Assembly (NCBI RefSeq): GCF_051903065.1 | Contig: NZ_CP178438.1 | Direction: 5' to 3' (one strand) | DNA from: Escherichia coli | Lineage (GTDB): Bacteria; Pseudomonadota; Gammaproteobacteria; Enterobacterales; Enterobacteriaceae | Length of the DNA: 64,000 bases | Shown: piece after piece, positions 1 through 64,000 of the stretch | How the letters are laid out: each line of letters begins with the position of its first letter | Numbering within the stretch: the stretch's first letter is position 1 | Translations under genes and position numbers: made by a program | The notes under the pieces: model-generated | What the model was told of the DNA's origin: nothing | Seen by the model: only the letters and a program-made list of their open reading frames with translations | Database searches by the model: none

Positions 1-9885: not shown

Positions 9886-10938
9886 GTGAACATATATATC
9901 GGGTGGCTTTTCAAATTAATCCCTTTAATTATGGGCTTGATTTGTATCGCGTTAGGTGGCTTTGTGCTGGAAAGTTCAGGGCAAAGCGAGTATTTCGTCG
10001 CGGGTCATGTGCTGATTTCTCTGGCAGCCATATGCCTGGCATTATTCACTACCGCATTTATTATCATTTCGCAGCTCACGCGCGGCGTTAATACGTTTTA
10101 CAATACATTGTTCCCCATTATTGGCTATGCGGGGTCAATTATCACCATGATATGGGGTTGGACACTGTTAGCAGGTAATGATGTGATGGCAGACGAGTTT
10201 GTCGCCGGCCATGTTATTTTCGGCGTTGGTATGATTGCCGCCTGTGTATCGACAGTGGCAGCGTCATCCGGTCACTTTCTGCTCATTCCTAAAAACGCAG
10301 CGGGGAGCAAGAGCGACGGAACACCGGTACAGGCTTATTCTTCATTAATCGGTAATTGCCTCATTGCCGTTCCCGTGTTACTCACCCTGCTCGGTTTCAT
10401 TTGGTCTATTACGCTGTTACGTAGTGCCGACATAACTCCGCATTATGTCGCCGGTCACGTATTGCTCGGGTTAACCGCAATCTGTGCCTGTCTAATTGGC
10501 CTTGTTGCCACAATCGTCCATCAAACACGTAATACGTTTTCAACGAAAGAGCACTGGCTGTGGTGTTATTGGGTTATTTTTCTCGGCTCAATCACGGTGC
10601 TGCAGGGCATATACGTCTTAGTCAGCTCCGATGCAAGCGCCCGACTGGCTCCCGGCATTATTCTCATTTGCCTCGGAATGATCTGTTACAGCATATTCTC
10701 AAAAGTCTGGCTACTGGCACTGGTCTGGAGACGTACCTGTTCGTTAGCCAACAGAATACCGATGATTCCCGTCTTCACCTGCCTGTTTTGCCTTTTCCTG
10801 GCATCGTTTCTTGCGGAAATGGCGCAGACCGATATGGGATATTTTATTCCTTCGCGGGTTCTGGTCGGTTTGGGAGCGGTATGCTTTACGTTGTTCTCAA
10901 TCGTTTCAATATTAGAAGCGGGTTCTGCTAAAAAATAA
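9886..10938 (+). CDS. yhiM: Inner membrane protein YhiM (DUF2776) with three internal (F/Y)VAGHV repeats
   Basis: Polytopic membrane ORF; GTG start at 9886 preceded by GAGGAG Shine-Dalgarno; the longer ATG-initiated ORF from 9787 lacks an RBS. Confidence 0.7.
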   Translation: MNIYIGWLFKLIPLIMGLICIALGGFVLESSGQSEYFVAGHVLISLAAICLALFTTAFIIISQLTRGVNTFYNTLFPIIGYAGSIITMIWGWTLLAGNDVMADEFVAGHVIFGVGMIAACVSTVAASSGHFLLIPKNAAGSKSDGTPVQAYSSLIGNCLIAVPVLLTLLGFIWSITLLRSADITPHYVAGHVLLGLTAICACLIGLVATIVHQTRNTFSTKEHWLWCYWVIFLGSITVLQGIYVLVSSDASARLAPGIILICLGMICYSIFSKVWLLALVWRRTCSLANRIPMIPVFTCLFCLFLASFLAEMAQTDMGYFIPSRVLVGLGAVCFTLFSIVSILEAGSAKK

Positions 10939-10952
10939 TTGCAACGTACCGG

Positions 10953-10995
10953 ATAAAACCAGCGTTGACCATTTGCGTAACGCTGGTTTTTCTTA
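10953..10995. terminator. Hairpin between convergent yhiM and yhiN
   Basis: ccagcgtt...aacgctgg stem followed by ttttt. Confidence 0.4.
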
Positions 10996-11252
10996 GGTAT
11001 CATGAAATAACGCAGCATTAATGCATAGTGGTTAAGTATAAAAAACAGCAAAGTTACTGTTTTTTTTCAACCTGTTCATATTTTATAAAGATCAGCCCAC
11101 TGGGTGAGTTTTCAATCACCTTTCCCTCCACCTTATATTAAGCATGGGGGGTTCAGTTCACGGGCTCATTAGAAAATAATCACAAGATAGCCACTATCAA
11201 AATTAGCTCATTTTTAATGCGACTCTAATAATTTTCATCTTTAGGAAAAAGC

Positions 11253-12455
11253 TCAGGACGACTTCGCTGCAATCAAATCCTGCGCACAAGCCCATGCACT
11301 CGACCACGCCCACTGGAAGTTATAGCCCCCCAGCCAGCCGGTGACGTCCATCACTTCGCCGATGAAGTACAGCCCAGGCACTTTGCGCGCTTCCATCGTC
11401 CGTGAAGAGAGTTCGTTGGTGTCCACGCCGCCGAGCGTCACTTCGGCAGTGCGATAGCCTTCAGTGCCGTTGGGTTGTACGCGCCAGTCGGTCAATGTGC
11501 TAATCAGTGCCTGTTGGTCACGCACGTTGAGCTGTTTTAGCGAAACATCCGGGATTTGCCCGAGTTGCTGTAAGCGTTCAACCAACCGCTTCGGTAGATG
11601 AACCGCCAGTGTGTTTTTCAGGCTCTGATTCGGATGTGCGTTACGCTGCTCATTCAGGAAGGTTTCGAGATCCACATCCGGTAGCAGATTGATGCTGACA
11701 AATTCCCCCGGTTGCCAGTAGCTGGAAATCTGCAACACCGCCGGTCCAGATAAGCCGCGGTGGGTGAAGAGTAAGTTCTCACGGAAAACGGTGCCGTTTT
11801 CAGCGGTAATCACGGAAGGCACCGCCACGCCTGCCAGCACCTGTAACTCTTCGAGCAACGGTTTATGCAGAGTGAATGGCACCAGACCCGCGCGGGTCGG
11901 CAGCACGTTGAGGCCAAATTGTTCGGCAATCTTATAACCAAACGGCGATGCGCCCAGCCCCGGCATTGACAGCCCACCGGTCGCGATGACCAGCTTTTCG
12001 CAACCGACAGTCATGCCGTTCAGTTCAAGCGTGAAGCCTGTATCATCCTTCTCCACGCTCAGCACTTCGCTACGCAATCTGAAGGTCACATTGCCCTTCT
12101 CGCACTCATCCACCAGCATGTCGACAATCTGCTGAGCGGAGTCATCGCAGAAGAGTTGCCCTAACGTTTTCTCGTGCCAGGCGATGCCGTGTTTATTGAC
12201 CAGATCAATGAAATCCCACTGGGTAAAACGCGCGAGTGCAGACTTACAAAAATGCGGATTCTGGCTCAGATAAGCGCCCGGTTCGACATAAAGGTTGGTA
12301 AAGTTGCAGCGCCCACCGCCAGACATAAGGATTTTGCGCCCTGGTTTTTTACCATTATCGATCAGCAGAACCCGGCGTCCTGCCTGACCTGCCAGCGCAG
12401 AACAGAACATACCCGCCGCACCAGCGCCTATAATAATGGCATCAAACCTTTCCAC
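11253..12455 (-). CDS. yhiN: FAD-dependent oxidoreductase YhiN (HI0933 family)
   Basis: 400-aa ORF with N-terminal dinucleotide-binding motif IIGAGAAG. Confidence 0.85.
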   Translation of the reverse strand: MERFDAIIIGAGAAGMFCSALAGQAGRRVLLIDNGKKPGRKILMSGGGRCNFTNLYVEPGAYLSQNPHFCKSALARFTQWDFIDLVNKHGIAWHEKTLGQLFCDDSAQQIVDMLVDECEKGNVTFRLRSEVLSVEKDDTGFTLELNGMTVGCEKLVIATGGLSMPGLGASPFGYKIAEQFGLNVLPTRAGLVPFTLHKPLLEELQVLAGVAVPSVITAENGTVFRENLLFTHRGLSGPAVLQISSYWQPGEFVSINLLPDVDLETFLNEQRNAHPNQSLKNTLAVHLPKRLVERLQQLGQIPDVSLKQLNVRDQQALISTLTDWRVQPNGTEGYRTAEVTLGGVDTNELSSRTMEARKVPGLYFIGEVMDVTGWLGGYNFQWAWSSAWACAQDLIAAKSS

Positions 12456-12686
12456 GTTGCGCTCCTCTTAGAAAAAACGGGCGTGAATTGTAAAGATTCC
12501 TCAGTGGTCGCACCAGCATCAATATTACTAAAAGGAAGTATTTGCCTGAATTATATAAGATAATTATTTTTTGAGTGAAATCCATACAGGAGGCAAATCA
12601 AAAAAAGTCTATATTTCACTTTGCCCGCGCCGCGAAAGTCACTGATAATGCGCCGCGTTCATGTCCTCAAAATGGCGTAACGTCCT

Positions 12687-14186
12687 ATGCTACATTTGTT
12701 TGCTGGCCTGGATTTGCATACCGGGCTGTTATTATTGCTTGCACTGGCTTTTGTGCTGTTCTACGAAGCCATCAATGGTTTCCATGACACAGCCAACGCC
12801 GTGGCAACCGTTATCTATACCCGCGCGATGCGTTCTCAGCTCGCCGTGGTTATGGCAGCGGTGTTCAACTTTTTGGGTGTTTTGCTGGGTGGTCTGAGTG
12901 TTGCCTATGCCATTGTGCATATGCTGCCGACGGATCTGCTGCTTAATATGGGATCGTCTCATGGCCTTGCCATGGTGTTCTCTATGTTGCTGGCGGCGAT
13001 TATCTGGAACCTGGGTACCTGGTACTTTGGTTTACCTGCATCCAGCTCTCATACGCTGATTGGCGCGATCATCGGGATTGGTTTAACCAATGCGTTGATG
13101 ACCGGGACGTCAGTGGTGGATGCACTCAATATCCCGAAAGTATTAAGTATTTTCGGTTCTCTGATCGTTTCCCCTATTGTCGGCCTGGTGTTTGCTGGCG
13201 GTCTGATTTTCTTGCTGCGTCGCTACTGGAGCGGCACCAAGAAACGCGCCCGTATCCACCTGACCCCAGCGGAGCGTGAAAAGAAAGACGGCAAGAAAAA
13301 GCCGCCGTTCTGGACGCGTATTGCGCTGATCCTTTCCGCTATCGGCGTGGCGTTTTCGCACGGCGCGAACGATGGTCAGAAAGGCATTGGTCTGGTTATG
13401 TTGGTATTGATTGGCGTCACACCAGCAGGCTTCGTGGTGAACATGAATGCCACTGGCTACGAAATCACCCGTACCCGTGATGCCATCAACAACGTCGAAG
13501 CTTACTTTGAGCAGCATCCTGCGCTGCTGAAACAAGCTACTGGTGCTGATCAGTTAGTACCGGCTCCGGAAGCTGGCGCAACGCAACCTGCGGAGTTCCA
13601 TTGCCATCCGTCGAATACCATTAACGCGCTCAACCGCCTGAAAGGCATGTTGACTACCGATGTGGAAAGCTACGACAAGCTGTCGCTTGATCAACGTAGC
13701 CAGATGCGCCGCATTATGCTGTGCGTTTCTGACACTATCGACAAAGTGGTGAAGATGCCTGGCGTGAGTGCTGACGATCAGCGCCTGTTGAAGAAACTGA
13801 AGTCCGACATGCTTAGCACCATCGAGTATGCACCGGTGTGGATCATCATGGCGGTCGCGCTGGCGTTAGGTATCGGTACGATGATTGGCTGGCGTCGTGT
13901 GGCAACGACTATCGGTGAGAAAATCGGTAAGAAAGGCATGACCTACGCTCAGGGGATGTCTGCCCAGATGACTGCGGCAGTGTCTATCGGCCTGGCGAGT
14001 TATACCGGGATGCCGGTTTCCACTACTCACGTACTCTCCTCTTCTGTCGCGGGGACGATGGTGGTAGATGGTGGCGGCTTACAGCGTAAAACCGTGACCA
14101 GCATTCTGATGGCCTGGGTGTTTACCCTTCCGGCTGCGGTACTGCTTTCCGGCGGGCTGTACTGGCTCTCCTTGCAGTTCCTGTAA
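12687..14186 (+). CDS. pitA: Low-affinity inorganic phosphate transporter PitA
   Basis: 499-aa polytopic membrane ORF matching PitA. Confidence 0.9.
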
Positions 14187-14196
14187 TCGTACGCAC

Positions 14197-14235
14197 CAAA
14201 ATGAGCGGGTCAGTTTACTGGCCCGCTTTTTTTAT
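14197..14235 (+). terminator. Intrinsic terminator after pitA
   Basis: agcgggtcag...ctggcccgc hairpin followed by ttttttt. Confidence 0.6.
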
Positions 14236-14256
14236 GCGTTATTATTGCTGAAGTGC

Positions 14257-14592
14257 TTAATGCCAAATCATCAATGCAATCAGGCTGACCACCACCAGAC
14301 CACACAATGCGCTGGTCAGAATAAACTGCCGACGCACCCGCTCACAGCGGCGAATAAACTCATCATCGTGATGATCGCGATAACGTTGGGCATAGATATA
14401 CCAAACGAGACGCACCTGTTTGTTGGGTTGGCCATGTGAGGTAAAAAAGCCCCCTCCATCAACATATTGATAGAGCAATGGATCGCAGTTACGCAGTACC
14501 ACTAACAACGCGCGTAGTGATGAGAAATAGCGCGCCATGTTAACAATGCAAACGACACATAAAGCCCAAAATAATGCGACGGTGCTTATCAT
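14257..14592 (-). CDS. uspB: Universal stress protein B
   Basis: 111-aa two-TM ORF divergent from uspA. Confidence 0.85.
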
Positions 14593-14982
14593 ACCTCCTC
14601 CCCGGCGACCTGCCCGCGGAGTTCCACCCCGGGGCTACCGCTCCCGATACGCTGCCAATCAGTTAACACCAGGTCCTGGAGAAACCGCTTTTGTGGTGAC
14701 CAACATCCGAGCGGCTCTATAGATAGTGTAGGAGATCAGGTTGTTTTTTTTCCAGAAGGTTAACCACTATCAATATATTCATGTCGAAAATTTGTTTATC
14801 TAACGGGTAAGCAAGGCGGATTGACGGATCATCCGGGTCGCTATAAGGTAAGGATGGTCTTAACACTGAATCTTTACGGCTGGGTTAGCCCCGCGCACGT
14901 AGTTCGCAGGACGCGGGTGACGTAACGGCACAAGAAACGCTAGCTGGCCAGTCATCGACAACTTTATGGAAGGAGTAACACT

Positions 14983-15417
14983 ATGGCTTATAAACACATT
15001 CTCATCGCGGTCGATCTCTCCCCGGAAAGCAAAGTTCTGGTAGAGAAAGCAGTCTCTATGGCTCGCCCATACAATGCGAAAGTTTCTCTGATCCACGTAG
15101 ATGTAAACTACTCTGACCTATATACCGGGCTTATTGATGTGAATCTTGGTGATATGCAGAAACGCATCTCTGAAGAGACACATCATGCGCTGACCGAGCT
15201 TTCCACTAATGCAGGCTACCCAATCACTGAAACCCTGAGCGGCAGCGGCGACCTGGGCCAGGTTCTGGTCGATGCAATCAAGAAATACGATATGGATCTG
15301 GTGGTTTGTGGTCACCACCAGGACTTCTGGAGCAAACTGATGTCTTCCGCACGTCAGCTGATCAACACCGTTCACGTTGATATGCTGATTGTTCCGCTGC
15401 GCGACGAAGAAGAATAA
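14983..15417 (+). CDS. uspA: Universal stress protein A
   Basis: 144-aa [27 protein letters not shown]... Confidence 0.9.
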
Positions 15418-15442
15418 TCTTCCCTCCACGACGTGTTCCTGA

Positions 15443-15475
15443 ACGCCCGCATATGCGGGCGTTTTGCTTTTTGGC
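15443..15475 (+). terminator. Intrinsic terminator after uspA
   Basis: aacgcccgcatatgcgggcgtt hairpin followed by ttgcttttt. Confidence 0.6.
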
Positions 15476-15494
15476 GCGCCTTGTTACCTGATTA

Positions 15495-15530
15495 GCGTAA
15501 ACGCCTTATCTGGCCTACGGTCTGCGTTCG
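15495..15530. repeat. REP-like palindromic element
   Basis: gccttatctggcctacgg motif typical of E. coli REP sequences. Confidence 0.35.
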
Positions 15531-15733
15531 CAATCAAAATCCCCAGCCAATACAATATTTAACACCATCATATTTTCCATCATTAGTGTGATCAGCTGGT
15601 TATTTTCTGTTGTAATAGTGTATTAATCTATTCACCGCATCAATATTAAGAATCTCTGACAGATGTAAACTTTTTCGCGCGTTATCCCTTACGCGTTCAT
15701 ACTTTTCAGGATGGTATTGGAAGGTTAATAAAT

Positions 15734-17203
15734 ATGAATACAACAACACCCATGGGGATGCTGCAGCAACCTCGCCCATTTTTCATGATCTTTTTTGTCG
15801 AGTTATGGGAGCGATTCGGCTACTACGGCGTGCAGGGCGTACTGGCGGTTTTCTTCGTTAAACAGCTTGGATTCTCGCAAGAGCAGGCTTTTGTCACTTT
15901 TGGTGCTTTTGCTGCGCTGGTCTATGGCCTCATTTCCATTGGCGGCTATGTCGGCGACCACCTGCTGGGGACCAAACGCACCATCGTTCTTGGAGCACTT
16001 GTGCTGGCGATTGGCTACTTCATGACCGGCATGTCGCTACTTAAGCCTGACCTGATTTTCATCGCCCTGGGGACTATCGCTGTCGGTAACGGCCTGTTTA
16101 AAGCTAACCCAGCCAGCTTGCTTTCGAAGTGCTATCCACCGAAAGATCCGCGCCTTGATGGCGCATTCACCCTGTTCTATATGTCGATCAATATCGGCTC
16201 GTTGATAGCGTTATCGCTGGCCCCTGTGATCGCTGATAGATTCGGTTATTCTGTCACCTACAACCTGTGCGGGGCGGGGTTAATTATCGCATTACTGGTT
16301 TACATCGCCTGTCGTGGAATGGTGAAAGACATTGGTTCTGAACCCGACTTCCGGCCAATGAGCTTCAGCAAACTGTTGTACGTGTTACTTGGCAGCGTGG
16401 TGATGATCTTCGTCTGTGCATGGCTGATGCACAACGTAGAAGTCGCCAATCTGGTGCTGATTGTTCTCTCCATCGTCGTCACCATCATCTTCTTTCGTCA
16501 GGCATTCAAGCTGGATAAAACCGGGCGCAATAAAATGTTTGTTGCCTTTGTCCTGATGCTCGAAGCGGTGGTGTTTTACATTCTCTACGCCCAGATGCCA
16601 ACGTCGCTGAACTTCTTTGCCATCAACAACGTGCATCATGAAATTCTCGGCTTTTCCATCAACCCGGTCAGCTTCCAGGCGCTTAACCCGTTCTGGGTGG
16701 TACTCGCCAGCCCAATACTGGCAGGTATCTACACGCATTTGGGTAACAAAGGCAAAGACCTCTCGATGCCGATGAAATTTACTCTCGGCATGTTTATGTG
16801 CTCGCTGGGCTTTTTGACGGCTGCAGCTGCGGGAATGTGGTTTGCGGATGCACAAGGACTGACATCGCCGTGGTTTATCGTGCTGGTTTACTTGTTCCAG
16901 AGCCTGGGTGAACTGTTTATTAGCGCCCTTGGCCTGGCGATGATTGCTGCCCTGGTGCCGCAGCATTTGATGGGCTTTATTCTCGGGATGTGGTTCCTGA
17001 CGCAGGCTGCCGCGTTCTTGCTGGGCGGCTATGTGGCAACATTTACCGCAGTACCAGACAACATTACCGATCCGCTTGAGACGTTGCCTGTCTATACCAA
17101 CGTGTTTGGTAAGATTGGTCTGGTCACACTGGGCGTTGCAGTAGTGATGCTGTTGATGGTGCCGTGGCTGAAACGCATGATTGCGACGCCGGAAAGCCAT
17201 TAA
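15734..17203 (+). CDS. dtpB: Dipeptide/tripeptide:H+ symporter DtpB (POT family)
   Basis: 489-aa ORF with POT signature region (ERFGYYG). Confidence 0.9.
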
Positions 17204-17215
17204 TTATTCTTGCAG

Positions 17216-17248
17216 AAAGCAGGGTAGCGTTATCGCTACCCTGCTTTA
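17216..17248. terminator. Bidirectional hairpin between dtpB and rsmJ
   Basis: agcagggtagcg ttat cgctaccctgct perfect inverted repeat followed by tttacttttat. Confidence 0.55.
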
Positions 17249-17251
17249 CTT

Positions 17252-18004
17252 TTATACTGGCGTTCCGGCATAAATATCAAACCTATGCCCTTTAGTGACT
17301 ACCGCGTTTGGCGTGGCGACATTCGCCAGCGGTGGCGCGTAGTCCGGGCGCTTTACCACCACGCGTTTGGTCGCCAGCAAGCGTGCAGGCTCCAGTAATC
17401 CATCGGCATCAAGATCCGGTCCCACCAGCGACTGAAAGACGCGCATCTCTTTTTTCACCAGCGCGCTTTTCTGCTTATGCGGGAACATCGGGTCGAGATA
17501 GACCACCTGCGGGCGCGGGGTAATATCGGTCAGCGCCGTCAGGCTGGAGGCGTGAATTAACTGCAAACGCTCCTGCAACCAGCCGCCGATTTCCGCATCC
17601 GCATATCCACGCGCCAGGCCGTCGTCGAGTAGCGCGGCAACGACTGGATTACGCTCCAGCATCCGCACGCGGCAGCCGACCGAAGCCAGCACAAAGGCAT
17701 CGCGCCCCAGCCCTGCGGTAGCGTCCACCACATCCGGCAAATAATCGCCTTTAATGCCCACCGCTTTCGCCACCGCCTCACCACGACCACCGCCGAATTT
17801 GCGACGATGCGCCATCGCTCCGCCAACAAAATCAACAAAGATGCCGCCAAGTTTTGGCTCATCACGCTTGCGCAATTCCAGATGTTCCGGCGTTAATACC
17901 AGCGCCATCAGGTTGTCTTCATCATGTTCCAGCCCCCAGCGAGCCGCCAGAACAGATAAGGCACCGTCTCCGGTGCCTGTTTCATCAATTAAGCAGATTT
18001 TCAC
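17252..18004 (-). CDS. rsmJ: 16S rRNA m2G1516 methyltransferase RsmJ
   Basis: Translation matches RsmJ from GTG at 18004 ([16 protein letters not shown]...); the longer ATG ORF would overlap prlC. Confidence 0.8.
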
Positions 18005-18011
18005 TGAATGA

Positions 18012-20054
18012 TCAGCCCTTAATGCCGTAATGCTCCAGCATCGCATCCAGCTGCGGTTCACGCCCACGGAAGCGTTTGAACAGATCCATCGGCTCTTCTG
18101 AACCGCCACGGCTCAGAATGTTGTCGAGGAACGACTGTCCGGTTTCACGGTTGAAAATGCCCTCTTCCTCAAAGCGCGAGAAGGCATCTGCCGCCAGCAC
18201 GTCGGCCCACAGGTAGCTGTAGTAACCTGCGGCATAACCACCGGCGAAAATATGGCTGAAAGCGTGCGGGAAACGGCCCCAGGATGGAGACGGTACTACG
18301 GCAACCAGTTTCTTGATTTCTGCCAGAGTTTCGAGGATTTTCGCTCCCTGATCCGGGCGGAACTCGGCATGGAGGCGGAAATCGAACAGGCCGAACTCCA
18401 GCTGGCGCAGAATAAACAGCGCCGCCTGGTAGTTCTTCGCCGCCAGCATTTTATCCAGCAACTCTTTCGGCAGCGGTTCGCCGGTTTCGTAGTGACCGGA
18501 GATAAACGCCAGCGCCTCAGGCTCCCAGCACCAGTTTTCCATAAACTGACTCGGCAGTTCGACCGCATCCCACGGCACCCCGCTGATACCAGATACACCG
18601 GCAGTTTCGATGCGGGTCAGCATATGGTGCAGACCATGACCGAACTCGTGGAACAGGGTGATCACTTCGTCATGGGTAAACAGCGCCGGTTTACCATTCA
18701 CCGGGCGGTTGAAGTTACAGGTCAGATACGCGACCGGTTTTTGCAGCGAACCGTCGGCTTTACGCATCTGGCCTACGCAGTCATCCATCCACGCCCCGCC
18801 GCGCTTGTTTTCACGGGCATACAGGTCGAGGTAGAAGCTACCGCGCAGTTCGTTGTTCTCGTCATACAGTTCGAAGAAACGTACATCCGGATGCCAGACA
18901 TCAACATCTTTACGCTCTTTAGCGGTGATGCCGTAAATACGTTTCACCACTTCAAACAGGCCGTTAACCGCTTTGTTTTCCGGGAAGTACGGACGCAGCT
19001 GTTCGTCACTGATGCTGTAAAGGTGCTGTTTTTGTTTTTCGCTGTAGTATGCGATATCCCACGGCTGCAACTCATCGACGCCAAATTCGGCTTTGGCGAA
19101 GGCACGCAGTTGCGCCAGCTCTTTTTCGCCCTGCGGACGCGCGCGTTTTGCCAGATCGGTTAAGAAATCCAGCACCTGCTGCGGGTTTTCTGCCATTTTA
19201 GTAGCAAGGGATTTAAAGGCGTAGTTTTCAAAGCCCAGCAGTTGCGCCAGTTCGTGACGCAGCGCGAGGATCTCTTCCATCACCTTGCTGTTGTCCCACT
19301 TACCGGCGTTCGGACCTTGATCGGAAGCGCGGGTGCTGTAAGCGCGATACATCTCTTCGCGCAGAGCCTGGTTGTCGCAGTAGGTCATTACCGGCAGGTA
19401 GCTTGGGATATCCAGCGTCAGCAGGTAGCCTTCAAGTTCTTTCGCTTCAGCCTGGGCTTTTGCCGCAGCCAGCGCGCTTTCTGGCATCCCCGCCAGTTCC
19501 GCTTCGTCGGTAACGAGTTTGGTCCAGCCCATTGTCGCATCGAGGACGTTGTTGCTGTACTGGTTGCCCAGCTCGGAAAGACGAGTGGCAATCTCACCGT
19601 AGCGTTGTTGTTTCTCTTTTGGCAGACCGATGCCAGAGAGTTCGAAGTCGCGCAGTGCGTTATCAACCGCTTTTTTCTGAGCTGTGTTCAGCGTGGCGTA
19701 ATGATCGCCATCGCGCAGGTCGCGATACGCTTTATACAGCCCCTCATGTTGCCCTACCCAGGTGCTGTATTCCGACAGCAGCGGCAGGGTTTGCTCGTAG
19801 GCTTCACGCAGTTCCGGGCTATTTTTCACCGAGTTCAGGTGGCTGACCGGGGAGAAGATACGCCCCAACACATCGTCCACTTCCGCCAGCGGCTGGCAGA
19901 GATTTTCCCAGGTATACGGTGCCCCTTGCGCTACTACGCGCTCCACATTTTCGCGGCAGTCGTTCAGTGCCTTAGTCACGGCTGGAACGACATGTTCCGG
20001 GAGAATTTTAGAAAACGGAGGCAATTCAAAGGGAGTCAGTAACGGATTCGTCAT
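18012..20054 (-). CDS. prlC: Oligopeptidase A (M3 metallopeptidase)
   Basis: HEFGH zinc-binding motif; start set at [14 protein letters not shown] to give 680 aa. Confidence 0.9.
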
Positions 20055-20256
20055 TAGCGCAGTCCTGGTTAAAGAGGTTAAGGAAGCGCTCAACAGGCGC
20101 TTTACATAATGTTTGTAGCATGGGGTTAAGTGTAGTGAATTTCAATGAGAAACGTTACGCTTTCGCGGCGGCGGCCTCTTTTCGGTATACTGTCCTGATA
20201 GGCTTTTGTGCACCCCGAATACGGGCCGATTTTTACTTACCGGAACACCTTTACCC

Positions 20257-21099
20257 ATGCTCAGTTATCGCCACAGCTTTCACGCTGGCAACCACGCCGA
20301 CGTCCTTAAACATACCGTTCAGAGCCTGATCATCGAGTCGCTGAAAGAGAAAGATAAACCGTTTCTCTATCTCGACACCCACGCAGGCGCCGGGCGTTAT
20401 CAGTTAGGTAGCGAACATGCCGAGCGTACCGGCGAATATCTCGAAGGTATCGCCCGTATCTGGCAGCAGGACGATTTGCCTGCGGAGCTGGAGCCGTACA
20501 TCAATGTGGTAAAACACTTCAACCGTAGCGGTCAGTTGCGTTACTACCCCGGTTCGCCGTTGATTGCTCGCCAGCTACTGCGCGAGCAGGACAGTCTGCA
20601 ACTGACCGAGCTGCACCCGAGCGATTACCCGTTGCTGCGTTCTGAATTTCAGAAAGACAGCCGTGCGCGCGTCGAAAAATCCGACGGTTTCCAGCAGCTT
20701 AAGGCCAAACTGCCGCCGGTTTCCCGCCGTGGTTTAATCCTTATCGACCCGCCGTATGAAATGAAAACCGACTATCAGGCGGTGGTCAGCGGTATTAACG
20801 AGGGGTATAAACGTTTTGCCACGGGCACTTACGCATTGTGGTATCCGGTGGTGCTGCGTCAGCAAATCAAGCGCATGATCCACGACCTGGAAGCGACCGG
20901 TATTCGCAAAATTCTGCAAATTGAACTGGCGGTATTGCCAGACAGCGATCGCCGTGGCATGACCGCTTCCGGCATGATTGTGATTAACCCGCCGTGGAAG
21001 CTGGAACAGCAGATGAATAATGTGCTGCCGTGGCTGCACAGCAAACTGGTTCCGGCAGGTACTGGTCACGCTACCGTAAGCTGGATCGTGCCGGAGTAA
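20257..21099 (+). CDS. rlmJ: 23S rRNA m6A2030 methyltransferase RlmJ
   Basis: Translation from MLSYRHSFHAGNHADVLKH; 280 aa. Confidence 0.85.
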   Translation: MLSYRHSFHAGNHADVLKHTVQSLIIESLKEKDKPFLYLDTHAGAGRYQLGSEHAERTGEYLEGIARIWQQDDLPAELEPYINVVKHFNRSGQLRYYPGSPLIARQLLREQDSLQLTELHPSDYPLLRSEFQKDSRARVEKSDGFQQLKAKLPPVSRRGLILIDPPYEMKTDYQAVVSGINEGYKRFATGTYALWYPVVLRQQIKRMIHDLEATGIRKILQIELAVLPDSDRRGMTASGMIVINPPWKLEQQMNNVLPWLHSKLVPAGTGHATVSWIVPE

Positions 21100-21170
21100 T
21101 TGCAGCCATCGCTGGCACCTATTACGTCTCGCGCTACAATCGCGGTAATCAACGATAAGGACACTCTGTC

Positions 21171-22523
21171 ATGACTAAACACTATGATTACATCGCCATC
21201 GGCGGCGGCAGCGGCGGTATCGCCTCCATTAACCGCGCGGCTATGTACGGTCAGAAATGCGCACTGATTGAAGCCAAAGAGCTGGGCGGCACCTGCGTGA
21301 ACGTCGGCTGCGTACCGAAGAAAGTGATGTGGCACGCGGCGCAAATCCGCGAAGCGATCCATATGTACGGCCCGGATTATGGTTTCGATACCACTATCAA
21401 TAAATTCAACTGGGAAACGTTGATCGCCAGCCGTACCGCCTATATCGACCGTATTCATACCTCCTATGAAAACGTGCTCGGTAAAAATAACGTTGATGTG
21501 ATCAAGGGCTTTGCCCGCTTCGTTGATGCCAAAACGCTGGAAGTTAATGGCGAAACCATCACGGCTGATCATATTCTGATCGCTACTGGTGGCCGCCCGA
21601 GCCATCCAGACATTCCGGGCGTGGAATACGGTATTGATTCTGATGGTTTCTTCGCCCTTCCTGCTTTGCCAGAGCGCGTAGCGGTTGTTGGCGCGGGTTA
21701 CATCGCCGTTGAACTGGCGGGCGTGATTAACGGCCTCGGCGCGAAAACGCATCTGTTTGTGCGTAAACATGCGCCGCTGCGCAGCTTCGACCCGATGATC
21801 TCTGAAACGCTGGTTGAAGTGATGAACGCCGAAGGCCCGCAGTTGCACACCAACGCCATCCCGAAAGCGGTAGTGAAAAATGCCGATGGTAGCCTGACGC
21901 TGGAGCTGGAAGATGGTCGCAGTGAAACGGTGGATTGCCTGATTTGGGCGATTGGTCGCGAGCCTGCCAATGACAACATCAACCTCGAAGCCGCTGGCGT
22001 TAAAACCAACGAAAAAGGCTATATCGTCGTCGATAAATATCAAAACACCAACATTGAAGGTATTTACGCGGTGGGCGATAACACGGGTGCAGTAGAACTG
22101 ACACCGGTGGCAGTTGCAGCTGGTCGCCGCCTCTCTGAACGCCTGTTTAATAACAAGCCGGATGAGCATCTGGATTACAGCAACATTCCGACCGTGGTCT
22201 TCAGCCATCCGCCGATTGGTACTGTTGGTTTAACGGAACCGCTGGCGCGCGAGCAGTACGGCGACGATCAGGTGAAAGTGTATAAATCCTCTTTCACCGC
22301 GATGTATACCGCCGTCACCACTCACCGCCAGCCGTGCCGCATGAAGCTGGTGTGCGTTGGGCCAGAAGAGAAGATTGTCGGTATTCACGGCATTGGTTTT
22401 GGTATGGACGAAATGTTGCAGGGCTTCGCGGTGGCGCTGAAGATGGGGGCAACCAAAAAAGACTTCGACAATACCGTCGCCATTCACCCAACGGCGGCAG
22501 AAGAGTTCGTGACCATGCGTTAA
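21171..22523 (+). CDS. gor: Glutathione reductase
   Basis: 450-aa ORF with GGGSGG FAD-binding motif and redox-active CVNVGC disulfide motif. Confidence 0.95.
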
Positions 22524-22530
22524 ATGTTAA

Positions 22531-22560
22531 AGGGCTAAGAGTAGTGTGCTCTTAGCCCTT
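22531..22560. terminator. Bidirectional hairpin shared by gor and dinQ
   Basis: agggctaagag tagtgtg ctcttagccct perfect inverted repeat. Confidence 0.55.
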
Positions 22561-22576
22561 AATTACGTTTCCGCTA

Positions 22577-22660
22577 TCAGTTCAGAAGCTGAAGCAGAAA
22601 GCGGATCAGTTCCAGCAGCGCAATTAACGCCCCAAGAACGATGATTGCTTTATCAATCAC
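22577..22660 (-). CDS. dinQ: DinQ small toxic membrane peptide (27 aa, type I toxin)
   Basis: Reverse strand encodes (V/M)IDKAIIVLGALIALLELIRFLLQLLN*; apparent GTG start; too short for the ORF track. Confidence 0.6.
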   Translation of the reverse strand: MIDKAIIVLGALIALLELIRFLLQLLN

Positions 22661-22734
22661 CCGTTTTCTCCATGCGATGGAGTGAGAATGCATCCGCTTA
22701 CTCATCCACTGCCTGTCACGGTGCATGTCTCATT

Positions 22735-22767
22735 GTTAGATGACGACTATCTCACTCCGGCCAGAGC
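22735..22767 (+). repeat. agr-type direct repeat copy 1, lying inside the inferred dinQ 5' leader (possible agrA region)
   Basis: ttagatgacgactatctcactccggccagagc; second copy exactly 200 bp downstream. Confidence 0.5.
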
Positions 22768-22853
22768 ATCAGTTAACGGCACCACCCGTACTTCTGACCA
22801 GGACTTTGAAAGCGTTTATGCGCATTGCCAGAGTGAAAATGCCTCAGAGCTAA

Positions 22854-22871
22854 CTGGATAATCATACAGTA
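22854..22871 (-). promoter_or_regulatory. LexA (SOS) box candidate for the dinQ promoter
   Basis: Reverse strand reads TACTGTATGATTATCCAG, about 15 of 18 matches to TACTGTATATATATACAG. Confidence 0.4.
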
Positions 22872-22929
22872 CATGCAGGTTATAAAACCAGCACGTCCTT
22901 GCAATAGTTTCAGTATGGTATTAGCATTG

Positions 22930-23018
22930 ATGCGTTAGATGATGGCTATCTCACTCCAGCCAGAGCCACCAACTCAGGGCTGGAAAGTAAAAAACCGACG
23001 CAAAGTCGGTTTTTTTAC
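22930..23018 (+). ncRNA. agrB: AgrB-like antisense small RNA candidate ending at an intrinsic terminator
   Basis: Second repeat copy (ttagatgatggctatctcactccagccagagcc) followed by ccgacgcaaagtcgg hairpin and T-run; 5' end estimated only. Confidence 0.4.
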
Positions 23019-23168
23019 GTCCTGATTCAGACCTCCTTTCAAATGAATAGCCAACTCAAAATTCACACCTATTACCTTCCTCTGCACATACACATTCGTT
23101 AAACCATATATGTTTTTGACTTATCCGCTTCGAAGAGAGACACTACCTGCAACAATCAGGAGCGCAAT

Positions 23169-23522
23169 ATGTCATTTCTGTTACCCATCCAACTGTTCAA
23201 AATTCTTGCCGATGAAACCCGTCTGGGCATCGTTTTACTGCTTAGCGAACTGGGAGAGTTATGCGTCTGCGATCTCTGCACTGCCCTCGATCAGTCGCAG
23301 CCCAAGATATCCCGCCATCTGGCATTGCTGCGTGAAAGCGGGCTATTGCTGGACCGCAAGCAAGGTAAGTGGGTTCATTACCGCTTATCGCCGCATATTC
23401 CAGCATGGGCGGCGAAAATTATTGATGAAGCCTGGCGATGTGAACAGGAAAGGGTTCAGGTGATTGTCCGCAACCTGGCTCGACAAAATTGTTCCGTAGA
23501 CAGTAAGAACATTTGCAGTTAA
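23169..23522 (+). CDS. arsR: Arsenic-responsive repressor ArsR (ArsR/SmtB family)
   Basis: 117-aa ORF with ELCVCDL metal-binding motif inside the wHTH. Confidence 0.9.
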   Translation: MSFLLPIQLFKILADETRLGIVLLLSELGELCVCDLCTALDQSQPKISRHLALLRESGLLLDRKQGKWVHYRLSPHIPAWAAKIIDEAWRCEQERVQVIVRNLARQNCSVDSKNICS

Positions 23523-23576
23523 AAAATTTAGCTAAACACATATGTATTTTCGCATGTGTTTTATCCAGGAGGCATT

Positions 23577-24866
23577 ATGTTACTGGCAGGCGCTATCTTT
23601 GTCCTGACCATTGTATTGGTTATCTGGCAGCCGAAAGGTTTAGGCATCGGCTGGAGTGCAACGCTCGGCGCAGTACTGGCATTAGTTACGGGCGTGGTCC
23701 ATCCGGGCGATATTCCGGTGGTGTGGAATATCGTCTGGAACGCGACGGCTGCGTTTATTGCCGTCATTATCATCAGCCTGCTGCTGGATGAGTCTGGCTT
23801 TTTTGAATGGGCAGCGCTGCACGTTTCACGCTGGGGCAATGGACGCGGTCGCTTGCTGTTTACCTGGATTGTCCTGCTCGGTGCCGCCGTTGCGGCCCTG
23901 TTCGCCAATGATGGCGCGGCGCTTATTTTGACGCCGATTGTCATCGCCATGCTGCTGGCTTTAGGATTCAGTAAAGGCACGACGCTTGCGTTCGTGATGG
24001 CGGCCGGATTCATTGCCGATACCGCCAGCCTGCCACTTATTGTCTCCAACCTGGTGAATATCGTTTCCGCTGATTTCTTTGGCCTCGGCTTTCGCGAATA
24101 CGCATCGGTGATGGTTCCGGTGGATATCGCCGCGATTGTTGCCACGCTGGTGATGCTACATCTCTATTTTCGCAAAGATATTCCGCAGAACTACGATATG
24201 GCACTGCTGAAATCTCCCGCAGAAGCGATCAAAGATCCTGCTACGTTCAAAACTGGCTGGGTTGTTTTACTGCTTCTGCTGGTGGGATTTTTCGTCCTGG
24301 AACCGCTCGGCATTCCGGTCAGCGCCATTGCAGCTGTGGGCGCGCTGATTTTGTTTGCCGTCGCTAAACGCGGTCATGCGATTAATACGGGCAAAGTCCT
24401 GCGCGGTGCGCCCTGGCAGATTGTCATCTTCTCGCTCGGCATGTATCTGGTGGTTTATGGCCTGCGCAATGCCGGGTTAACGGAATATCTTTCTGGCGTA
24501 CTCAACGTGCTGGCGGATAACGGCCTGTGGGCCGCGACGCTCGGCACCGGATTCCTCACCGCCTTCCTCTCTTCTATTATGAACAATATGCCGACGGTAC
24601 TGGTTGGCGCGTTGTCCATTGATGGCAGCACGGCGTCTGGCGTTATCAAAGAAGCGATGGTTTATGCCAATGTGATTGGCTGCGATTTGGGACCGAAAAT
24701 TACCCCAATTGGTAGCCTGGCGACGCTACTCTGGCTACACGTGCTTTCGCAGAAGAATATGACTATCAGCTGGGGATATTACTTCCGTACAGGGATTATC
24801 ATGACCCTGCCGGTGCTGTTTGTGACGCTGGCTGCGCTAGCGCTACGTCTCTCTTTCACTTTGTAA
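23577..24866 (+). CDS. arsB: Arsenite efflux pump ArsB
   Basis: Polytopic membrane protein; start at ATG 23577 preceded by AGGAGG. Confidence 0.9.
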
Positions 24867-24878
24867 TGAGATACTGAT

Positions 24879-25304
24879 ATGAGCAACATTACCATTTATC
24901 ACAACCCGGCCTGCGGTACGTCGCGTAATACGCTGGAGATGATCCGCAACAGCGGCACAGAACCGACCATTATCCATTATCTGGAAACTCCGCCAACGCG
25001 CGATGAACTGGTCAAACTCATTGCCGATATGGGGATTTCCGTACGCGCGCTGCTGCGTAAAAACGTCGAGCCGTATGAGGAGCTGGGCCTTGCGGAAGAT
25101 AAATATACTGACGATCGGTTAATCGACTTTATGCTTCAGCACCCGATTCTGATTAATCGCCCGATTGTGGTGACGACGCTGGGAACTCGTCTGTGCCGCC
25201 CTTCAGAAGTCGTGCTGGAAATTCTGCCAGATGCGCAAAAAGGCGCATTCTCCAAGGAAGATGGCGAGAAAGTGGTTGATGAAGCGGGTAATCGCCTGAA
25301 ATAA
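24879..25304 (+). CDS. arsC: Arsenate reductase ArsC (glutaredoxin-coupled)
   Basis: 141-aa ORF MSNITIYHNPACGTSRNTL with catalytic Cys12 context. Confidence 0.9.
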   Translation: MSNITIYHNPACGTSRNTLEMIRNSGTEPTIIHYLETPPTRDELVKLIADMGISVRALLRKNVEPYEELGLAEDKYTDDRLIDFMLQHPILINRPIVVTTLGTRLCRPSEVVLEILPDAQKGAFSKEDGEKVVDEAGNRLK

Positions 25305-25349
25305 AGCGGCTATATCCCCCCCACAGGTTGTTAGAAAAGTGCGCTTTAT

Positions 25350-25460
25350 TTATGTCGGATGCGACGCTGGCGCGTCTTATCCGACCTACAAAGTTATGAA
25401 AATTCGATGAATAGTATGTTATTTGTAGGCCTGACAGGCGTAGCGCATCAGGCGATTTTG
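25350..25460. repeat. Pair of REP elements downstream of arsC
   Basis: tgtcggatgcgacgctggcgcgtcttatccgacctac and tgtaggcctgacaggcgtagcgcatcaggc. Confidence 0.5.
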
Positions 25461-25930
25461 CTATTTACACATTACTCCCTGCGTGAGATTCCAATTATCG
25501 CGTCCAGCATGGTGTATCAGTGAGCTGCTTAGTTATCCGCGATACAGTGCAGCAGTTTAAAGACGTACTGGATTATGATTTATCAGTGCTTTACACAACA
25601 AATTATTCAATAATTATAAGATACCTTAACCCATTTTATTATTACACATCTAAAACATCACAAAAATATCATTTCACACACTATCGGAGAACATCATAAC
25701 TTTTTAAAATGAGCGCTTTTTGATAGTTGTTAACGTTTTCTTTTACGATACTATCAATGCCCTTTTTTATACACAAATATTACCGGGTGGAGATAAAAGG
25801 GAAGTCAAAGGTAATTATATCAGGAAGATATGACGCATGATATTTATTGTGCGTAGAAGAAAATCCATTCCTGCTTTAATTATCCAATTTAAAAATCTTA
25901 GCATAAAACAGATAATGAATAAGGAATGTT

Positions 25931-27154
25931 ATGTCAATTGACTTTACCCCAGGTATGATAAATACATATCACGGCGATATTTATAACCGCACAACAGATA
26001 CCGACAATGTTAAAACACCAGACACACCGATGTGGCCTTGTGATAATCGGGAAGAACAACAACCCATTAATTCCACATTCTCTGGAGAAGGATACAACCC
26101 TGAACAATATGATTTAGCGCGGCAACACCTCCCACAAATTTATGCGTGCCGCACGAACACCAAATATACAGATGCAGACTACTCAAAAGTTGTGGCTCAA
26201 CTTGTAAGTCTTATTACTAACATTGAATCGATAAGTTCGACACCACTTACGCGGCAGGCACAGGAAATACTTAATCAAATTAATAACATTAGATACGAAA
26301 AGAACAAAAGTGCTGAATGTCGAATCATTGTTGTCGCTAATCCTAAACCCGACAAGGCAATCATAACTAAAATTAGCGTAGAAGAGGGAATACCAGTAAG
26401 ATTCAGTGTCCAAACCATGTTTTCAGATACTAATTTTATTGCTGAACAACGAGCTGACTTACCGACTAATATAAAAGATATTCAAAGCCTGTATCAAAAA
26501 ATGACGAAGTTATATATTGAGCACAGTGAAAATAAAAACAGGATGAAAGTCTTTGCCGGAACCAACTTTATTGATTTCAATATGACAGGACAGAACCTGT
26601 CCGGGTTCGTTCTAACCTTGTCAAGGTTTTATTTCGAAGATCTACTTAATATAAATTTCACTGACGCAAATTTAGGTGACACTATTTTTTCACATAAAGA
26701 ACACCCTACCCCAAAATTATATAAAGACGAACAATATCTTGACAAACAAATCGAAGGTTTATTTTCAACATTATTAACCATTAATGACAACTTTTTACGA
26801 GCAAAAGCGGAAATTGCTTCGACAATAATTAAATTTTTAGAGGCCAGGATAACCAATCTTTCATACAACGACATATTAAAATATCAGCAAGAATTCCAAA
26901 AACAATGTTATAAGCAAGTTAAAGCCTTTACGACACTCTCCCGATACAATAAAATTCAAACATGGGCAGAAATGTCTGAATATCAATTCGAAGTATTTCA
27001 ATACGAGACGCTTAACCCAAAAAAAATGTCACGCACGCCTTATTTAAAGAGGCCACTTCCTGATGAAAAAGATATAAATTATGGGGTGGAAATAGAAATA
27101 CCGTCTGGTAAAAGAATTCGCTTATCAAATCATTATCAGAATATAATACCATAA
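25931..27154 (+). CDS. yhiS: Uncharacterised protein YhiS, intact; AT-rich with a pentapeptide-repeat-like middle segment
   Basis: 407-aa uninterrupted ORF; segment [46 protein letters not shown]. Confidence 0.65.
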
Positions 27155-27400
27155 TATTGATTATTAGCACTTTATAATCATTGAATAAAAATAGATTTTA
27201 TGTAATTTTAAAACAAAGGGTTATATTATGGGGCGATGGATACTCATGCCACGCCCCAAAATAACGGAATTGAACTAAACAGAAGGGATATAAACATCAG
27301 ACAGGTTTACGTTACTATCAGGCATATCGCCTCAGAATCAGATGAAAACTATAAAGAAATATCTATTATGGTTTTAATATTTGTTGATAAGGATAGTAAC

Positions 27401-27967
27401 ATGAACATGACAAAAGGTGCACTCATACTCAGCCTTTCATTTTTGCTTGCCGCATGTAGTTCAATTCCGCAAAATATCAAAGGCAATAACCAACCTGATA
27501 TTCAAAAAAGTTTTGTTGCTGTTCATAACCAGCCGGGGTTATATGTTGGTCAACAAGCGCGCTTTGGTGGGAAGGTTATCAACGTTATCAATGGCAAAAC
27601 GGATACGTTGTTAGAAATCGCTGTATTACCGTTGGATAGCTATGCGAAGCCTGATATTGAAGCCAACTATCAGGGCCGACTGCTCGCCAGACAAAGCGGC
27701 TTCCTTGACCCAGTGAACTATCGTAATCACTTTGTTACCATCCTCGGTACCATTCAGGGTGAACAACCAGGCTTTATCAATAAAGTCCCGTATAACTTCC
27801 TGGAAGTGAATATGCAGGGCATCCAGGTGTGGCATTTGAGAGAAGTGGTTAATACCACCTATAACCTGTGGGATTACGGCTATGGTGCATTCTGGCCGGA
27901 ACCGGGCTGGGGTGCGCCTTACTACACCAATGCGGTGAGTCAGGTAACACCTGAGCTGGTCAAATAA
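27401..27967 (+). CDS. slp: Starvation-inducible outer membrane lipoprotein Slp
   Basis: Start MNMTKGALILSLSFLLAACSS with lipobox LAAC; 188 aa; AAGGA RBS before ATG 27401. Confidence 0.85.
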   Translation: MNMTKGALILSLSFLLAACSSIPQNIKGNNQPDIQKSFVAVHNQPGLYVGQQARFGGKVINVINGKTDTLLEIAVLPLDSYAKPDIEANYQGRLLARQSGFLDPVNYRNHFVTILGTIQGEQPGFINKVPYNFLEVNMQGIQVWHLREVVNTTYNLWDYGYGAFWPEPGWGAPYYTNAVSQVTPELVK

Positions 27968-28119
27968 CACCACCGAAAGATGCAGATGCTTTCTCAGCAT
28001 CTGCATCATGTATTACATAAAATTAATATACAGTAAGCTAACTATTATTATAAGCCCTGTCCTATTAATTACCTTTGGCAAACTGATTATAAAGTTAATG
28101 TCCGCACCAGGAGTCGGTT

Positions 28120-28650
28120 ATGTTTCTTATAATTACCAGGGATACGATGTTCTTCACCGCGATGAAAAACATTCTGAGTAAAGGTAATGTCGTTCATATA
28201 CAGAACGAAGAAGAGATCGACGTAATGTTGCATCAGAATTCCTTCGTCATTATTGATACATTAATGAATAATGTATTTCATTCTAATTTTCTCACTCAAA
28301 TTGAACGATTAAAACCTGTCCATGTCATTATTTTCTCCCCCTTTAATATTAAACGCTGCCTGGGGAAAGTGCCGGTGACCTTTGTTCCGCGGACTATCAC
28401 TATCATTGATTTTGTCGCACTCATCAATGGCAGTTACTGCTCTGTGCCTGAAGCGAATGTGTCACTTTCGCGCAAGCAACATCAGGTTCTGAGCTGCATT
28501 GCGAATCAAATGACAACGGAAGATATTCTGGAGAAACTGAAAATATCGCTAAAAACGTTCTACTGCCATAAACACAATATCATGATGATCCTCAATCTTA
28601 AGCGGATCAATGAGCTGGTACGCCATCAGCATATTGATTATCTGGTGTGA
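28120..28650 (+). CDS. dctR: LuxR-family regulator DctR (YhiF)
   Basis: 176-aa ORF with C-terminal LuxR-type HTH. Confidence 0.8.
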   Translation: MFLIITRDTMFFTAMKNILSKGNVVHIQNEEEIDVMLHQNSFVIIDTLMNNVFHSNFLTQIERLKPVHVIIFSPFNIKRCLGKVPVTFVPRTITIIDFVALINGSYCSVPEANVSLSRKQHQVLSCIANQMTTEDILEKLKISLKTFYCHKHNIMMILNLKRINELVRHQHIDYLV

Positions 28651-28710
28651 ACGATTGATCAATATAAAGAGGCCCAGCAATAAATAGCCAGACCTCCCGT
28701 TAATTATACG

Positions 28711-29739
28711 TTATGCAGCAACGCCTTCCGGTATCAGCGAAGCAATTTGCTTACGCCATTGCGCTTGCTCCTGTTCGCCTTCTGTACGTTGACCATAAAG
28801 TTGCGCTATCTGCGTACCATCATGGGCAAACAATTCCAGACTGGTTACGTAGCCATCGCTGGTCGGTTTACGGGTAACCCAGGCTTCAGCAATGCTCTCT
28901 TCTAATAGATGAAGAGTAAACGTCGGGTTGAAAATATTCAGCCAACCTTTCATTGGCACCACTTTTTCTACCACACCGGTGAAAATCTGTACGCAGCCAC
29001 GGTTGCCAACAAACACCATGATTTCATTACCATCCTGCTGTGCAGATTCAAGAATTTGCGCCAACGCACTGTTGGATACTTTGCAGGCCAAATCGTCCGC
29101 CACCAGATTGAACGCCTGTTGGCGCGTCAGGTTGTGGCGCTTGAGCAACGTAAAAAACTGATGAACGTCGGTCATCGCCCGCCACTCTTGCTCGACCACA
29201 GTGGCATCGGCTCGCGTTTGAACAACTGGCGCATCAACGGCTTTTAACTCAAGCGGCGTATTCTCATCGGTGATAAACCGTGCCAGAAGCTCACTCCATG
29301 CCGCCATATCGGTATTGTCGGTGGCATAAACTTTTAGTAATGCATCGCCCTGATGATCAAAGAACTGAATACTTTGGCGTTCGCCACGAGCCGTGTTTTC
29401 TTTGATGTGGAAAACACTGGCCCATTGATTGAGAAACAGACGTAAATCCAGCGCGCGTGGATTGAGGATCAATCCGGCATGTCCGTTCAAATGCTGGTTT
29501 GTGAACGTACCAACTTGCTCATGGACTGCATATTCATTACGGCAAATACATTTGGTCTCGCCAACACTTTCGAGCGCCGCCAGAATTTCACGGATATCGC
29601 CGCGCATCCGCCACGCATCGTGCGTGACGCGTGCAAATGCCAGTTCTGCTTCTCTAATATTCATTAACCCTGCGATGTCACGCGCGTACTTTCCGGGTCT
29701 TTGTTCTTTTAACTCAAGCCAGCGTGTGTAGTGGTTCAT
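28711..29739 (-). CDS. chuS: Haem-degrading/haem oxygenase-like protein ChuS
   Basis: 342-aa ORF next to chuA with a ChuS/HemS-like two-domain layout. Confidence 0.85.
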   Translation of the reverse strand: MNHYTRWLELKEQRPGKYARDIAGLMNIREAELAFARVTHDAWRMRGDIREILAALESVGETKCICRNEYAVHEQVGTFTNQHLNGHAGLILNPRALDLRLFLNQWASVFHIKENTARGERQSIQFFDHQGDALLKVYATDNTDMAAWSELLARFITDENTPLELKAVDAPVVQTRADATVVEQEWRAMTDVHQFFTLLKRHNLTRQQAFNLVADDLACKVSNSALAQILESAQQDGNEIMVFVGNRGCVQIFTGVVEKVVPMKGWLNIFNPTFTLHLLEESIAEAWVTRKPTSDGYVTSLELFAHDGTQIAQLYGQRTEGEQEQAQWRKQIASLIPEGVAA

Positions 29740-29787
29740 TGTCTCTCTTCCTTCCAGATAAATGCCCCGAAATATCGGGGCAGATGA

Positions 29788-31770
29788 TTACCATTGATAA
29801 CTCACGAAAATTTTTCCGTTACGACCATCCTGTGGGATGCCTTGCGGCGACCAGTACTCTTTGTCGAAAGCGTTACCCAACACCAAAGTAGTGGTCATAC
29901 CTTTGAGCGCCTGTTGTCCTTGATAACTGACGTAGAAATCATTCACGCCATAGCCTGGTTGTTTGCTGTAACTGCTGCTGATATGTGTTGAGCGATCGGC
30001 AAACGTACCAACCCACCCAACAGAGAAGCCACTGTGAGCGATCGGAATATTCAGAGTGCTGGTAACGGTATCCGGGTTAATGCTGGAGATGTATTCGCCG
30101 GTATCGGTGTCTTTGCCGCGGGTACGGTTATAGGCCACATCAAGGCTAAACAGATCAGAGGTATATTTCGTCATCACATCCCAGCCCCAGATTTTGGCGT
30201 TCGGGACGTTATACGACATAGTCGTCGCCGCCGCGAAATCGACGGTCGTGGAGATGTAATCCTTCGCTTTGGTATCAAAGTAGCTGGCTTTAAATTCCAG
30301 AGCATCATTGGACAACATCAGGTCATCAAAACGCAGCCCAAAACCGTACTCCTGAGTTTCGTTAGTTTCCGGACGTAAGTTCGGGTTTGGCACCCAATAG
30401 TTGGTATAGAAGCGACCAATCGAGAAGTGCTTAGAATCGTTATACATTTCGCCCATCGTCGGGGCGCGGAATGCCTGGGCATATGAGCCAAATAACATCA
30501 GCCAGTTAGTCGGATTGATAGTCATCCCCGCACGAGATGACCATTTGTCGGCATCAACATCTTTGTAACCGTCACTGCTACCGCGATAACTGTCATAGCG
30601 GGTTCCGCCAAGCAGGGTAATCGGCAGATCGCGTAAGGTGATCTCATCCTGTAGCCAGCCGGAGCTAAAATCGATTTTTGCTTGCGGGAAGCCCGTCGTC
30701 GCGCCGCCCGGATGTTGTTCCTGACGATAATACTCACCGCCATATGTCAGTAAGTGAGAAGCGAAACTGTCGGCAAAGAGAGTGGAACGGTTCTCCAGCC
30801 TGGCTCCTTTTGTTATCTGTTCACGATACTCGCCGGAACTCCCCGTGTTTTGCGCATTAATACGGACTTCCGACCAATAAATTTTTGCATCTGCATTTAA
30901 CCAGTCGTTGCCCTGCGGGGCGAGTTTATAAGAAAGCTGCGCATCGCGTTGAATTGTTGAACGATCAACCATCGGGTTGCTGCTTTCAGAAGCCTCAACG
31001 GTCTGCGGATTTTTTGGTTCACGCGCGTCGTTGTTGTAGTAACGCACTAAACCGCTCAGAGACTGGGCTGAATCAATTTGCCAGGTCCCTTTCGCCAGCA
31101 TGTTATTAATGGACTCGTCATTCGGCGCGGTTTCACCATTGCTCTGGCGTAAATCACCCCGATCGCGACTGGACCAGGCCACAATACCATCCAGATTTTC
31201 AGTTCGCCCAAACGCGCTCGCGCCTAATCCCAGGCTATGGTCCCCCGTGCCGCCAGTACCAAAGACACGAAAACCACTGCTTTGTCCTTCCTGCAATAAA
31301 TCTTTTGCATCGACCGTATCGTAGGAGATCACTCCACCCAGCGCGCCACTGCCATACAGTAATGCTGAAGGTCCGCGAACAATCTCAACACGCTTGATCA
31401 GCGCCGGATCGAGAAAAGTGCCATTCAGGTGTCCGGTATCCGTTCCCTGGCGAACACCATCGATAAGAACCAGCACGCCGCGATGATCATAGCCACGCAT
31501 ATTTACATCCTGACCGTTGGTTCGTCCGGTACCATCCAGAGTCATTCCAGGAACATGACGCAGCAGATCGGTGGCTGAAGTAGCCGTTTGATTTTCAGGA
31601 GCGGAAGTGTCGATGACGCTGACCATCATAGGCGCTTCGAAGGAACTACGGGCATTCCCCGTTGCCGTAACGGTCATGGTTTCAGTAGCAAAAGCAAACG
31701 TTGGCAAGGTGGCAGAAACAGCCAAGGCCAATAAACTCAAACGCAACGAGGTAAATTGCGGACGTGACAT
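29788..31770 (-). CDS. chuA: TonB-dependent outer membrane haem/haemoglobin receptor ChuA
   Basis: 660-aa ORF with signal peptide, TonB-box-like ETMTVTA, and terminal aromatic residue of a beta-barrel. Confidence 0.9.
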   Translation of the reverse strand: MSRPQFTSLRLSLLALAVSATLPTFAFATETMTVTATGNARSSFEAPMMVSVIDTSAPENQTATSATDLLRHVPGMTLDGTGRTNGQDVNMRGYDHRGVLVLIDGVRQGTDTGHLNGTFLDPALIKRVEIVRGPSALLYGSGALGGVISYDTVDAKDLLQEGQSSGFRVFGTGGTGDHSLGLGASAFGRTENLDGIVAWSSRDRGDLRQSNGETAPNDESINNMLAKGTWQIDSAQSLSGLVRYYNNDAREPKNPQTVEASESSNPMVDRSTIQRDAQLSYKLAPQGNDWLNADAKIYWSEVRINAQNTGSSGEYREQITKGARLENRSTLFADSFASHLLTYGGEYYRQEQHPGGATTGFPQAKIDFSSGWLQDEITLRDLPITLLGGTRYDSYRGSSDGYKDVDADKWSSRAGMTINPTNWLMLFGSYAQAFRAPTMGEMYNDSKHFSIGRFYTNYWVPNPNLRPETNETQEYGFGLRFDDLMLSNDALEFKASYFDTKAKDYISTTVDFAAATTMSYNVPNAKIWGWDVMTKYTSDLFSLDVAYNRTRGKDTDTGEYISSINPDTVTSTLNIPIAHSGFSVGWVGTFADRSTHISSSYSKQPGYGVNDFYVSYQGQQALKGMTTTLVLGNAFDKEYWSPQGIPQDGRNGKIFVSYQW

Positions 31771-31775
31771 AGCGA

Positions 31776-31791
31776 TTCTCCATGAGGAAAA
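31776..31791 (-). promoter_or_regulatory. FourU-type RNA thermometer hairpin occluding the chuA Shine-Dalgarno
   Basis: mRNA sense UUUUCC-UCAU-GGAGAA immediately before the AUG; six pairs including one G-U. Confidence 0.55.
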
Positions 31792-32059
31792 TAAAAAATG
31801 CTGGCTGCCTGGGTTAATACCGGGGTGGCTGGCGAAAAATAAATTTATTTAAAATTCAGAGCGATAATATTCGCCGGGTGAGTTTACAGGCGTTTATATC
31901 CCATGAAATTGCCTGATAACTCGGCAATTACGCAAAAGCACGCCCTCTTTGTCAGGCAAAACGATATGCCCCATCAGGAGTGAAGAGAGCTGTGCGTTAT
32001 CCCTTGCAAATGCTATGGTTTTGTTATCCATATGGTCGTGTTTTGTTAAATGCAAACGT

Positions 32060-32078
32060 GATAATGAGAATTATTATC
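32060..32078. promoter_or_regulatory. Fur box, likely the chuA promoter operator
   Basis: gataatgagaattattatc, about 16 of 19 matches to GATAATGATAATCATTATC. Confidence 0.6.
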
Positions 32079-32410
32079 GATCAATTTTTTATGATCAAGT
32101 TTTTTTTTAACCACCATTAACACAATAAACAGGGGGTTATGAAACCTATCCTGCGCCCTGTAAACCACCTTGTTTTTATGGTTATCCCCCCATGCCTCAT
32201 CACTAAATTTTGTCGTTAACAGTGATAATTTTTTCTTCTCTTTGCTCTGCAAGCCTCGATATCTCTGGGTTCTCAGCTTTTTCCCGCGATGAAATTTAGT
32301 CGGTAACAAGAACGTTAGCTGACGAAGCATCTTGATAAAAATCAAAAATAAATACGCTTGTAACGCCTTGCGTATTGAATCGACGGTTGTATTTCATATA
32401 TAACTCAAAT

Positions 32411-32429
32411 GATAATCATGATCATTCTC
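32411..32429. promoter_or_regulatory. Fur box upstream of chuT
   Basis: gataatcatgatcattctc, strong match to the Fur consensus, about 25 bp upstream of ATG 32453. Confidence 0.6.
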
Positions 32430-32452
32430 AATTTGATAAGAGTTCTCATATT

Positions 32453-42873: not shown

Positions 42874-45800
42874 ATGGCTAACTATTTTATTGATCGCCCG
42901 GTTTTTGCTTGGGTACTTGCCATTATTATGATGCTTGCAGGTGGTCTGGCGATCATGAACTTACCGGTTGCGCAGTATCCGCAGATTGCGCCACCGACCA
43001 TTACCGTCAGCGCTACCTATCCGGGTGCCGATGCGCAAACGGTAGAAGACTCGGTCACTCAGGTGATTGAGCAAAATATGAATGGGCTTGATGGCCTGAT
43101 GTACATGTCTTCAACCAGTGATGCGGCGGGTAATGCCTCTATCACTCTGACCTTCGAGACTGGGACATCTCCTGATATCGCACAGGTTCAGGTGCAAAAT
43201 AAACTGCAACTCGCTATGCCTTCATTACCTGAAGCAGTGCAGCAGCAGGGGATTAGCGTCGATAAATCGAGCAGTAATATCCTGATGGTAGCGGCGTTTA
43301 TTTCTGATAACGGCAGCCTCAACCAGTACGATATCGCGGACTATGTAGCGTCTAGTATCAAAGACCCGCTAAGCCGTACCGCGGGCGTTGGTAGCGTACA
43401 GCTCTTTGGTTCCGAGTACGCCATGCGTATCTGGCTGGACCCGCAAAAACTCAATAAATATAACCTGGTACCTTCCGATGTTATTTCCCAGATTAAGGTG
43501 CAAAACAACCAGATTTCCGGTGGTCAACTGGGTGGCATGCCACAGGCGGCAGACCAGCAGCTAAACGCCTCGATCATTGTGCAGACGCGTCTGCAAACGC
43601 CGGAAGAATTTGGCAAAATCCTGTTGAAAGTTCAGCAAGATGGTTCGCAAGTGCTGCTGCGTGATGTCGCCCGCGTCGAACTTGGGGCGGAAGATTATTC
43701 CACCGTGGCGCGCTATAACGGCAAACCTGCTGCCGGGATCGCCATCAAACTGGCTACCGGAGCAAACGCCCTGGATACCTCGCGGGCAGTCAAAGAGGAG
43801 CTGAACCGCTTATCAGCCTATTTCCCCGCAAGTCTGAAGACGGTTTATCCTTACGACACCACGCCGTTTATCGAAATTTCTATTCAGGAAGTTTTCAAAA
43901 CACTGGTTGAGGCTATCATCCTCGTCTTCCTGGTCATGTATCTGTTTTTGCAGAATTTCCGTGCCACAATCATCCCGACGATTGCCGTACCGGTGGTTAT
44001 TCTCGGGACGTTTGCGATCTTGTCGGCGGTCGGTTTCACCATCAACACGTTAACTATGTTCGGGATGGTGCTGGCGATAGGGTTACTGGTGGATGACGCC
44101 ATCGTAGTGGTGGAGAACGTCGAGCGTGTCATTGCGGAAGATAAGCTACCGCCGAAGGAAGCGACGCATAAATCGATGGGGCAGATCCAACGTGCGCTGG
44201 TCGGTATTGCCGTTGTTCTTTCCGCAGTGTTTATGCCGATGGCCTTTATGAGCGGTGCAACCGGGGAGATCTACCGCCAGTTCTCCATCACGCTGATCTC
44301 CTCCATGCTGCTTTCAGTATTTGTGGCAATGAGCCTGACCCCTGCCCTGTGCGCCACCATTCTGAAAGCCGCGCCGGAAGGCGGTCATAAACCTAACGCC
44401 CTGTTCGCACGCTTCAACACGCTGTTTGAAAAATCAACTCAGCACTATACCGATAGCACCCGCTCGCTGTTGCGTTGTACCGGTCGCTACATGGTGGTCT
44501 ACCTGCTGATTTGCGCCGGGATGGCGGTGCTGTTCCTGCGCACGCCGACCTCTTTCTTACCAGAAGAGGATCAGGGGGTATTTATGACCACCGCGCAGTT
44601 ACCTTCCGGTGCCACCATGGTTAACACCACGAAAGTGCTGCAACAGGTGACGGATTATTATCTGACTAAAGAGAAAGATAATGTCCAGTCGGTGTTTACC
44701 GTTGGCGGCTTTGGCTTCAGCGGCCAGGGGCAAAACAACGGCCTGGCGTTTATCAGTCTCAAGCCGTGGTCTGAACGTGTCGGTGAGGAAAACTCGGTTA
44801 CCGCGATCATTCAGCGGGCAATGATTGCGCTAAGCAGTATCAATAAAGCCGTCGTCTTCCCGTTCAACTTACCCGCGGTGGCTGAACTGGGTACCGCGTC
44901 AGGTTTTGATATGGAACTGCTGGACAACGGTAACCTGGGGCACGAAAAACTAACCCAGGCACGAAACGAGCTGTTATCACTGGCAGCGCAATCACCGAAT
45001 CAGGTCACCGGGGTACGCCCGAACGGCCTGGAAGATACGCCGATGTTCAAAGTGAACGTCAACGCCGCGAAAGCTGAGGCAATGGGTGTGGCGCTGTCTG
45101 ATATCAACCAGACAATTTCCACCGCCTTCGGCAGCAGCTACGTGAACGACTTCCTCAACCAGGGGCGGGTGAAAAAAGTGTATGTCCAGGCAGGCACGCC
45201 GTTCCGTATGTTGCCGGATAACATCAATCAATGGTATGTACGCAACGCCTCTGGCACGATGGCACCGCTTTCTGCCTACTCGTCTACCGAATGGACCTAT
45301 GGTTCACCGCGACTGGAACGCTACAACGGCATCCCGTCAATGGAGATTTTAGGTGAAGCGGCGGCCGGGAAAAGTACCGGTGACGCAATGAAATTTATGG
45401 CAGACCTGGTCGCTAAACTTCCGGCAGGCGTCGGCTACTCATGGACCGGACTGTCGTATCAGGAAGCGTTATCCTCAAATCAGGCTCCCGCGCTATATGC
45501 CATTTCACTGGTCGTGGTGTTCCTCGCCCTCGCCGCACTTTATGAGAGCTGGTCAATTCCGTTCTCGGTGATGTTGGTTGTTCCGTTAGGCGTCGTTGGC
45601 GCATTACTGGCCACCGATCTGCGCGGCTTAAGTAATGACGTCTACTTCCAGGTTGGTTTGCTGACCACCATCGGGCTTTCCGCCAAGAACGCCATCCTGA
45701 TTGTCGAATTTGCCGTTGAGATGATGCAGAAAGAAGGGAAAACGCCGATAGAGGCAATCATCGAAGCGGCGCGGATGCGTTTACGCCCAATCCTGATGAC

Positions 45801-45987
45801 CTCTCTGGCCTTTATTCTCGGCGTGCTGCCGCTGGTTATCAGTCATGGTGCCGGTTCTGGCGCGCAAAACGCGGTAGGTACCGGCGTGATGGGCGGGATG
45901 TTTGCCGCAACAGTGCTGGCAATTTACTTTGTTCCGGTCTTTTTCGTTGTAGTGGAACATCTCTTTGCCCGCTTTAAAAAAGCGTAA
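42874..45987 (+). CDS. mdtF: RND multidrug efflux pump MdtF (AcrB family)
   Basis: 1037-aa 12-TM ORF with AcrB-type N-terminus [20 protein letters not shown]. Confidence 0.95.
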
Positions 45988-45998
45988 CGTGTAAATGA

Positions 45999-46032
45999 GA
46001 GTAAGGTTGAACGTGAAGGTTCAGCCTTACTC
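45999..46032 (+). terminator. Hairpin after mdtF
   Basis: gagtaaggttgaac ... gttcagccttactc with one mismatch, 11 bp after the stop; weak T-tract. Confidence 0.4.
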
Positions 46033-46349
46033 TTTCCTGCTAACCATTCACCACTCAACAACCAGCTAACCGTCAGGAATACCAGGCTTAGTACACAGCA
46101 CTGAAAGTAGAAACCACTCCAGCCATTCGTCATCAATTTGAACAGCACAATACTGACCCACATTCCCGTAATCGTATGAATTGTCAGCTTAATAATCCCA
46201 AACATGCCTAGTCTTTTCCTCCTGAAAATACCTATACCGCCTGGCAAACTGCGAAAGAGAACTAGCCGGTAGCCCGGCAGAAATCATCAGGGAAGAGTTT
46301 CACATGAAGCAGGTGTGAGATCCTGACCAATATTCAAATGCGAAATATG

Positions 46350-47078
46350 TCAGGAAAAGGTACCTGGCGAATGTTGCGCAAACTGATGTGGCGTTACACC
46401 ATAATATTGTCGAAATGTGTTTATAAAGTACGATGTACTGCTATAGCCACATTTTTCCGCAATAGTATGCAGAGGAATTTGACGTAACTCGAGTAATCGT
46501 CTGGCCATCGACATCCTGGAGGCGAGTAATATTTTACTGAAACAGGTATTTTCATCCTGCAACTTTTTTTTGATTAGACTCTCGCTGGTATACATTCTTT
46601 CCGCGATATCGCGCAGATACCAACGTTTAGCGATATCAAAGCTAATAAGGCGTTCAACTTTTCCTGAAACAGTACTGATGCTATTGAAAAGTAAGGGGAT
46701 CAGTTCTTTCTTATGAGAAAACATCGATAAACAGGAAAGATAGAGCATTTTGCTCAGTATCGGCGAATTTACCCCGGAGTCATTGAAACTATCAAAAATC
46801 GCCGTCACCAGCGGCATGGGGGGTGACTGGTTAATTAACAGACGGTCTTTGCTATGTAACCCTAAATTGCGTGGTAGCTGACGAATATTTTGTAAGTAAT
46901 GGCAAACTGTCAGCTCATCGATATCCAGCCGTCGCGTATCCGGTGAACAAAACGCAAAATCGTCTGCCAAATTTTTATCCAGCAGCAGGATACTCTCGTT
47001 ATGCAGCGATATTTTTTGCTGTTCATGATAAATATCGAATGAACGACGAATGAGGATCACCGAGCAGACATGAGTCAT
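46350..47078 (-). CDS. gadW: AraC-family regulator GadW
   Basis: 242-aa ORF with C-terminal AraC HTH. Confidence 0.9.
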   Translation of the reverse strand: MTHVCSVILIRRSFDIYHEQQKISLHNESILLLDKNLADDFAFCSPDTRRLDIDELTVCHYLQNIRQLPRNLGLHSKDRLLINQSPPMPLVTAIFDSFNDSGVNSPILSKMLYLSCLSMFSHKKELIPLLFNSISTVSGKVERLISFDIAKRWYLRDIAERMYTSESLIKKKLQDENTCFSKILLASRMSMARRLLELRQIPLHTIAEKCGYSSTSYFINTFRQYYGVTPHQFAQHSPGTFS

Positions 47079-47323
47079 GATTATCCCTTATATTTCATAC
47101 TGCGATTATTTCAATTTCAGTATACTAATGAAATGATGCCAGACTGTTTCTTAGCGCAAAAACTGCCAGATTTGGTAGGACCAAAATTTATCCACAAAGT
47201 AGTTTTGCATAACAGTTAATTGATAATAAGTAAATGCAACACGAATATATTTTCGCACAGCGTATAGCTTATGTTTATAAAAAAATGGCTGATCTTATTT
47301 CCAGTAAAAGTTATATTTAACTT

Positions 47324-47429
47324 ACTGAGAGCACAAAGTTTCCCGTGCCAACAGGGAGTGTTATAACGGTTTATTAGTCTGGAGACGGCAGACTATCCTC
47401 TTCCCGGTCCCCTATGCCGGGTTTTTTTT
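47324..47429 (+). ncRNA. gadY: GadY small RNA, antisense to the gadX 3' end
   Basis: Matches remembered GadY start ACTGAGAGCACAAAGTTTCCCGTGCC...; ends in cccggtcccctatgccggg hairpin plus T8. Confidence 0.75.
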
Positions 47430-47445
47430 ATGTCTGAGTAAAACT

Positions 47446-48270
47446 CTATAATCTTATTCCTTCCGCAGAACAGTCAGTGCCGTAAAAATTCCCTTGCGCA
47501 ACAATACTTGCCGCCGAGTCACGGTTCGACAATCTCTGCGCCGATCGCTCCTGATACTCTGTGGGCGTCATCCCATAATAATTTCGAAAGACGTAAATGA
47601 AATACGACACGCTGTGATATCCACAGGATACTGCAACTCGCTTAATTGAAAAACCATGTATAACAATAAGTTGCAAAGCACGTTTCATTCTACACTCAGT
47701 AAGCAACTGTGAATATGATGTCTCTTCTTCGCGCAATTTTTTCTTTAACAGACTTGGACTCATCAACAGCTCGCTGGCGATTCGGGCTAGTGTCCACTCA
47801 TGGGCGATATTATTATTGATAACCGTACAAACTCGTGTTCGCATGTTCGGTTGTAAAACGTTCAGAAGCAGCGGTATAAAGTGCTCATCCTCAAGAAAAA
47901 CAGATAACAACGCAAAGATTAATGCTCTTTTACGTAGCATTTCTGCATAGCGAAGATTCTTATTCTGCGATAGTTGCGCAACTTCCTGAAAAACAGGAAT
48001 ATCTCTGCTACAGTGATGAACGAGTAATGAAGAAACTTTTTTATGTGCATGAAGATTTAATGCCTCCTCCTTGAGCATCGGGAGAAATAATGAAAGCGTG
48101 TCCCTTGACACGAATACAAAATTTTCAACACACTTATCTACTCGAATTTGGCTTGCATCCGCAAAAACCAGGTCACCGCCATTAAAATAGCGATATTCAC
48201 CATTAACCATGGTGAGAATATATTTATGTCTTGCATACGCAATTAGACAATTCCCATGTAGTGATTGCAT
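47446..48270 (-). CDS. gadX: AraC-family regulator GadX
   Basis: 274-aa ORF with C-terminal AraC HTH. Confidence 0.9.
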   Translation of the reverse strand: MQSLHGNCLIAYARHKYILTMVNGEYRYFNGGDLVFADASQIRVDKCVENFVFVSRDTLSLFLPMLKEEALNLHAHKKVSSLLVHHCSRDIPVFQEVAQLSQNKNLRYAEMLRKRALIFALLSVFLEDEHFIPLLLNVLQPNMRTRVCTVINNNIAHEWTLARIASELLMSPSLLKKKLREEETSYSQLLTECRMKRALQLIVIHGFSIKRVAVSCGYHSVSYFIYVFRNYYGMTPTEYQERSAQRLSNRDSAASIVAQGNFYGTDCSAEGIRL

Positions 48271-48639
48271 AGTTGACTTAATATTACATAAACATATTAC
48301 TGTTTATTAATGTAGCACGCCGCCCTCTTAAGTCAAATTGATTGATAAATAAATTTAAACGAAGCGGGAGAACAGGATGATAATGTGTGATGTTCTACGG
48401 GCAGGATGACTGGATTTATAATACAAATACGTGTTTAAGAACGCAGGGAAATTAATAGTAAGCAAATAATCCCTTTTCGTGACATTAAAGGTAATCGCTA
48501 CATTTAATAAACATTCATATAACATATATCTTATCAACACGATGAATAGACAGCCAATATATTATTGCGATTAATAAGCAACCGAATGCCCAGCTGTTTT
48601 TTTAAAGGCTGGGCATTCGGTTTTTACAACGTTATGTTA

Positions 48640-50040
48640 TCAGGTGTGTTTAAAGCTGTTCTGCTGGGCAATACCCTGCAGTTTCGGGTGATCGCTGAGA
48701 TATTTCAGGGAGGCTTTGTAGTCTTCCAGCAACAGTTCAGCAAAGTCCATTTCGAAGCCGCGACGACACATAATGCGCATCACCACGATGTCGGTGGCTT
48801 CACCGCCGAGAGTGAAGGCCGGAACCTGCCAGCCGCGCAGACGCAGACGTTCAGAGAGGTCGTACAGGGTGTATCCCGGATCTTCACCATCTTTCAGTTT
48901 GAAGCAAACTGCCGGGATGCCTTCGTCCGGGCGACCCGTACAGATGAACTCATACGGCCCCAGTTTGGCGATTTCATCCGCCAGATAAGCGGCAACCTGG
49001 TAAGAGGCGTTCTGTACTTTGGTATAGCCTTCACGACCGAGGCGCAGGAATTCATAGTACTGTGCAATTACCTGACCCGCCGGGCGGGAGAAGTTGATGG
49101 CAAAAGTACCAATCTGACCCCCCAGGTAGTCAACGTTGAACACCAGTTCCTGCGGCAGCGCTTCTTCGTCACGCCAGATAACCCAGCCGCAGCCCAGCGG
49201 AGCCAGACCGAATTTATGGCCTGAAGCACTGATCGATTTCACACGCGGCAGGCGGAAGTCCCAGACGATATCCGGGGCGACGAACGGTGCCAGAAAGCCA
49301 CCGCTGGCGGCGTCGATGTGCATGTCGATGTCGATACCGGTGTCGGCCTGGAATTTATCCAGTGCATCGTGCAGCGGTTGCGGGAACTCATAGTTACCGG
49401 TGTAGGTCACGCCGAAAGTCGGCACCACGCCGATGGTGTTTTCGTCGCAGGCTTCAATCATGCGTTTCGGGTCCATAAACAACTGACCGGGGCGCATAGG
49501 GATCTCACGCAGCTCCACATCCCAGTAGCGGGCGAATTTATGCCAGCAGATTTGTACCGGACCGCACACCAGGTTTGGTTTATCCGTTGGTTTGCCTGCA
49601 GCTTCCATACGCTTGCGCCAACGCCATTTCATCGCCATCCCGCCGAGCATACAGGCCTCGGAAGAACCAATGGTGTTGGTGCCAACGGCCTGACCATTTT
49701 TCGGCGCAGGCGCATGCCACAGATCGGCAACCATATTTACGCAACGCAGGTCGATGGCTGCGGATTGCGGATATTCTTCTTTGTCGATCCAGTTTTTATT
49801 GATCGACAAATCCATCAATTTATGGACGTTTTCGTCGTCCCAGGTCTGGCAGAAAGTGGCCAGGTTCTGACGAGCGTTGCCATCAAGATATAATTCATCA
49901 TTGATAATCTGGAATGCGACATCATCGCGCATTTCGTGCAGCGGAAATCGTTTTGACTCCGCGATAGTAGAAATGGCCTTTGCGCCAAAACGTGAATCGA
50001 GTAGTTCTGAGCGGAAATCCGTTAACAGCTTCTGGTCCAT
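48640..50040 (-). CDS. gadA: Glutamate decarboxylase alpha
   Basis: Translation from [21 protein letters not shown]; 466 aa; PLP-lysine region SISASGHKF. Confidence 0.9.
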
Positions 50041-50119
50041 TTCGAACTCCTTAAATTTATTTGAAGGCAATAAAAAAGTAGGATTTATCCGCAATGGAAG
50101 CAAGGCATTACAGGCTTAA

Positions 50120-50139
50120 TTTAAATAACAAAATCCTAA
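50120..50139 (-). promoter_or_regulatory. GAD box (GadE/GadX/GadW site) upstream of gadA
   Basis: Reverse complement TTAGGATTTTGTTATTTAAA, identical to the remembered 20-bp GAD box. Confidence 0.7.
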
Positions 50140-50250
50140 GCAGAAAAACGACTTTTTATAATATAAACATTTAACATGATAATATTAAAAACAGACTTTA
50201 TTATCATAATAAAAATCGCCCAAACATTCCTGTTCGGGCGATCAAATTAA

Positions 50251-51648
50251 TTATTGTTTATCCTGCATATACGGCGTGTACACCCCGTTCAGACTGTGCA
50301 GGAAAGCTACGATATCATCCACATCCTCCTGCGGCAGCTCTTTGCCTACCTGATAGCGCAACATCAGCTTCACCGCCCCGTCCAGCGTCGGCACGTCACC
50401 GCGATGGAAGTACGGTGCCGTTAAAGCAACGTTACGTAAACCGGGTACTTTCTGACGCAATTTATCACGCTCTTCTTTAGTAACATTCATACGACCAATA
50501 TCCGCCGCCGTAATTTCACCAAAGTTAAAGTCTTTTTTCAGCCCCAACGGTTCGAAGGAACGTCCGCCGAGAATAATACCACCATGACAAGTTGCACATT
50601 TATTATCTTTAAATAATTGATAGCCTTTTTTCTGTTGCGCCGTCAGCGCATTCTCATCTCCACGCAACCATTTATCAAATGGGGAATCCGGCGTAATTAA
50701 TGTTTTCTCAAATTCAGCAATGGCATCAGTAATATTTTCGCCACTGAAACCTTGCGGATAGACTTCGAGGAACTGCGCTTTAAGCCGCGGATCTTTTTCC
50801 AGCTTGGCAATAATTTCGTCCCAGGATTTTGACGCCATTTCAATCGGGTTCAACGGCGGTCCACCAGCCTGATCCTGCAATGTTGCCGCACGGCCATCCC
50901 AGAACTGCTCAACGTTAAATACTGAGTTAAATACCGTCGGCGCGTTAATCGGCCCAACTGCGCCACCAACACCAATTGATGTTTTTCTGCCATCGACGCC
51001 CCCCGCATTCAACGCATGGCAATGAGCGCATGAAATGGTGCTATCAGCCGATAAACGGGGATCGTGATACAGCGCAAAGCCCAACGCCACTTTTTGCGCA
51101 TCGGTAGGCAGTTTTTGCGGGATGGGCTGCACCGGTTCATTGCGATGCTCCGGAGCAGTATCATTGCTGGCGTAATATTCCGCGCGCTGTTTTGCAATCC
51201 AGGCCAGTATTTCCGCCCGCTCTTCATCACTCACCTTACCCGCCCAGTGAAGCGCGGTATAACGCGTTGGTGGCATAGTTTCATACTGCATCACCCATTC
51301 AATCTTATTCAGATCGCTTTGCGAAACGGGTTTATCAGCCAGCAGTGCCGCACGCACGGCCTCGAGGTTAAAAGATTTATATCCAAGCTTAATGTCGTAA
51401 TCCATCAACTGTTTCGCGCCAGGAATATAATAATAGGCGGGTAATTCTGCCGAAGGCGTGTGGCAATAGTCGCATCCTTTTTCGCGGAGAAAGCCTAAAA
51501 CCTTATTATTTTCACTGACAGCAGATGCCTGAACATCGGCCTGTTTACTGCGTTTATTATCGTGGTACCACACATAACCAGATAACCCTAAATAGCAAAT
51601 CGCGACGCCAGCCAGGCCGATCGCGGTAATACGTGAGACCATTTTCAT
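50251..51648 (-). CDS. yhjA: Dihaem cytochrome c peroxidase (YhjA/Ccp)
   Basis: 465-aa ORF with three CxxCH haem motifs (CDYCH, CAHCH, CATCH). Confidence 0.9.
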   Translation of the reverse strand: MKMVSRITAIGLAGVAICYLGLSGYVWYHDNKRSKQADVQASAVSENNKVLGFLREKGCDYCHTPSAELPAYYYIPGAKQLMDYDIKLGYKSFNLEAVRAALLADKPVSQSDLNKIEWVMQYETMPPTRYTALHWAGKVSDEERAEILAWIAKQRAEYYASNDTAPEHRNEPVQPIPQKLPTDAQKVALGFALYHDPRLSADSTISCAHCHALNAGGVDGRKTSIGVGGAVGPINAPTVFNSVFNVEQFWDGRAATLQDQAGGPPLNPIEMASKSWDEIIAKLEKDPRLKAQFLEVYPQGFSGENITDAIAEFEKTLITPDSPFDKWLRGDENALTAQQKKGYQLFKDNKCATCHGGIILGGRSFEPLGLKKDFNFGEITAADIGRMNVTKEERDKLRQKVPGLRNVALTAPYFHRGDVPTLDGAVKLMLRYQVGKELPQEDVDDIVAFLHSLNGVYTPYMQDKQ

Positions 51649-51755
51649 TATTCTTCCCTCACGGTGGTGAGTTATTGTGACCCAGAAAATTTTCCAGAAT
51701 GCTGCAAACGTCTCTGCGAGACAAAGCCATCATAAAAAACAGGGAGATACGCTTT

Positions 51756-51769
51756 TTGATAGGAATCAA
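51756..51769. promoter_or_regulatory. FNR site upstream of yhjA
   Basis: TTGATaggaATCAA, perfect half-sites of TTGAT-N4-ATCAA, about 110 bp before the ATG. Confidence 0.55.
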
Positions 51770-52021
51770 TCAATTACATGAATATAAACTATCAATAAGA
51801 TAGCCTGTGCCTATTACCCAGATCAGGAATGGCATATCATGATTGCGGCGAGAGCAGGATTGAATGTTCTGAAAATGAAAAACAACACGAAATCTGTATT
51901 TTTATAAATTCCATTGATATTAGTGCGTTATATTTTTTGACAGGTTAATAAACGTGATCCACCGCACGCTTTGTCGCCCACCAGGCGGAGCGAATGACTA
52001 CCCTTAAAGAAAAGCCGATAA

Positions 52022-53701
<1,680 letters not shown>

Positions 53702-53703
53702 TA

Positions 53704-53744
53704 TTTTTACAGCCAGCCGCTAACTTCCTGCTGGCTGTAAAATT
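53704..53744. terminator. Bidirectional terminator between treF and yhjB
   Basis: tacagccagc / gctggctgta 10-bp perfect stem flanked by ttttt and aaaatt. Confidence 0.6.
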
Positions 53745-53751
53745 ATCCTCT

Positions 53752-54354
53752 TCAGGAGGAGATATTTAACATCATTGCCGCCTGGGTGCGATTTTTCACT
53801 TCCAGACGGCGATACAGGGATTCCAGATGCGCTTTTACCGTTCCGGTACTGATATTCAGCGCTCTGCCGATCTCCTTATTTGATTCGCCCGCCGCTAACA
53901 TGGTTAAAATCTCCCGCTGGCGGGCGCTTAACGATTTGAGATCTTTAATGTCCTTTTCCGGCGTCGTCCGCCAGTCTCCAGGCAGAAACATCATCCCCAT
54001 CGCCGCACTATTTACCGCCAACGCAAATGTCTCGACGGTTGAATCACGAGGCACAATGGCCAGCACATTAAAATGAATAACTTCCTGTAACCACCGTTTA
54101 TTGCAATCCGTCGCCGTGATTAACACCTTAACCTCAGGAAACTGCACCACGGTTTTTTGCAGTAACCAGTAGCAAAACTCACCATCCTGATCGCCATCGA
54201 GCATAACTAAGGCTTCAGGGTAACTTTCCAGCTTTTGCCATAACTCGTCTGCCTGACTGGCCCCCTGAATACTCACTCCTGGAATACGCTGCTGTAAACT
54301 GATTTTCATTCCATGAATAAATATTGACTGCCTGTCAAACATGACTATTTGCAT
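53752..54354 (-). CDS. yhjB: LuxR-type response-regulator-like protein YhjB
   Basis: 200-aa ORF with receiver-like N-terminus and C-terminal LuxR HTH. Confidence 0.8.
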   Translation of the reverse strand: MQIVMFDRQSIFIHGMKISLQQRIPGVSIQGASQADELWQKLESYPEALVMLDGDQDGEFCYWLLQKTVVQFPEVKVLITATDCNKRWLQEVIHFNVLAIVPRDSTVETFALAVNSAAMGMMFLPGDWRTTPEKDIKDLKSLSARQREILTMLAAGESNKEIGRALNISTGTVKAHLESLYRRLEVKNRTQAAMMLNISS

Positions 54355-54518
54355 AACTGAATCTCCACCTGAATACGTTAAAAAGACTTAAGTAGTGGAA
54401 GGGTATTACCCGCGAGAAAAAATAAGAATTCGCCATTTGGCGGTGGCCATTCTACAGAGATGACGCGTAGAAAATAGTTACCGATATAAATAGTTACAGC
54501 TAAACGCCTGAAATTACA

Positions 54519-54527
54519 TGTCGAGGG
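54519..54527. repeat. Left 9-bp target-site duplication TGTCGAGGG
   Basis: Identical 9-mer immediately outside both terminal inverted repeats. Confidence 0.85.
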
Positions 54528-55584
54528 GGCTTTGTTGAATAAATCAGATTTCGGGTAAGTCTCCCCCGTAGCGGGTTGTGTTTTCAGGCAATACGCACGC
54601 TTTCAGGCATACCTGCTTTCGTCATTTTGTTCAGCGCTCGTACCAGGGCCATAGCCTCTGCAACCTGACCATCGTAGTCACGCAGTGTCAGTGAACCCCC
54701 GAACAGCTGTTTTACCCGGTACATCGCCGTTTCCGCTATCGAGCGACGGTTGTAATCTGTTGTCCATTTCCACCGCGCATTACTCCCGGTCATTCGCTGA
54801 TTAGCCACTGCACGGTTACGGTCTGCATATTCACCGGGCCAGTAACCCGCACCTTTTCGGGGAGGGATAAGCGCGCTGATTTTCTTACGCCGCAGTTCAT
54901 CGTGACATAGCCGGGTATCGTAAGCGCCATCGGCGGCGGCTGACCTGATTTTCCGGTGGGTTTGCCGGATTAACCCGGGGAAGGCCTCTGAGTCCGTAAC
55001 GTTGTTCAGCGACAGGTCAGCGCAGATGATTTCATGTGTTTTACTGTCAACGGCGAGATGCAGCTTACGCCAGATACGGCGGCGTTCCTGGCCATGCTTT
55101 TTGACTTTCCACTCGCCTTCACCGAAGACCTTCAGCCCGGTGGAATCAATTACCAGGTGTGCGATTTCACCCCGGGTGGGCGTTTTGAAACTGACATTAA
55201 CCGACTTTGCCCGCCTGCTGACACAGCTGTAATCCGGGCAGCGTAGCGGAACGTTCATCAGAGAAAAAATGGAATCAATAAAGCCCTGCGCAGCGCGCAG
55301 GGTCAGCCTGAATACGCGTTTAATGACCAGCACAGTCGTGATGGCAAGGTCAGAATAGCGCTGAGGTCTGCCTCGTGAAGAAGGTGTTGCTGACTCATAC
55401 CAGGCCTGAATAGCTTCATCATCCAGCCAGAAAGTTATGGAGCCACGGTTGATGAGGGCTTTATTGTAGGTGGGCCAGTTGGTGATTTTGAACTTTTGCT
55501 TTGCCACGGAACGGTCTGCGTTGTCGGGAAGATACGTGATCTGATCCTTCAACTCAGCAAAAGTTCGATTTATTCAACAAAGCC
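54528..55584 (-). mobile_element. IS903-type insertion sequence (IS5 family), 1057 bp with perfect 18-bp terminal inverted repeats
   Basis: GGCTTTGTTGAATAAATC at 54528-54545 and its reverse complement at 55567-55584; internal transposase ORF. Confidence 0.9.
54584..55552 (-). CDS. IS903-family transposase
   Basis: 322-aa ORF matching the IS903/IS102 transposase as I remember it (…AKQKFKITNW.TYNKALINRGS.TFWLDDEAIQAWYE...). Confidence 0.85.
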   Translation of the reverse strand: MKDQITYLPDNADRSVAKQKFKITNWPTYNKALINRGSITFWLDDEAIQAWYESATPSSRGRPQRYSDLAITTVLVIKRVFRLTLRAAQGFIDSIFSLMNVPLRCPDYSCVSRRAKSVNVSFKTPTRGEIAHLVIDSTGLKVFGEGEWKVKKHGQERRRIWRKLHLAVDSKTHEIICADLSLNNVTDSEAFPGLIRQTHRKIRSAAADGAYDTRLCHDELRRKKISALIPPRKGAGYWPGEYADRNRAVANQRMTGSNARWKWTTDYNRRSIAETAMYRVKQLFGGSLTLRDYDGQVAEAMALVRALNKMTKAGMPESVRIA

Positions 55585-55593
55585 TGTCGAGGG
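55585..55593. repeat. Right 9-bp target-site duplication TGTCGAGGG
   Basis: Identical to the left copy. Confidence 0.85.
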
Positions 55594-55939
55594 CACTATT
55601 TAAAACAATTTTGAGGATTTCCTTATATTGGTGGTTAGTACGCATGCAATTAAAAATGAAATTCCGCGACCACAAGCCAAAATAACAAATGGCAATGAGA
55701 CAAAAATAAGCACAAATAGCCAATACGTCCTCTATTCACTTTAAAGGGAATCGCTGAAAAATACGCTCTGTTTAAGGGGATTTACCTTTCTCAGAAAGCT
55801 ATTCCGCCCTTTTCCTGCTGAGAAATCGCCACATTCGTCATGACAACATTGTGAAACCCGGCATTAGATGTTAGAAAAAACAATAAACAATGCGATATGC
55901 GCGTTACTGTTTCGCTGTGAACAACAATCGGTCAAAGAA

Positions 55940-64000: not shown

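Follow-up and report, generated by a model that had tools for sequence, protein, structure and literature searches.

The dinQ-agr locus of Escherichia coli is a characterized SOS-regulated type I toxin-antitoxin locus (PMC3567139, PMC5066626). The K-12 architecture comprises tandem agrA and agrB genes ~231 bp apart, with three repeat copies in all, and Agr binds dinQ at G88-A119 (PMC5066626). The switch mechanism was shown in K-12, and DinQ toxicity, repression by the sRNA and RNase III cleavage were shown only for K-12 (PMC3567139, PMC5066626). Much the same logic is found in tisB-istR1, where a LexA-controlled toxin mRNA needs 5′ processing for translation and a divergent, constitutive trans sRNA pairs in the 5′ UTR, leading to RNase III cleavage (PMC3567139). 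The sequences and the peptide of tisB-istR1 are, however, unrelated to those of dinQ-agr, and it has no tandem sRNA paralogues. The tisB switch is a ribosome standby site; the dinQ switch is a Shine-Dalgarno (SD) hairpin.

We analyzed a 64-kb stretch of E. coli DNA (contig NZ_CP178438.1), hereafter the window. Its locus shares 5′ UTR architecture and peptide family with the dql (dinQ-like) loci of Enterobacteriaceae and the DinQ/AgrB family of T1TAdb (PMC5066626; PMC8594479), but, unlike the dql paralogues, the window holds a true dinQ orthologue at the gor-arsR site. T1TAdb remarks that AgrA occurs in some bacterial strains only, and chose the sRNA whose predicted interaction is the most stable (PMC8594479). 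Beyond that remark, our literature search returned no published account of agrA/agrB fusion, agr copy number or target-patch variation.

Identity of the locus and the dinQ toxin gene

The gor-dinQ-agr-arsR locus of the window is the known, characterized SOS-regulated type I toxin-antitoxin system, here as a strain-level variant. In RefSeq, loci identical to the window along the whole 671-bp query have dinQ annotated between gorA and arsR, and K-12 annotation has dinQ, agrA and agrB at the same chromosomal place, so that the original prediction of a dinQ/agr locus was right. All elements that it had listed are present, its errors being off-by-one coordinates. The window contains a DinQ peptide, an AgrB-family sRNA, complementarity in trans, a LexA operator and the four 5′ UTR elements of the family, and we consider it very probable that this is the dinQ-agr locus of the E. 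coli chromosome, in a form with one Agr sRNA gene instead of two. The gor/arsR site and the DinQ peptide are those of K-12 dinQ-agrAB (PMC3567139, PMC5066626). What follows on transcription, translation, toxicity and function in this strain is carried over from K-12 or predicted thermodynamically.

The dinQ coding sequence (22577..22660, minus strand) has a GTG start, 27 codons and a TGA stop. It is nested in a 49-aa ORF (22577..22726, minus strand) with an in-frame GTG at 22660-22658, from which VIDKAIIVLGALIALLELIRFLLQLLN (27 aa) is read. This peptide matches the NCBIfam equivalog NF041472 toxin_DinQ (54 bits, cut-off 30), as expected from the 27-aa minus-strand DinQ with GTG start first proposed from the letters, and RefSeq annotates WP_001295215.1 at dinQ in loci identical to the window. 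The single coding difference from K-12, read from the sequence, is synonymous (CTT/CTA).

Transcript coordinates were transferred from K-12 mapping (PMC3567139, PMC5066626), the transfer resting on the identity of 22768-22934 to K-12; dinQ nt n is window position 22855 - n. By the published numbering, +1 falls at 22854 and GTG at nt 195, and the leader is therefore 194 nt long, close to the ~200 nt expected at the outset. The primary transcript (22524..22854, minus strand) would be ~331 nt, its 3′ end at 22524 being set from the stated transcript length, and the +44 processing site transfers to 22811 (minus strand). Only six nucleotides of the dinQ RNA differ from K-12 (nt 106, 110, 111, 113, 133 and 221), and the RNA is identical to that of XH990. 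A bidirectional gor/dinQ terminator hairpin (dinQ SL9, nt 295-325) at 22530..22560, with a 12-nt perfect inverted repeat and a terminator-like site, maps exactly onto the published SL9 A295-U325. A 57-aa PGAP "hypothetical protein" antisense to the dinQ leader is likely an over-call; it has no Pfam/NCBIfam match and is annotated in some strains only.

The dinQ promoter, leader and proposed switch

The dinQ promoter region, the LexA box, the +1 and +44 context and the SD are identical to those of K-12. The LexA operator TACTGTATGATTATCCAGTT (22852..22871, minus strand) overlaps the dinQ -10 and +1, and its core TACTGTATGATTATCCAGT at 22853-22871 (minus strand) matches TACTG-N10-CAGT exactly, one of only two exact matches in 64 kb. 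A LexA-like box had been placed at 22854-22871 (minus strand); the box is real, and its extent was corrected to the full 20-mer. The operator is identical to the K-12 dinQ operator, cited with HI 4.83 in PMC3567139, where a second LexA operator is given with HI 13.82. An operator is thus present at the dinQ promoter, and LexA binding to it is predicted. Derived from +1, the -10 would be TATGAT (22866..22861, minus strand); no convincing -35 was seen at the dinQ promoter.

All four switch elements of the leader, on the minus strand, can be placed. The +1 transcript is locked by element 1 (U16-C28), at 22827..22839; element 2 is at 22749-22761 within repeat copy 1, and elements 3 (22677-22688) and 4 (22668-22673) follow the definitions of PMC5066626. 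The SD GGAG (22668-22671) and elements 1, 3 and 4 are identical to K-12; element 2 differs solely at its terminal nt 106. The mutually exclusive pairings 1:2, 2:3 and 3:4 by which the SD is opened and closed are predicted for the window too. The long S1 stem was recovered in the minimum free energy (MFE) fold of dinQ nt 1-200, and MFE folds of the window sequence gave S1 with a closed SD in the +1 RNA, S2 with SL3 in the +44 RNA and a re-closed SD when the latter was paired with Agr; +44 alone had no closed SD hairpin.

Stem-loop SL3 (U110-A127) was published for K-12 +44 dinQ and is also predicted in the fold of the window's +44 RNA, where the region (~nt 106-128, 22727..22749, minus strand) displays, in its CUAACA loop, a sequence complementary to the Agr 5′ end. 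It is kept across patch alleles, with 87.9% of cells paired compared with 24-56% in slid controls, and with two compensatory pairs. Local fold energies of the SL3 segment alone were no different from shuffles (z -0.2 to 1.2). Support for SL3 comes from the pair counts across alleles and the published SHAPE model.

Sequence identity allows the K-12 mechanism to be applied tentatively to the window. LexA would repress dinQ through the operator at 22852-22871. DNA damage would yield the ~331-nt mRNA in an untranslatable form, with element 1 paired to element 2 and the SD held in hairpin 3:4; once the first 43 nt are removed, element 2 could pair with element 3, freeing the SD for translation of the 27-aa membrane peptide DinQ from GTG. 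The first 32 nt of constitutive Agr RNA would then pair with dinQ nt 88-119, which would both re-close the SD hairpin and create an RNase III substrate.

A single, fused agr gene

A repeat search found one family of direct repeats at 22735-22767 and 22934-22966 (33 nt, 30/33 identical, 91%) and reported no second family in the 1-kb region. Both copies had been recognized before, the first with exact ends; the second has moved from 22935-22967, and the start-to-start spacing is 199 bp rather than 200. Of the related loci tabulated, all except one have this 199-bp spacing. Agr binds the dinQ 5′ UTR at copy 1 (22735..22767, minus strand; dinQ nt 88-119/120; PMC5066626), which includes a variable 8-nt patch, allele GACGACTA, at 22742-22749 (minus strand). 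Its proposed role as the antisense target in the leader fits Agr binding at G88-A119 in K-12, and the comparison with mapped K-12 transcript ends, suggested earlier as a check, places copy 1 inside the leader. Copy 2 is the 5′ part of a plus-strand sRNA (Agr nt 1-32).

That sRNA is the single Agr antitoxin RNA of the locus, an agrA/agrB fusion of 82-84 nt at 22935..23018 (plus strand), its 5′ end set after the K-12 RefSeq annotation of agrA and agrB. Rfam AgrB RF02891 spans 22935-23018 (plus strand; model 1-84 of 84, 107.7 bits against a gathering score of 40, E 9e-20), and the fold (-30.6 kcal/mol, z = -5.0) ends in a terminator hairpin and U-run, in agreement with the prediction that copy 2 begins a terminated plus-strand sRNA. 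A single-stranded antisense 5′ part (nt 1-32) is followed by a stem-loop (22955-22984) and by the terminator (22989-23015) with its U-run, the fold and terminator being those of K-12.

The promoter read from the sequence is of agrA type (22899..22927, plus strand: -35 TTGCAA at 22899-22904, 17-bp spacer, -10 TAGCAT at 22922-22927); it is identical to the sequence preceding K-12 agrA and differs from that preceding agrB. The K-12 agr start was mapped by primer extension (PMC3567139). A consensus promoter scan did not list the agr promoter (8/12 hexamer matches, below threshold), and a simple terminator scan did not list the agr terminator, presumably because its stem extends into A/U runs; the Rfam model, the fold and K-12 mapping were used for placement instead. 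The only promoter-like site listed by the scan (22833-22862, plus strand) coincides with no mapped start.

With two repeat copies and one Rfam match, the window lacks the tandem agrA/agrB of K-12. Alignment shows a clean gap, with ~232 bp missing relative to XH990 and 231 bp relative to K-12. The gor and arsR coding sequences are 645 bp apart here; the distance quoted for K-12 is 823 bp. No terminator for a separate agrA had been found in the original reading because this strain has no separate agrA. The lone gene combines the agrA promoter and antisense 5′ end with the 3′ part and downstream flank of agrB, the agrB assignment of the 3′ part being relative to the nearest two-copy haplotype. 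An earlier description as AgrB-type thus holds for the 3′ part and flank; the promoter and the first 14 discriminating nucleotides are agrA's. The RNA is 83/84 identical to K-12 AgrA. In the alignment it resembles agrA as far as Agr nt 14 and agrB from nt 49 on, and the interval containing the crossover (22949..22982, plus strand) is 34 nt that are identical between the copies of the nearest two-copy haplotype. The flanks match XH990 with two differences in 656 bp.

The fusion is shared by three independent complete assemblies with 100% identity over 20.5 kb; ECNB21-M121, 23CRST027 and 23CRST031 are strains with this allele. Z0117EC0054 carries another single-agr allele on the same haplotype, with an agrA-type 3′ half; since it shares the 5′ half with the window and differs in the 3′ half, the two would be different mosaics of one two-copy (XH990) haplotype. 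Most likely, judging from these alignments, the fusion arose by unequal recombination or slippage between tandem agrA and agrB within the 34-nt stretch, with loss of ~232 bp. In an attempt to date the agrA/agrB duplication, the inter-agr spacer had no significant homology to the regions upstream of agrA or downstream of agrB by local alignment (scores 18 and 17; shuffles mean ~15.6, maximum 24-25), likeness being limited to 16 bp right after the terminator and the promoter hexamer region. A LexA-box remnant in this spacer was considered and dropped, the alignment scores lying within the shuffle range.

Pairing of Agr with dinQ

The family is marked by a divergent trans sRNA that is complementary, over ~31-34 nt, to a site upstream of the RBS in the toxin 5′ UTR, and in the window we found the antisense target at dinQ nt 88-119, ~65 nt upstream of the SD. 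As in K-12, Agr nt 1-32 is trans-antisense to this target, the conserved A·C mismatch included. Over 32 nt the duplex has 29 Watson-Crick pairs, two G·U pairs and one mismatch, with an energy of -56.4 kcal/mol, near that of K-12 AgrB:dinQ (-57.0) and far from that of K-12 AgrA:dinQ (-41.5). The cofold binding gain is -35.4, compared with -39.1 for K-12 AgrB and -24.9 for K-12 AgrA.

The difference from K-12 lies in the patch. Where the K-12 target reads AAGAACTC, with AgrB as its partner, the window reads GACGACTA, which the AgrA-type 5′ end GAUGGCUA matches with two G·U wobbles. We therefore predict that this one RNA is competent to act as antitoxin here, as AgrA is not in K-12. A cognate, arsR-proximal AgrB beside a mismatched AgrA was not found in the window, whose AgrA-type 5′ sequence is well matched.

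The conserved A·C mismatch persists, and both wobbles fall within the 5′ segment of Agr that is single-stranded. Together they could make pairing or RNase III cleavage slower than the energies imply.

Patch alleles across Escherichia

Across 26 complete-genome loci the 8-nt target patch co-varies with one agr copy. In the two-agr complete genomes (n = 14) exactly one copy was well matched, agrA in seven and agrB in seven, and all single-agr complete-genome loci (11/11) had a good match. Permuting targets among the nine distinct haplotypes gave P ~0.0005. In Agr the patch belongs to the unpaired 5′ part, in dinQ to stem SL3. There are at least five target alleles, and for each of them one of the two agr paralogues is the matching partner, with compensation within SL3; the true antitoxin would therefore differ by lineage, being AgrB in K-12 and AgrA in O157:H7 and in this strain. 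We put at about even the chance that this patch (Agr nt 7-14, dinQ nt 113-106), polymorphic in Escherichia, decides which Agr RNA recognizes dinQ.

Target and sRNA are same-strand direct repeats, and the match of toxin to antitoxin could be maintained by gene conversion between the three copies. The series of three-, two- and one-repeat loci, ending in ST131-type loci that have lost both promoters, may also come from recombination between these copies. If the patch reading is true, agrA/agrB fusions would survive only where AgrA is cognate. This idea holds in 11/11 single-agr complete-genome loci, but it is contradicted by ~9 metagenome contigs in which the K-12 target stands beside one agrA-type gene that does not match it, and by two two-copy metagenome contigs in which neither copy is well matched. 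K-12 agrA and agrB are identical over ~58 nt, and no lone mismatched agrA-type locus with the K-12 target occurs among the matches listed of 5,426 complete genomes, where one would rank. We suspect that the discordant contigs are short-read assembly collapses or strain chimeras; otherwise they are real counter-examples.

Alternative explanations

The missing agr copy might be an assembly artefact, a collapsed tandem repeat. Single-agr versions of the K-12 haplotype are seen in many short-read metagenome contigs and are absent among the matches listed of 5,426 complete genomes, which suggests that such collapses do happen. Yet three complete genomes, assembled separately, share the 671-bp sequence, and in this haplotype the copies have an identical run of only 34 nt, which we judge short for collapse with usual k-mers or long reads, and we regard an artefact as scarcely credible. 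The state could instead be ancestral and never duplicated, with XH990-type strains having gained 232 bp by recombination. One agr gene with an agrA-type promoter and an agrB-type flank is also found in E. albertii NBRC 107761, Escherichia sp. E1V33 and SCPM-O-B-8794, although all three outgroup genomes are drafts, in which a tandem repeat may be collapsed. Close two-copy relatives of the window lineage are lacking: over 20.5 kb the next-best match reaches 98.1%, and the genome collection searched held no near-clonal two-copy sister of the strain. Against this stand E. whittamii and most E. coli phylogroups, which have two copies with the same spacer, and the 3′ halves of the window and Z0117EC0054 (agrB- and agrA-type), most simply explained by two deletions with different crossover points. 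Moreover, the window-type allele occurs in 3/5,426 genomes, and its two-copy counterpart fills the next ranks among the matches listed (H4-H15, 97.8%). A never-duplicated state is thus rather unlikely, even if deletion as the direction of change is not proven.

Another reading accepts the fusion, but takes the locus to be decaying, agrB having been lost and the AgrA-like RNA failing to control dinQ, so that the system is inert or mis-regulated. The sRNA differs by one nucleotide in 84 from K-12 AgrA, which in K-12 neither closes the SD nor blocks translation, and decay is seen in other lineages, ST131 having lost both promoters through a 199-bp deletion. The decisive point is the match to the cognate target, which differs at four patch positions and shifts the duplex from -41.5 to -56.4 and the cofold gain from -24.9 to -35.4. 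In addition, the promoter, LexA box, four switch elements, SD, GTG and ORF are intact, and a well-matched copy is kept in 11/11 single-agr complete-genome loci. Decay is, in our view, quite improbable, and we prefer a fused gene whose one RNA is predicted to control dinQ.

Implications

The dinQ locus itself is textbook-level for the type I toxin-antitoxin field, and to meet it in E. coli DNA is routine. The variant described here is of some use in correcting a K-12-centered view: AgrA as a "degenerate, non-functional duplicate" is apparently true for the K-12 haplotype only, and the AgrA-type sequence is probably the one matching dinQ in O157:H7 too. For annotation, the positional names agrA and agrB do not reveal which copy is the antitoxin. 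The natural allele swaps offer a way to probe how short patches set the specificity of an sRNA for its target.

Identity of the locus

The gor-arsR intergenic region occupies about 22520-23170 of the window, between gor (glutathione reductase; 21171-22523, plus strand) and arsR (23169-23522, plus strand), and was recovered by megablast from 5,422 of 5,426 complete E. coli genomes. RefSeq labels the matching region "damage-inducible type I toxin DinQ" and in K-12 annotates dinQ, agrA, and agrB at the same site, where the locus has been characterized in two papers (PMC3567139; PMC5066626). A 49-aa ORF on the minus strand (22577-22726) holds an in-frame GTG at 22660, and the 27-aa peptide read from it, VIDKAIIVLGALIALLELIRFLLQLLN, scores 54 bits against the NCBIfam DinQ equivalog (cut-off 30), which confirms the predicted GTG-initiated DinQ. 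The LexA-like box also stands: TACTGTATGATTATCCAGT at 22853-22871 (minus strand) is an exact TACTG-N10-CAGT, one of two in 64 kb. The other, at 14160-14178 (plus strand), has a G+C-rich spacer and, to judge from its sequence, is probably a chance match and not a LexA site.

A repeat search returned one direct-repeat family, with 33-nt copies at 22735-22767 and 22934-22966 that are identical at 30 of 33 positions; both copies of the original prediction are thus present, although they are spaced 199 bp start to start rather than 200, the second having been placed one base too far right. The Rfam AgrB model covers 22935-23018 (plus strand) end to end (107.7 bits; gathering score 40), and the sRNA folds with z = -5.0 relative to shuffles and ends in a terminator hairpin and U-run, as expected of the AgrB-type plus-strand sRNA proposed at copy 2. 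"AgrB-type" is right for the family but not for the antisense sequence, the sRNA being 83/84 identical to K-12 AgrA. The window locus has every DinQ/AgrB family feature that can be checked in sequence and lacks only what is specific to K-12, namely two sRNA genes of which the one nearer arsR is cognate. It is the known DinQ/AgrB type I toxin-antitoxin system, correctly recognized, and the earlier interpretation, as amended, is supported.

A 57-aa "hypothetical protein" (WP_001362224.1; window 22689-22862, plus strand), antisense to the dinQ 5′-UTR, is called by PGAP in some strains only; it matches nothing in Pfam or NCBIfam and is probably an annotation over-call opposite the dinQ leader. Gathering-level Rfam matches elsewhere in the window are the shuA/chuA 5′-UTR thermoregulator (31768-31799, minus strand), ES205 sRNA (41471-41542, plus strand), and GadY (47321-47434, plus strand); the presence of chuA presumably places the strain outside phylogroups A and B1. 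Thirty-five base pairs of the Agr stem-loop region (22952-22986) match plasmid or small-contig records at 100%, in about 46 plasmid places, and these matches may reflect the agr-like sRNAs that adjoin plasmid-borne dinQ-like (dql) genes (PMC5066626).

Transfer of the K-12 map

The AgrB binding site on dinQ is G88-A119 (Kristiansen et al., PMC5066626). Its complement is repeat copy 1, from the T at 22736 to 22767, so that dinQ nucleotide n corresponds to window position 22855 - n. The transferred map places +1 (nt 1) at 22854, within the LexA box, the +44 processing site (nt 44) at 22811, element 1 (nt 16-28) at 22839-22827, element 2 (nt 94-106) at 22761-22749, element 3 (nt 167-178) at 22688-22677, the Shine-Dalgarno (SD) GGAG (nt 184-187) at 22671-22668, the GTG start (nt 195) at 22660, and the terminator SL9 (nt 295-325) at 22560-22530, exactly the coordinates of an inverted repeat from the repeat search. 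The leader is then 194 nt, in agreement with the predicted leader of about 200 nt that includes the complement of copy 1. Between 22768 and 22934 the window and K-12 are identical, and over 331 nt the window's dinQ RNA differs from that of K-12 only at nt 106, 110, 111, 113, 133, and 221, the last difference being synonymous.

A single fused agr gene

K-12 has three repeat copies (dinQ target, agrA, and agrB), whereas the window has two. Three-way alignment leaves in the window a clean gap of 232 bp relative to XH990, the two-agr strain with the nearest two-copy haplotype, and of 231 bp relative to K-12. On the 5′ side the window has the 5′ sequence specific to agrA, GATGGCTA, preceded by the agrA promoter (TTGCAA, 17 bp, TAGCAT); on the 3′ side the second half of the gene is of agrB type (GGAAAGT-A6-CCGACGCAAAG) and is followed by the agrB flank beginning ACGTCCTGATTCAGAC. 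As the alignment reads, the crossover must have fallen within the 34 nt common to agrA and agrB of the XH990 haplotype (Agr nt 15-48; 22949-22982). With one fused gene there is no terminator of a separate agrA to be found, and the earlier failure to find one was correct. An assembly error is unlikely because the window's sequence recurs at 100% identity over 20.5 kb in three complete genomes that were assembled independently (23CRST027, 23CRST031, and ECNB21-M121). The next closest 20.5-kb matches are O55:H7/O157:H7, at 98.1%.

The window's single agr arose, with fairly high probability, by deletion. Crossover points differ among single-agr alleles (that of Z0117EC0054 has an agrA-type 3′ half, that of the window an agrB-type one), which, taken from the alleles' sequences, indicates recurrent deletion. 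A single copy may nevertheless be ancestral in some lineages, given that one agr is seen in the species representatives, all draft assemblies, of E. albertii and two further Escherichia lineages; the E. whittamii representative shows two. Independent fusion events are few, perhaps four, so we offer only as a hypothesis that a fusion can persist only in a background whose cognate copy is AgrA.

ST131 MB1341, of a class spanning 432 bp, lacks the 199 bp between target repeat and agr repeat, and with them the dinQ promoter, LexA box, and agr promoter; its locus (fetched as L004, 1261-1560, aligned to window 22560-23060; E. coli O25b:H4-ST131) keeps the dinQ ORF and still bears the RefSeq dinQ annotation. 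In the K-12 agrA-agrB spacer (L003, 2146-2294) the first 16 bp after each terminator are alike at 13/16 and the two promoters align; no similarity to the flanks was detected in its central ~95 bp.

Predicted pairing between Agr and its target

K-12 AgrA neither binds nor represses dinQ, owing to mismatches (PMC3567139). The variable patch of the dinQ target at 22742-22749 is GACGACTA in the window and AAGAACTC in K-12. Window Agr and dinQ would form 29 Watson-Crick pairs, two G·U wobbles, and one A·C mismatch, which is found with K-12 AgrB as well. The predicted 32-nt duplex energy and the cofold gain with the +44 leader are -56.4 and -35.4 kcal/mol in the window, -57.0 and -39.1 for K-12 AgrB with K-12 dinQ, and -41.5 and -24.9 for K-12 AgrA with K-12 dinQ. 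Minimum free energy folds of the window sequence recover the published dinQ switch as a prediction: in the +1 RNA the SD hairpin is closed and the long S1 stem is present, the processed +44 RNA lacks the SD hairpin and has S2 (97-105 paired with 168-176) together with SL3, and with Agr added the SD hairpin forms again.

A rank-spread sample of 5,468 matching records gave 59 full chromosomal matches, in which agr copies were inferred from span and piece count: about 40 have two copies, 10 have one (seven spanning 670-671 bp and three, with arsRB missing, 631 bp), and nine span only 432 bp. Among 26 complete-genome loci fetched and tabulated, the window included, the patch occurs in at least five target alleles (GACGACTA, AAGAACTC, AATGGCAT, AATGGTAT, and GTGGGCAT). 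All 14 two-copy genomes have one well-matched agr copy (-50 to -65) and one poorly matched copy (-39.6 to -50.4), the well-matched copy being agrB in seven (K-12, ATCC 8739, and GPEC1210 included) and agrA in seven (XH990, O157:H7, M6, L3Cip3, 98218, SX48, and B1.H1.1). All 11 single-agr loci keep a good match (-52 to -57). When targets were permuted among nine distinct haplotypes, the mean fit was as good in about 0.05%, in a test that ignores linkage and shared ancestry. Across loci L002-L015 and L097-L106 (window 22742-22749 and 22941-22948), the target patch varies in step with one agr copy of the two. It also lies within dinQ SL3, where the complement of the Agr 5′ end is displayed in the loop (CUAACA); the bulged SL3 hairpin has 87.9% of cells paired (24-56% in slid controls) and two compensatory pairs across 11 distinct sequences.

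Exceptions come from short-read metagenome contigs (L040, L044, L052, L062, L082, L086, L094, L026, L025, L037, and L059): about nine are K-12-haplotype single-agr loci that keep the mismatched copy, and in two two-copy loci neither copy is a good match. K-12 agrA and agrB are identical over ~58 nt, and these loci are suspected to be tandem-repeat assembly collapses or strain chimeras. No such mismatched single-agr K-12-type locus, which would outrank 97.8% two-piece matches, is among the top matches listed from the 5,426 complete genomes.

T1TAdb records AgrA in some strains only and picks the antitoxin by predicted interaction energy (PMC8594479); our literature search found no published account of a paralogue switch or of the fusion and patch alleles. 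We see even chances for a specificity patch with switching between paralogues, and on the predicted energies and folds it is plausible that the window's lone Agr would act as the dinQ antitoxin.

Follow-up and report, generated by a model that had tools for sequence, protein, structure and literature searches.

The window analysed here, 64,000 nucleotides of a single strand, is by its sequence a stretch of the E. coli chromosome from uspA to yhjG. Two pieces of it, 1.0 kb around arsC and 2.5 kb around yhjE, were compared with strain 23CRST027 and both proved 100% identical, with O145:H28 strains close. The annotation of 23CRST027, whose coordinates are the same as those of the window, confirmed the gene names and places uspA at 14983-15417, arsC at 24879-25304, yhjD at 56888-57901 and yhjE at 58313-59635; yhjG lies on the minus strand (59817-61892, stop codon 59817-59819). 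Lists of open reading frames agree with this annotation, including the end of yhjE at 59635, except that the yhjG frame is longer, with an ATG start further upstream. Repeat features are recorded in the MG1655 RefSeq feature tables neither at arsC nor even around rayT, and a scan of the window at Rfam gathering thresholds returned only GadY, AgrB, ES205 and the shuA thermometer, which is uninformative given that Rfam holds no REP family.

REP-like motifs had been predicted at four intergenic sites: after arsC, after uspA, between yhjD and yhjE, and between yhjE and yhjG. The original prediction took them for ordinary E. coli REP/BIME sequences, proposed a scan with a REP model, and named the lack of any match on such a scan as the outcome that would speak against it. 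The covariance model that we used describes the outer stem, rests solely on six REPs, of types Y and Z2, that flank rayT in K-12 MG1655, and is independent of the window. Run over the 64 kb with filters off, it returned seven REPs (E 3e-12 to 0.04) that fall at exactly the four predicted sites, their coordinates agreeing with those given or differing by a few bases; at the uspA site a REP is present as foreseen, and only its extent required correction, from 15495-15530 to the 15486-15518 found by the model. Elsewhere in the 64 kb no position scored below E 0.2, apart from an opposite-strand reading of the REP at 59711-59744, and the next independent match after the seven lay at E 1.4.

Several further measurements describe these seven sequences. 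The tail motif CTTATCMGRCCTAC, allowing at most two mismatches, occurs nine times in the window against 0.86 expected, a count that none of 100 shuffles reached. Over the seven REPs, 96.4% of outer-stem cells are paired, whereas sliding the 3′ partner by one to three columns leaves no more than 50% paired; two outer-stem pairs show compensatory changes. Six of the seven fold better than their shuffles (-10.7 to -20.8 kcal/mol, z -2.1 to -5.2), the exception being the uspA copy. The GTAG/CTAC foot is exact in five (15515-18, 25386-89, 25425-28, 57965-68 and 59711-14), and the remaining two carry inexact tails, ATAC at 57938-41 and CTGA at 59673-76. Positions of the GC/TT stem mismatch, a two-base GC-opposite-TT feature needed for RayT binding (PMC3333891), stay unpaired in the model alignments, and in the copies at 25425-53 and 15486-518 the bases are altered yet still unpaired. 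All seven REPs lie outside large coding sequences and downstream of a gene. Their sequences are also highly repeated: a 2.5-kb query containing four of them matched, per E. coli genome, a median number of 35 places, with at least 40 matches in 1,964 records. In our view these features are very probably REPs (palindromic units), a chromosomal repeat of E. coli, arranged in BIMEs.

Three REP classes, y, z1 and z2, are distinguished, and their combinations define the larger units: BIME-1, which occurs as single copies, joins z1 and y through a long conserved linker, L, in which an IHF site is frequent, and BIME-2 joins z2 and y through short linkers in tandem arrays (Ton-Hoang 2012, PMC3333891), with atypical BIMEs being chimeras of the two (PMC3333891). 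Because Y and Z2 REPs flank rayT (Nunvar 2010, PMC2817692) and the rayT flanks of MG1655 carry the long centre GCGACGCTGGCGCGTC, we assigned the long-centre form to Z2 and the short form, with its GCGCTACGC centre, to Z1. Two of the window's REPs (25354-25389 and 57965-58000) fit no textbook class cleanly, having a Z2-like centre on a Y-type stem. Whether in the window or in any of the alleles inspected, no site has more than one REP pair or a tandem array, a trait of BIME-1.

The gap between yhjE and yhjG holds a canonical BIME-1 in the order Z1-L-Y. Its short-centre Z1 REP (59648-59676, plus strand; 22.6 bits, E 1e-3; -13.2 kcal/mol, z -4.3) begins 12 nt past the yhjE stop and ends in CTGA in place of CTAC. 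It is followed by the conserved BIME-1 linker L, 34 nt long (59677-59710, minus strand), and by a Y REP (59711-59744, minus strand; 55.4 bits, E 3e-12; -19.5 kcal/mol) that is identical at 34 of 34 positions to a Y consensus (blastn-short). A flank motif on the minus strand (59745-59772), identified by alignment as homologous to 25326-25353, completes the unit and belongs to the ~141-bp segment that is absent from LF82-type strains. A 43-mer centred on the L linker recurs in a median of six places per E. coli genome. Within the linker, ATTCAATATATTG (59686-59698, minus strand) agrees at 12 of 13 positions with the IHF core consensus WATCAANNNNTTR, a resemblance that is weak alone, as the window contains 81 matches with one mismatch.

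In the arsC-yhiS gap, where the arsRBC operon ends, the region 25305-25460 contains one BIME-1-like composite of ~130 nt (25326-25453), in which a 28-nt flank motif precedes a REP and a 35-nt L-like linker then connects this REP to an inverted Z1 REP. The composite starts ~28 nt upstream of its own first REP with the left flank motif GGTTGTTAGAAAAGTGCGCTTTATTTAT (25326-25353, plus strand), which a three-way alignment finds in common with the yhjE-yhjG BIME-1; its consensus, AGATTGTTGGnAAAGTGYGCTTTRTTYATG, is conserved at these two unlinked loci. The first REP (25354-25389, plus strand; 49.2 bits, E 1e-10; -20.8 kcal/mol, z -5.2) lies 49 nt from the arsC stop and has the long, Z2-like centre GCGACGCTGGCGCGTC, a Y-type G at the class-diagnostic stem position, a C-G pair compensated to U-A, and a CTAC end. 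Next come the linker (25390-25424, plus strand), delimited by linker alignments and a scan with the IHF consensus, in which the IHF-core position has decayed to ATTCGATGAATAG (10/13), and the short-centre Z1 REP (25425-25453, minus strand; 23.6 bits, E 6e-4; -10.7 kcal/mol), which shows GTAG on the plus strand at 25425-25428. A moderately T-rich run, GATTTTGCTATTT, follows outside the coordinates of the unit. The arsC unit is thus not Z1 plus Y: its Z1 is paired with a long-centre REP having a Y-type stem. It is identical, base for base, in K-12 (MG1655). Placed in the same orientation, the arsC and yhjE-yhjG composites align over ~135 nt, including the 28-nt flank and the linker, and on the strength of this homology we treat them as two copies of one composite element. 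Long-range pairing between the flank motif and the Z1 centre, as drawn in folds of the whole unit, found no compensatory support.

The remaining two sites are less regular. The yhjD-yhjE gap contains a single Y/Z2-like pair, tail to tail, that is best filed as an atypical BIME. Its degenerate Y REP (57907-57941, plus strand; 16.6 bits, E 0.04) begins 5 nt past the yhjD stop, is mutated in its 5′ half relative to the intact K-12 copy, and ends in ATAC instead of CTAC; it folds to -12.9 kcal/mol, against -22.2 for the K-12 allele. A 23-nt linker with no strand assigned (57942-57964), unlike both the L linker and the BIME-2 linkers at rayT, leads to an inverted long-centre, Z2-like REP with a Y-type stem (57965-58000, minus strand; 41.8 bits, E 1e-8; -13.7 kcal/mol; GTAG at 57965-57968 on the plus strand). 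BIME-2 is recognised by multiple tandem copies of Y and Z2, and this gap holds one pair only. In the uspA-dtpB gap a single decayed Y-type REP (15486-15518, plus strand; 22.4 bits, E 1e-3) has two non-standard outer-stem pairs and does not fold significantly (-5.8 kcal/mol, z -1.5). Located 68 nt past the uspA stop, it comes after the intrinsic terminator of that gene (15441-15472), and on the opposite strand it is overlapped by two annotated ORFs of 17 codons each.

Comparison across 5,426 E. coli genomes revealed that the REP/BIME gaps are polymorphic, with the BIME present, absent or replaced by a BoxC-like repeat. Intergenic lengths in other strains had been proposed as a check, and gap length does differ between alleles. 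Between yhjE and yhjG it measures 181 bp in the window, K-12-like strains and ETEC6335, with BIME-1 plus a palindrome; 178 bp in two B2-like strains, which have the same content except for 3 bp deleted from the Y REP; 40 bp in 20Y000092, with the palindrome only; and 233 bp in GPEC79, with other repeat-bearing sequence in place of both BIME and palindrome. LF82 is one of 222 genomes with the BIME-less junction. What strains of this type lack is a ~141-bp segment that comprises the entire composite unit with its flanks and abuts the yhjE stop codon, which is TAA where the BIME is present and TAG where it is absent. The 233-bp allele occurs in 1,468 genomes, and its ~55-nt core (CCCCTCGCCCC...GGGAGAGGGTTAGGGTGAGGGG) recurs elsewhere as a dispersed repeat, the median being five places per genome; judged by its size and arms, we take it to be BoxC-like, BoxC being described as 56 bp long with 32 copies (PMC2267715).

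The other gaps vary in similar ways. The Y REP between yhjD and yhjE is intact in K-12, mutated in the window and shortened by a 19-bp internal deletion in three strains, and in WP5-S18 a BoxC-like sequence stands in its place. At arsC, the arrangement shared by the window and K-12 was found in ~3,175 genomes. A class represented by 88_1577 carries the BIME, with a near-canonical L linker kept, followed by a convergent gene for an ArsR/SmtB-family regulator and a permease gene; this regulator gene is 8 codons shorter at its end, and the edge of the BIME unit supplies its final two codons and stop. PCN033 has the regulator and permease genes and no BIME, with a terminator-like hairpin and T-tract in a 20-nt gap; of this hairpin the window keeps only a decayed remnant at ~25302-25324 (-3.7 kcal/mol). 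In SEV1, ISVsa5 has inserted inside the first arsC REP with a 9-bp duplication, TGCGACGCT, corresponding to 25360-25368 of the window, in line with reports that REPs serve as targets for IS elements (PMC1525189). The suggestion that these sites mark recombination hot spots is borne out by these cross-strain indels, replacement alleles and the IS insertion. Instability between strains thereby joins identity, architecture, copy number, hairpin potential and position relative to genes among the properties observed for these elements.

The yhjE-yhjG gap additionally contains a perfect palindrome at 59784-59812, 14+1+14 (AATTGCCGGATGTC-A-GACATCCGGCAATT), which folds to -18.8 kcal/mol on either strand (z -6.5) and adjoins the yhjG stop, 4 nt away. 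The original prediction had reported a perfect palindrome with 14-bp arms at the yhjG stop, without a U-tract, and indeed no terminator-like T-tract follows it on either strand (the hairpin-plus-T-tract scan gave 0 sites). The prediction had also rightly kept it apart from the REPs: with 8.4 bits and E 5 the palindrome does not pass the REP model, and it is single-copy. It also lacks their GC/TT stem mismatch. It occupies one place per genome in 3,612 of the 5,426 E. coli genomes, and among 100,044 species genomes the E. coli representative alone has an exact match. One odd further match proved to be the same locus. Classification as a dispersed repeat was considered and rejected, at one place per genome. 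Because the palindrome is kept where the BIME is absent, we favour reading it as a 3′ hairpin that the convergent genes yhjE and yhjG share, a separate, locus-specific structure that closes both of them and is not a REP.

Both of its arms, on the other hand, contain TGCCGGATG, the 9-nt head of Y REPs, so that derivation from a REP is conceivable; the palindrome would then represent a BIME that has collapsed into a "mini-REP", a pair of inverted Y-REP heads (TGCCGGATG / CATCCGGCA) whose intervening sequence has been lost. Its distance of 40 nt to a Y REP and its location in a gap where repeats come and go are consistent with such an origin, as is the restriction of exact matches to E. coli, which points to a young structure. 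These points have to be set against the missing GTAG/CTAC foot, stem mismatch and REP centre, the failure on the REP model, the single copy per genome that is unchanged where the BIME is absent, and the fact that no allele was seen with a full BIME at the palindrome's place, and on this balance we consider a REP-derived origin rather unlikely. The fuller history, equally doubtful, would have the remnant fixed as a shared, U-tract-less 3′ hairpin, with the ~140-nt BIME-1 composite and its flanks coming or going alongside it in LF82-type strains; lacking both the GTAG foot and the stem mismatch, such a remnant would no longer be recognisable by RayT. A locus-specific hairpin shared by yhjE and yhjG is the reading that we retain.

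The REPs themselves invite other explanations. Hairpins at gene 3′ ends could be intrinsic terminators or attenuators specific to each gene, with only a likeness to REPs and no place in any dispersed repeat family, and the moderately T-rich run GATTTTGCTATTT behind the arsC Z1 REP speaks for this. Yet the sequences match a model made from REPs of an unlinked locus, recur dozens of times per genome and carry the GTAG/CTAC foot and GC/TT stem mismatch of the family, and none of the REPs passes the hairpin-plus-T-tract scan on the strand of its upstream gene; we consider this explanation extremely improbable. Membership in another enterobacterial repeat family (ERIC/IRU, BoxC, RSA or a MITE) draws some colour from the BoxC-like repeats that occupy both yhj gaps in other strains, but the window's sequences have no CCCTC/GAGGG BoxC-like arms and match the REP model from end to end, which leaves it a negligible chance.

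At arsC, the gap could instead be decayed coding sequence, with the REPs forming part of gene remnants or of a 54-aa ORF at 25359-25523. The gap does hold remnants of two genes, the C-terminus of the ArsR/SmtB regulator at 25451-25516 (minus strand) and a permease fragment at 25529-25582 (plus strand), and the 88_1577 regulator has its final two codons and stop inside the BIME edge. The REPs and linker at 25354-25453, however, have no counterpart in the BIME-less PCN033 allele and align with the yhjE-yhjG BIME, and the 54-aa ORF starts inside a REP and has no annotation support, so that we give a coding origin very little credence. Identification as REP elements organised as BIMEs is the interpretation carried forward below.

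Stabilisation of mRNA, help with Rho-dependent termination, stalling of ribosomes and binding of IHF or gyrase are functions taken over from the family, and they may apply to these copies. As family members, the REPs would be non-autonomous DNA that is recognised and cut by the RayT (TnpA-REP) transposase, whose activity would spread and reshuffle them in the intergenic DNA behind genes. The GTAG foot and the stem mismatch mediate binding of RayT, which cuts at CT dinucleotides (PMC3333891); this activity would provide a mechanism for the gains, losses and rearrangements of REPs from strain to strain. Transcribed as the tail of the upstream mRNA, the REPs would form stable imperfect hairpins that could impede 3′-to-5′ exonucleases and could assist Rho-dependent termination or attenuation; stabilisation of mRNA by REPs, attenuation and IHF are summarised in PMC2267715 and PMC2817692. 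In keeping with such a role, the hairpin-plus-T-tract scan found no canonical intrinsic terminator after arsC, yhjD, yhjE or yhjG, its only passing structures being the uspA hairpin at 15441-15472 and the PCN033 arsC hairpin, and the hairpins described here are therefore the only strong 3′ structures of those four genes.

Position relative to the stop codon may matter as well. According to Liang et al. 2015, as cited in PMC12306157, REPs lying at most 15 nt from a stop codon stall terminating ribosomes and lower translation. The REPs behind yhjD (5 nt) and yhjE (12 nt) fall within this reported range, making them candidates for the stop-codon-proximal effect, whereas those behind arsC (49 nt) and uspA (68 nt) do not. 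For BIME-1 as a family, binding of IHF to the L linker is described (PMC3333891), and the linker between yhjE and yhjG, with its 12/13 match, probably binds IHF as DNA; in the arsC linker the IHF core has been lost. Gyrase prefers BIME-2, where it cuts y-type REPs more often than z2-type ones (Sutormin 2019, PMC6379681); this preference might apply, weakly, to the yhjD-yhjE pair.

Collectively, the positions of the REP/BIME elements explain the long gaps at the four sites, the differences in gap length between strains, and the missing canonical terminators at arsC, yhjD, yhjE and yhjG. They also hold warnings for gene callers, given a small ORF call over a decayed REP, a spurious 54-aa ORF that begins in a REP and, in some strains, a regulator whose stop codon comes from the edge of a BIME unit. 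Beyond good annotation, the significance is small. The class is already known, the REP/BIME family having been described decades ago and studied since the 1980s.

Among known systems, intrinsic terminators resemble both the palindrome and the REPs in being GC-rich hairpins just past stop codons, and differ in their T-tract. The closest relatives are the E. coli REP or PU sequences of classes Y, Z1 and Z2 (Higgins, Gilson, Bachellier; Ton-Hoang 2012, PMC3333891). Like these, the window's copies are imperfect palindromes of 29-36 nt with a GTAG/CTAC foot and GC/TT mismatch, extragenic, located 3′ of genes, highly repeated and matched by the model over their full length; unlike them, the long-centre REPs of the arsC and yhjD-yhjE sites have a Z2-like centre on a Y-type stem base, two tails are imperfect, and the uspA and yhjD-proximal copies are degraded in the window strain. 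BIME-1 is also called RIB/RIP or the IHF-binding BIME (reportedly Boccard & Prentki 1993 and Oppenheim 1993). The yhjE-yhjG unit agrees with it in its inverse Z1 and Y, 34-nt conserved L linker with a 12/13 match to the IHF core, single copy and place at the end of a transcription unit, and the arsC unit shares the architecture, flank motif and homologous linker, departing from it in having a long-centre REP at the Y position and an IHF core of only 10/13. For gyrase-binding BIME-2, reportedly described by Espeli & Boccard 1997, and for atypical BIMEs, the counterpart is the yhjD-yhjE pair, with Y and Z2-like REPs tail to tail across a short 23-nt linker; unlike BIME-2, it is a single pair with a linker unrelated to those at rayT and a mutated Y copy. 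In REPINs and their RAYTs, an inverted REP doublet and its spacer behave as one unit (Bertels & Rainey 2011, PMC3116915; Nunvar 2010, PMC2817692). The window, unlike those systems, carries no rayT gene; like them, it offers a composite that varies as a whole, the ~141-bp presence/absence difference between yhjE and yhjG, whether an insertion or a deletion, covering the entire unit together with its flanks.

Whole-unit RNA folds of the two BIME-1 copies, the BIME-1-like composite downstream of arsC (25326-25453) and the unit between yhjE and yhjG, predicted base-pairing between the GUGYGCU stretch of the conserved flank motif and AGCGCAU at the Z1 REP centre. This pairing joins 25339-25345 to 25441-25447 in the arsC copy and 59753-59759 to 59655-59661 in the yhjE-yhjG copy, and in these folds it would form instead of the Z1 hairpin. 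No compensatory change backs it.

The gap between arsC and yhiS is long and holds the decayed remains of two genes (25451-25582), both of which other E. coli strains possess in intact form: the final 22 codons of the gene for an ArsR/SmtB-family regulator on the minus strand (25451-25516), with an in-frame stop, and an 18-codon permease fragment on the plus strand (25529-25582). The deleted state is common to the window and K-12. Where the regulator is retained beside the arsC BIME, its C-terminus reads ...NSKIA* rather than ...NSKTHGEGATKNK*. In strain 88_1577, its final two codons and stop lie within the edge of the BIME unit (L009 1789-1800; window 25451-25456), so the element is not strictly extragenic where the two adjoin. 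In SEV1 (L010 1172-2500), the first arsC REP is interrupted by ISVsa5, an IS4-family, IS10-like element bounded on both sides by the 9-bp target duplication TGCGACGCT (window 25360-25368).

Both yhj gaps carry a different dispersed repeat in place of REPs in some strains, namely between yhjE and yhjG in GPEC79 (L007 2036-2268) and between yhjD and yhjE in WP5-S18 (L006 ~305-400). Its arms read CCCTC...GAGGG, and it looks like BoxC. The 233-bp yhjE-yhjG allele, which GPEC79 carries, occurs in 1,468 of the 5,426 E. coli genomes compared. In the uspA-dtpB gap, two mutually overlapping 17-codon ORFs are annotated on the minus strand (15484-15568); one is named YriB in K-12 records, and the other, which begins with TTG and is presumably YriA, sits for nearly its whole length on the decayed REP at 15486-15518.

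Elsewhere in the window, a HicA/HicB toxin-antitoxin pair occupies the left edge (37-668), and the interval from yhjB to rcdB contains a transposase gene of the IS903B family that is frameshifted (54584-55551). The dinQ neighbourhood (22688-23018) contains an annotated 57-codon hypothetical ORF (22688-22861) and a single AgrB-type antisense RNA match (22935-23018), whereas both agrA and agrB are annotated in MG1655. Between dctR and yhiD, a chu/shu haem-uptake locus (28711-37663) encodes chuS, chuA, shuT, hutW, hutX, a frameshifted chuY, shuU and an ATPase gene, with an Rfam shuA/chuA thermoregulator match at 31768-31799; K-12 lacks the locus at this position. PGAP labels the gene at the yhiS position of strain 23CRST027 as frameshifted (25931-27047), although the yhiS homologue in the window is an uninterrupted 407-codon ORF (25931-27154); the two sequences are identical over the stretch compared there, 25000-26000. 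In K-12, by contrast, yhiS is split by IS5.

Follow-up and report, generated by a model that had tools for sequence, protein, structure and literature searches.

The question raised by the locus between arsC and slp in Escherichia coli is what kind of protein yhiS encodes where the gene is whole, and whether that protein is still of use to the strains that carry it. The copy analysed here lies in a 64,000-nucleotide stretch of E. coli contig NZ_CP178438.1 (the window, to which all coordinates refer), and forms a single ORF of 407 codons on the plus strand (25931..27154, stop included). The ORF begins with ATG, and a Shine-Dalgarno-like AAGGA, read from the sequence, is located five bases before it (25921..25925, plus strand). 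The product was computed to be 407 amino acids in length, with a mass of 47.3 kDa and a pI of 6.15. As annotated on a 100%-identical chromosome of E. coli, the genes in this region are ordered gorA, dinQ, arsRBC, yhiS, slp, dctR, chuS and chuA; yhiS, between arsC and slp, lies where the acid fitness island begins on its left side. By this synteny the ORF is yhiS, and its lineage is one with the chu haem locus. The ORF shows 93-100% identity to E. coli genes annotated as hypothetical proteins and located between arsC and slp, and it has the properties used to define a yhiS orthologue: arsC, or a variable ars locus, on one side and slp-dctR on the other, together with an amino acid identity of 62% or more over the full length. 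In strain EDL933, the acid fitness island is bordered by an unknown gene that has been named as Z4907 (PMC9729726). The window gene is an intact allele of yhiS, the gene numbered b3504 in K-12 and, by position, Z4907 in EDL933; all three occupy the same arsC-yhiS-slp locus.

An earlier note on this DNA had described yhiS as one uninterrupted, markedly AT-rich ORF that is split by IS5 in K-12, and the present analysis bears this out on each point. The frame is open throughout, and its translation aligns from end to end with WP_000020604, the 407-amino-acid protein of A/B1-type strains. The GC content of the gene is 35.4% (31.6% at third codon positions), as compared with 53.9% for arsB, 51.4% for arsC and 48.8% for the whole window; this low GC content suggests horizontal acquisition. 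At the nucleotide level the window gene is 93-99% identical to the A/B1- and O157-type alleles, but these relatives are not all whole. In K-12-type genomes the match breaks off at ORF nucleotide 746 and the gap carries an annotated IS5 transposase, giving the fragments yhiS_1 and yhiS_2 (P37635); the K-12 gene has been described as a pseudogene that an insertion element interrupts (PMC8170033). In O157-type strains an A8 tract (27019..27026, plus strand) is shortened to A7, resulting in a 371-amino-acid product that departs from the window protein at residue 366.

The automatic annotation of this gene deserves a remark. In NZ_AP045789, a yhiS copy that is 100% identical to that of the window is labelled 'frameshifted' by PGAP. 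Since the coordinates of the annotated pseudogene stop at the O157 stop codon, the label apparently results from comparison with the shorter, 371-amino-acid O157-type product. The window allele is the full-length state of yhiS, and there is thus an annotation problem in RefSeq, in which the full-length gene is called frameshifted, apparently because the truncated O157 form serves as the reference.

Further lesions were found in other strains. In chu-positive, B2-like strains a deletion leaves only nucleotides 1-379 of yhiS, and these copies also carry an earlier frameshift. Another frameshift lies in a T tract at ORF nucleotides 755-761, which is T7 in the A/B1-type allele: contraction of T7 to T6 was seen in all seven sampled genomes whose copy had a length other than 1224 bp, with the first stop at codon 282 in five of the seven and shifted by further changes in the other two. 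A fifth kind of lesion is represented by one IS1 insertion within yhiS. In a sample of 40 genomes spaced evenly over a ranking of 5,416, which gives a rough estimate, the intact length of 1224 bp was found in 17 copies and a frameshift length in 12, three carried IS5, seven carried the deletion and one carried IS1; some of the differences in homopolymer length could be sequencing errors. These observations show that yhiS has been inactivated independently many times, in at least four different ways. In the window, the corresponding T tract is interrupted and reads T6C (26685..26690, plus strand), instead of the T7 of the common A/B1 allele, which is prone to slippage.

Where the gene is whole, its substitutions are those of a protein that is under constraint. 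In comparisons of the window with alleles that are 93%, 76% and 62% identical in protein, dN/dS was 0.37, 0.41 and 0.35, respectively, with Fisher p values for a ratio below 1 of 1e-3, 3e-7 and 7e-13, and over all allele pairs the ratio ranged from 0.25 to 0.42. Constraint is strongest at residues 150-325, which include the repeat module described below (dN/dS 0.1-0.25), while residues 26-100 and 326-375 are near neutral (0.7-1.5). The frame stays open at 407-410 codons across alleles separated by a dS of 0.6, and the indels between them are in frame. yhiS is a genuine protein-coding gene on which purifying selection acts, most strongly over the centre.

The distribution of yhiS was examined in several collections. 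Among complete E. coli genomes, some or all of the gene is present in 5,416 of 5,426 and 80% or more of it in 3,997, and the sizes of the protein clusters indicate that approximately 13,000 full-length YhiS records have been deposited. In a library of 1.84 billion cluster representatives, members of the YhiS family were at least 62% identical to the window protein, apart from one artefact at 43%, and one was full length; the source names of all YhiS matches were E. coli or Shigella. The artefact, a 93-residue protein (P0041), had been considered as a distant homologue and was rejected: its contig matches the window DNA at 95% identity with many indels, which points to a low-quality E. coli assembly. 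A scan of one genome per species in GTDB, made with two exact peptide patterns so that absence from other species is suggestive only, gave no confirmed yhiS match besides a contig assigned to Ensifer. That match reads as contamination, the contig being 409 bp long, at 0.77x coverage and 97% identical to E. coli. No true copy was found on plasmids or in phages by tblastn, where the plasmid matches proved to be three mislabelled chromosomes and there was no phage match, and no match to the PADLOC anti-phage defence models or the PHROGs phage families was obtained at E-values up to 1.

Within E. coli and Shigella, the alleles of yhiS are mosaic and deeply diverged, with amino acid identities as low as 62%. 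The protein clusters fall at approximately 97-100, 93, 88, 81, 76 and 62% identity to the window protein, with many mosaics between them. For one pair of genomes (L002 and L005), yhiS has a dS of 0.278 and a dN of 0.117, whereas slp is identical (dS 0) and dctR has a dS of 0.009. The block that diverges from the window ends sharply, near 27079 in L005 and near 27279 in a further genome (L007), and beyond these points identity is mostly 97-100%. It was considered that dS in yhiS might be 10-30 times the local background, but this was rejected, as dS in gorA is approximately 0.2 when the window is compared with two other strains, and the excess depends on the pair compared. Deep divergence in this region is not limited to yhiS, although the contrast with slp-dctR is still striking.

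The arsC-yhiS intergenic region (25305..25930, not assigned to a strand) is AT-rich (35.9% GC) and contains several weak promoter-like sites, with REP-type elements at its 5' end (25343-25386). An Rfam search gave a below-threshold match to the REP-like naRNA4 in this spacer and no match inside yhiS itself. A consensus promoter scan returned 15 promoter-like sites as compared with 9.2 expected, the strongest of them antisense and within yhiS, and no terminator-like site was found between 25250 and 27450. In K-12, the arsC/yhiS spacer appears among the H-NS-bound 'promoter islands' (PMC3661553), strong StpA and H-NS sites include yhiS (bioRxiv 10.64898/2026.02.10.705075), and the yhiS transcript level was unchanged upon overexpression of YdeO (PMC4222967). 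The ars locus upstream is itself variable: in one strain an ArsR-family gene and a permease stand in place of arsRBC, with the breakpoint of this replacement mapping near window position 25615.

The central part of the protein contains a repeat. The earlier note had pointed to degenerate pentapeptides at approximately residues 205-250, and these are present, including the NLGDT that it listed; they form ten consecutive pentapeptides spanning residues 206-255 (26546..26695, plus strand). Each of the ten has F, L or M at its centre, which in six of them is directly preceded by N or D. F, L or M at residues 208, 213 and so on to 253 make up a run of ten at period 5, while at the other periods from 2 to 8 the run was never above six. 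Runs of at least ten were reached in 8 of 20,000 shuffles of the whole protein (p ~4e-4) and in 18 of 20,000 shuffles preserving local composition (p ~9e-4). The period-5 run is preserved in all 16 yhiS alleles examined, including one that is 62% identical. Residues 206-255 show the pattern by which pentapeptide-repeat proteins (PF00805, clan CL0505) are recognised, namely at least about eight copies of an A(D/N)LXX-like unit with L or F at the centre.

Profile and sequence searches point in the same direction with differing strength. PF00805 is the sole Pfam match of the window protein, at 11.6 bits (E 0.22), which is below the gathering threshold of 20.2 bits, and it is likewise the Pfam model matched most often by the alleles (by 15 of 16, with a best E-value of 0.037), none of which reaches the threshold. 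An NCBIfam scan of YhiS gave no match. In the PDB the best sequence match was Rfr (2f3l), with an E-value of 0.087 for the single sequence and 0.006 for the allele profile; with the profile TL15 and QnrB1 were also matched, and all of these matches fall on residues 203-255. A phmmer search (HMMER) of the 1.84 billion cluster representatives returned 43 matches, of which 40 were YhiS or YhiS fragments. The remaining three are pentapeptide-repeat proteins of 803-1075 residues (E 1.2e-5, 1.4e-4 and 5.2e-4), which score 156-263 bits on PF00805, and each of them is matched through five to seven stretches, all on YhiS residues 204-283.

The alignment with these long proteins extends past the repeats. 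In YhiS the pentapeptides are followed by a non-repeat linker of the form LY..Y.DK...G at residues 256-278 (26696..26764, plus strand), which aligns with QLYST.SY.DKDL.GI of the repeat proteins. A linker of the form LYST.SY..K.L precedes each module in the tandem pentapeptide-repeat proteins, and by inspection residues 193-205 of YhiS (26507..26545, plus strand) bear a weak likeness to it. When a YhiS allele profile (residues 195-289) was compared by hhalign with twelve modules, which were picked because they already matched YhiS, a probability of 97% and an E-value of 1.2e-10 were obtained over 73 columns with one three-residue gap. From these alignments we conclude that YhiS has one copy of a module of approximately 75 residues that is found in tandem in environmental pentapeptide-repeat proteins. 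This module is the only recognisable part of YhiS, and as a domain it has so far gone unannotated. The earlier note held that its reading would fall if neither a beta-helix prediction nor a pentapeptide-repeat profile hit were obtained; matches to PF00805, Rfr and the three repeat proteins were found, as was the hhalign match, and in every search pentapeptide-repeat proteins were the sole matches from outside the YhiS family. The profile comparison it proposed was positive for hhalign (97%) and Rfr (E 0.006), but not for PF00805 by the Pfam gathering threshold.

The tandem-module proteins (P0032, P0039 and P0043, from environmental bacteria) are 800-1075 amino acids long and carry PF00805, PF13599 and PF13576, with weaker PEP-CTERM or dockerin matches, at or below the Pfam threshold, at their ends. 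Residues 204-283 of YhiS are 22-31% identical to their module of approximately 70 residues in a multiple alignment, and up to 35% identical in pairwise BLAST. In contrast to the 5-10 modules of these proteins, YhiS has a single one, shows neither signal peptide nor sorting signal, and has approximately 330 residues beyond the module that are without relatives.

Fold predictions were in partial agreement with the repeat. Full-length AlphaFold2 with 16 alleles in the alignment gave a mean pLDDT of 41.5, with the repeat segment below 50 and drawn as a low-confidence helix, and a Foldseek search with this model returned only noise (TM at most 0.14). When residues 180-310 were modelled by AlphaFold2 from nine alleles together with sixteen repeat-protein modules, pLDDT over the segment was a modest 63-68, with beta bridges every 5 residues and longer strands every 20, a periodicity characteristic of the four-sided beta-helix. 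Foldseek with this second model matched almost solely pentapeptide-repeat structures, at weak E-values of 0.07-0.2, and the model superposes on 2g0y, 2j8k and 4yei over 44-46 residues at 0.8-1.0 A. A beta-helix is obtained only with rows from repeat proteins in the alignment; this makes the test partly circular, so that the second run would indicate compatibility with a beta-helix rather than prove it. The beta-helix anticipated in the earlier note was accordingly predicted with the repeat-protein modules (pLDDT 63-68) but not with the alleles alone. Residues 206-255 are a putative right-handed quadrilateral beta-helix of approximately 2.5 coils. The best PDB matches to YhiS, E 0.006 with the profile, are of the Rfr type (Rfr32 2f3l/2g0y, Np275/276 2j8k and TL15 3n90); these are whole-protein beta-helices of 5-9 coils, as opposed to the approximately 2.5 coils predicted for YhiS, whose segment is also more degenerate at the i-2 position and lies under the Pfam threshold.

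The rest of the protein has a less definite appearance. Residues 1-78 (25931..26164, plus strand) consist to 55% of S, T, N, Q, P, G and D, have a net charge of -5 and are unfolded in the model (pLDDT 22-41). Residues 79-200 (26165..26530, plus strand) are predicted to form two helices, a small beta sheet and a helix with a pLDDT of about 50-72, a moderate confidence that no other part of the full-length model reaches. Residues 279-407 (26765..27151, plus strand) are predicted, at low confidence, to be helical and then to end in a short C-terminal hairpin; the final 28 residues are well conserved. No relatives of the parts outside the repeat module were detected in the 1.84-billion-protein library or the PDB. 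The Kyte-Doolittle hydropathy of YhiS peaks at 0.99; as there is no hydrophobic segment, neither a signal peptide nor a membrane span is apparent.

Several explanations for these features have to be weighed. The pentapeptide look might be a chance pattern in an AT-rich gene whose product is rich in N, I, F and L and has some other fold, as could be argued from the below-threshold PF00805 score, the lack of a beta-helix in the unbiased AlphaFold2 run and the weak Foldseek E-values. This is very unlikely, given the shuffle p values of ~4e-4, or 9e-4 with local composition, the library-wide E-value of 1e-5 in a set of three independent repeat proteins whose non-repeat linker is aligned as well, the hhalign probability of 97%, and the preservation of the pattern in alleles that are just 62% identical. 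Another reading is that YhiS protects a topoisomerase as a DNA mimic in the manner of Qnr, MfpA, AlbG or McbG; the earlier note had alluded to DNA mimics. QnrB1, MfpA and AlbG, which are built from the same type of repeat, are indeed among the weak sequence or fold matches to residues 206-255, but these matches are all generic to the repeat, and the proteins differ from YhiS in helix length, continuity and overall architecture. DNA mimics of the Qnr/MfpA kind have about 8-10 coils, a DNA-like size and a negative surface, in a continuous helix of ~180-220 residues, whereas the ten pentapeptides of YhiS span 50 residues and would make ~2.5 coils, the segment has a net charge of only -2, and ~350 residues of unrelated sequence surround it. 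As the beta-helix would be too short, DNA mimicry is hardly to be expected of YhiS, and the allusion found no support.

A secreted effector-like protein, present or past, with an unstructured N-terminal secretion signal ahead of a beta-helix that docks on a host target, in the manner of the type III secreted pentapeptide effectors NleL (EspX7), SopA, PipB or PipB2, would account for other features: the low GC content, the absence of a Sec signal or membrane segment, the polar and unfolded first 78 residues, and the fast-evolving ends, which suit an antagonistic interaction. The beta-helix domain of NleL is made of pentapeptide repeats (PMC3013003), NleL and SopA, in both of which the pentapeptide beta-helix is N-terminal, are among the structural neighbours of the beta-helix model, and they resemble YhiS in having AT-rich DNA and in a beta-helix, predicted in the case of YhiS, that is one domain of a larger enterobacterial protein. 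However, those structural matches are poor (rmsd 8-12 A) and generic to the fold, YhiS has no HECT-like domain, and no sequence similarity to these or any other effectors was detected in the PDB or the 1.84-billion-protein library. The neighbouring genes are ars and slp rather than chaperone or secretion genes, and yhiS is spread over E. coli as a whole, in genomes of commensal, environmental and clinical origin; an effector role is improbable. The remaining alternative is that yhiS is a decaying relic, open in this strain because it has not yet been hit, and that its protein is idle. In its favour, a mere 17 of the 40 sampled copies are of the unbroken length (1224 bp), lesions of at least four independent kinds occur, H-NS silences the region in K-12 and no phenotype has been reported; frequent inactivation equally fits a gene that is no longer needed. 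Against this, dN/dS is well below 1 for all allele pairs and 0.1-0.25 in the centre, an AT-rich frame of 407 codons has stayed open across alleles with a dS of 0.6 and with indels in frame, and about 13,000 full-length protein records have been deposited. We regard the relic as an unlikely, though not negligible, explanation.

The anatomical and evolutionary description of yhiS given above is made with high confidence. Taken as a whole, the reading that intact yhiS, confined to E. coli and Shigella, encodes a soluble protein with one pentapeptide module, that the gene is selected, mosaic and often lost, and that the protein may serve in docking or as a scaffold, is likely. In the multi-domain proteins NleL and SopA the pentapeptide beta-helix is a rigid interaction platform (PMC3013003), and for this reason a docking role is favoured for YhiS. 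The short, rigid beta-helix would offer a docking or scaffold surface for another protein, and the fast-evolving N- and C-terminal parts may set partner specificity. A gene that is normally silenced and only conditionally useful would be lost frequently. This functional proposal of a docking role, in which variable ends tune the specificity of docking and the gene is used conditionally under H-NS silencing, is tentative, and we hold it to be possible rather than probable.

More doubtful still is that the polymorphism has been kept by long-term balancing or diversifying selection, with a conserved core presenting variable ends to a changing partner. If this were so, the partner would be a host, phage or competitor molecule and the gene would be lost where that partner is no longer met, while allele classes far older than the slp-dctR haplotype would persist and recombine. 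The earlier note had stated that no function is known for yhiS, and in keeping with this a literature search found no functional study of the intact gene. In K-12, where yhiS is already broken, its deletion or overexpression left the chlorhexidine MIC unchanged (PMC8170033).

yhiS is an already known yet uncharacterised gene with a repeat domain of a known kind, and it is not a new kind of system; these findings leave the current picture of the acid fitness island and of pentapeptide-repeat proteins as it was. The combination of an unannotated module with deep mosaic polymorphism is worth a note, not a headline. As the reference copy in K-12 is a pseudogene, yhiS has largely escaped study, and experimental starting points are now available in the form of intact and selected alleles, a recognisable repeat module, and deep mosaic alleles that lie beside the nearly invariant slp-dctR.

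The 407-codon full-length allele of yhiS carries the label of a 'frameshifted' pseudogene in the RefSeq/PGAP annotation of NZ_AP045789.1 (bp 4,113,919 to bp 4,115,035, corresponding to window 25931-27047). Since the annotated end of this pseudogene coincides with the stop codon of the O157 form, which is truncated to 371 aa by a change of the A8 tract at window 27019-27026 to A7, that truncated form appears to have been the reference behind the label. Given that the full-length allele is annotated in this way, intact yhiS alleles of the window's class are probably absent from protein databases. The IS5 insertion point of K-12 (ORF nt 746) and the frameshift site at the T-tract (ORF nt 755-761) are no more than about 15 bases apart. 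Both fall in the final pentapeptide of the repeat segment (window 26670-26690), which may reflect either chance or a fragile spot.

Two sources of YhiS-like protein fragments were rejected. Contig NZ_SRXN01000179.1, from an Ensifer sp. MPMI2T assembly, encodes the final 93 residues of YhiS with 97% identity, but the contig is only 409 bp in length with a coverage of 0.77, and almost certainly derives from E. coli DNA contaminating the Ensifer assembly. In the indel-rich E. coli assembly GCA_002230845.1 (NLPL01000001.1), all genes of the ars-yhiS-slp-dctR region are split into short ORFs by indels, and the 'divergent' protein fragments from this assembly in public protein collections are spurious.

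The spacer 5' of yhiS, at about window 25305-25617, is structurally polymorphic between genomes. In many genomes the match to the window begins only at about 25614-25617, and in one of these an ArsR-family gene and a permease replace arsRBC, indicating that the spacer is a junction of variable content. A REP-type palindromic element is located just 3' of arsC (window 25343-25386), with a second copy recognized by eye near window 25427-25454; the match of these elements to Rfam naRNA4 was sub-threshold (31 bits versus 59.5). In other genomes, the short piece at window 25343-25386 was also matched at other places, which may be the reason that the 2-kb query had multiple matching places per genome.

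The best sigma-70-like match of the region, at 11 of 12 positions, lies antisense within yhiS on the minus strand (window 26716-26745), as does the second best, at 10 of 12 (window 26468-26497). As sequence matches, these putative sites would be in line with reports that AT-rich DNA bound by H-NS behaves as a 'promoter island'.

Downstream, the mechanical ORF of slp spans window 27236-27967 (243 codons), while its annotated start is at 27401, giving a lipoprotein of 188 aa; the 55-codon 5' extension is probably untranslated. The haem-uptake genes chuS and chuA directly follow dctR (window 28711-29739 and beyond, minus strand), whereas in the chu-negative strains L002, L004, and L005 this position is taken by yhiD. 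The window thus belongs to a chu-positive lineage. Among the strains compared, its nearest relatives were one isolate from human faeces in Ecuador and one from a deer, and yhiS of the O157 type was 99.2% identical to that of the window.

In comparisons among the window and three other E. coli strains (L002, L005, and L007), which covered the 3' end of yhiS, slp, and dctR (window 27079-28650), slp showed a dS of 0-0.05 with zero amino acid changes, and dctR was also almost identical, whereas yhiS, immediately 5' of these genes, showed a dS of 0.28-0.6; the dS of gorA between strains was about 0.2. The switch from divergent to near-identical sequence is sharp, and its position varies with the strain (near window 27079 or near 27279). 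This pattern looks like either one slp-dctR haplotype that has spread recently or a recombination boundary.

Follow-up and report, generated by a model that had tools for sequence, protein, structure and literature searches.

The chuA-chuT spacer of Escherichia coli as a very probable divergent control region for iron- and temperature-dependent haem uptake

What is encoded in the 682 bp (31771-32452) that separate the divergent genes chuA and chuT/shuT in the chu locus of E. coli, a spacer in which RefSeq annotates no feature in identical or near-identical E. coli records, chuA and shuT/chuT simply flanking it? All positions refer to the window, the whole 64-kb stretch of E. coli DNA analysed, which is 99.7% identical, without length difference, to the genomes in the identity class of the H2/H3 hits. 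The two flanking genes are:

29788-31770, minus strand: chuA coding sequence, TonB-dependent haem/haemoglobin receptor, 660 aa (ORF list; RefSeq annotation of a 100% identical record)
32453-33367, plus strand: chuT/shuT coding sequence, periplasmic haem-binding protein, 304 aa (RefSeq annotation)

We regard the interval as very probably the control region of the divergently transcribed E. coli chu haem-uptake genes, under Fur and RNA-thermometer control. The divergent chuA-chuT arrangement proposed in the initial annotation is confirmed by the RefSeq chuA and shuT/chuT genes on either side. The iron/temperature switch itself has already been published and catalogued, and we report no new biology: the sequence identity and position of each element were obtained here, while Fur binding, transcription starts and temperature response are taken from papers. 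The region is a textbook switch with two inputs, low iron and body temperature, confining haem uptake to the host, and the modest value added is comparative, namely that the thermometer forms part of a stretch of leader that many enterobacterial genera conserve, at the usual position of hemP.

Transcriptional control was approached through the following sites:

32060-32078, no strand assigned: Fur box of chuA, GATAATGAGAATTATTATC, 2 mismatches (consensus search), covering the -10 hexamer and +1
32411-32429, no strand assigned: Fur box of chuT, GATAATCATGATCATTCTC, 3 mismatches (consensus search), equal to +1 to +19 of the chuT/shuT transcript
32070-32098, minus strand: chuA promoter-like site, -35 TTGATC (32093-32098), 17-nt spacer, -10 AATAAT (32070-32075) (consensus scan, 9 of 12 matches)
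32375-32404, plus strand: candidate chuT promoter, TTGAAT (32375-32380), 18-nt spacer, TATAAC (32399-32404) (inferred; read from the sequence)
31771-32061, minus strand: chuA 5' untranslated leader, 291 nt, start about 32061-32063 (dRNA-seq in EHEC Sakai; fits the promoter-like site)

Searching the whole 64 kb with the 19-bp consensus GATAATGATAATCATTATC at no more than 3 mismatches returned the two Fur boxes as the sole matches, against a chance expectation of 0.02, and four strand-matches to the consensus were reached in none of 100 shuffles. The chuA promoter-like site predicts a start about 293 nt before the ATG, in agreement with the 291-nt 5'UTR determined by dRNA-seq (Sy & Tree 2022, PMC9002310) and with the 293-nt segment that Kouse et al. 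2013 (PMC3660397) took as the UTR of chuA for cloning. With the published leader starting at about 32061, the distal Fur box therefore covers the -10 hexamer and +1 of chuA, the overlap expected of a Fur-repressed promoter, and both this box and the promoter-like site are invariant in three E. coli allele classes. Both boxes thus lie exactly where the initial annotation had placed them, and its claim of a long chuA leader, with a Fur box about 290 bp from the ATG, is borne out by the published leader lengths.

On the chuT side, the shuT transcript starts 42 nt before the ATG and its Fur site, supported by EMSA and reporters, occupies +1 to +19 with three differences from consensus (Wei et al. 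2017, PMC5458455); this site maps exactly onto 32411-32429, and among the E. coli alleles the box carries a single G to T substitution in one class. The candidate chuT promoter sits at the correct distance from the published shuT start; it went unreported by our promoter scan because the scan demands T at -10 position 6. Fur control of shuA/chuA transcription is likewise cited in Kouse et al. 2013 (PMC3660397) and Sy & Tree 2022 (PMC9002310). Fe-Fur bound at 32060-32078 (chuA -10/+1) and 32411-32429 (chuT +1 to +19) would provide the transcriptional iron control, with both operons repressed when iron is plentiful.

The second signal would be read in the RNA, and the elements concerned at the chuA start are:

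31768-31799, minus strand: shuA/chuA FourU RNA thermometer, Rfam RF02597, -29 to +3 relative to the ATG (cmscan; span as in Kouse 2013 Fig. 5)
31775-31792, minus strand: chuA FourU hairpin, 7 pairs (MFE structure at 15-45 C)
31786-31792, minus strand: 5' arm of the hairpin, AUUUUCC, four U at 31788-31791 (MFE structure)
31782-31785, minus strand: hairpin loop UCAU (MFE structure)
31775-31781, minus strand: 3' arm of the hairpin, GGAGAAU, including the Shine-Dalgarno sequence (SD) GGAGAA at 31776-31781 (MFE structure)
31789, minus strand: U at -19 (U273), the residue mutated in published work (coordinate mapping)

With 60.1 bits, above the gathering score of 58 (E 1.1e-8), cmscan matched RF02597 over model positions 1-32 with 32/32 identical residues, the match terminating on the ATG of a gene that is ChuA/ShuA in identical RefSeq records. 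In the chuA sense the leader ends ...AUUUUCC-UCAU-GGAGAAU-CGCU-AUG, and within its last 30 nt the SD GGAGAA would be held in a 7-bp hairpin, opposite four uridines and two cytidines. Whether 32 nt, 75 nt, 130 nt or the full leader was folded, this hairpin came out as the MFE structure, and in every context tried both the MFE and the centroid structure pair UUUU (31788-31791) with AGAA/GGAG of the SD, the pairing by which a FourU element is recognized. It folds with -6.1 kcal/mol at 37 C (z = -2.83), a value equalled by 5 of 200 dinucleotide shuffles. When the upstream 18 U-rich nt were shuffled, at least three of the four bases of GGAG were still paired in 93% of the shuffles, so that a paired SD is by itself weak evidence and only the stability of the real hairpin, in the top 5%, is unusual. 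Other Rfam matches in 31600-32600 (Hammerhead_HH9, with 20.8 bits where the gathering score is 52, snoR25, mir-743 and RUF1) fell far below threshold and were set aside as chance.

That the UUUUCC-UCAU-GGAGAA hairpin sequesters the SD and is the known shuA/chuA element had been proposed in the initial annotation; the 32/32 identity to RF02597 and the published mutants support it. The accompanying suggestion, to compare folding at 25 and 37 C, fared less well: the SD is indeed paired from 15 to 45 C in ViennaRNA, but with the hairpin remaining the MFE structure over that whole range the comparison is not discriminating and cannot decide thermosensing. Melting was not seen in silico, the computed dG of the hairpin staying below zero until near 70 C and P(SD unpaired) going up only from 0.004 at 25 C to 0.016 at 37 C; an equilibrium model closed up to 45 C would neither prove nor disprove thermometer function. 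Function is documented by published experiments on the identical sequence, which makes translation of shuA and of UPEC chuA respond to temperature (25 versus 37 C), as supported by stabilising and destabilising point mutations, and the 32-nt segment by itself thermoregulates behind a heterologous promoter (Kouse et al. 2013, PMC3660397). U-19C stabilises the hairpin and C-17A or U-19A destabilise it, with expression shifting as predicted (PMC3660397, PMC9002310). At about 25 C the chuA hairpin would accordingly be expected to block ribosome binding, and at 37 C to open often enough for translation.

The divergent transcript carries an element of its own:

32411-32452, plus strand: chuT/shuT 5'UTR, 42 nt, hsp17-like RNA thermometer (fold reproduces the architecture described by Wei 2017)

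The shuT 5'UTR has been described as an hsp17-like RNA thermometer overlapping the Fur box (Wei, Kouse & Murphy 2017, MicrobiologyOpen 6:e00442, PMC5458455). In our fold the chuT SD AAGAG (32438-32442) pairs with the U-rich 32424-32428, the published U15/U16 included, and the MFE structure,.(((((.((((..(((((..........)))))..)))))))))., contains U15-G32 and U16-A31 as in the hsp17-like type. This hairpin is not more stable than its shuffles (z = +0.14), and its identification as a thermometer therefore rests on Wei 2017. The 42-nt chuT leader would do the same temperature job through a different, weakly paired single hairpin, whose anti-SD would be encoded by the same DNA as the Fur box.

The long chuA leader holds further elements upstream of the FourU hairpin:

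31931-31958, minus strand: terminator-like hairpin, UGCCUGACAAAGAGGGCG + UGCUUUUGCG, the hairpin proper at 31941-31958 (scan; the Term-seq +129 end, 31933, lies in its U-tract)
31793-31799, minus strand: distal U-tract AUUUUUU, possible second anti-SD (in silico only)
31800-31833, minus strand: conserved leader element GCCAGCCACCCCGG-UAUUAA-CCCAGGCAGCCAGC, HPRE-like (near-invariance across genera; nhmmer E 5.7e-16)

Sy & Tree 2022 (PMC9002310) found by Term-seq that transcripts of the chuA leader end at +129, +271 and +297, with Rho-dependent premature termination at about +271, and that activation of chuA by the sRNA CyaR, whose pairing site is about 15 nt upstream of the SD, is independent of the FourU; they left open the cause of an 'additional repressive element' that CyaR relieves. 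Placed on the window, +129 is 31933, +177 to +217 is 31885 to 31845, +271 is 31791 and U273 is 31789. CyaR pairing just upstream of the hairpin and Rho acting at about +271 would add further layers of control to this leader. With U273A introduced in silico, AGCAUUUUUUAU takes over as partner of the SD, and it then takes a block of the CyaR site to free the SD. The terminator-like block 31931-31958 is invariant among the E. coli alleles and its flanks vary. Three E. coli allele classes, up to 11% apart elsewhere, agree in every base of the final 110 nt of the leader, and of 2235 complete genomes positive for chu, 2189 keep the last 83 nt at 99% identity or more. An RfaH ops element in the chuA leader, reportedly treated by Nagy and colleagues in 2001, was considered, and an ops-type GGCGGTAG was not seen in the leader when it was read by eye. 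The initial annotation had been silent on the chuT-leader thermometer and on the control of the chuA leader by CyaR and Rho.

Across 76 sequences, drawn from more than 15 genera, the element at 31800-31833 hardly varies, and the CyaR pairing site of the literature falls roughly on its 3' half plus the U-tract after it. Its GCCAGCC and CAGCCAGC recur in the C. violaceum chuR HPRE, as quoted in de Lima et al. 2022, and HPRE sequences with the same core have been proposed as targets of HmuP/ChuP on mRNA (Amarelle et al. 2019, as quoted there). Judged from these quotations and the sequence, the leader element resembles an HmuP-responsive element, and responsiveness to HmuP is putative. Seven of the eight Watson-Crick pairs of its helix never vary and one shows a compensatory change, G-C to A-U, in 4 sequences of one clade; this covariation is too little to prove the helix. 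Pairing of the SD in all 54 distinct orthologous leaders was dropped as evidence, composition-preserving shuffles pairing it 93% of the time.

The same comparison places the chuA leader where other genera carry a gene. In 69 of 78 orthologous loci of other genera hemP lies directly upstream of the chuA orthologue, and the chuA leader holds that position, with collinear nhmmer matches on both flanks of it. A HemP profile built from 69 neighbour proteins found no HemP-like ORF in six frames of the 64-kb window, and a Citrobacter hemP query in blastn found no hemP-like DNA in 5426 E. coli genomes, so that a HemP partner is absent here. A Fur-like box lies 291-328 nt (median 309) upstream of the chuA orthologue in 68 other, hemP-bearing loci, and the corresponding distance to the ATG is 308 nt here. 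Tentatively, and with more doubt than confidence, we suggest that the long chuA/shuA leader is a relic of hemP whose last ~90 nt are the ancestral hemP-hemR module. The module, shared across Enterobacterales, would place an HPRE-like GCCAGCC...CAGCCAGC element ahead of two U-rich tracts serving as alternative anti-SDs; Escherichia and Shigella would have lost HemP, the orphaned element persisting as the CyaR pairing site, and the distal tract AGCAUUUUUU (31793-31802) would be the 'additional repressive element' whose relief by CyaR does not depend on the FourU hairpin. The Fur box-to-ATG distance, the flanking collinear matches, the near-invariant element and the U273A refolding onto the distal tract in silico are all consistent with this history. 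If true, it could explain the length of the chuA leader and the CyaR-relieved repressive element, and would tie E. coli haem uptake to the HemP/HmuP post-transcriptional system of other proteobacteria.

A rival reading would see in the SD hairpin and the conserved element upstream of it primarily a post-transcriptional switch of ancestral origin in the hemP-hemR module, operated by a trans factor of HemP/HmuP type or an sRNA such as CyaR, with the temperature sensitivity of Escherichia and Shigella a secondary property of a weak U-rich helix. The layout GCCAGCC..CAGCCAGC, U/C-rich tract, GGAGAG, AUG indeed precedes chuA orthologues in more than 15 genera, among them the environmental genera Buttiauxella, Lelliottia and Limnobaculum. 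Such a switch would also fit the frequency of hemP directly upstream, the proposed HmuP/ChuP targeting of same-core HPREs (as quoted above) and the FourU-independent action of CyaR. In addition, Yersinia enterocolitica hemR1 has a FourU-like hairpin reported to lack thermoregulation (PMC6158557), which means that the sequence pattern alone is no guarantee of function. Against it, the published mutants and reporters show the 32-nt segment thermoregulating by itself under a heterologous promoter, and the E. coli genomes contain no hemP-like DNA on which a HemP-type factor would depend. We consider this reading rather improbable, although an ancestral switch and a thermometer are not mutually exclusive, and we retain the Fur-plus-thermometer reading of the region.

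Two open reading frames raise the alternative that the spacer contains a real small gene:

32046-32345, minus strand: 99-aa ORF, TTG start, not a gene (no Pfam, no RefSeq annotation, split in other alleles)
31894-32055, minus strand: 53-aa ORF of the chuA leader (45 aa when begun at the ATG, 32031), at the hemP position of other genera (ORF list)

Both are open in this window, and the leader ORF, for example as a divergent HemP, begins ATGGATAAC, aligning to the hemP start of other genera, and stays open in the B2-type allele with a different C-terminus. By nhmmer, only its start region TATGGATAACA aligns to hemP starts. A degenerate HemP, suggested by likeness to the eye (MDN..., SSLLMG, LLR), was rejected, the HemP profile giving it 0.6 bits, within the range of shuffles. 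The leader ORF is not conserved as a protein, since its allele differences are mostly non-synonymous and an indel shifts the frame in the B2-type allele. The 99-aa ORF lies between the two promoters, upstream of the mapped chuA start with only its last 16 nt downstream of it, and its C-terminus is the translated chuA promoter and Fur box; a 1-nt indel breaks it into pieces of 59 aa and 44/56 aa in the other two E. coli allele classes. The six spacer ORFs gave nothing relevant in Pfam at E <= 10, and neither of these two is annotated in RefSeq, which together make a small gene here very unlikely. The initial annotation had called the 99-aa ORF probably not a gene, a judgement that holds given the absence of Pfam and RefSeq support and the frameshifted alleles, but had placed it in the chuA leader, where it does not belong. 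Finally, that the hairpin is incidental, a U-rich leader beside a purine-rich SD without regulatory role in this strain, is scarcely credible: the 93% of upstream-18-nt shuffles that pair at least three of four bases of GGAG and the lack of in silico melting between 25 and 37 C would allow it, but the sequence is identical to an experimentally validated element, its stability is in the top 2.5-5% of shuffles, the 83 nt around it are conserved as given above when the rest of the spacer falls to 88.8%, and the published stabilising and destabilising mutants refute it.

Among known systems, the shuA/chuA thermometer (RF02597; Kouse et al. 2013, PLoS One 8:e63781) shares the identical 32 nt, position and hairpin, with no detectable difference, and the chuA leader of EHEC/UPEC (Sy & Tree 2022, Front Microbiol 13:821196), with its CyaR site, Rho termination at +271 and repressive +177 to +217, is the same 291-nt leader found here. 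The shuT leader of S. dysenteriae (Wei 2017), compared by description, likewise has its Fur box exactly 42 nt before the ATG with 3 mismatches; as single substitutions, one class of E. coli alleles has T for G in the box and another has C in place of U39. With the Salmonella agsA FourU (RF01795) and the Yersinia lcrF FourU the chuA element has in common four U pairing the SD in a short hairpin and a proposed zipper mechanism. It differs from both in showing no sequence or model likeness, a covariance-model search with RF01795 giving no match at E <= 10 in 31600-32600, and in being a single hairpin that ends a 291-nt leader; judged by its sequence, the chuA element would be FourU-like in mechanism and is outside the RF01795 sequence family. 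Compared with operons of the hemPRSTUV/hmuP'RSTUV type, Escherichia is without hemP and its chuT is divergent and only 35-44% identical to their downstream hemT, whereas the distance from Fur box to receptor gene is the same. In these operons and, going by the quoted sequences, in HPRE systems, GCCAGCC...CAGCCAGC(G) stands 25-35 nt before the start codon of the receptor gene, as it does at chuA.

The window carries the E. coli chu haem-uptake locus. RefSeq records 100%, 96.9% and 88.8% identical over the 682-bp spacer (31771-32452) annotate chuA and chuT/shuT on its two sides and nothing between, and the spacer is found as a single copy per genome, always chromosomal, in 2236 of 5426 complete E. 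coli genomes. In one genome, NZ_AP022044.1, the match is limited to query positions 271-682 of the spacer and lies in two places, a pattern that points to inserted or rearranged DNA within the leader or promoter region of chuA. The initial annotation had described the spacer as a control region with two Fur boxes, a long chuA leader and a FourU-type thermometer. Analysis confirmed this observation and supported its interpretation, apart from one error of position and several points left out. It is a known feature, described by a curated Rfam family and in three experimental papers.

Features of the chuA-chuT spacer and its flanks
29788-31770, minus strand: chuA ORF, 660 aa
31775-31792, minus strand: chuA hairpin, 7 bp, UUUUCC paired with the SD GGAGAA
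31793-31802, minus strand: distal U-tract (AGCAUUUUUU), substitute anti-SD for the FourU arm when U273 is mutated in silico
31800-31833, minus strand: conserved element, GCCAGCCACCCAGG, loop of 3-13 nt, CCCAGGCAGCCAGC, between hemP stop and SD hairpin in all genera
31931-31958, minus strand: terminator-like hairpin plus UGCUUUUGCG, invariant among E. coli alleles
32046-32345, minus strand: 99-aa ORF, upstream of the chuA start
32098..32070, minus strand: chuA promoter-like site TTGATC-N17-AATAAT, from a sequence scan
32411-32452, plus strand: chuT/shuT 5'UTR, 42 nt, second published RNA thermometer, hsp17-like
32453-33367, plus strand: chuT/shuT

As claimed, the chuA-sense RNA ends in AUUUUCC-UCAU-GGAGAAU-CGCU-AUG, and the predicted fold pairs UUUUCC with GGAGAA to sequester the SD. 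At 37 °C the energy of this hairpin is -6.1 kcal/mol (z = -2.83, equalled by 5 of 200 shuffles), and it remains the MFE structure when the context is widened to 75 nt, 130 nt or the full leader. SD pairing as such is tempered by a shuffle control, in which 93% of shuffles of the 18 U-rich upstream bases still paired at least three of the four GGAG bases; just the stability of the hairpin is unusual (top 5%). The supposed likeness to the shuA/chuA temperature-responsive element was borne out by cmscan, which matched Rfam RF02597 ('shuA/chuA 5' UTR thermoregulator') over its full length with 32/32 identities (60.1 bits, gathering score 58). This thermometer was defined in S. dysenteriae shuA (-29..+3) and in UPEC chuA; the -29..+3 element suffices for post-transcriptional 25/37 °C control, and expression moves as predicted with the stabilising U-19C and the destabilising C-17A and U-19A mutations (Kouse et al. 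2013, PMC3660397). The 25 versus 37 °C folding check that had been proposed, run with ViennaRNA, found the SD paired at 25 °C, but the hairpin did not open at any temperature up to 45 °C and the probability of an unpaired SD rose only from 0.004 to 0.016 between 25 and 37 °C, so that the check was not discriminating. A Hammerhead_HH9 match inside the chuT CDS (32506-32581, plus strand; 20.8 bits, gathering score 52, E 0.026) is almost certainly due to chance.

A search of the whole 64 kb with the 19-bp Fur consensus, allowing up to three mismatches (0.02 matches expected), returned only 32060-32078 (two mismatches) and 32411-32429 (three mismatches), in agreement with direct reading of the sequence and with the two boxes first proposed. 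The long chuA leader is matched by published lengths: the shuA UTR was bracketed at 278-342 nt by RT-PCR and the chuA UTR taken as 293 nt (Kouse et al. 2013, PMC3660397), and dRNA-seq in EHEC Sakai gave 291 nt (Sy & Tree 2022, PMC9002310). These lengths put the chuA +1 close to 32061-32063; the promoter-like site ends 7-9 nt before it, so that the distal Fur box spans the -10 hexamer and +1. The 99-aa ORF had been placed in the leader, but 284 of its 300 nt precede the chuA start, and what it encodes at the C-terminus is simply promoter and Fur-box sequence. Its dismissal as a gene stands, since it has no Pfam match and a 1-nt indel breaks it into pieces of 59 aa and 44/56 aa in both remaining E. 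coli allele classes.

On the chuT side, the Fur box had been recognised but the overlapping thermometer missed. The shuT start maps 42 nt before the ATG, its Fur site at +1..+19 carries three consensus differences and was tested with reporters and EMSA, and its leader is an hsp17-like RNA thermometer whose anti-SD is encoded by Fur-box DNA (Wei et al. 2017, PMC5458455). That Fur site coincides exactly with 32411-32429, and the chuT leader of the window folds as the single hairpin described, with U15/U16 facing the SD. Since shuffled sequences fold just as stably (z = +0.14), the thermometer identification rests on Wei et al. 2017.

Leader control had also been described incompletely, the layers exerted by CyaR (an sRNA activating chuA), ChiX, RyhB/Esr41 and Rho being omitted; the study reporting them gives leader 3' ends at +129, +271 and +297 and a repressive segment at +177..+217 (Sy & Tree 2022, PMC9002310). 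The published Term-seq end +129 corresponds to 31933, in the U-tract of the hairpin at 31931-31958; the ARNold scan in that study found no intrinsic terminator. The same authors reported CyaR pairing 'about 15 nt upstream of the SD' and left open an 'additional repressive element'. In silico, the SD of the FourU mutant U273A (-19 residue, 31789) re-pairs with AGCAUUUUUUAU (P(unpaired) 0.05-0.13), and with the CyaR site blocked in this mutant P(unpaired) goes up to 0.32-0.38. Judged from folding only, the distal U-tract may be this repressive element, and it could possibly explain FourU-independent CyaR activation.

Within E. coli the spacer alleles form three sharply separated classes of identity: ≥99% in 400 genomes, 95-99% in 606, and 80-90% (about 88.8%) in 1229. 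Alignment of one sequence per class revealed that both Fur boxes with the promoters, the 31931-31958 hairpin block and the leader's final ~110 nt are invariant across the three alleles, and that the leader middle and part of the inter-promoter spacer vary. Such divergence is unusually deep for an E. coli intergenic region; the last 83 nt (ATG included) are nevertheless nearly invariant, being at least 99% identical in 2189 of 2235 genomes.

A ChuA scan of species-representative genomes yielded 80 loci (78 usable) from Kluyvera, Citrobacter, Enterobacter, Lelliottia, Leclercia, Buttiauxella, Cedecea, Pluralibacter, Limnobaculum, Pragia, Leminorella and others. In 69 of the 78 a hemP/hmuP gene, whose product ends in ...GQHYLLRQTxAGKLILTK, is located 66-127 nt before the receptor gene; the loci without it there are four of Escherichia and five of Buttiauxella. 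A Fur-like box precedes the receptor ATG by 291-328 nt (median 309) in hemP-bearing loci, by 308 nt in the window and by 307-309 nt in all but one of the four Escherichia loci. In that one, L004 (Escherichia sp. MOD1-EC7003), the distance is 438 nt owing to a ~125-nt insertion with GAGCTTACATAAGTAAGTGATTCGGGTGA... in the chuA leader (L004:1195-1320), presumably resembling an ERIC/IRU repeat; the same kind of GAGCTTACATAAGTAAGTGATTCGGGTGA insertion is listed for L039, L043 and L070 (Buttiauxella).

When a DNA profile built from the hemP-bearing upstream regions was searched against the window, it matched in two collinear pieces, 32084-31979 (E 2.8e-5; Fur box and hemP start region) and 31850-31769 (E 5.7e-16; hemP stop, conserved intergenic element and SD hairpin), with no match to the profile between 31979 and 31850. 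The leader ORF was not recognisable as HemP by a protein profile (0.6 bits, inside the shuffle range), and hemP-like DNA was not found in the 5426 E. coli genomes. The chuA leader thus holds the place and length of hemP with its flanks, with sequence likeness to the hemP-bearing regions at its two ends. Neither Kouse et al. 2013 (PMC3660397) nor Sy & Tree 2022 (PMC9002310) mentions hemP, and the sole remark on the point, in a Yersinia paper (PMC6158557), is that S. dysenteriae lacks a hemP homologue. Among the loci compared, divergent chuT is limited to Escherichia, whereas other genera carry hemT downstream on the same strand (hemPRST order; about positions 4500-5000 of loci L005-L083), 35-44% identical to chuT. 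This makes the E. coli locus look mosaic, its putative junction being the ~270-bp AT-rich stretch between the promoters (32100-32375).

The conserved element, written as GCCAGCCACCC(A/C)GG - loop - CCCAGGCAGCCAGC, is near-invariant in more than 15 enterobacterial genera and lies ~30-75 nt before the ATG of the chuA orthologue (loci L004-L083). Its RNA could fold into four helices of 2 bp each, with C·A/A·C 2x2 loops between them. All 8 Watson-Crick pairs are paired in all 76 sequences; seven never vary, and at one A-U replaces G-C in four sequences from a single clade. The 'mismatch' positions are more variable than the paired ones. By this comparison sequence conservation is strong and proof of structure weak. 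The CyaR site approximately coincides with the 3' half of the element and the following U-tract. What may be new is confined to two comparative observations, a leader standing where hemP would be and an orphaned element that resembles an HmuP-responsive element (HPRE) and overlaps the site of CyaR pairing; both are leads rather than findings. The resemblance lies in a GCCAGCC plus CAGCCAGC(G) core, common to the element and to the HPRE of Chromobacterium (C. violaceum) chuR in the form quoted in de Lima et al. 2022, CCCGCAAGCCAGCCGACAGCCAGCCAGCG.

Follow-up and report, generated by a model that had tools for sequence, protein, structure and literature searches.

A chu-positive Escherichia coli with a textbook gadW-gadY-gadX-gadA segment in its acid fitness island

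The stretch of E. coli DNA analysed here (64 kb, referred to as the window) carries a gadW-gadY-gadX-gadA segment of the usual kind within the acid fitness island, which very probably works as it does in K-12. The small RNA gene gadY and the GAD box of gadA in it match K-12 letter for letter, so their identification is correct but ordinary. Little importance attaches to the result beyond annotation: it describes a chu-positive E. coli with a textbook gadY and a textbook gadA GAD box. For every sequence element, the analysis established directly what it is, where it lies, whether it is intact and how well it is conserved. The genes of the circuit and the elements around gadY are the following:

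40826-41353, plus strand: gadE, encoding the activator acting at the GAD box, with a Pfam GerE/LuxR domain
46350-47078, minus strand: gadW, encoding an AraC-family regulator of 242 aa with a Pfam HTH_18/HTH_AraC domain
47079-47445, minus strand: gadX 3' UTR, the gadX-gadW intergenic part of the transcript, delimited by the ORF geometry
47285-47317, plus strand: gadY promoter, placed by sequence reading, motif scan and the K-12 layout
47324-47429, plus strand: gadY small RNA gene, 106 nt, assigned by identity to K-12 b4452 and a match to Rfam RF00122
47403-47429, plus strand: GadY intrinsic terminator (hairpin 47403-47421, U8 tract 47422-47429), from terminator scan and folding
47446-48270, minus strand: gadX, encoding an AraC-family activator of 274 aa with Pfam HTH_18 at residues 164-242
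48580-48622, minus strand: hairpin after gadA with a 15-bp stem (-29.2 kcal/mol) and the tail GCUUAUUAAUCG, from the terminator scan
48640-50040, minus strand: gadA, encoding glutamate decarboxylase, 466 aa (Pfam Pyridoxal_deC, E = 2.6e-111)

The initial annotation had proposed a GadY-like small RNA at 47324-47429 on the plus strand and had named alignment to K-12 gadY as the check. The alignment with gadY of K-12 MG1655 (b4452, NC_000913.3 3664864-3664969, 106 nt) revealed 106 identical positions of 106 and no mismatches over exactly this interval. The Rfam GadY model (RF00122, gathering score 45 bits) matched positions 47321-47434 of the same strand along its full length (1-114) with 150 bits and E = 8e-32. 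Judged by its sequence, the small RNA gene is thus gadY itself. The minimum-free-energy fold was predicted to contain three stem-loops, the same as in the Rfam consensus structure, with the last one being the terminator. The fold was not more stable than those of shuffled sequences (z = -0.73), so the folding energy alone gives no support for an RNA. GadY occurs in forms of 105, 90 and 59 nt. In the permissive Rfam scan of 46000-51000, one match was obtained besides GadY, a 23-bit hit to 'mir-5345' on the gadA terminator hairpin, which was rejected as chance (threshold 95).

The gene occupies its canonical site between gadW (46350-47078) and gadX (47446-48270), on the strand opposite to both. 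Its terminator consists of a stem of six pairs, five of them G-C, with a 7-nt loop followed by T8, and the hairpin has a predicted energy of -8.8 kcal/mol. Between the last T and the gadX stop codon TAG (47446-47448, minus strand) there are 16 bases, a distance of 17 positions, which bears out the strong intrinsic terminator 17 bp from the stop described earlier; K-12 has the same spacing (3664969 versus 3664986). The gene, promoter, terminator, 16-nt spacer and placement between gadX and gadW are all identical to those of K-12 MG1655. Only one base of the gadW-gadY intergenic region differs from K-12: position 47239, situated 85 nt before the gadY start, where K-12 has G and the window has A, as do the other five lineages compared.

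The gadY -10 hexamer TATATT at 47312-47317 corresponds to positions -12 to -7 relative to the start at 47324. The weak -35 CTGATC (47289-47294) is overlapped by a GadX/GadW-like 20-mer (47285-47304) and, according to the motif scan, by a ATGGCTGA motif (AppY site) at 47285-47292. An AppY motif, ATGSCWGM, was reported to overlap the gadY -35 (PMC10057817). The promoter region 47240-47323 is identical to that of K-12, including the AppY motif at the -35. A simple sigma-70 scan picked up neither the gadY nor the gadA promoter because of their weak -35 or -10 hexamers; both were placed by hand after the K-12 layout.

Of 5426 complete E. coli genomes, 5412 contained the gadY gene with its promoter, 5361 of them with at least 99% identity. 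Among seven lineages compared, the 189 bp of 47257-47445 (gadY, promoter and spacer) had no variable site, against 15 variable sites in the adjoining 178 bp (Fisher p = 1.4e-5), and 28 of the 274 positions of the GadX protein varied in the same lineages. The gadY promoter, the gadA core promoter and the GAD box were each invariant in these seven lineages. The RefSeq (PGAP) annotations of other genomes carry no feature under gadY, so an RNA-family scan is needed to see the gene.

The position and strand of gadY make it antisense along its whole length to the transcript between gadX and gadW, and the complementarity is perfect over 47324-47429. The complementarity to the gadX 3' UTR claimed in the initial annotation thus holds, following from the convergent geometry of the two genes. 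The terminator scan of the minus strand between gadX and gadW revealed no terminator-like site, so the gadX transcript can run through the region complementary to GadY. Read on the gadX strand, the GadY hairpin has A8 before it and AAGAGG after it, in place of a U tract. In the literature, GadY is described as pairing with the 3' UTR of gadX mRNA and thereby stabilising it (PMC10057817), and RNase III and GadY are described as involved in the cleavage of gadX-gadW (PMC3919570).

GadY might instead be mainly a trans-acting, Hfq-binding small RNA affecting unlinked targets such as sdiA, or biofilm formation, with the antisense effect on gadX being secondary. Pairing of GadY with sdiA mRNA and an effect on conjugation were described (PMC11300174), a role in biofilm formation was cited (PMC10057817), and the U8 tail together with AU-rich stretches predicted to be single-stranded would fit an Hfq-binding RNA. 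However, such functions add to the cis-antisense role and do not replace it, the arrangement of the genes dictates the perfect complementarity of all 106 nt to the gadX-gadW transcript, and the effect on gadX is the experimentally established one according to the accounts in PMC3919570 and PMC10057817. This alternative is therefore considered unlikely, and the cis-antisense action on gadX is retained as the preferred role of GadY.

The control region of gadA contains the following elements:

50075-50103, minus strand: gadA core promoter, with -35 TTGCTT (50098-50103), a 17-nt spacer and -10 TACTTT (50075-50080)
50079-50092, minus strand: RcsB-box-like sequence GCGGATAAATCCTA, abutting the gadA -10
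50120-50139, minus strand: GAD box TTAGGATTTTGTTATTTAAA, site of the GadE/RcsB heterodimer, an exact match to the published sequence
50179-50198, minus strand: GadX/GadW-box-like 20-mer AAGTCTGTTTTTAATATTAT upstream of the GAD box, from the motif scan
50214-50243, minus strand: intrinsic terminator of ccp (yhjA), 13 pairs followed by TTTATTAT, from the terminator scan; upstream limit of the gadA control region

The 20-mer TTAGGATTTTGTTATTTAAA is the published GadE site (PMC4918353). Its single occurrence in the 64-kb window, free of mismatches, is on the minus strand at 50120-50139. No second site was detected in the window at up to three mismatches, and none was found in 100 shuffles. The proximal edge of the box lies 80 bp upstream of the gadA ATG (50040, minus strand), so the exact GAD box about 80 bp from the start codon that had been pointed out earlier is both unique and correctly placed. 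The box is separated from the gadA -35 TTGCTT by 16 bp (50104-50119). The K-12 layout is described in the same way, with the box 16 bp upstream of the -35, RcsB/GadE protecting -50 to -76 and the box being required for gadA activation (PMC2887963). From its letters and its setting, 50120-50139 is identified as the GadE/RcsB GAD box of gadA.

For GadX and GadW, the ChIP-exo motif AKGKCTGWTWTTWWYMYVAK was taken from PMC4918353. The putative box AAGTCTGTTTTTAATATTAT differs from it by two mismatches, and at this tolerance only three sites exist in the 64-kb window: upstream of gadA, in the gadY promoter and upstream of gadE. The ChIP-exo GadE motif TTARGAWWWWAAATA gave no match in the window at up to one mismatch, the GAD box included; as printed it is short and poor and misses even the GAD box, and it was discarded as a search pattern.

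The K-12 gadA promoter has the same 20-mer at the same 16 bp from its -35, and it shares the -10, the RcsB-box-like sequence and the 5' UTR; over 50041-50205 the two sequences are identical. Two substitutions distinguish the region upstream of gadA from K-12. The one at 50206 is specific to the window and lies 8 nt upstream of the GadX/GadW-like box, and the one at 50229 falls within the ccp terminator and reflects a base peculiar to K-12 among the lineages compared.

The regulators and the enzyme encoded in the window are intact. GadA and GadE have no amino-acid differences from K-12 (rcsB lies outside the window). GadW differs from its K-12 counterpart by E34D, E100D and N110K, and GadX by Q196K and R267C. 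R267C is common to O157:H7; Q196K, which falls inside the HTH_18 domain, is unique among the seven lineages compared. The hairpin after gadA has a T-poor tail, GCUUAUUAAUCG, which would be consistent with transcription continuing into gadX.

All 12 protein genes of the island (slp, dctR, yhiD, hdeB, hdeA, hdeD, gadE, mdtE, mdtF, gadW, gadX and gadA) are full length and in K-12 order, and their products contain no internal stops and show between none and three amino-acid changes each relative to K-12. The small RNA genes arrS, gadF and gadY are intact and identical to those of K-12, and the region from yhiD to yhjB is collinear with K-12 at 99.2% without indels. The 9-kb chu island between dctR and yhiD replaces only 35 bp of spacer and interrupts nothing. 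This haem-uptake island therefore leaves every acid-resistance gene untouched. The initial annotation had concluded from gadY and the GAD box that the acid-resistance circuit is intact despite the chu insertion. As far as the genes and small RNAs in the window are concerned, this stands, and it could not be derived from those two elements alone. The statement covers the window only, since gadBC, rpoS, rcsB, evgAS/ydeO and hfq/rnc lie outside.

For RpoS dependence, for the pairing, cleavage and stabilisation steps and for GadE/RcsB binding, the evidence comes from published K-12 experiments, and we infer that the same steps operate in this strain too. In stationary phase or mild acid, gadY would be transcribed from its own promoter (-10 TATATT, weak -35 under the GadX/GadW/AppY site), and its transcription would end at the hairpin and U8 terminator. 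GadY would then pair with the gadX-gadW transcript immediately after the gadX stop codon, and the duplex would be cleaved, in part through RNase III. The product containing gadX would accumulate and raise the level of GadX, which together with GadW may bind the AT-rich boxes upstream of gadA and gadE. Upstream of the gadA -35, at a distance of 16 bp, the GadE-RcsB heterodimer would bind the GAD box and activate gadA, and GadA would consume one proton per glutamate decarboxylated. The hok/sok, tisB/istR and lambda OOP/cII-O pairs likewise show perfect complementarity arising from overlapping convergent genes and duplex cleavage by RNase III, as described in PMC3919570. The antisense RNAs of those systems are described as repressing their targets, whereas cleavage with GadY raises gadX mRNA.

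It is also conceivable that all these elements are present and that glutamate-dependent acid resistance is nevertheless impaired, either by a lesion outside the window (rpoS, gadBC, rcsB or evgS) or by GadX Q196K. Half of the acid-resistance circuit lies outside the window, natural E. coli often carry rpoS loss-of-function alleles, and Q196K is located in the DNA-binding HTH_18 domain (residues 164-242) and is unique among the seven lineages. Against this, all 12 island genes and the three small RNA genes are intact, the change from Q to K is a conservative one of surface type, and acid resistance is described for strains whose island carries chu in the same layout (PMC10540162). An impaired circuit thus appears quite improbable. 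There is only a slight chance that Q196K and the base change at 50206 could shift GadX-dependent control so that the output from GadY through GadX to gadA would be unlike that of K-12. That the hairpin and T-run at 47403-47429 merely terminate the neighbouring genes and mark no separate RNA is hardly credible: they do lie 16 nt from the end of gadX, but only on the plus strand does a T-run come after the hairpin (A8 before and AAGAGG after it on the gadX strand), so the hairpin cannot terminate gadX, the -10 TATATT stands at the correct distance from the annotated gadY 5' end, and the entire 106 nt constitute an experimentally defined RNA gene. The reading of the segment as a K-12-like gadW-gadY-gadX-gadA unit is therefore maintained.

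The chu island is present in 2238 of the 5426 complete E. coli genomes. In O157:H7 Sakai, EAEC 042 and OgGp9:H18, as here, the chu haem-uptake cluster (O-island 140) is located between dctR (yhiF) and yhiD, while the slp-gadA genes otherwise keep the order they have in K-12 (PMC10540162). The chu sequence of the window is only 98.9% identical to that of O157-like strains, and the gad side of the island is 99.5% identical to K-12 versus 98.7% to O157:H7. The window as a whole is nearly identical to E. coli strain 23CRST027, and its chuY gene is frameshifted.

The search of the whole window against all Rfam families showed that the GadY family (RF00122) matches the plus strand over its full length at 47321-47434, with a score of 150 bits (gathering score 45, E = 8e-32) and agreement with the family consensus at every position. 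In the K-12 MG1655 RefSeq record, gadY (b4452) occupies 3664864-3664969, and all 106 nt were present with no mismatch at window positions 47324-47429 (plus strand), where the initial annotation had correctly placed a gadY-like gene. It had proposed alignment to K-12 gadY as the check, with divergence as the adverse outcome; the alignment showed no differences. The small RNA gene is the standard, experimentally characterised gadY, identical to that of K-12 and already known.

The ORF map of the 44-54 kb region contained three genes, all on the minus strand:

46350-47078, minus strand, 242-aa ORF with an AraC-type HTH domain (Pfam), gadW
47446-48270, minus strand, 274-aa ORF with an AraC-type HTH domain (Pfam), gadX
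48640-50103, minus strand, ORF with a pyridoxal-dependent decarboxylase domain (Pfam), gadA; the ATG-initiated form (48640-50040) encodes 466 aa

The gene order in the K-12 MG1655 RefSeq record is gadW, gadY, gadX, gadA and ccp; over this gadW-ccp segment the window has the K-12 length (5299 bp), with 47 substitutions and no indels. The intergenic differences from K-12 within 47079-50250 were located at 47239 (one base), at 48428 and 48443, and at 50206 and 50229. None was detected in gadY, in the 16-nt gadY-gadX spacer or over 50041-50205.

Upstream of gadY, two promoter elements were recognized:

47289-47294, plus strand, weak -35 region CTGATC, overlapped by ATGGCTGA at 47285-47292
47312-47317, plus strand, -10 element TATATT, positions -12 to -7 relative to the annotated gadY 5' end

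The overlapping ATGGCTGA is consistent with the AppY motif ATGSCWGM, which is reported to overlap the gadY -35 region (PMC10057817). A 20-mer that likewise begins at 47285 corresponded to the GadX/GadW ChIP-exo motif (PMC4918353) with two mismatches, and at this level only three sites were found in the 64-kb window, namely in the gadY promoter and in the regions upstream of gadE and gadA. The predicted GadY fold comprised three stem-loops, in agreement with the Rfam consensus. Compared with shuffled sequences, the complete GadY RNA did not have an unusual folding energy (z = -0.73); the case for gadY is built on homology and context rather than thermodynamics.

After the final GadY stem-loop (47403-47421; 6 pairs, -8.8 kcal/mol) comes a U8 tract; its last U (47429) and the first base of the TAG stop codon of gadX (47446-47448) are 17 positions apart, a spacing equal to that in K-12 and in accordance with the terminator distance described initially. 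Read on the gadX strand, the hairpin has A8 before it and AAGAGG after it, and is therefore unable to terminate gadX. The terminator scan detected no further minus-strand terminator between gadX and gadW; hence, a gadX transcript running on toward gadW would be perfectly complementary to the entire GadY, which bears out, for a transcript of that extent, the suggested complementarity to the gadX 3' UTR. The arrangement is the same as that described for K-12, where the gadX mRNA is stabilised through GadY pairing with its 3' UTR (PMC10057817).

The second regulatory element indicated, an exact GAD box about 80 bp upstream of the gadA start codon, was found as described. TTAGGATTTTGTTATTTAAA, identical to the published GadE site (PMC4918353), had a single occurrence in the window (gadA strand, 50120-50139), with its edge 80 bp upstream of the ATG at 50040. 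No second GAD box was detected in the 64-kb window at up to three mismatches, and none occurred in 100 shuffles. On the gadA strand the box is followed by 16 bp, TTGCTT (50098-50103), a 17-nt spacer and TACTTT (50075-50080), with one more element adjoining the latter:

50079-50092, minus strand, RcsB-box-like sequence GCGGATAAATCCTA, adjoining the gadA -10

A GadE/RcsB heterodimer is reported to protect positions -50 to -76, and the box to be needed for activation (PMC2887963). The 20-mer is an already known element, the gadA GAD box in its standard, experimentally characterised form and with the K-12 sequence.

Both elements are nearly universal in E. coli. Of 5426 complete E. coli genomes, 5383 contained the 47079-50250 interval with a coverage of at least 80%, its identity being 99.5% to K-12 strains and 98.7% to an O157:H7 strain, and 5412 contained gadY with its promoter (176 bp), with at least 99% identity in 5361; no annotated feature lay beneath gadY among the matches listed. 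In an alignment of seven lineages (whole-interval identity 95.5% to 99.5%), no site was variable over 47257-47445 (189 bp), compared with 15 in the adjoining 178 bp (Fisher p = 1.4e-5) and 28 of the 274 positions of the GadX protein. The GAD box, the gadA -35 and -10 and the RcsB-box-like sequence were all invariant in these seven lineages.

The acid-resistance circuit had also been called intact despite the insertion of the chu haem-uptake cluster. This cluster (28652-37709, 9058 bp), carried by 2238 of the 5426 complete E. coli genomes, stands in place of 35 bp of the dctR-yhiD spacer of K-12. As it interrupts no gene and all 12 island protein genes are full length, the conclusion holds within the window; gadBC, rpoS, rcsB, evgAS/ydeO, hfq and rnc are encoded elsewhere. 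GadE, GadA, HdeA, HdeB, HdeD and YhiD are identical to the K-12 proteins, and amino-acid changes were found in Slp (1), DctR (2), MdtE (1), MdtF (2), GadW (3) and GadX (2). The arrS, gadF and gadY nucleotide sequences are identical to K-12, and yhiD to yhjB (37710-54460) aligns to it without gaps at 99.2%. The chu-bearing layout equals the O-island 140 layout described for O157:H7, EAEC 042 and an acid-tolerant outbreak strain (PMC10540162). Two small caveats concern GadX Q196K (window 47685), located inside the HTH_18 domain and absent from the six other lineages compared, and position 50206, located upstream of the GadX/W-like box in the gadA promoter at a distance of 8 nt, where the gadA strand carries T, unlike in all six other lineages aligned. 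The other GadX change, R267C, also occurs in O157:H7.

Identity to K-12 is mosaic over 22916-54460 (ars-yhiS 96.1%, yhiS-dctR 97.9%, yhiD-yhjB, to the right of chu, 99.2%), which suggests recombination across the island. The closest match of the chu island (98.9%) was a group of strains of about 5.4 Mb, putatively O157-like. Strain 23CRST027 (human faeces, Ecuador) differed from the window by two substitutions and one indel over 64 kb. The chuY gene of the chu island (anaerobilin reductase, 35231-35853) is frameshifted: the C-terminal half of its 198-aa ORF (35231-35827) is aberrant, and the usual C-terminus can be read in another frame (35554-35853); in 23CRST027 it is annotated as a frameshifted pseudogene. 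An IS903B-like element (54528-55584, 1057 bp; region 54519-55593) lies between yhjB and rcdB; the inverted repeats are 18 bp long (GGCTTTGTTGAATAAATC) and the target duplication 9 bp (TGTCGAGGG). The transposase reading frame (54584-55552) is open in the window and, in 23CRST027, frameshifted by a 1-bp indel near 54858. The yhiS gene (25931-27154) is an uninterrupted 407-aa ORF here, split by IS5 in K-12 and labelled by PGAP as a frameshifted hypothetical protein in 23CRST027.

Beside dinQ, one AgrA/AgrB-type antisense RNA copy (22872-23032) was found versus two tandem copies in K-12; it matched Rfam AgrB at 22935-23018 and was identical to K-12 agrA at 81/82 and agrB at 77/82 positions. ArrS (40445-40514, minus strand), identical to K-12, did not reach the gathering threshold of any Rfam family. 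The Rfam ES205 match at 41471-41542 corresponds to the 3' part of K-12 GadF, a small RNA from the gadE 3' UTR (GadF region 41452-41542). The shuA/chuA 5' UTR RNA thermometer (RF02597) was matched at the chuA start (31768-31799, minus strand), scoring 60.1 bits (threshold 58).

Follow-up and report, generated by a model that had tools for sequence, protein, structure and literature searches.

The spacer between the divergently transcribed regulator genes yhjB and yhjC is interrupted by a mobile element in the Escherichia coli chromosome studied here, of which one 64-kb stretch (the window) was analyzed. This raises the questions of what the element is, how it came to occupy this site, and whether it alters the expression of either regulator. 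Both flanking genes are intact.

53752..54354, minus strand: yhjB, LuxR/GerE-type orphan regulator, 200 aa, intact (gene reading and annotation)
55940..56839, plus strand: yhjC (= rcdB), LysR-type regulator, 299 aa, intact (gene reading and annotation)

YhjB is classed as an orphan LuxR-type regulator (PMC3405474), and the LysR-type YhjC/RcdB has reported global effects and has been tied to csgD, to Shigella virF, and to Salmonella infection (PMC8218686, PMC9867438, PMC9068703). In the annotation of strain 23CRST027, the window runs from hicAB-yhhJ to gadE-mdtEF-gadWX-gadA-ccp-treF-yhjB on one side of the spacer and continues with yhjC-yhjD-yhjE-yhjG-pdeH-kdgK on the other, with the chu heme cluster between dctR and yhiD. 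The PGAP annotation of that strain also marks frameshifts in a hypothetical gene that lies between arsC and slp (window about 25931 to 27047) and in chuY (window about 35231 to 35853). It lists no further transposase, in agreement with the initial annotation, in which the element was the only insertion sequence in the 64 kb. A window-wide search for long inverted pairs within 3 kb returned nothing beyond the element and a REP-like pair around yhjE. That pair, with a GCCGGATAAGGCGTT core, flanks yhjE at 57923 to 57945 and 59707 to 59729 and is an ordinary REP rather than an IS.

The anatomy of the element was read directly from the sequence.

54528..55584, minus strand: IS903B (IS5 family, IS903 group), complete copy, 1,057 of 1,057 bp identical to annotated IS903B copies
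54519..54527, strand not applicable: left copy of the 9-bp target site duplication (TSD) TGTCGAGGG, by direct reading; single in empty sites
55585..55593, strand not applicable: right copy of the 9-bp TSD TGTCGAGGG, by direct reading
54528..54545, plus strand: transposase-distal terminal inverted repeat (IR), facing yhjB, GGCTTTGTTGAATAAATC
55567..55584, minus strand: transposase-proximal terminal IR, facing yhjC, whose reverse complement is the same 18 bases

The initial annotation had described a 1,057-bp IS903-type element with perfect 18-bp IRs, flanked by identical 9-mers taken as the mark of a real transposition event, and each part of that description is borne out. The length of 1,057 bp (54528 to 55584) is that expected for the IS903 group, and the IRs match at 18 of 18 positions, with the match lost from base 19. 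TGTCGAGGG stands at both junctions and only once in empty alleles; a 9/9 match at both junctions has a chance of about 4e−6. A repeat finder recovered the inverted as well as the direct pair. When the IR 18-mer was searched across the 64 kb at up to 3 mismatches, it was found at two sites, which are the element ends, against 0.06 expected by chance. The type can be given more exactly as the IS903B isoform, to copies of which the element is 100% identical. Its left end lies 173 nt from the yhjB ATG (54354) and its right end 355 nt from the annotated yhjC/rcdB ATG (55940), TSD copy included, close to the earlier estimates of about 175 and about 355 bp. The direction of the transposase toward yhjB also stands, as the gene is on the minus strand and co-oriented with yhjB.

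54584..55507, minus strand: transposase gene, GTG start, 307 aa (PF13737, PF01609, NF033579)

A single long minus-strand open reading frame (ORF), 54584 to 55552, occupies the element. PGAP uses a longer gene model of 322 aa starting at a TTG at 55552, versus 307 aa from the GTG at 55507. The 307-aa protein matches the Pfam families PF13737 (DDE_Tnp_1_5, 2.9e−40) and PF01609 (DDE_Tnp_1, 5.9e−33) and scores 357.6 bits against the NCBIfam IS5-family equivalog NF033579, for which the cutoff is 140. The protein has D at residues 121 and 193 and E at residue 259, the catalytic positions of the IS903 transposase, and around E259 it shows the Y-2-R-3-E-6-K spacing. Neither the ORF nor either end is damaged, and all are the same as in a copy that has multiplied widely; the element is apparently still functional. 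A GC-rich, terminator-like hairpin (8-bp stem with 7 GC pairs) with a T-rich tail, by consensus match only, is seen on the minus strand at 55284 to 55302, within the transposase gene and in sense orientation to it, about 200 nt past the start codon.

The element is 100% identical over its 1,057 bp to many chromosomal and plasmid copies in RefSeq. The name is taken from the PGAP label “IS5-like element IS903B family transposase” on identical copies, which serves as a proxy for the reference isoform. IS903B matches are common, occurring at 7,192 places in 1,993 of the 5,426 complete E. coli genomes searched. With those copies the element shares its IRs, transposase, 9-bp TSD, and sequence without any difference; the insertion site alone is particular to the lineage of the window. 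The classical isoforms IS903 (from Tn903) and IS102 (from pSC101) are 1,057 bp long, with 18-bp IRs, a 9-bp TSD, and a 307-aa transposase carrying D121, D193, and E259, and the window element has the same architecture. In Tn903, two copies of IS903 bracket cargo genes in a composite, whereas the window element is a solo IS. On the strength of its identity, its intact ORF, and its intact ends, it is an unremarkable intact copy of an element that is already known and thoroughly described, and the annotations of two public genomes already include this insertion.

The comparison with the empty site that the initial annotation had proposed was made with an 800-bp reconstruction of the uninterrupted locus as the query against the 5,426 complete E. 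coli genomes, and it supports insertion into a site that is otherwise empty. The reconstruction is contiguous, with one TGTCGAGGG, in 5,401 of the genomes, K-12 included, and the single-copy site is also present in strain M15. In K-12 MG1655 the empty site reads aaattacaTGTCGAGGGcactatttaaaac, with the single TGTCGAGGG at 3672059 to 3672067 and identical flanks, and the yhjB-yhjC spacer is 519 bp, equal to the window spacer minus the IS; the occupied allele is longer by 1,066 bp. In M15 the two flank alignments overlap by exactly 9 bp at the yhjB-yhjC site. Transposition by a DDE transposase would account for this arrangement, with the target cut in a 9-bp stagger and the gaps filled in to leave the TGTCGAGGG duplication.

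A 2.1-kb query spanning the element was then matched against the same 5,426 genomes, and 23CRST027 and its sister 23CRST031 were the only ones in which the occupied site was matched without a break. Both strains are from human feces in Ecuador, and each chromosome carries IS903B at 20 places. The window is collinear with 23CRST027 (NZ_AP045789.1) and 99.996% identical to it, with two mismatches and one gap over 64 kb. The gap falls at window 54858, where 23CRST027 lacks a C, so that PGAP flags its transposase as frameshifted; the 23CRST031 copy likewise lacks this C, judged by its equal alignment length. The same-site copies in 23CRST027 and 23CRST031 thus differ from the intact window copy by a 1-bp deletion that frameshifts the transposase, and this is either a true inactivating mutation or a sequencing error in the assemblies.

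Among relatives whose site is empty, ECNB21-M121 is the nearest: it matches the 800-bp empty-site sequence at 100%, is approximately identical to the window over 24.9 kb of the left flank, and carries 12 to 13 IS903B places of its own. Because its flanks are nearly identical and its site is nevertheless empty, the insertion is recent and lineage specific, confined to one IS903B-rich E. coli lineage. IS903B has expanded to about 20 chromosomal places in that lineage, with the insertion in the spacer as one such event. A separate observation concerns the right flank. For yhjD-yhjE (57700 to 58499), the best matches do not include ECNB21-M121, and identity to the next-best genome is only 99.3%. 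A match that extends up to and across the IS site and is not found at yhjD-yhjE suggests a recombination boundary just right of yhjC, at about 55993 to 57700 in the window.

The multiplicity of IS903B in this lineage (20 places) could also be turned against the insertion, since assemblers can misplace repeats, and a solitary IS could in principle be one arm of a larger composite transposon. However, the junctions are exact, the 9-bp TSD is perfect, and two complete genomes that were deposited independently share these junctions, which argues against an assembly artifact. A Tn903-type composite arm was ruled out, as the window holds no second copy of the IR or the IS and the flanks are native yhjB and yhjC DNA, collinear with the empty allele. 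The probability left to an artifact or a composite is negligible, and we regard this reading as effectively refuted.

The choice of site was also considered. IS903 has a target preference, WTTYA-N9-TRAAW, that is a tendency (PMC2577343). The flanks TTACA and CACTA match it at 4 of 5 and 2 of 5 positions, and a score of at least 6/10 is reached at 10.5% of window positions. A match of 6/10 is within background, and target preference was therefore rejected as the reason for the site. The target is the AT-rich, 519-bp spacer between divergent yhjB and yhjC/rcdB, and a hot spot or selection at this spacer was also considered. The 800-bp empty-site query is noncontiguous or absent in 25 of the 5,426 genomes, and controls of equal length in yhjD-yhjE and hdeA-hdeD are noncontiguous or absent in 20 and 19 genomes, respectively. 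This is not an enrichment, so the counts point to neither a hot spot nor selection, and both were rejected.

Other IS5-family elements lie in or beside treF-yhjB-yhjC, but at other sites and with other outcomes. Strain AH04 (NZ_CP081706.1) has an independent IS903B, 100% identical and in the same orientation, that abuts window 54369 and so lies 15 bp upstream of the position of the yhjB ATG; next to it is a 559-bp deletion corresponding to window 53810 to 54368, which takes the 5′ part of yhjB. This event (AH04 locus 4001 to 5208) is common to AH02 and CT01. In S1-CAM-01-A (NZ_CP145714.1, locus 4346 to 6076), ISKpn26 of the IS5 family stands between a truncated yhjB of 474 nt and rcdB, and most of the yhjB-yhjC spacer is missing. 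M15 (NZ_CP185789.1, locus 3001 to 4059) has an IS903B inside treF with the 9-bp TSD TTCCCGTTG, and its yhjB-yhjC site is empty. The insertion in the window leaves both yhjB and yhjC intact, in contrast to the yhjB losses in AH04 and S1-CAM-01-A. IS-associated losses of the yhjB 5′ part in two other lineages leave some room for selection. The stronger proposal, that the window insertion changes YhjB expression and, together with the truncations in AH04 and S1-CAM-01-A, reflects repeated selection acting on yhjB in E. coli associated with the gut or a host, is in our estimation improbable.

The remaining question is whether the insertion affects transcription on either side. The initial annotation had put forward decoupling or activation of either promoter as no more than a possibility. 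An effect on yhjC/rcdB deserves consideration because the element sits in the spacer common to yhjB and yhjC and because global effects have been reported for the regulator YhjC (PMC8218686, PMC9867438, PMC9068703), so that altered expression could reach csgD and curli or virulence-type regulons. The sites that have been mapped in the spacer are on the yhjC side.

55840..55857, minus strand: PhoB box GTTTCACAATGTTGTCAT upstream of yhjC, published motif located by sequence match
55858..55874, strand not applicable: YhjC ChIP-exo site, inferred position, mapped from K-12 coordinates

The PhoB box upstream of yhjC comes from published work (PMC3465305, PMC10294691) and, at a distance of 256 bp from the IS end, stays on the yhjC side of the insertion. 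Two further sites come from the ChIP-exo supplement of PMC8464067: a YhjC site at K-12 3670355 to 3670371, upstream of its own gene, and an RNA polymerase (RNAP)-co-bound YqhC site at 3670307 to 3670345, adjoining yhjC. These positions were mapped on the assumption that they are NC_000913.2 coordinates, as the gene assignments require, with an offset of +1977 to NC_000913.3; on that footing the YhjC and RNAP-bound YqhC sites would fall at about 55810 to 55874. A placement of the YhjC site at the palindrome at 55734 to 55751 was rejected, since anchoring on NC_000913.3 gives about 55858 to 55874. We infer that the promoter-proximal region of yhjC falls in the roughly 130 bp preceding the ATG and is left whole by the IS, which is 215 bp or more away. 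In all, yhjC keeps 355 nt of native upstream DNA, in which the PhoB box and the inferred sites of YhjC and RNAP binding are contained; the transposase points away from yhjC, and the right junction has no outward promoter-like site in our scan. With the mapped sites this close to the ATG and this far from the IS, yhjC would retain its promoter-proximal control region and its expression is probably unaffected, as far as sequence can tell, and a change in yhjC/rcdB and its regulons is highly unlikely. An in-frame upstream ATG at 55868 would lengthen YhjC/RcdB to 323 aa, although annotations use 55940 (299 aa), and the possible N-terminal extension (55868 to 55939) overlaps the inferred YhjC binding site.

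The case for an effect on yhjB is stronger. The gene keeps 173 bp of native upstream DNA and is cut off from everything beyond, and it could be rewired upward, by read-through or a weak promoter at the junction, or downward, by loss of upstream promoter or activator sites. Transposase and yhjB are co-oriented, and the scan found no terminator-like site between the transposase stop (54584) and the yhjB ATG (54354). The mapped transcription factor sites in the spacer (PhoB, YhjC, and YqhC/RNAP) all end up beyond the IS from yhjB, and other lineages in which an IS adjoins a yhjB that has lost its 5′ part point the same way. Other evidence weighs against measurable rewiring. Outward promoter-like sites were not found at either IS junction by a simple consensus scan, which could miss weak or activator-dependent promoters; no sigma-70-like outward promoter exceeded the threshold there, and the totals equaled shuffle expectation. 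The best hybrid read by hand, TTCAAC-17-TAATTT, matches at just 6 of 12 positions and was rejected. The titles and abstracts of the literature searched contain no report of an outward promoter in IS903. Even in the empty allele, at least 300 bp separate the mapped transcription factor sites from the yhjB ATG, a long way for direct control, and PhoB binding in the spacer left the RNA levels of both yhjB and yhjC unchanged in K-12 (PMC10294691). The frequency of spacer disruption, equal to that of the controls, also speaks against it. On balance, we consider measurable rewiring of yhjB doubtful, though clearly the most credible of the regulatory effects considered. Should the promoter of yhjB be located farther than 173 bp ahead of its ATG, the IS would disconnect it, and the effect would not be modest.

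Two further observations were made in this region. A tandem direct repeat, AAATAGTTACCGATA / AAATAGTTACAGCTA (AAATAGTTAC-type), with 16-bp spacing occupies window 54472 to 54502, on the yhjB side of the IS target and 17 bp away from it, within the native DNA that yhjB retains; its second copy is visible in K-12, and the repeat is a candidate transcription factor site upstream of yhjB. Disruption of a known RNA was also considered and rejected, as no Rfam family matched in 53500 to 56500.

Taken together, the locus is very probably explained by an intact IS903B that arrived by ordinary, recent transposition in one lineage; it is most likely a passenger of nearly neutral effect, and any influence on yhjB would be modest. 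The sole plausible change would be a modest one at yhjB, through weak read-through or loss of distal upstream input, and it is plausible there because yhjB is co-oriented behind the transposase gene with no terminator-like site between them and is cut off from distal DNA. The insertion has little importance beyond strain typing, for which it provides a clean lineage marker of the 23CRST027/23CRST031 clone. It adds one data point on the ongoing expansion of IS903B, at about 20 places per chromosome, and it offers a natural allele for asking whether the poorly characterized regulators YhjB and YhjC/RcdB have common upstream control.
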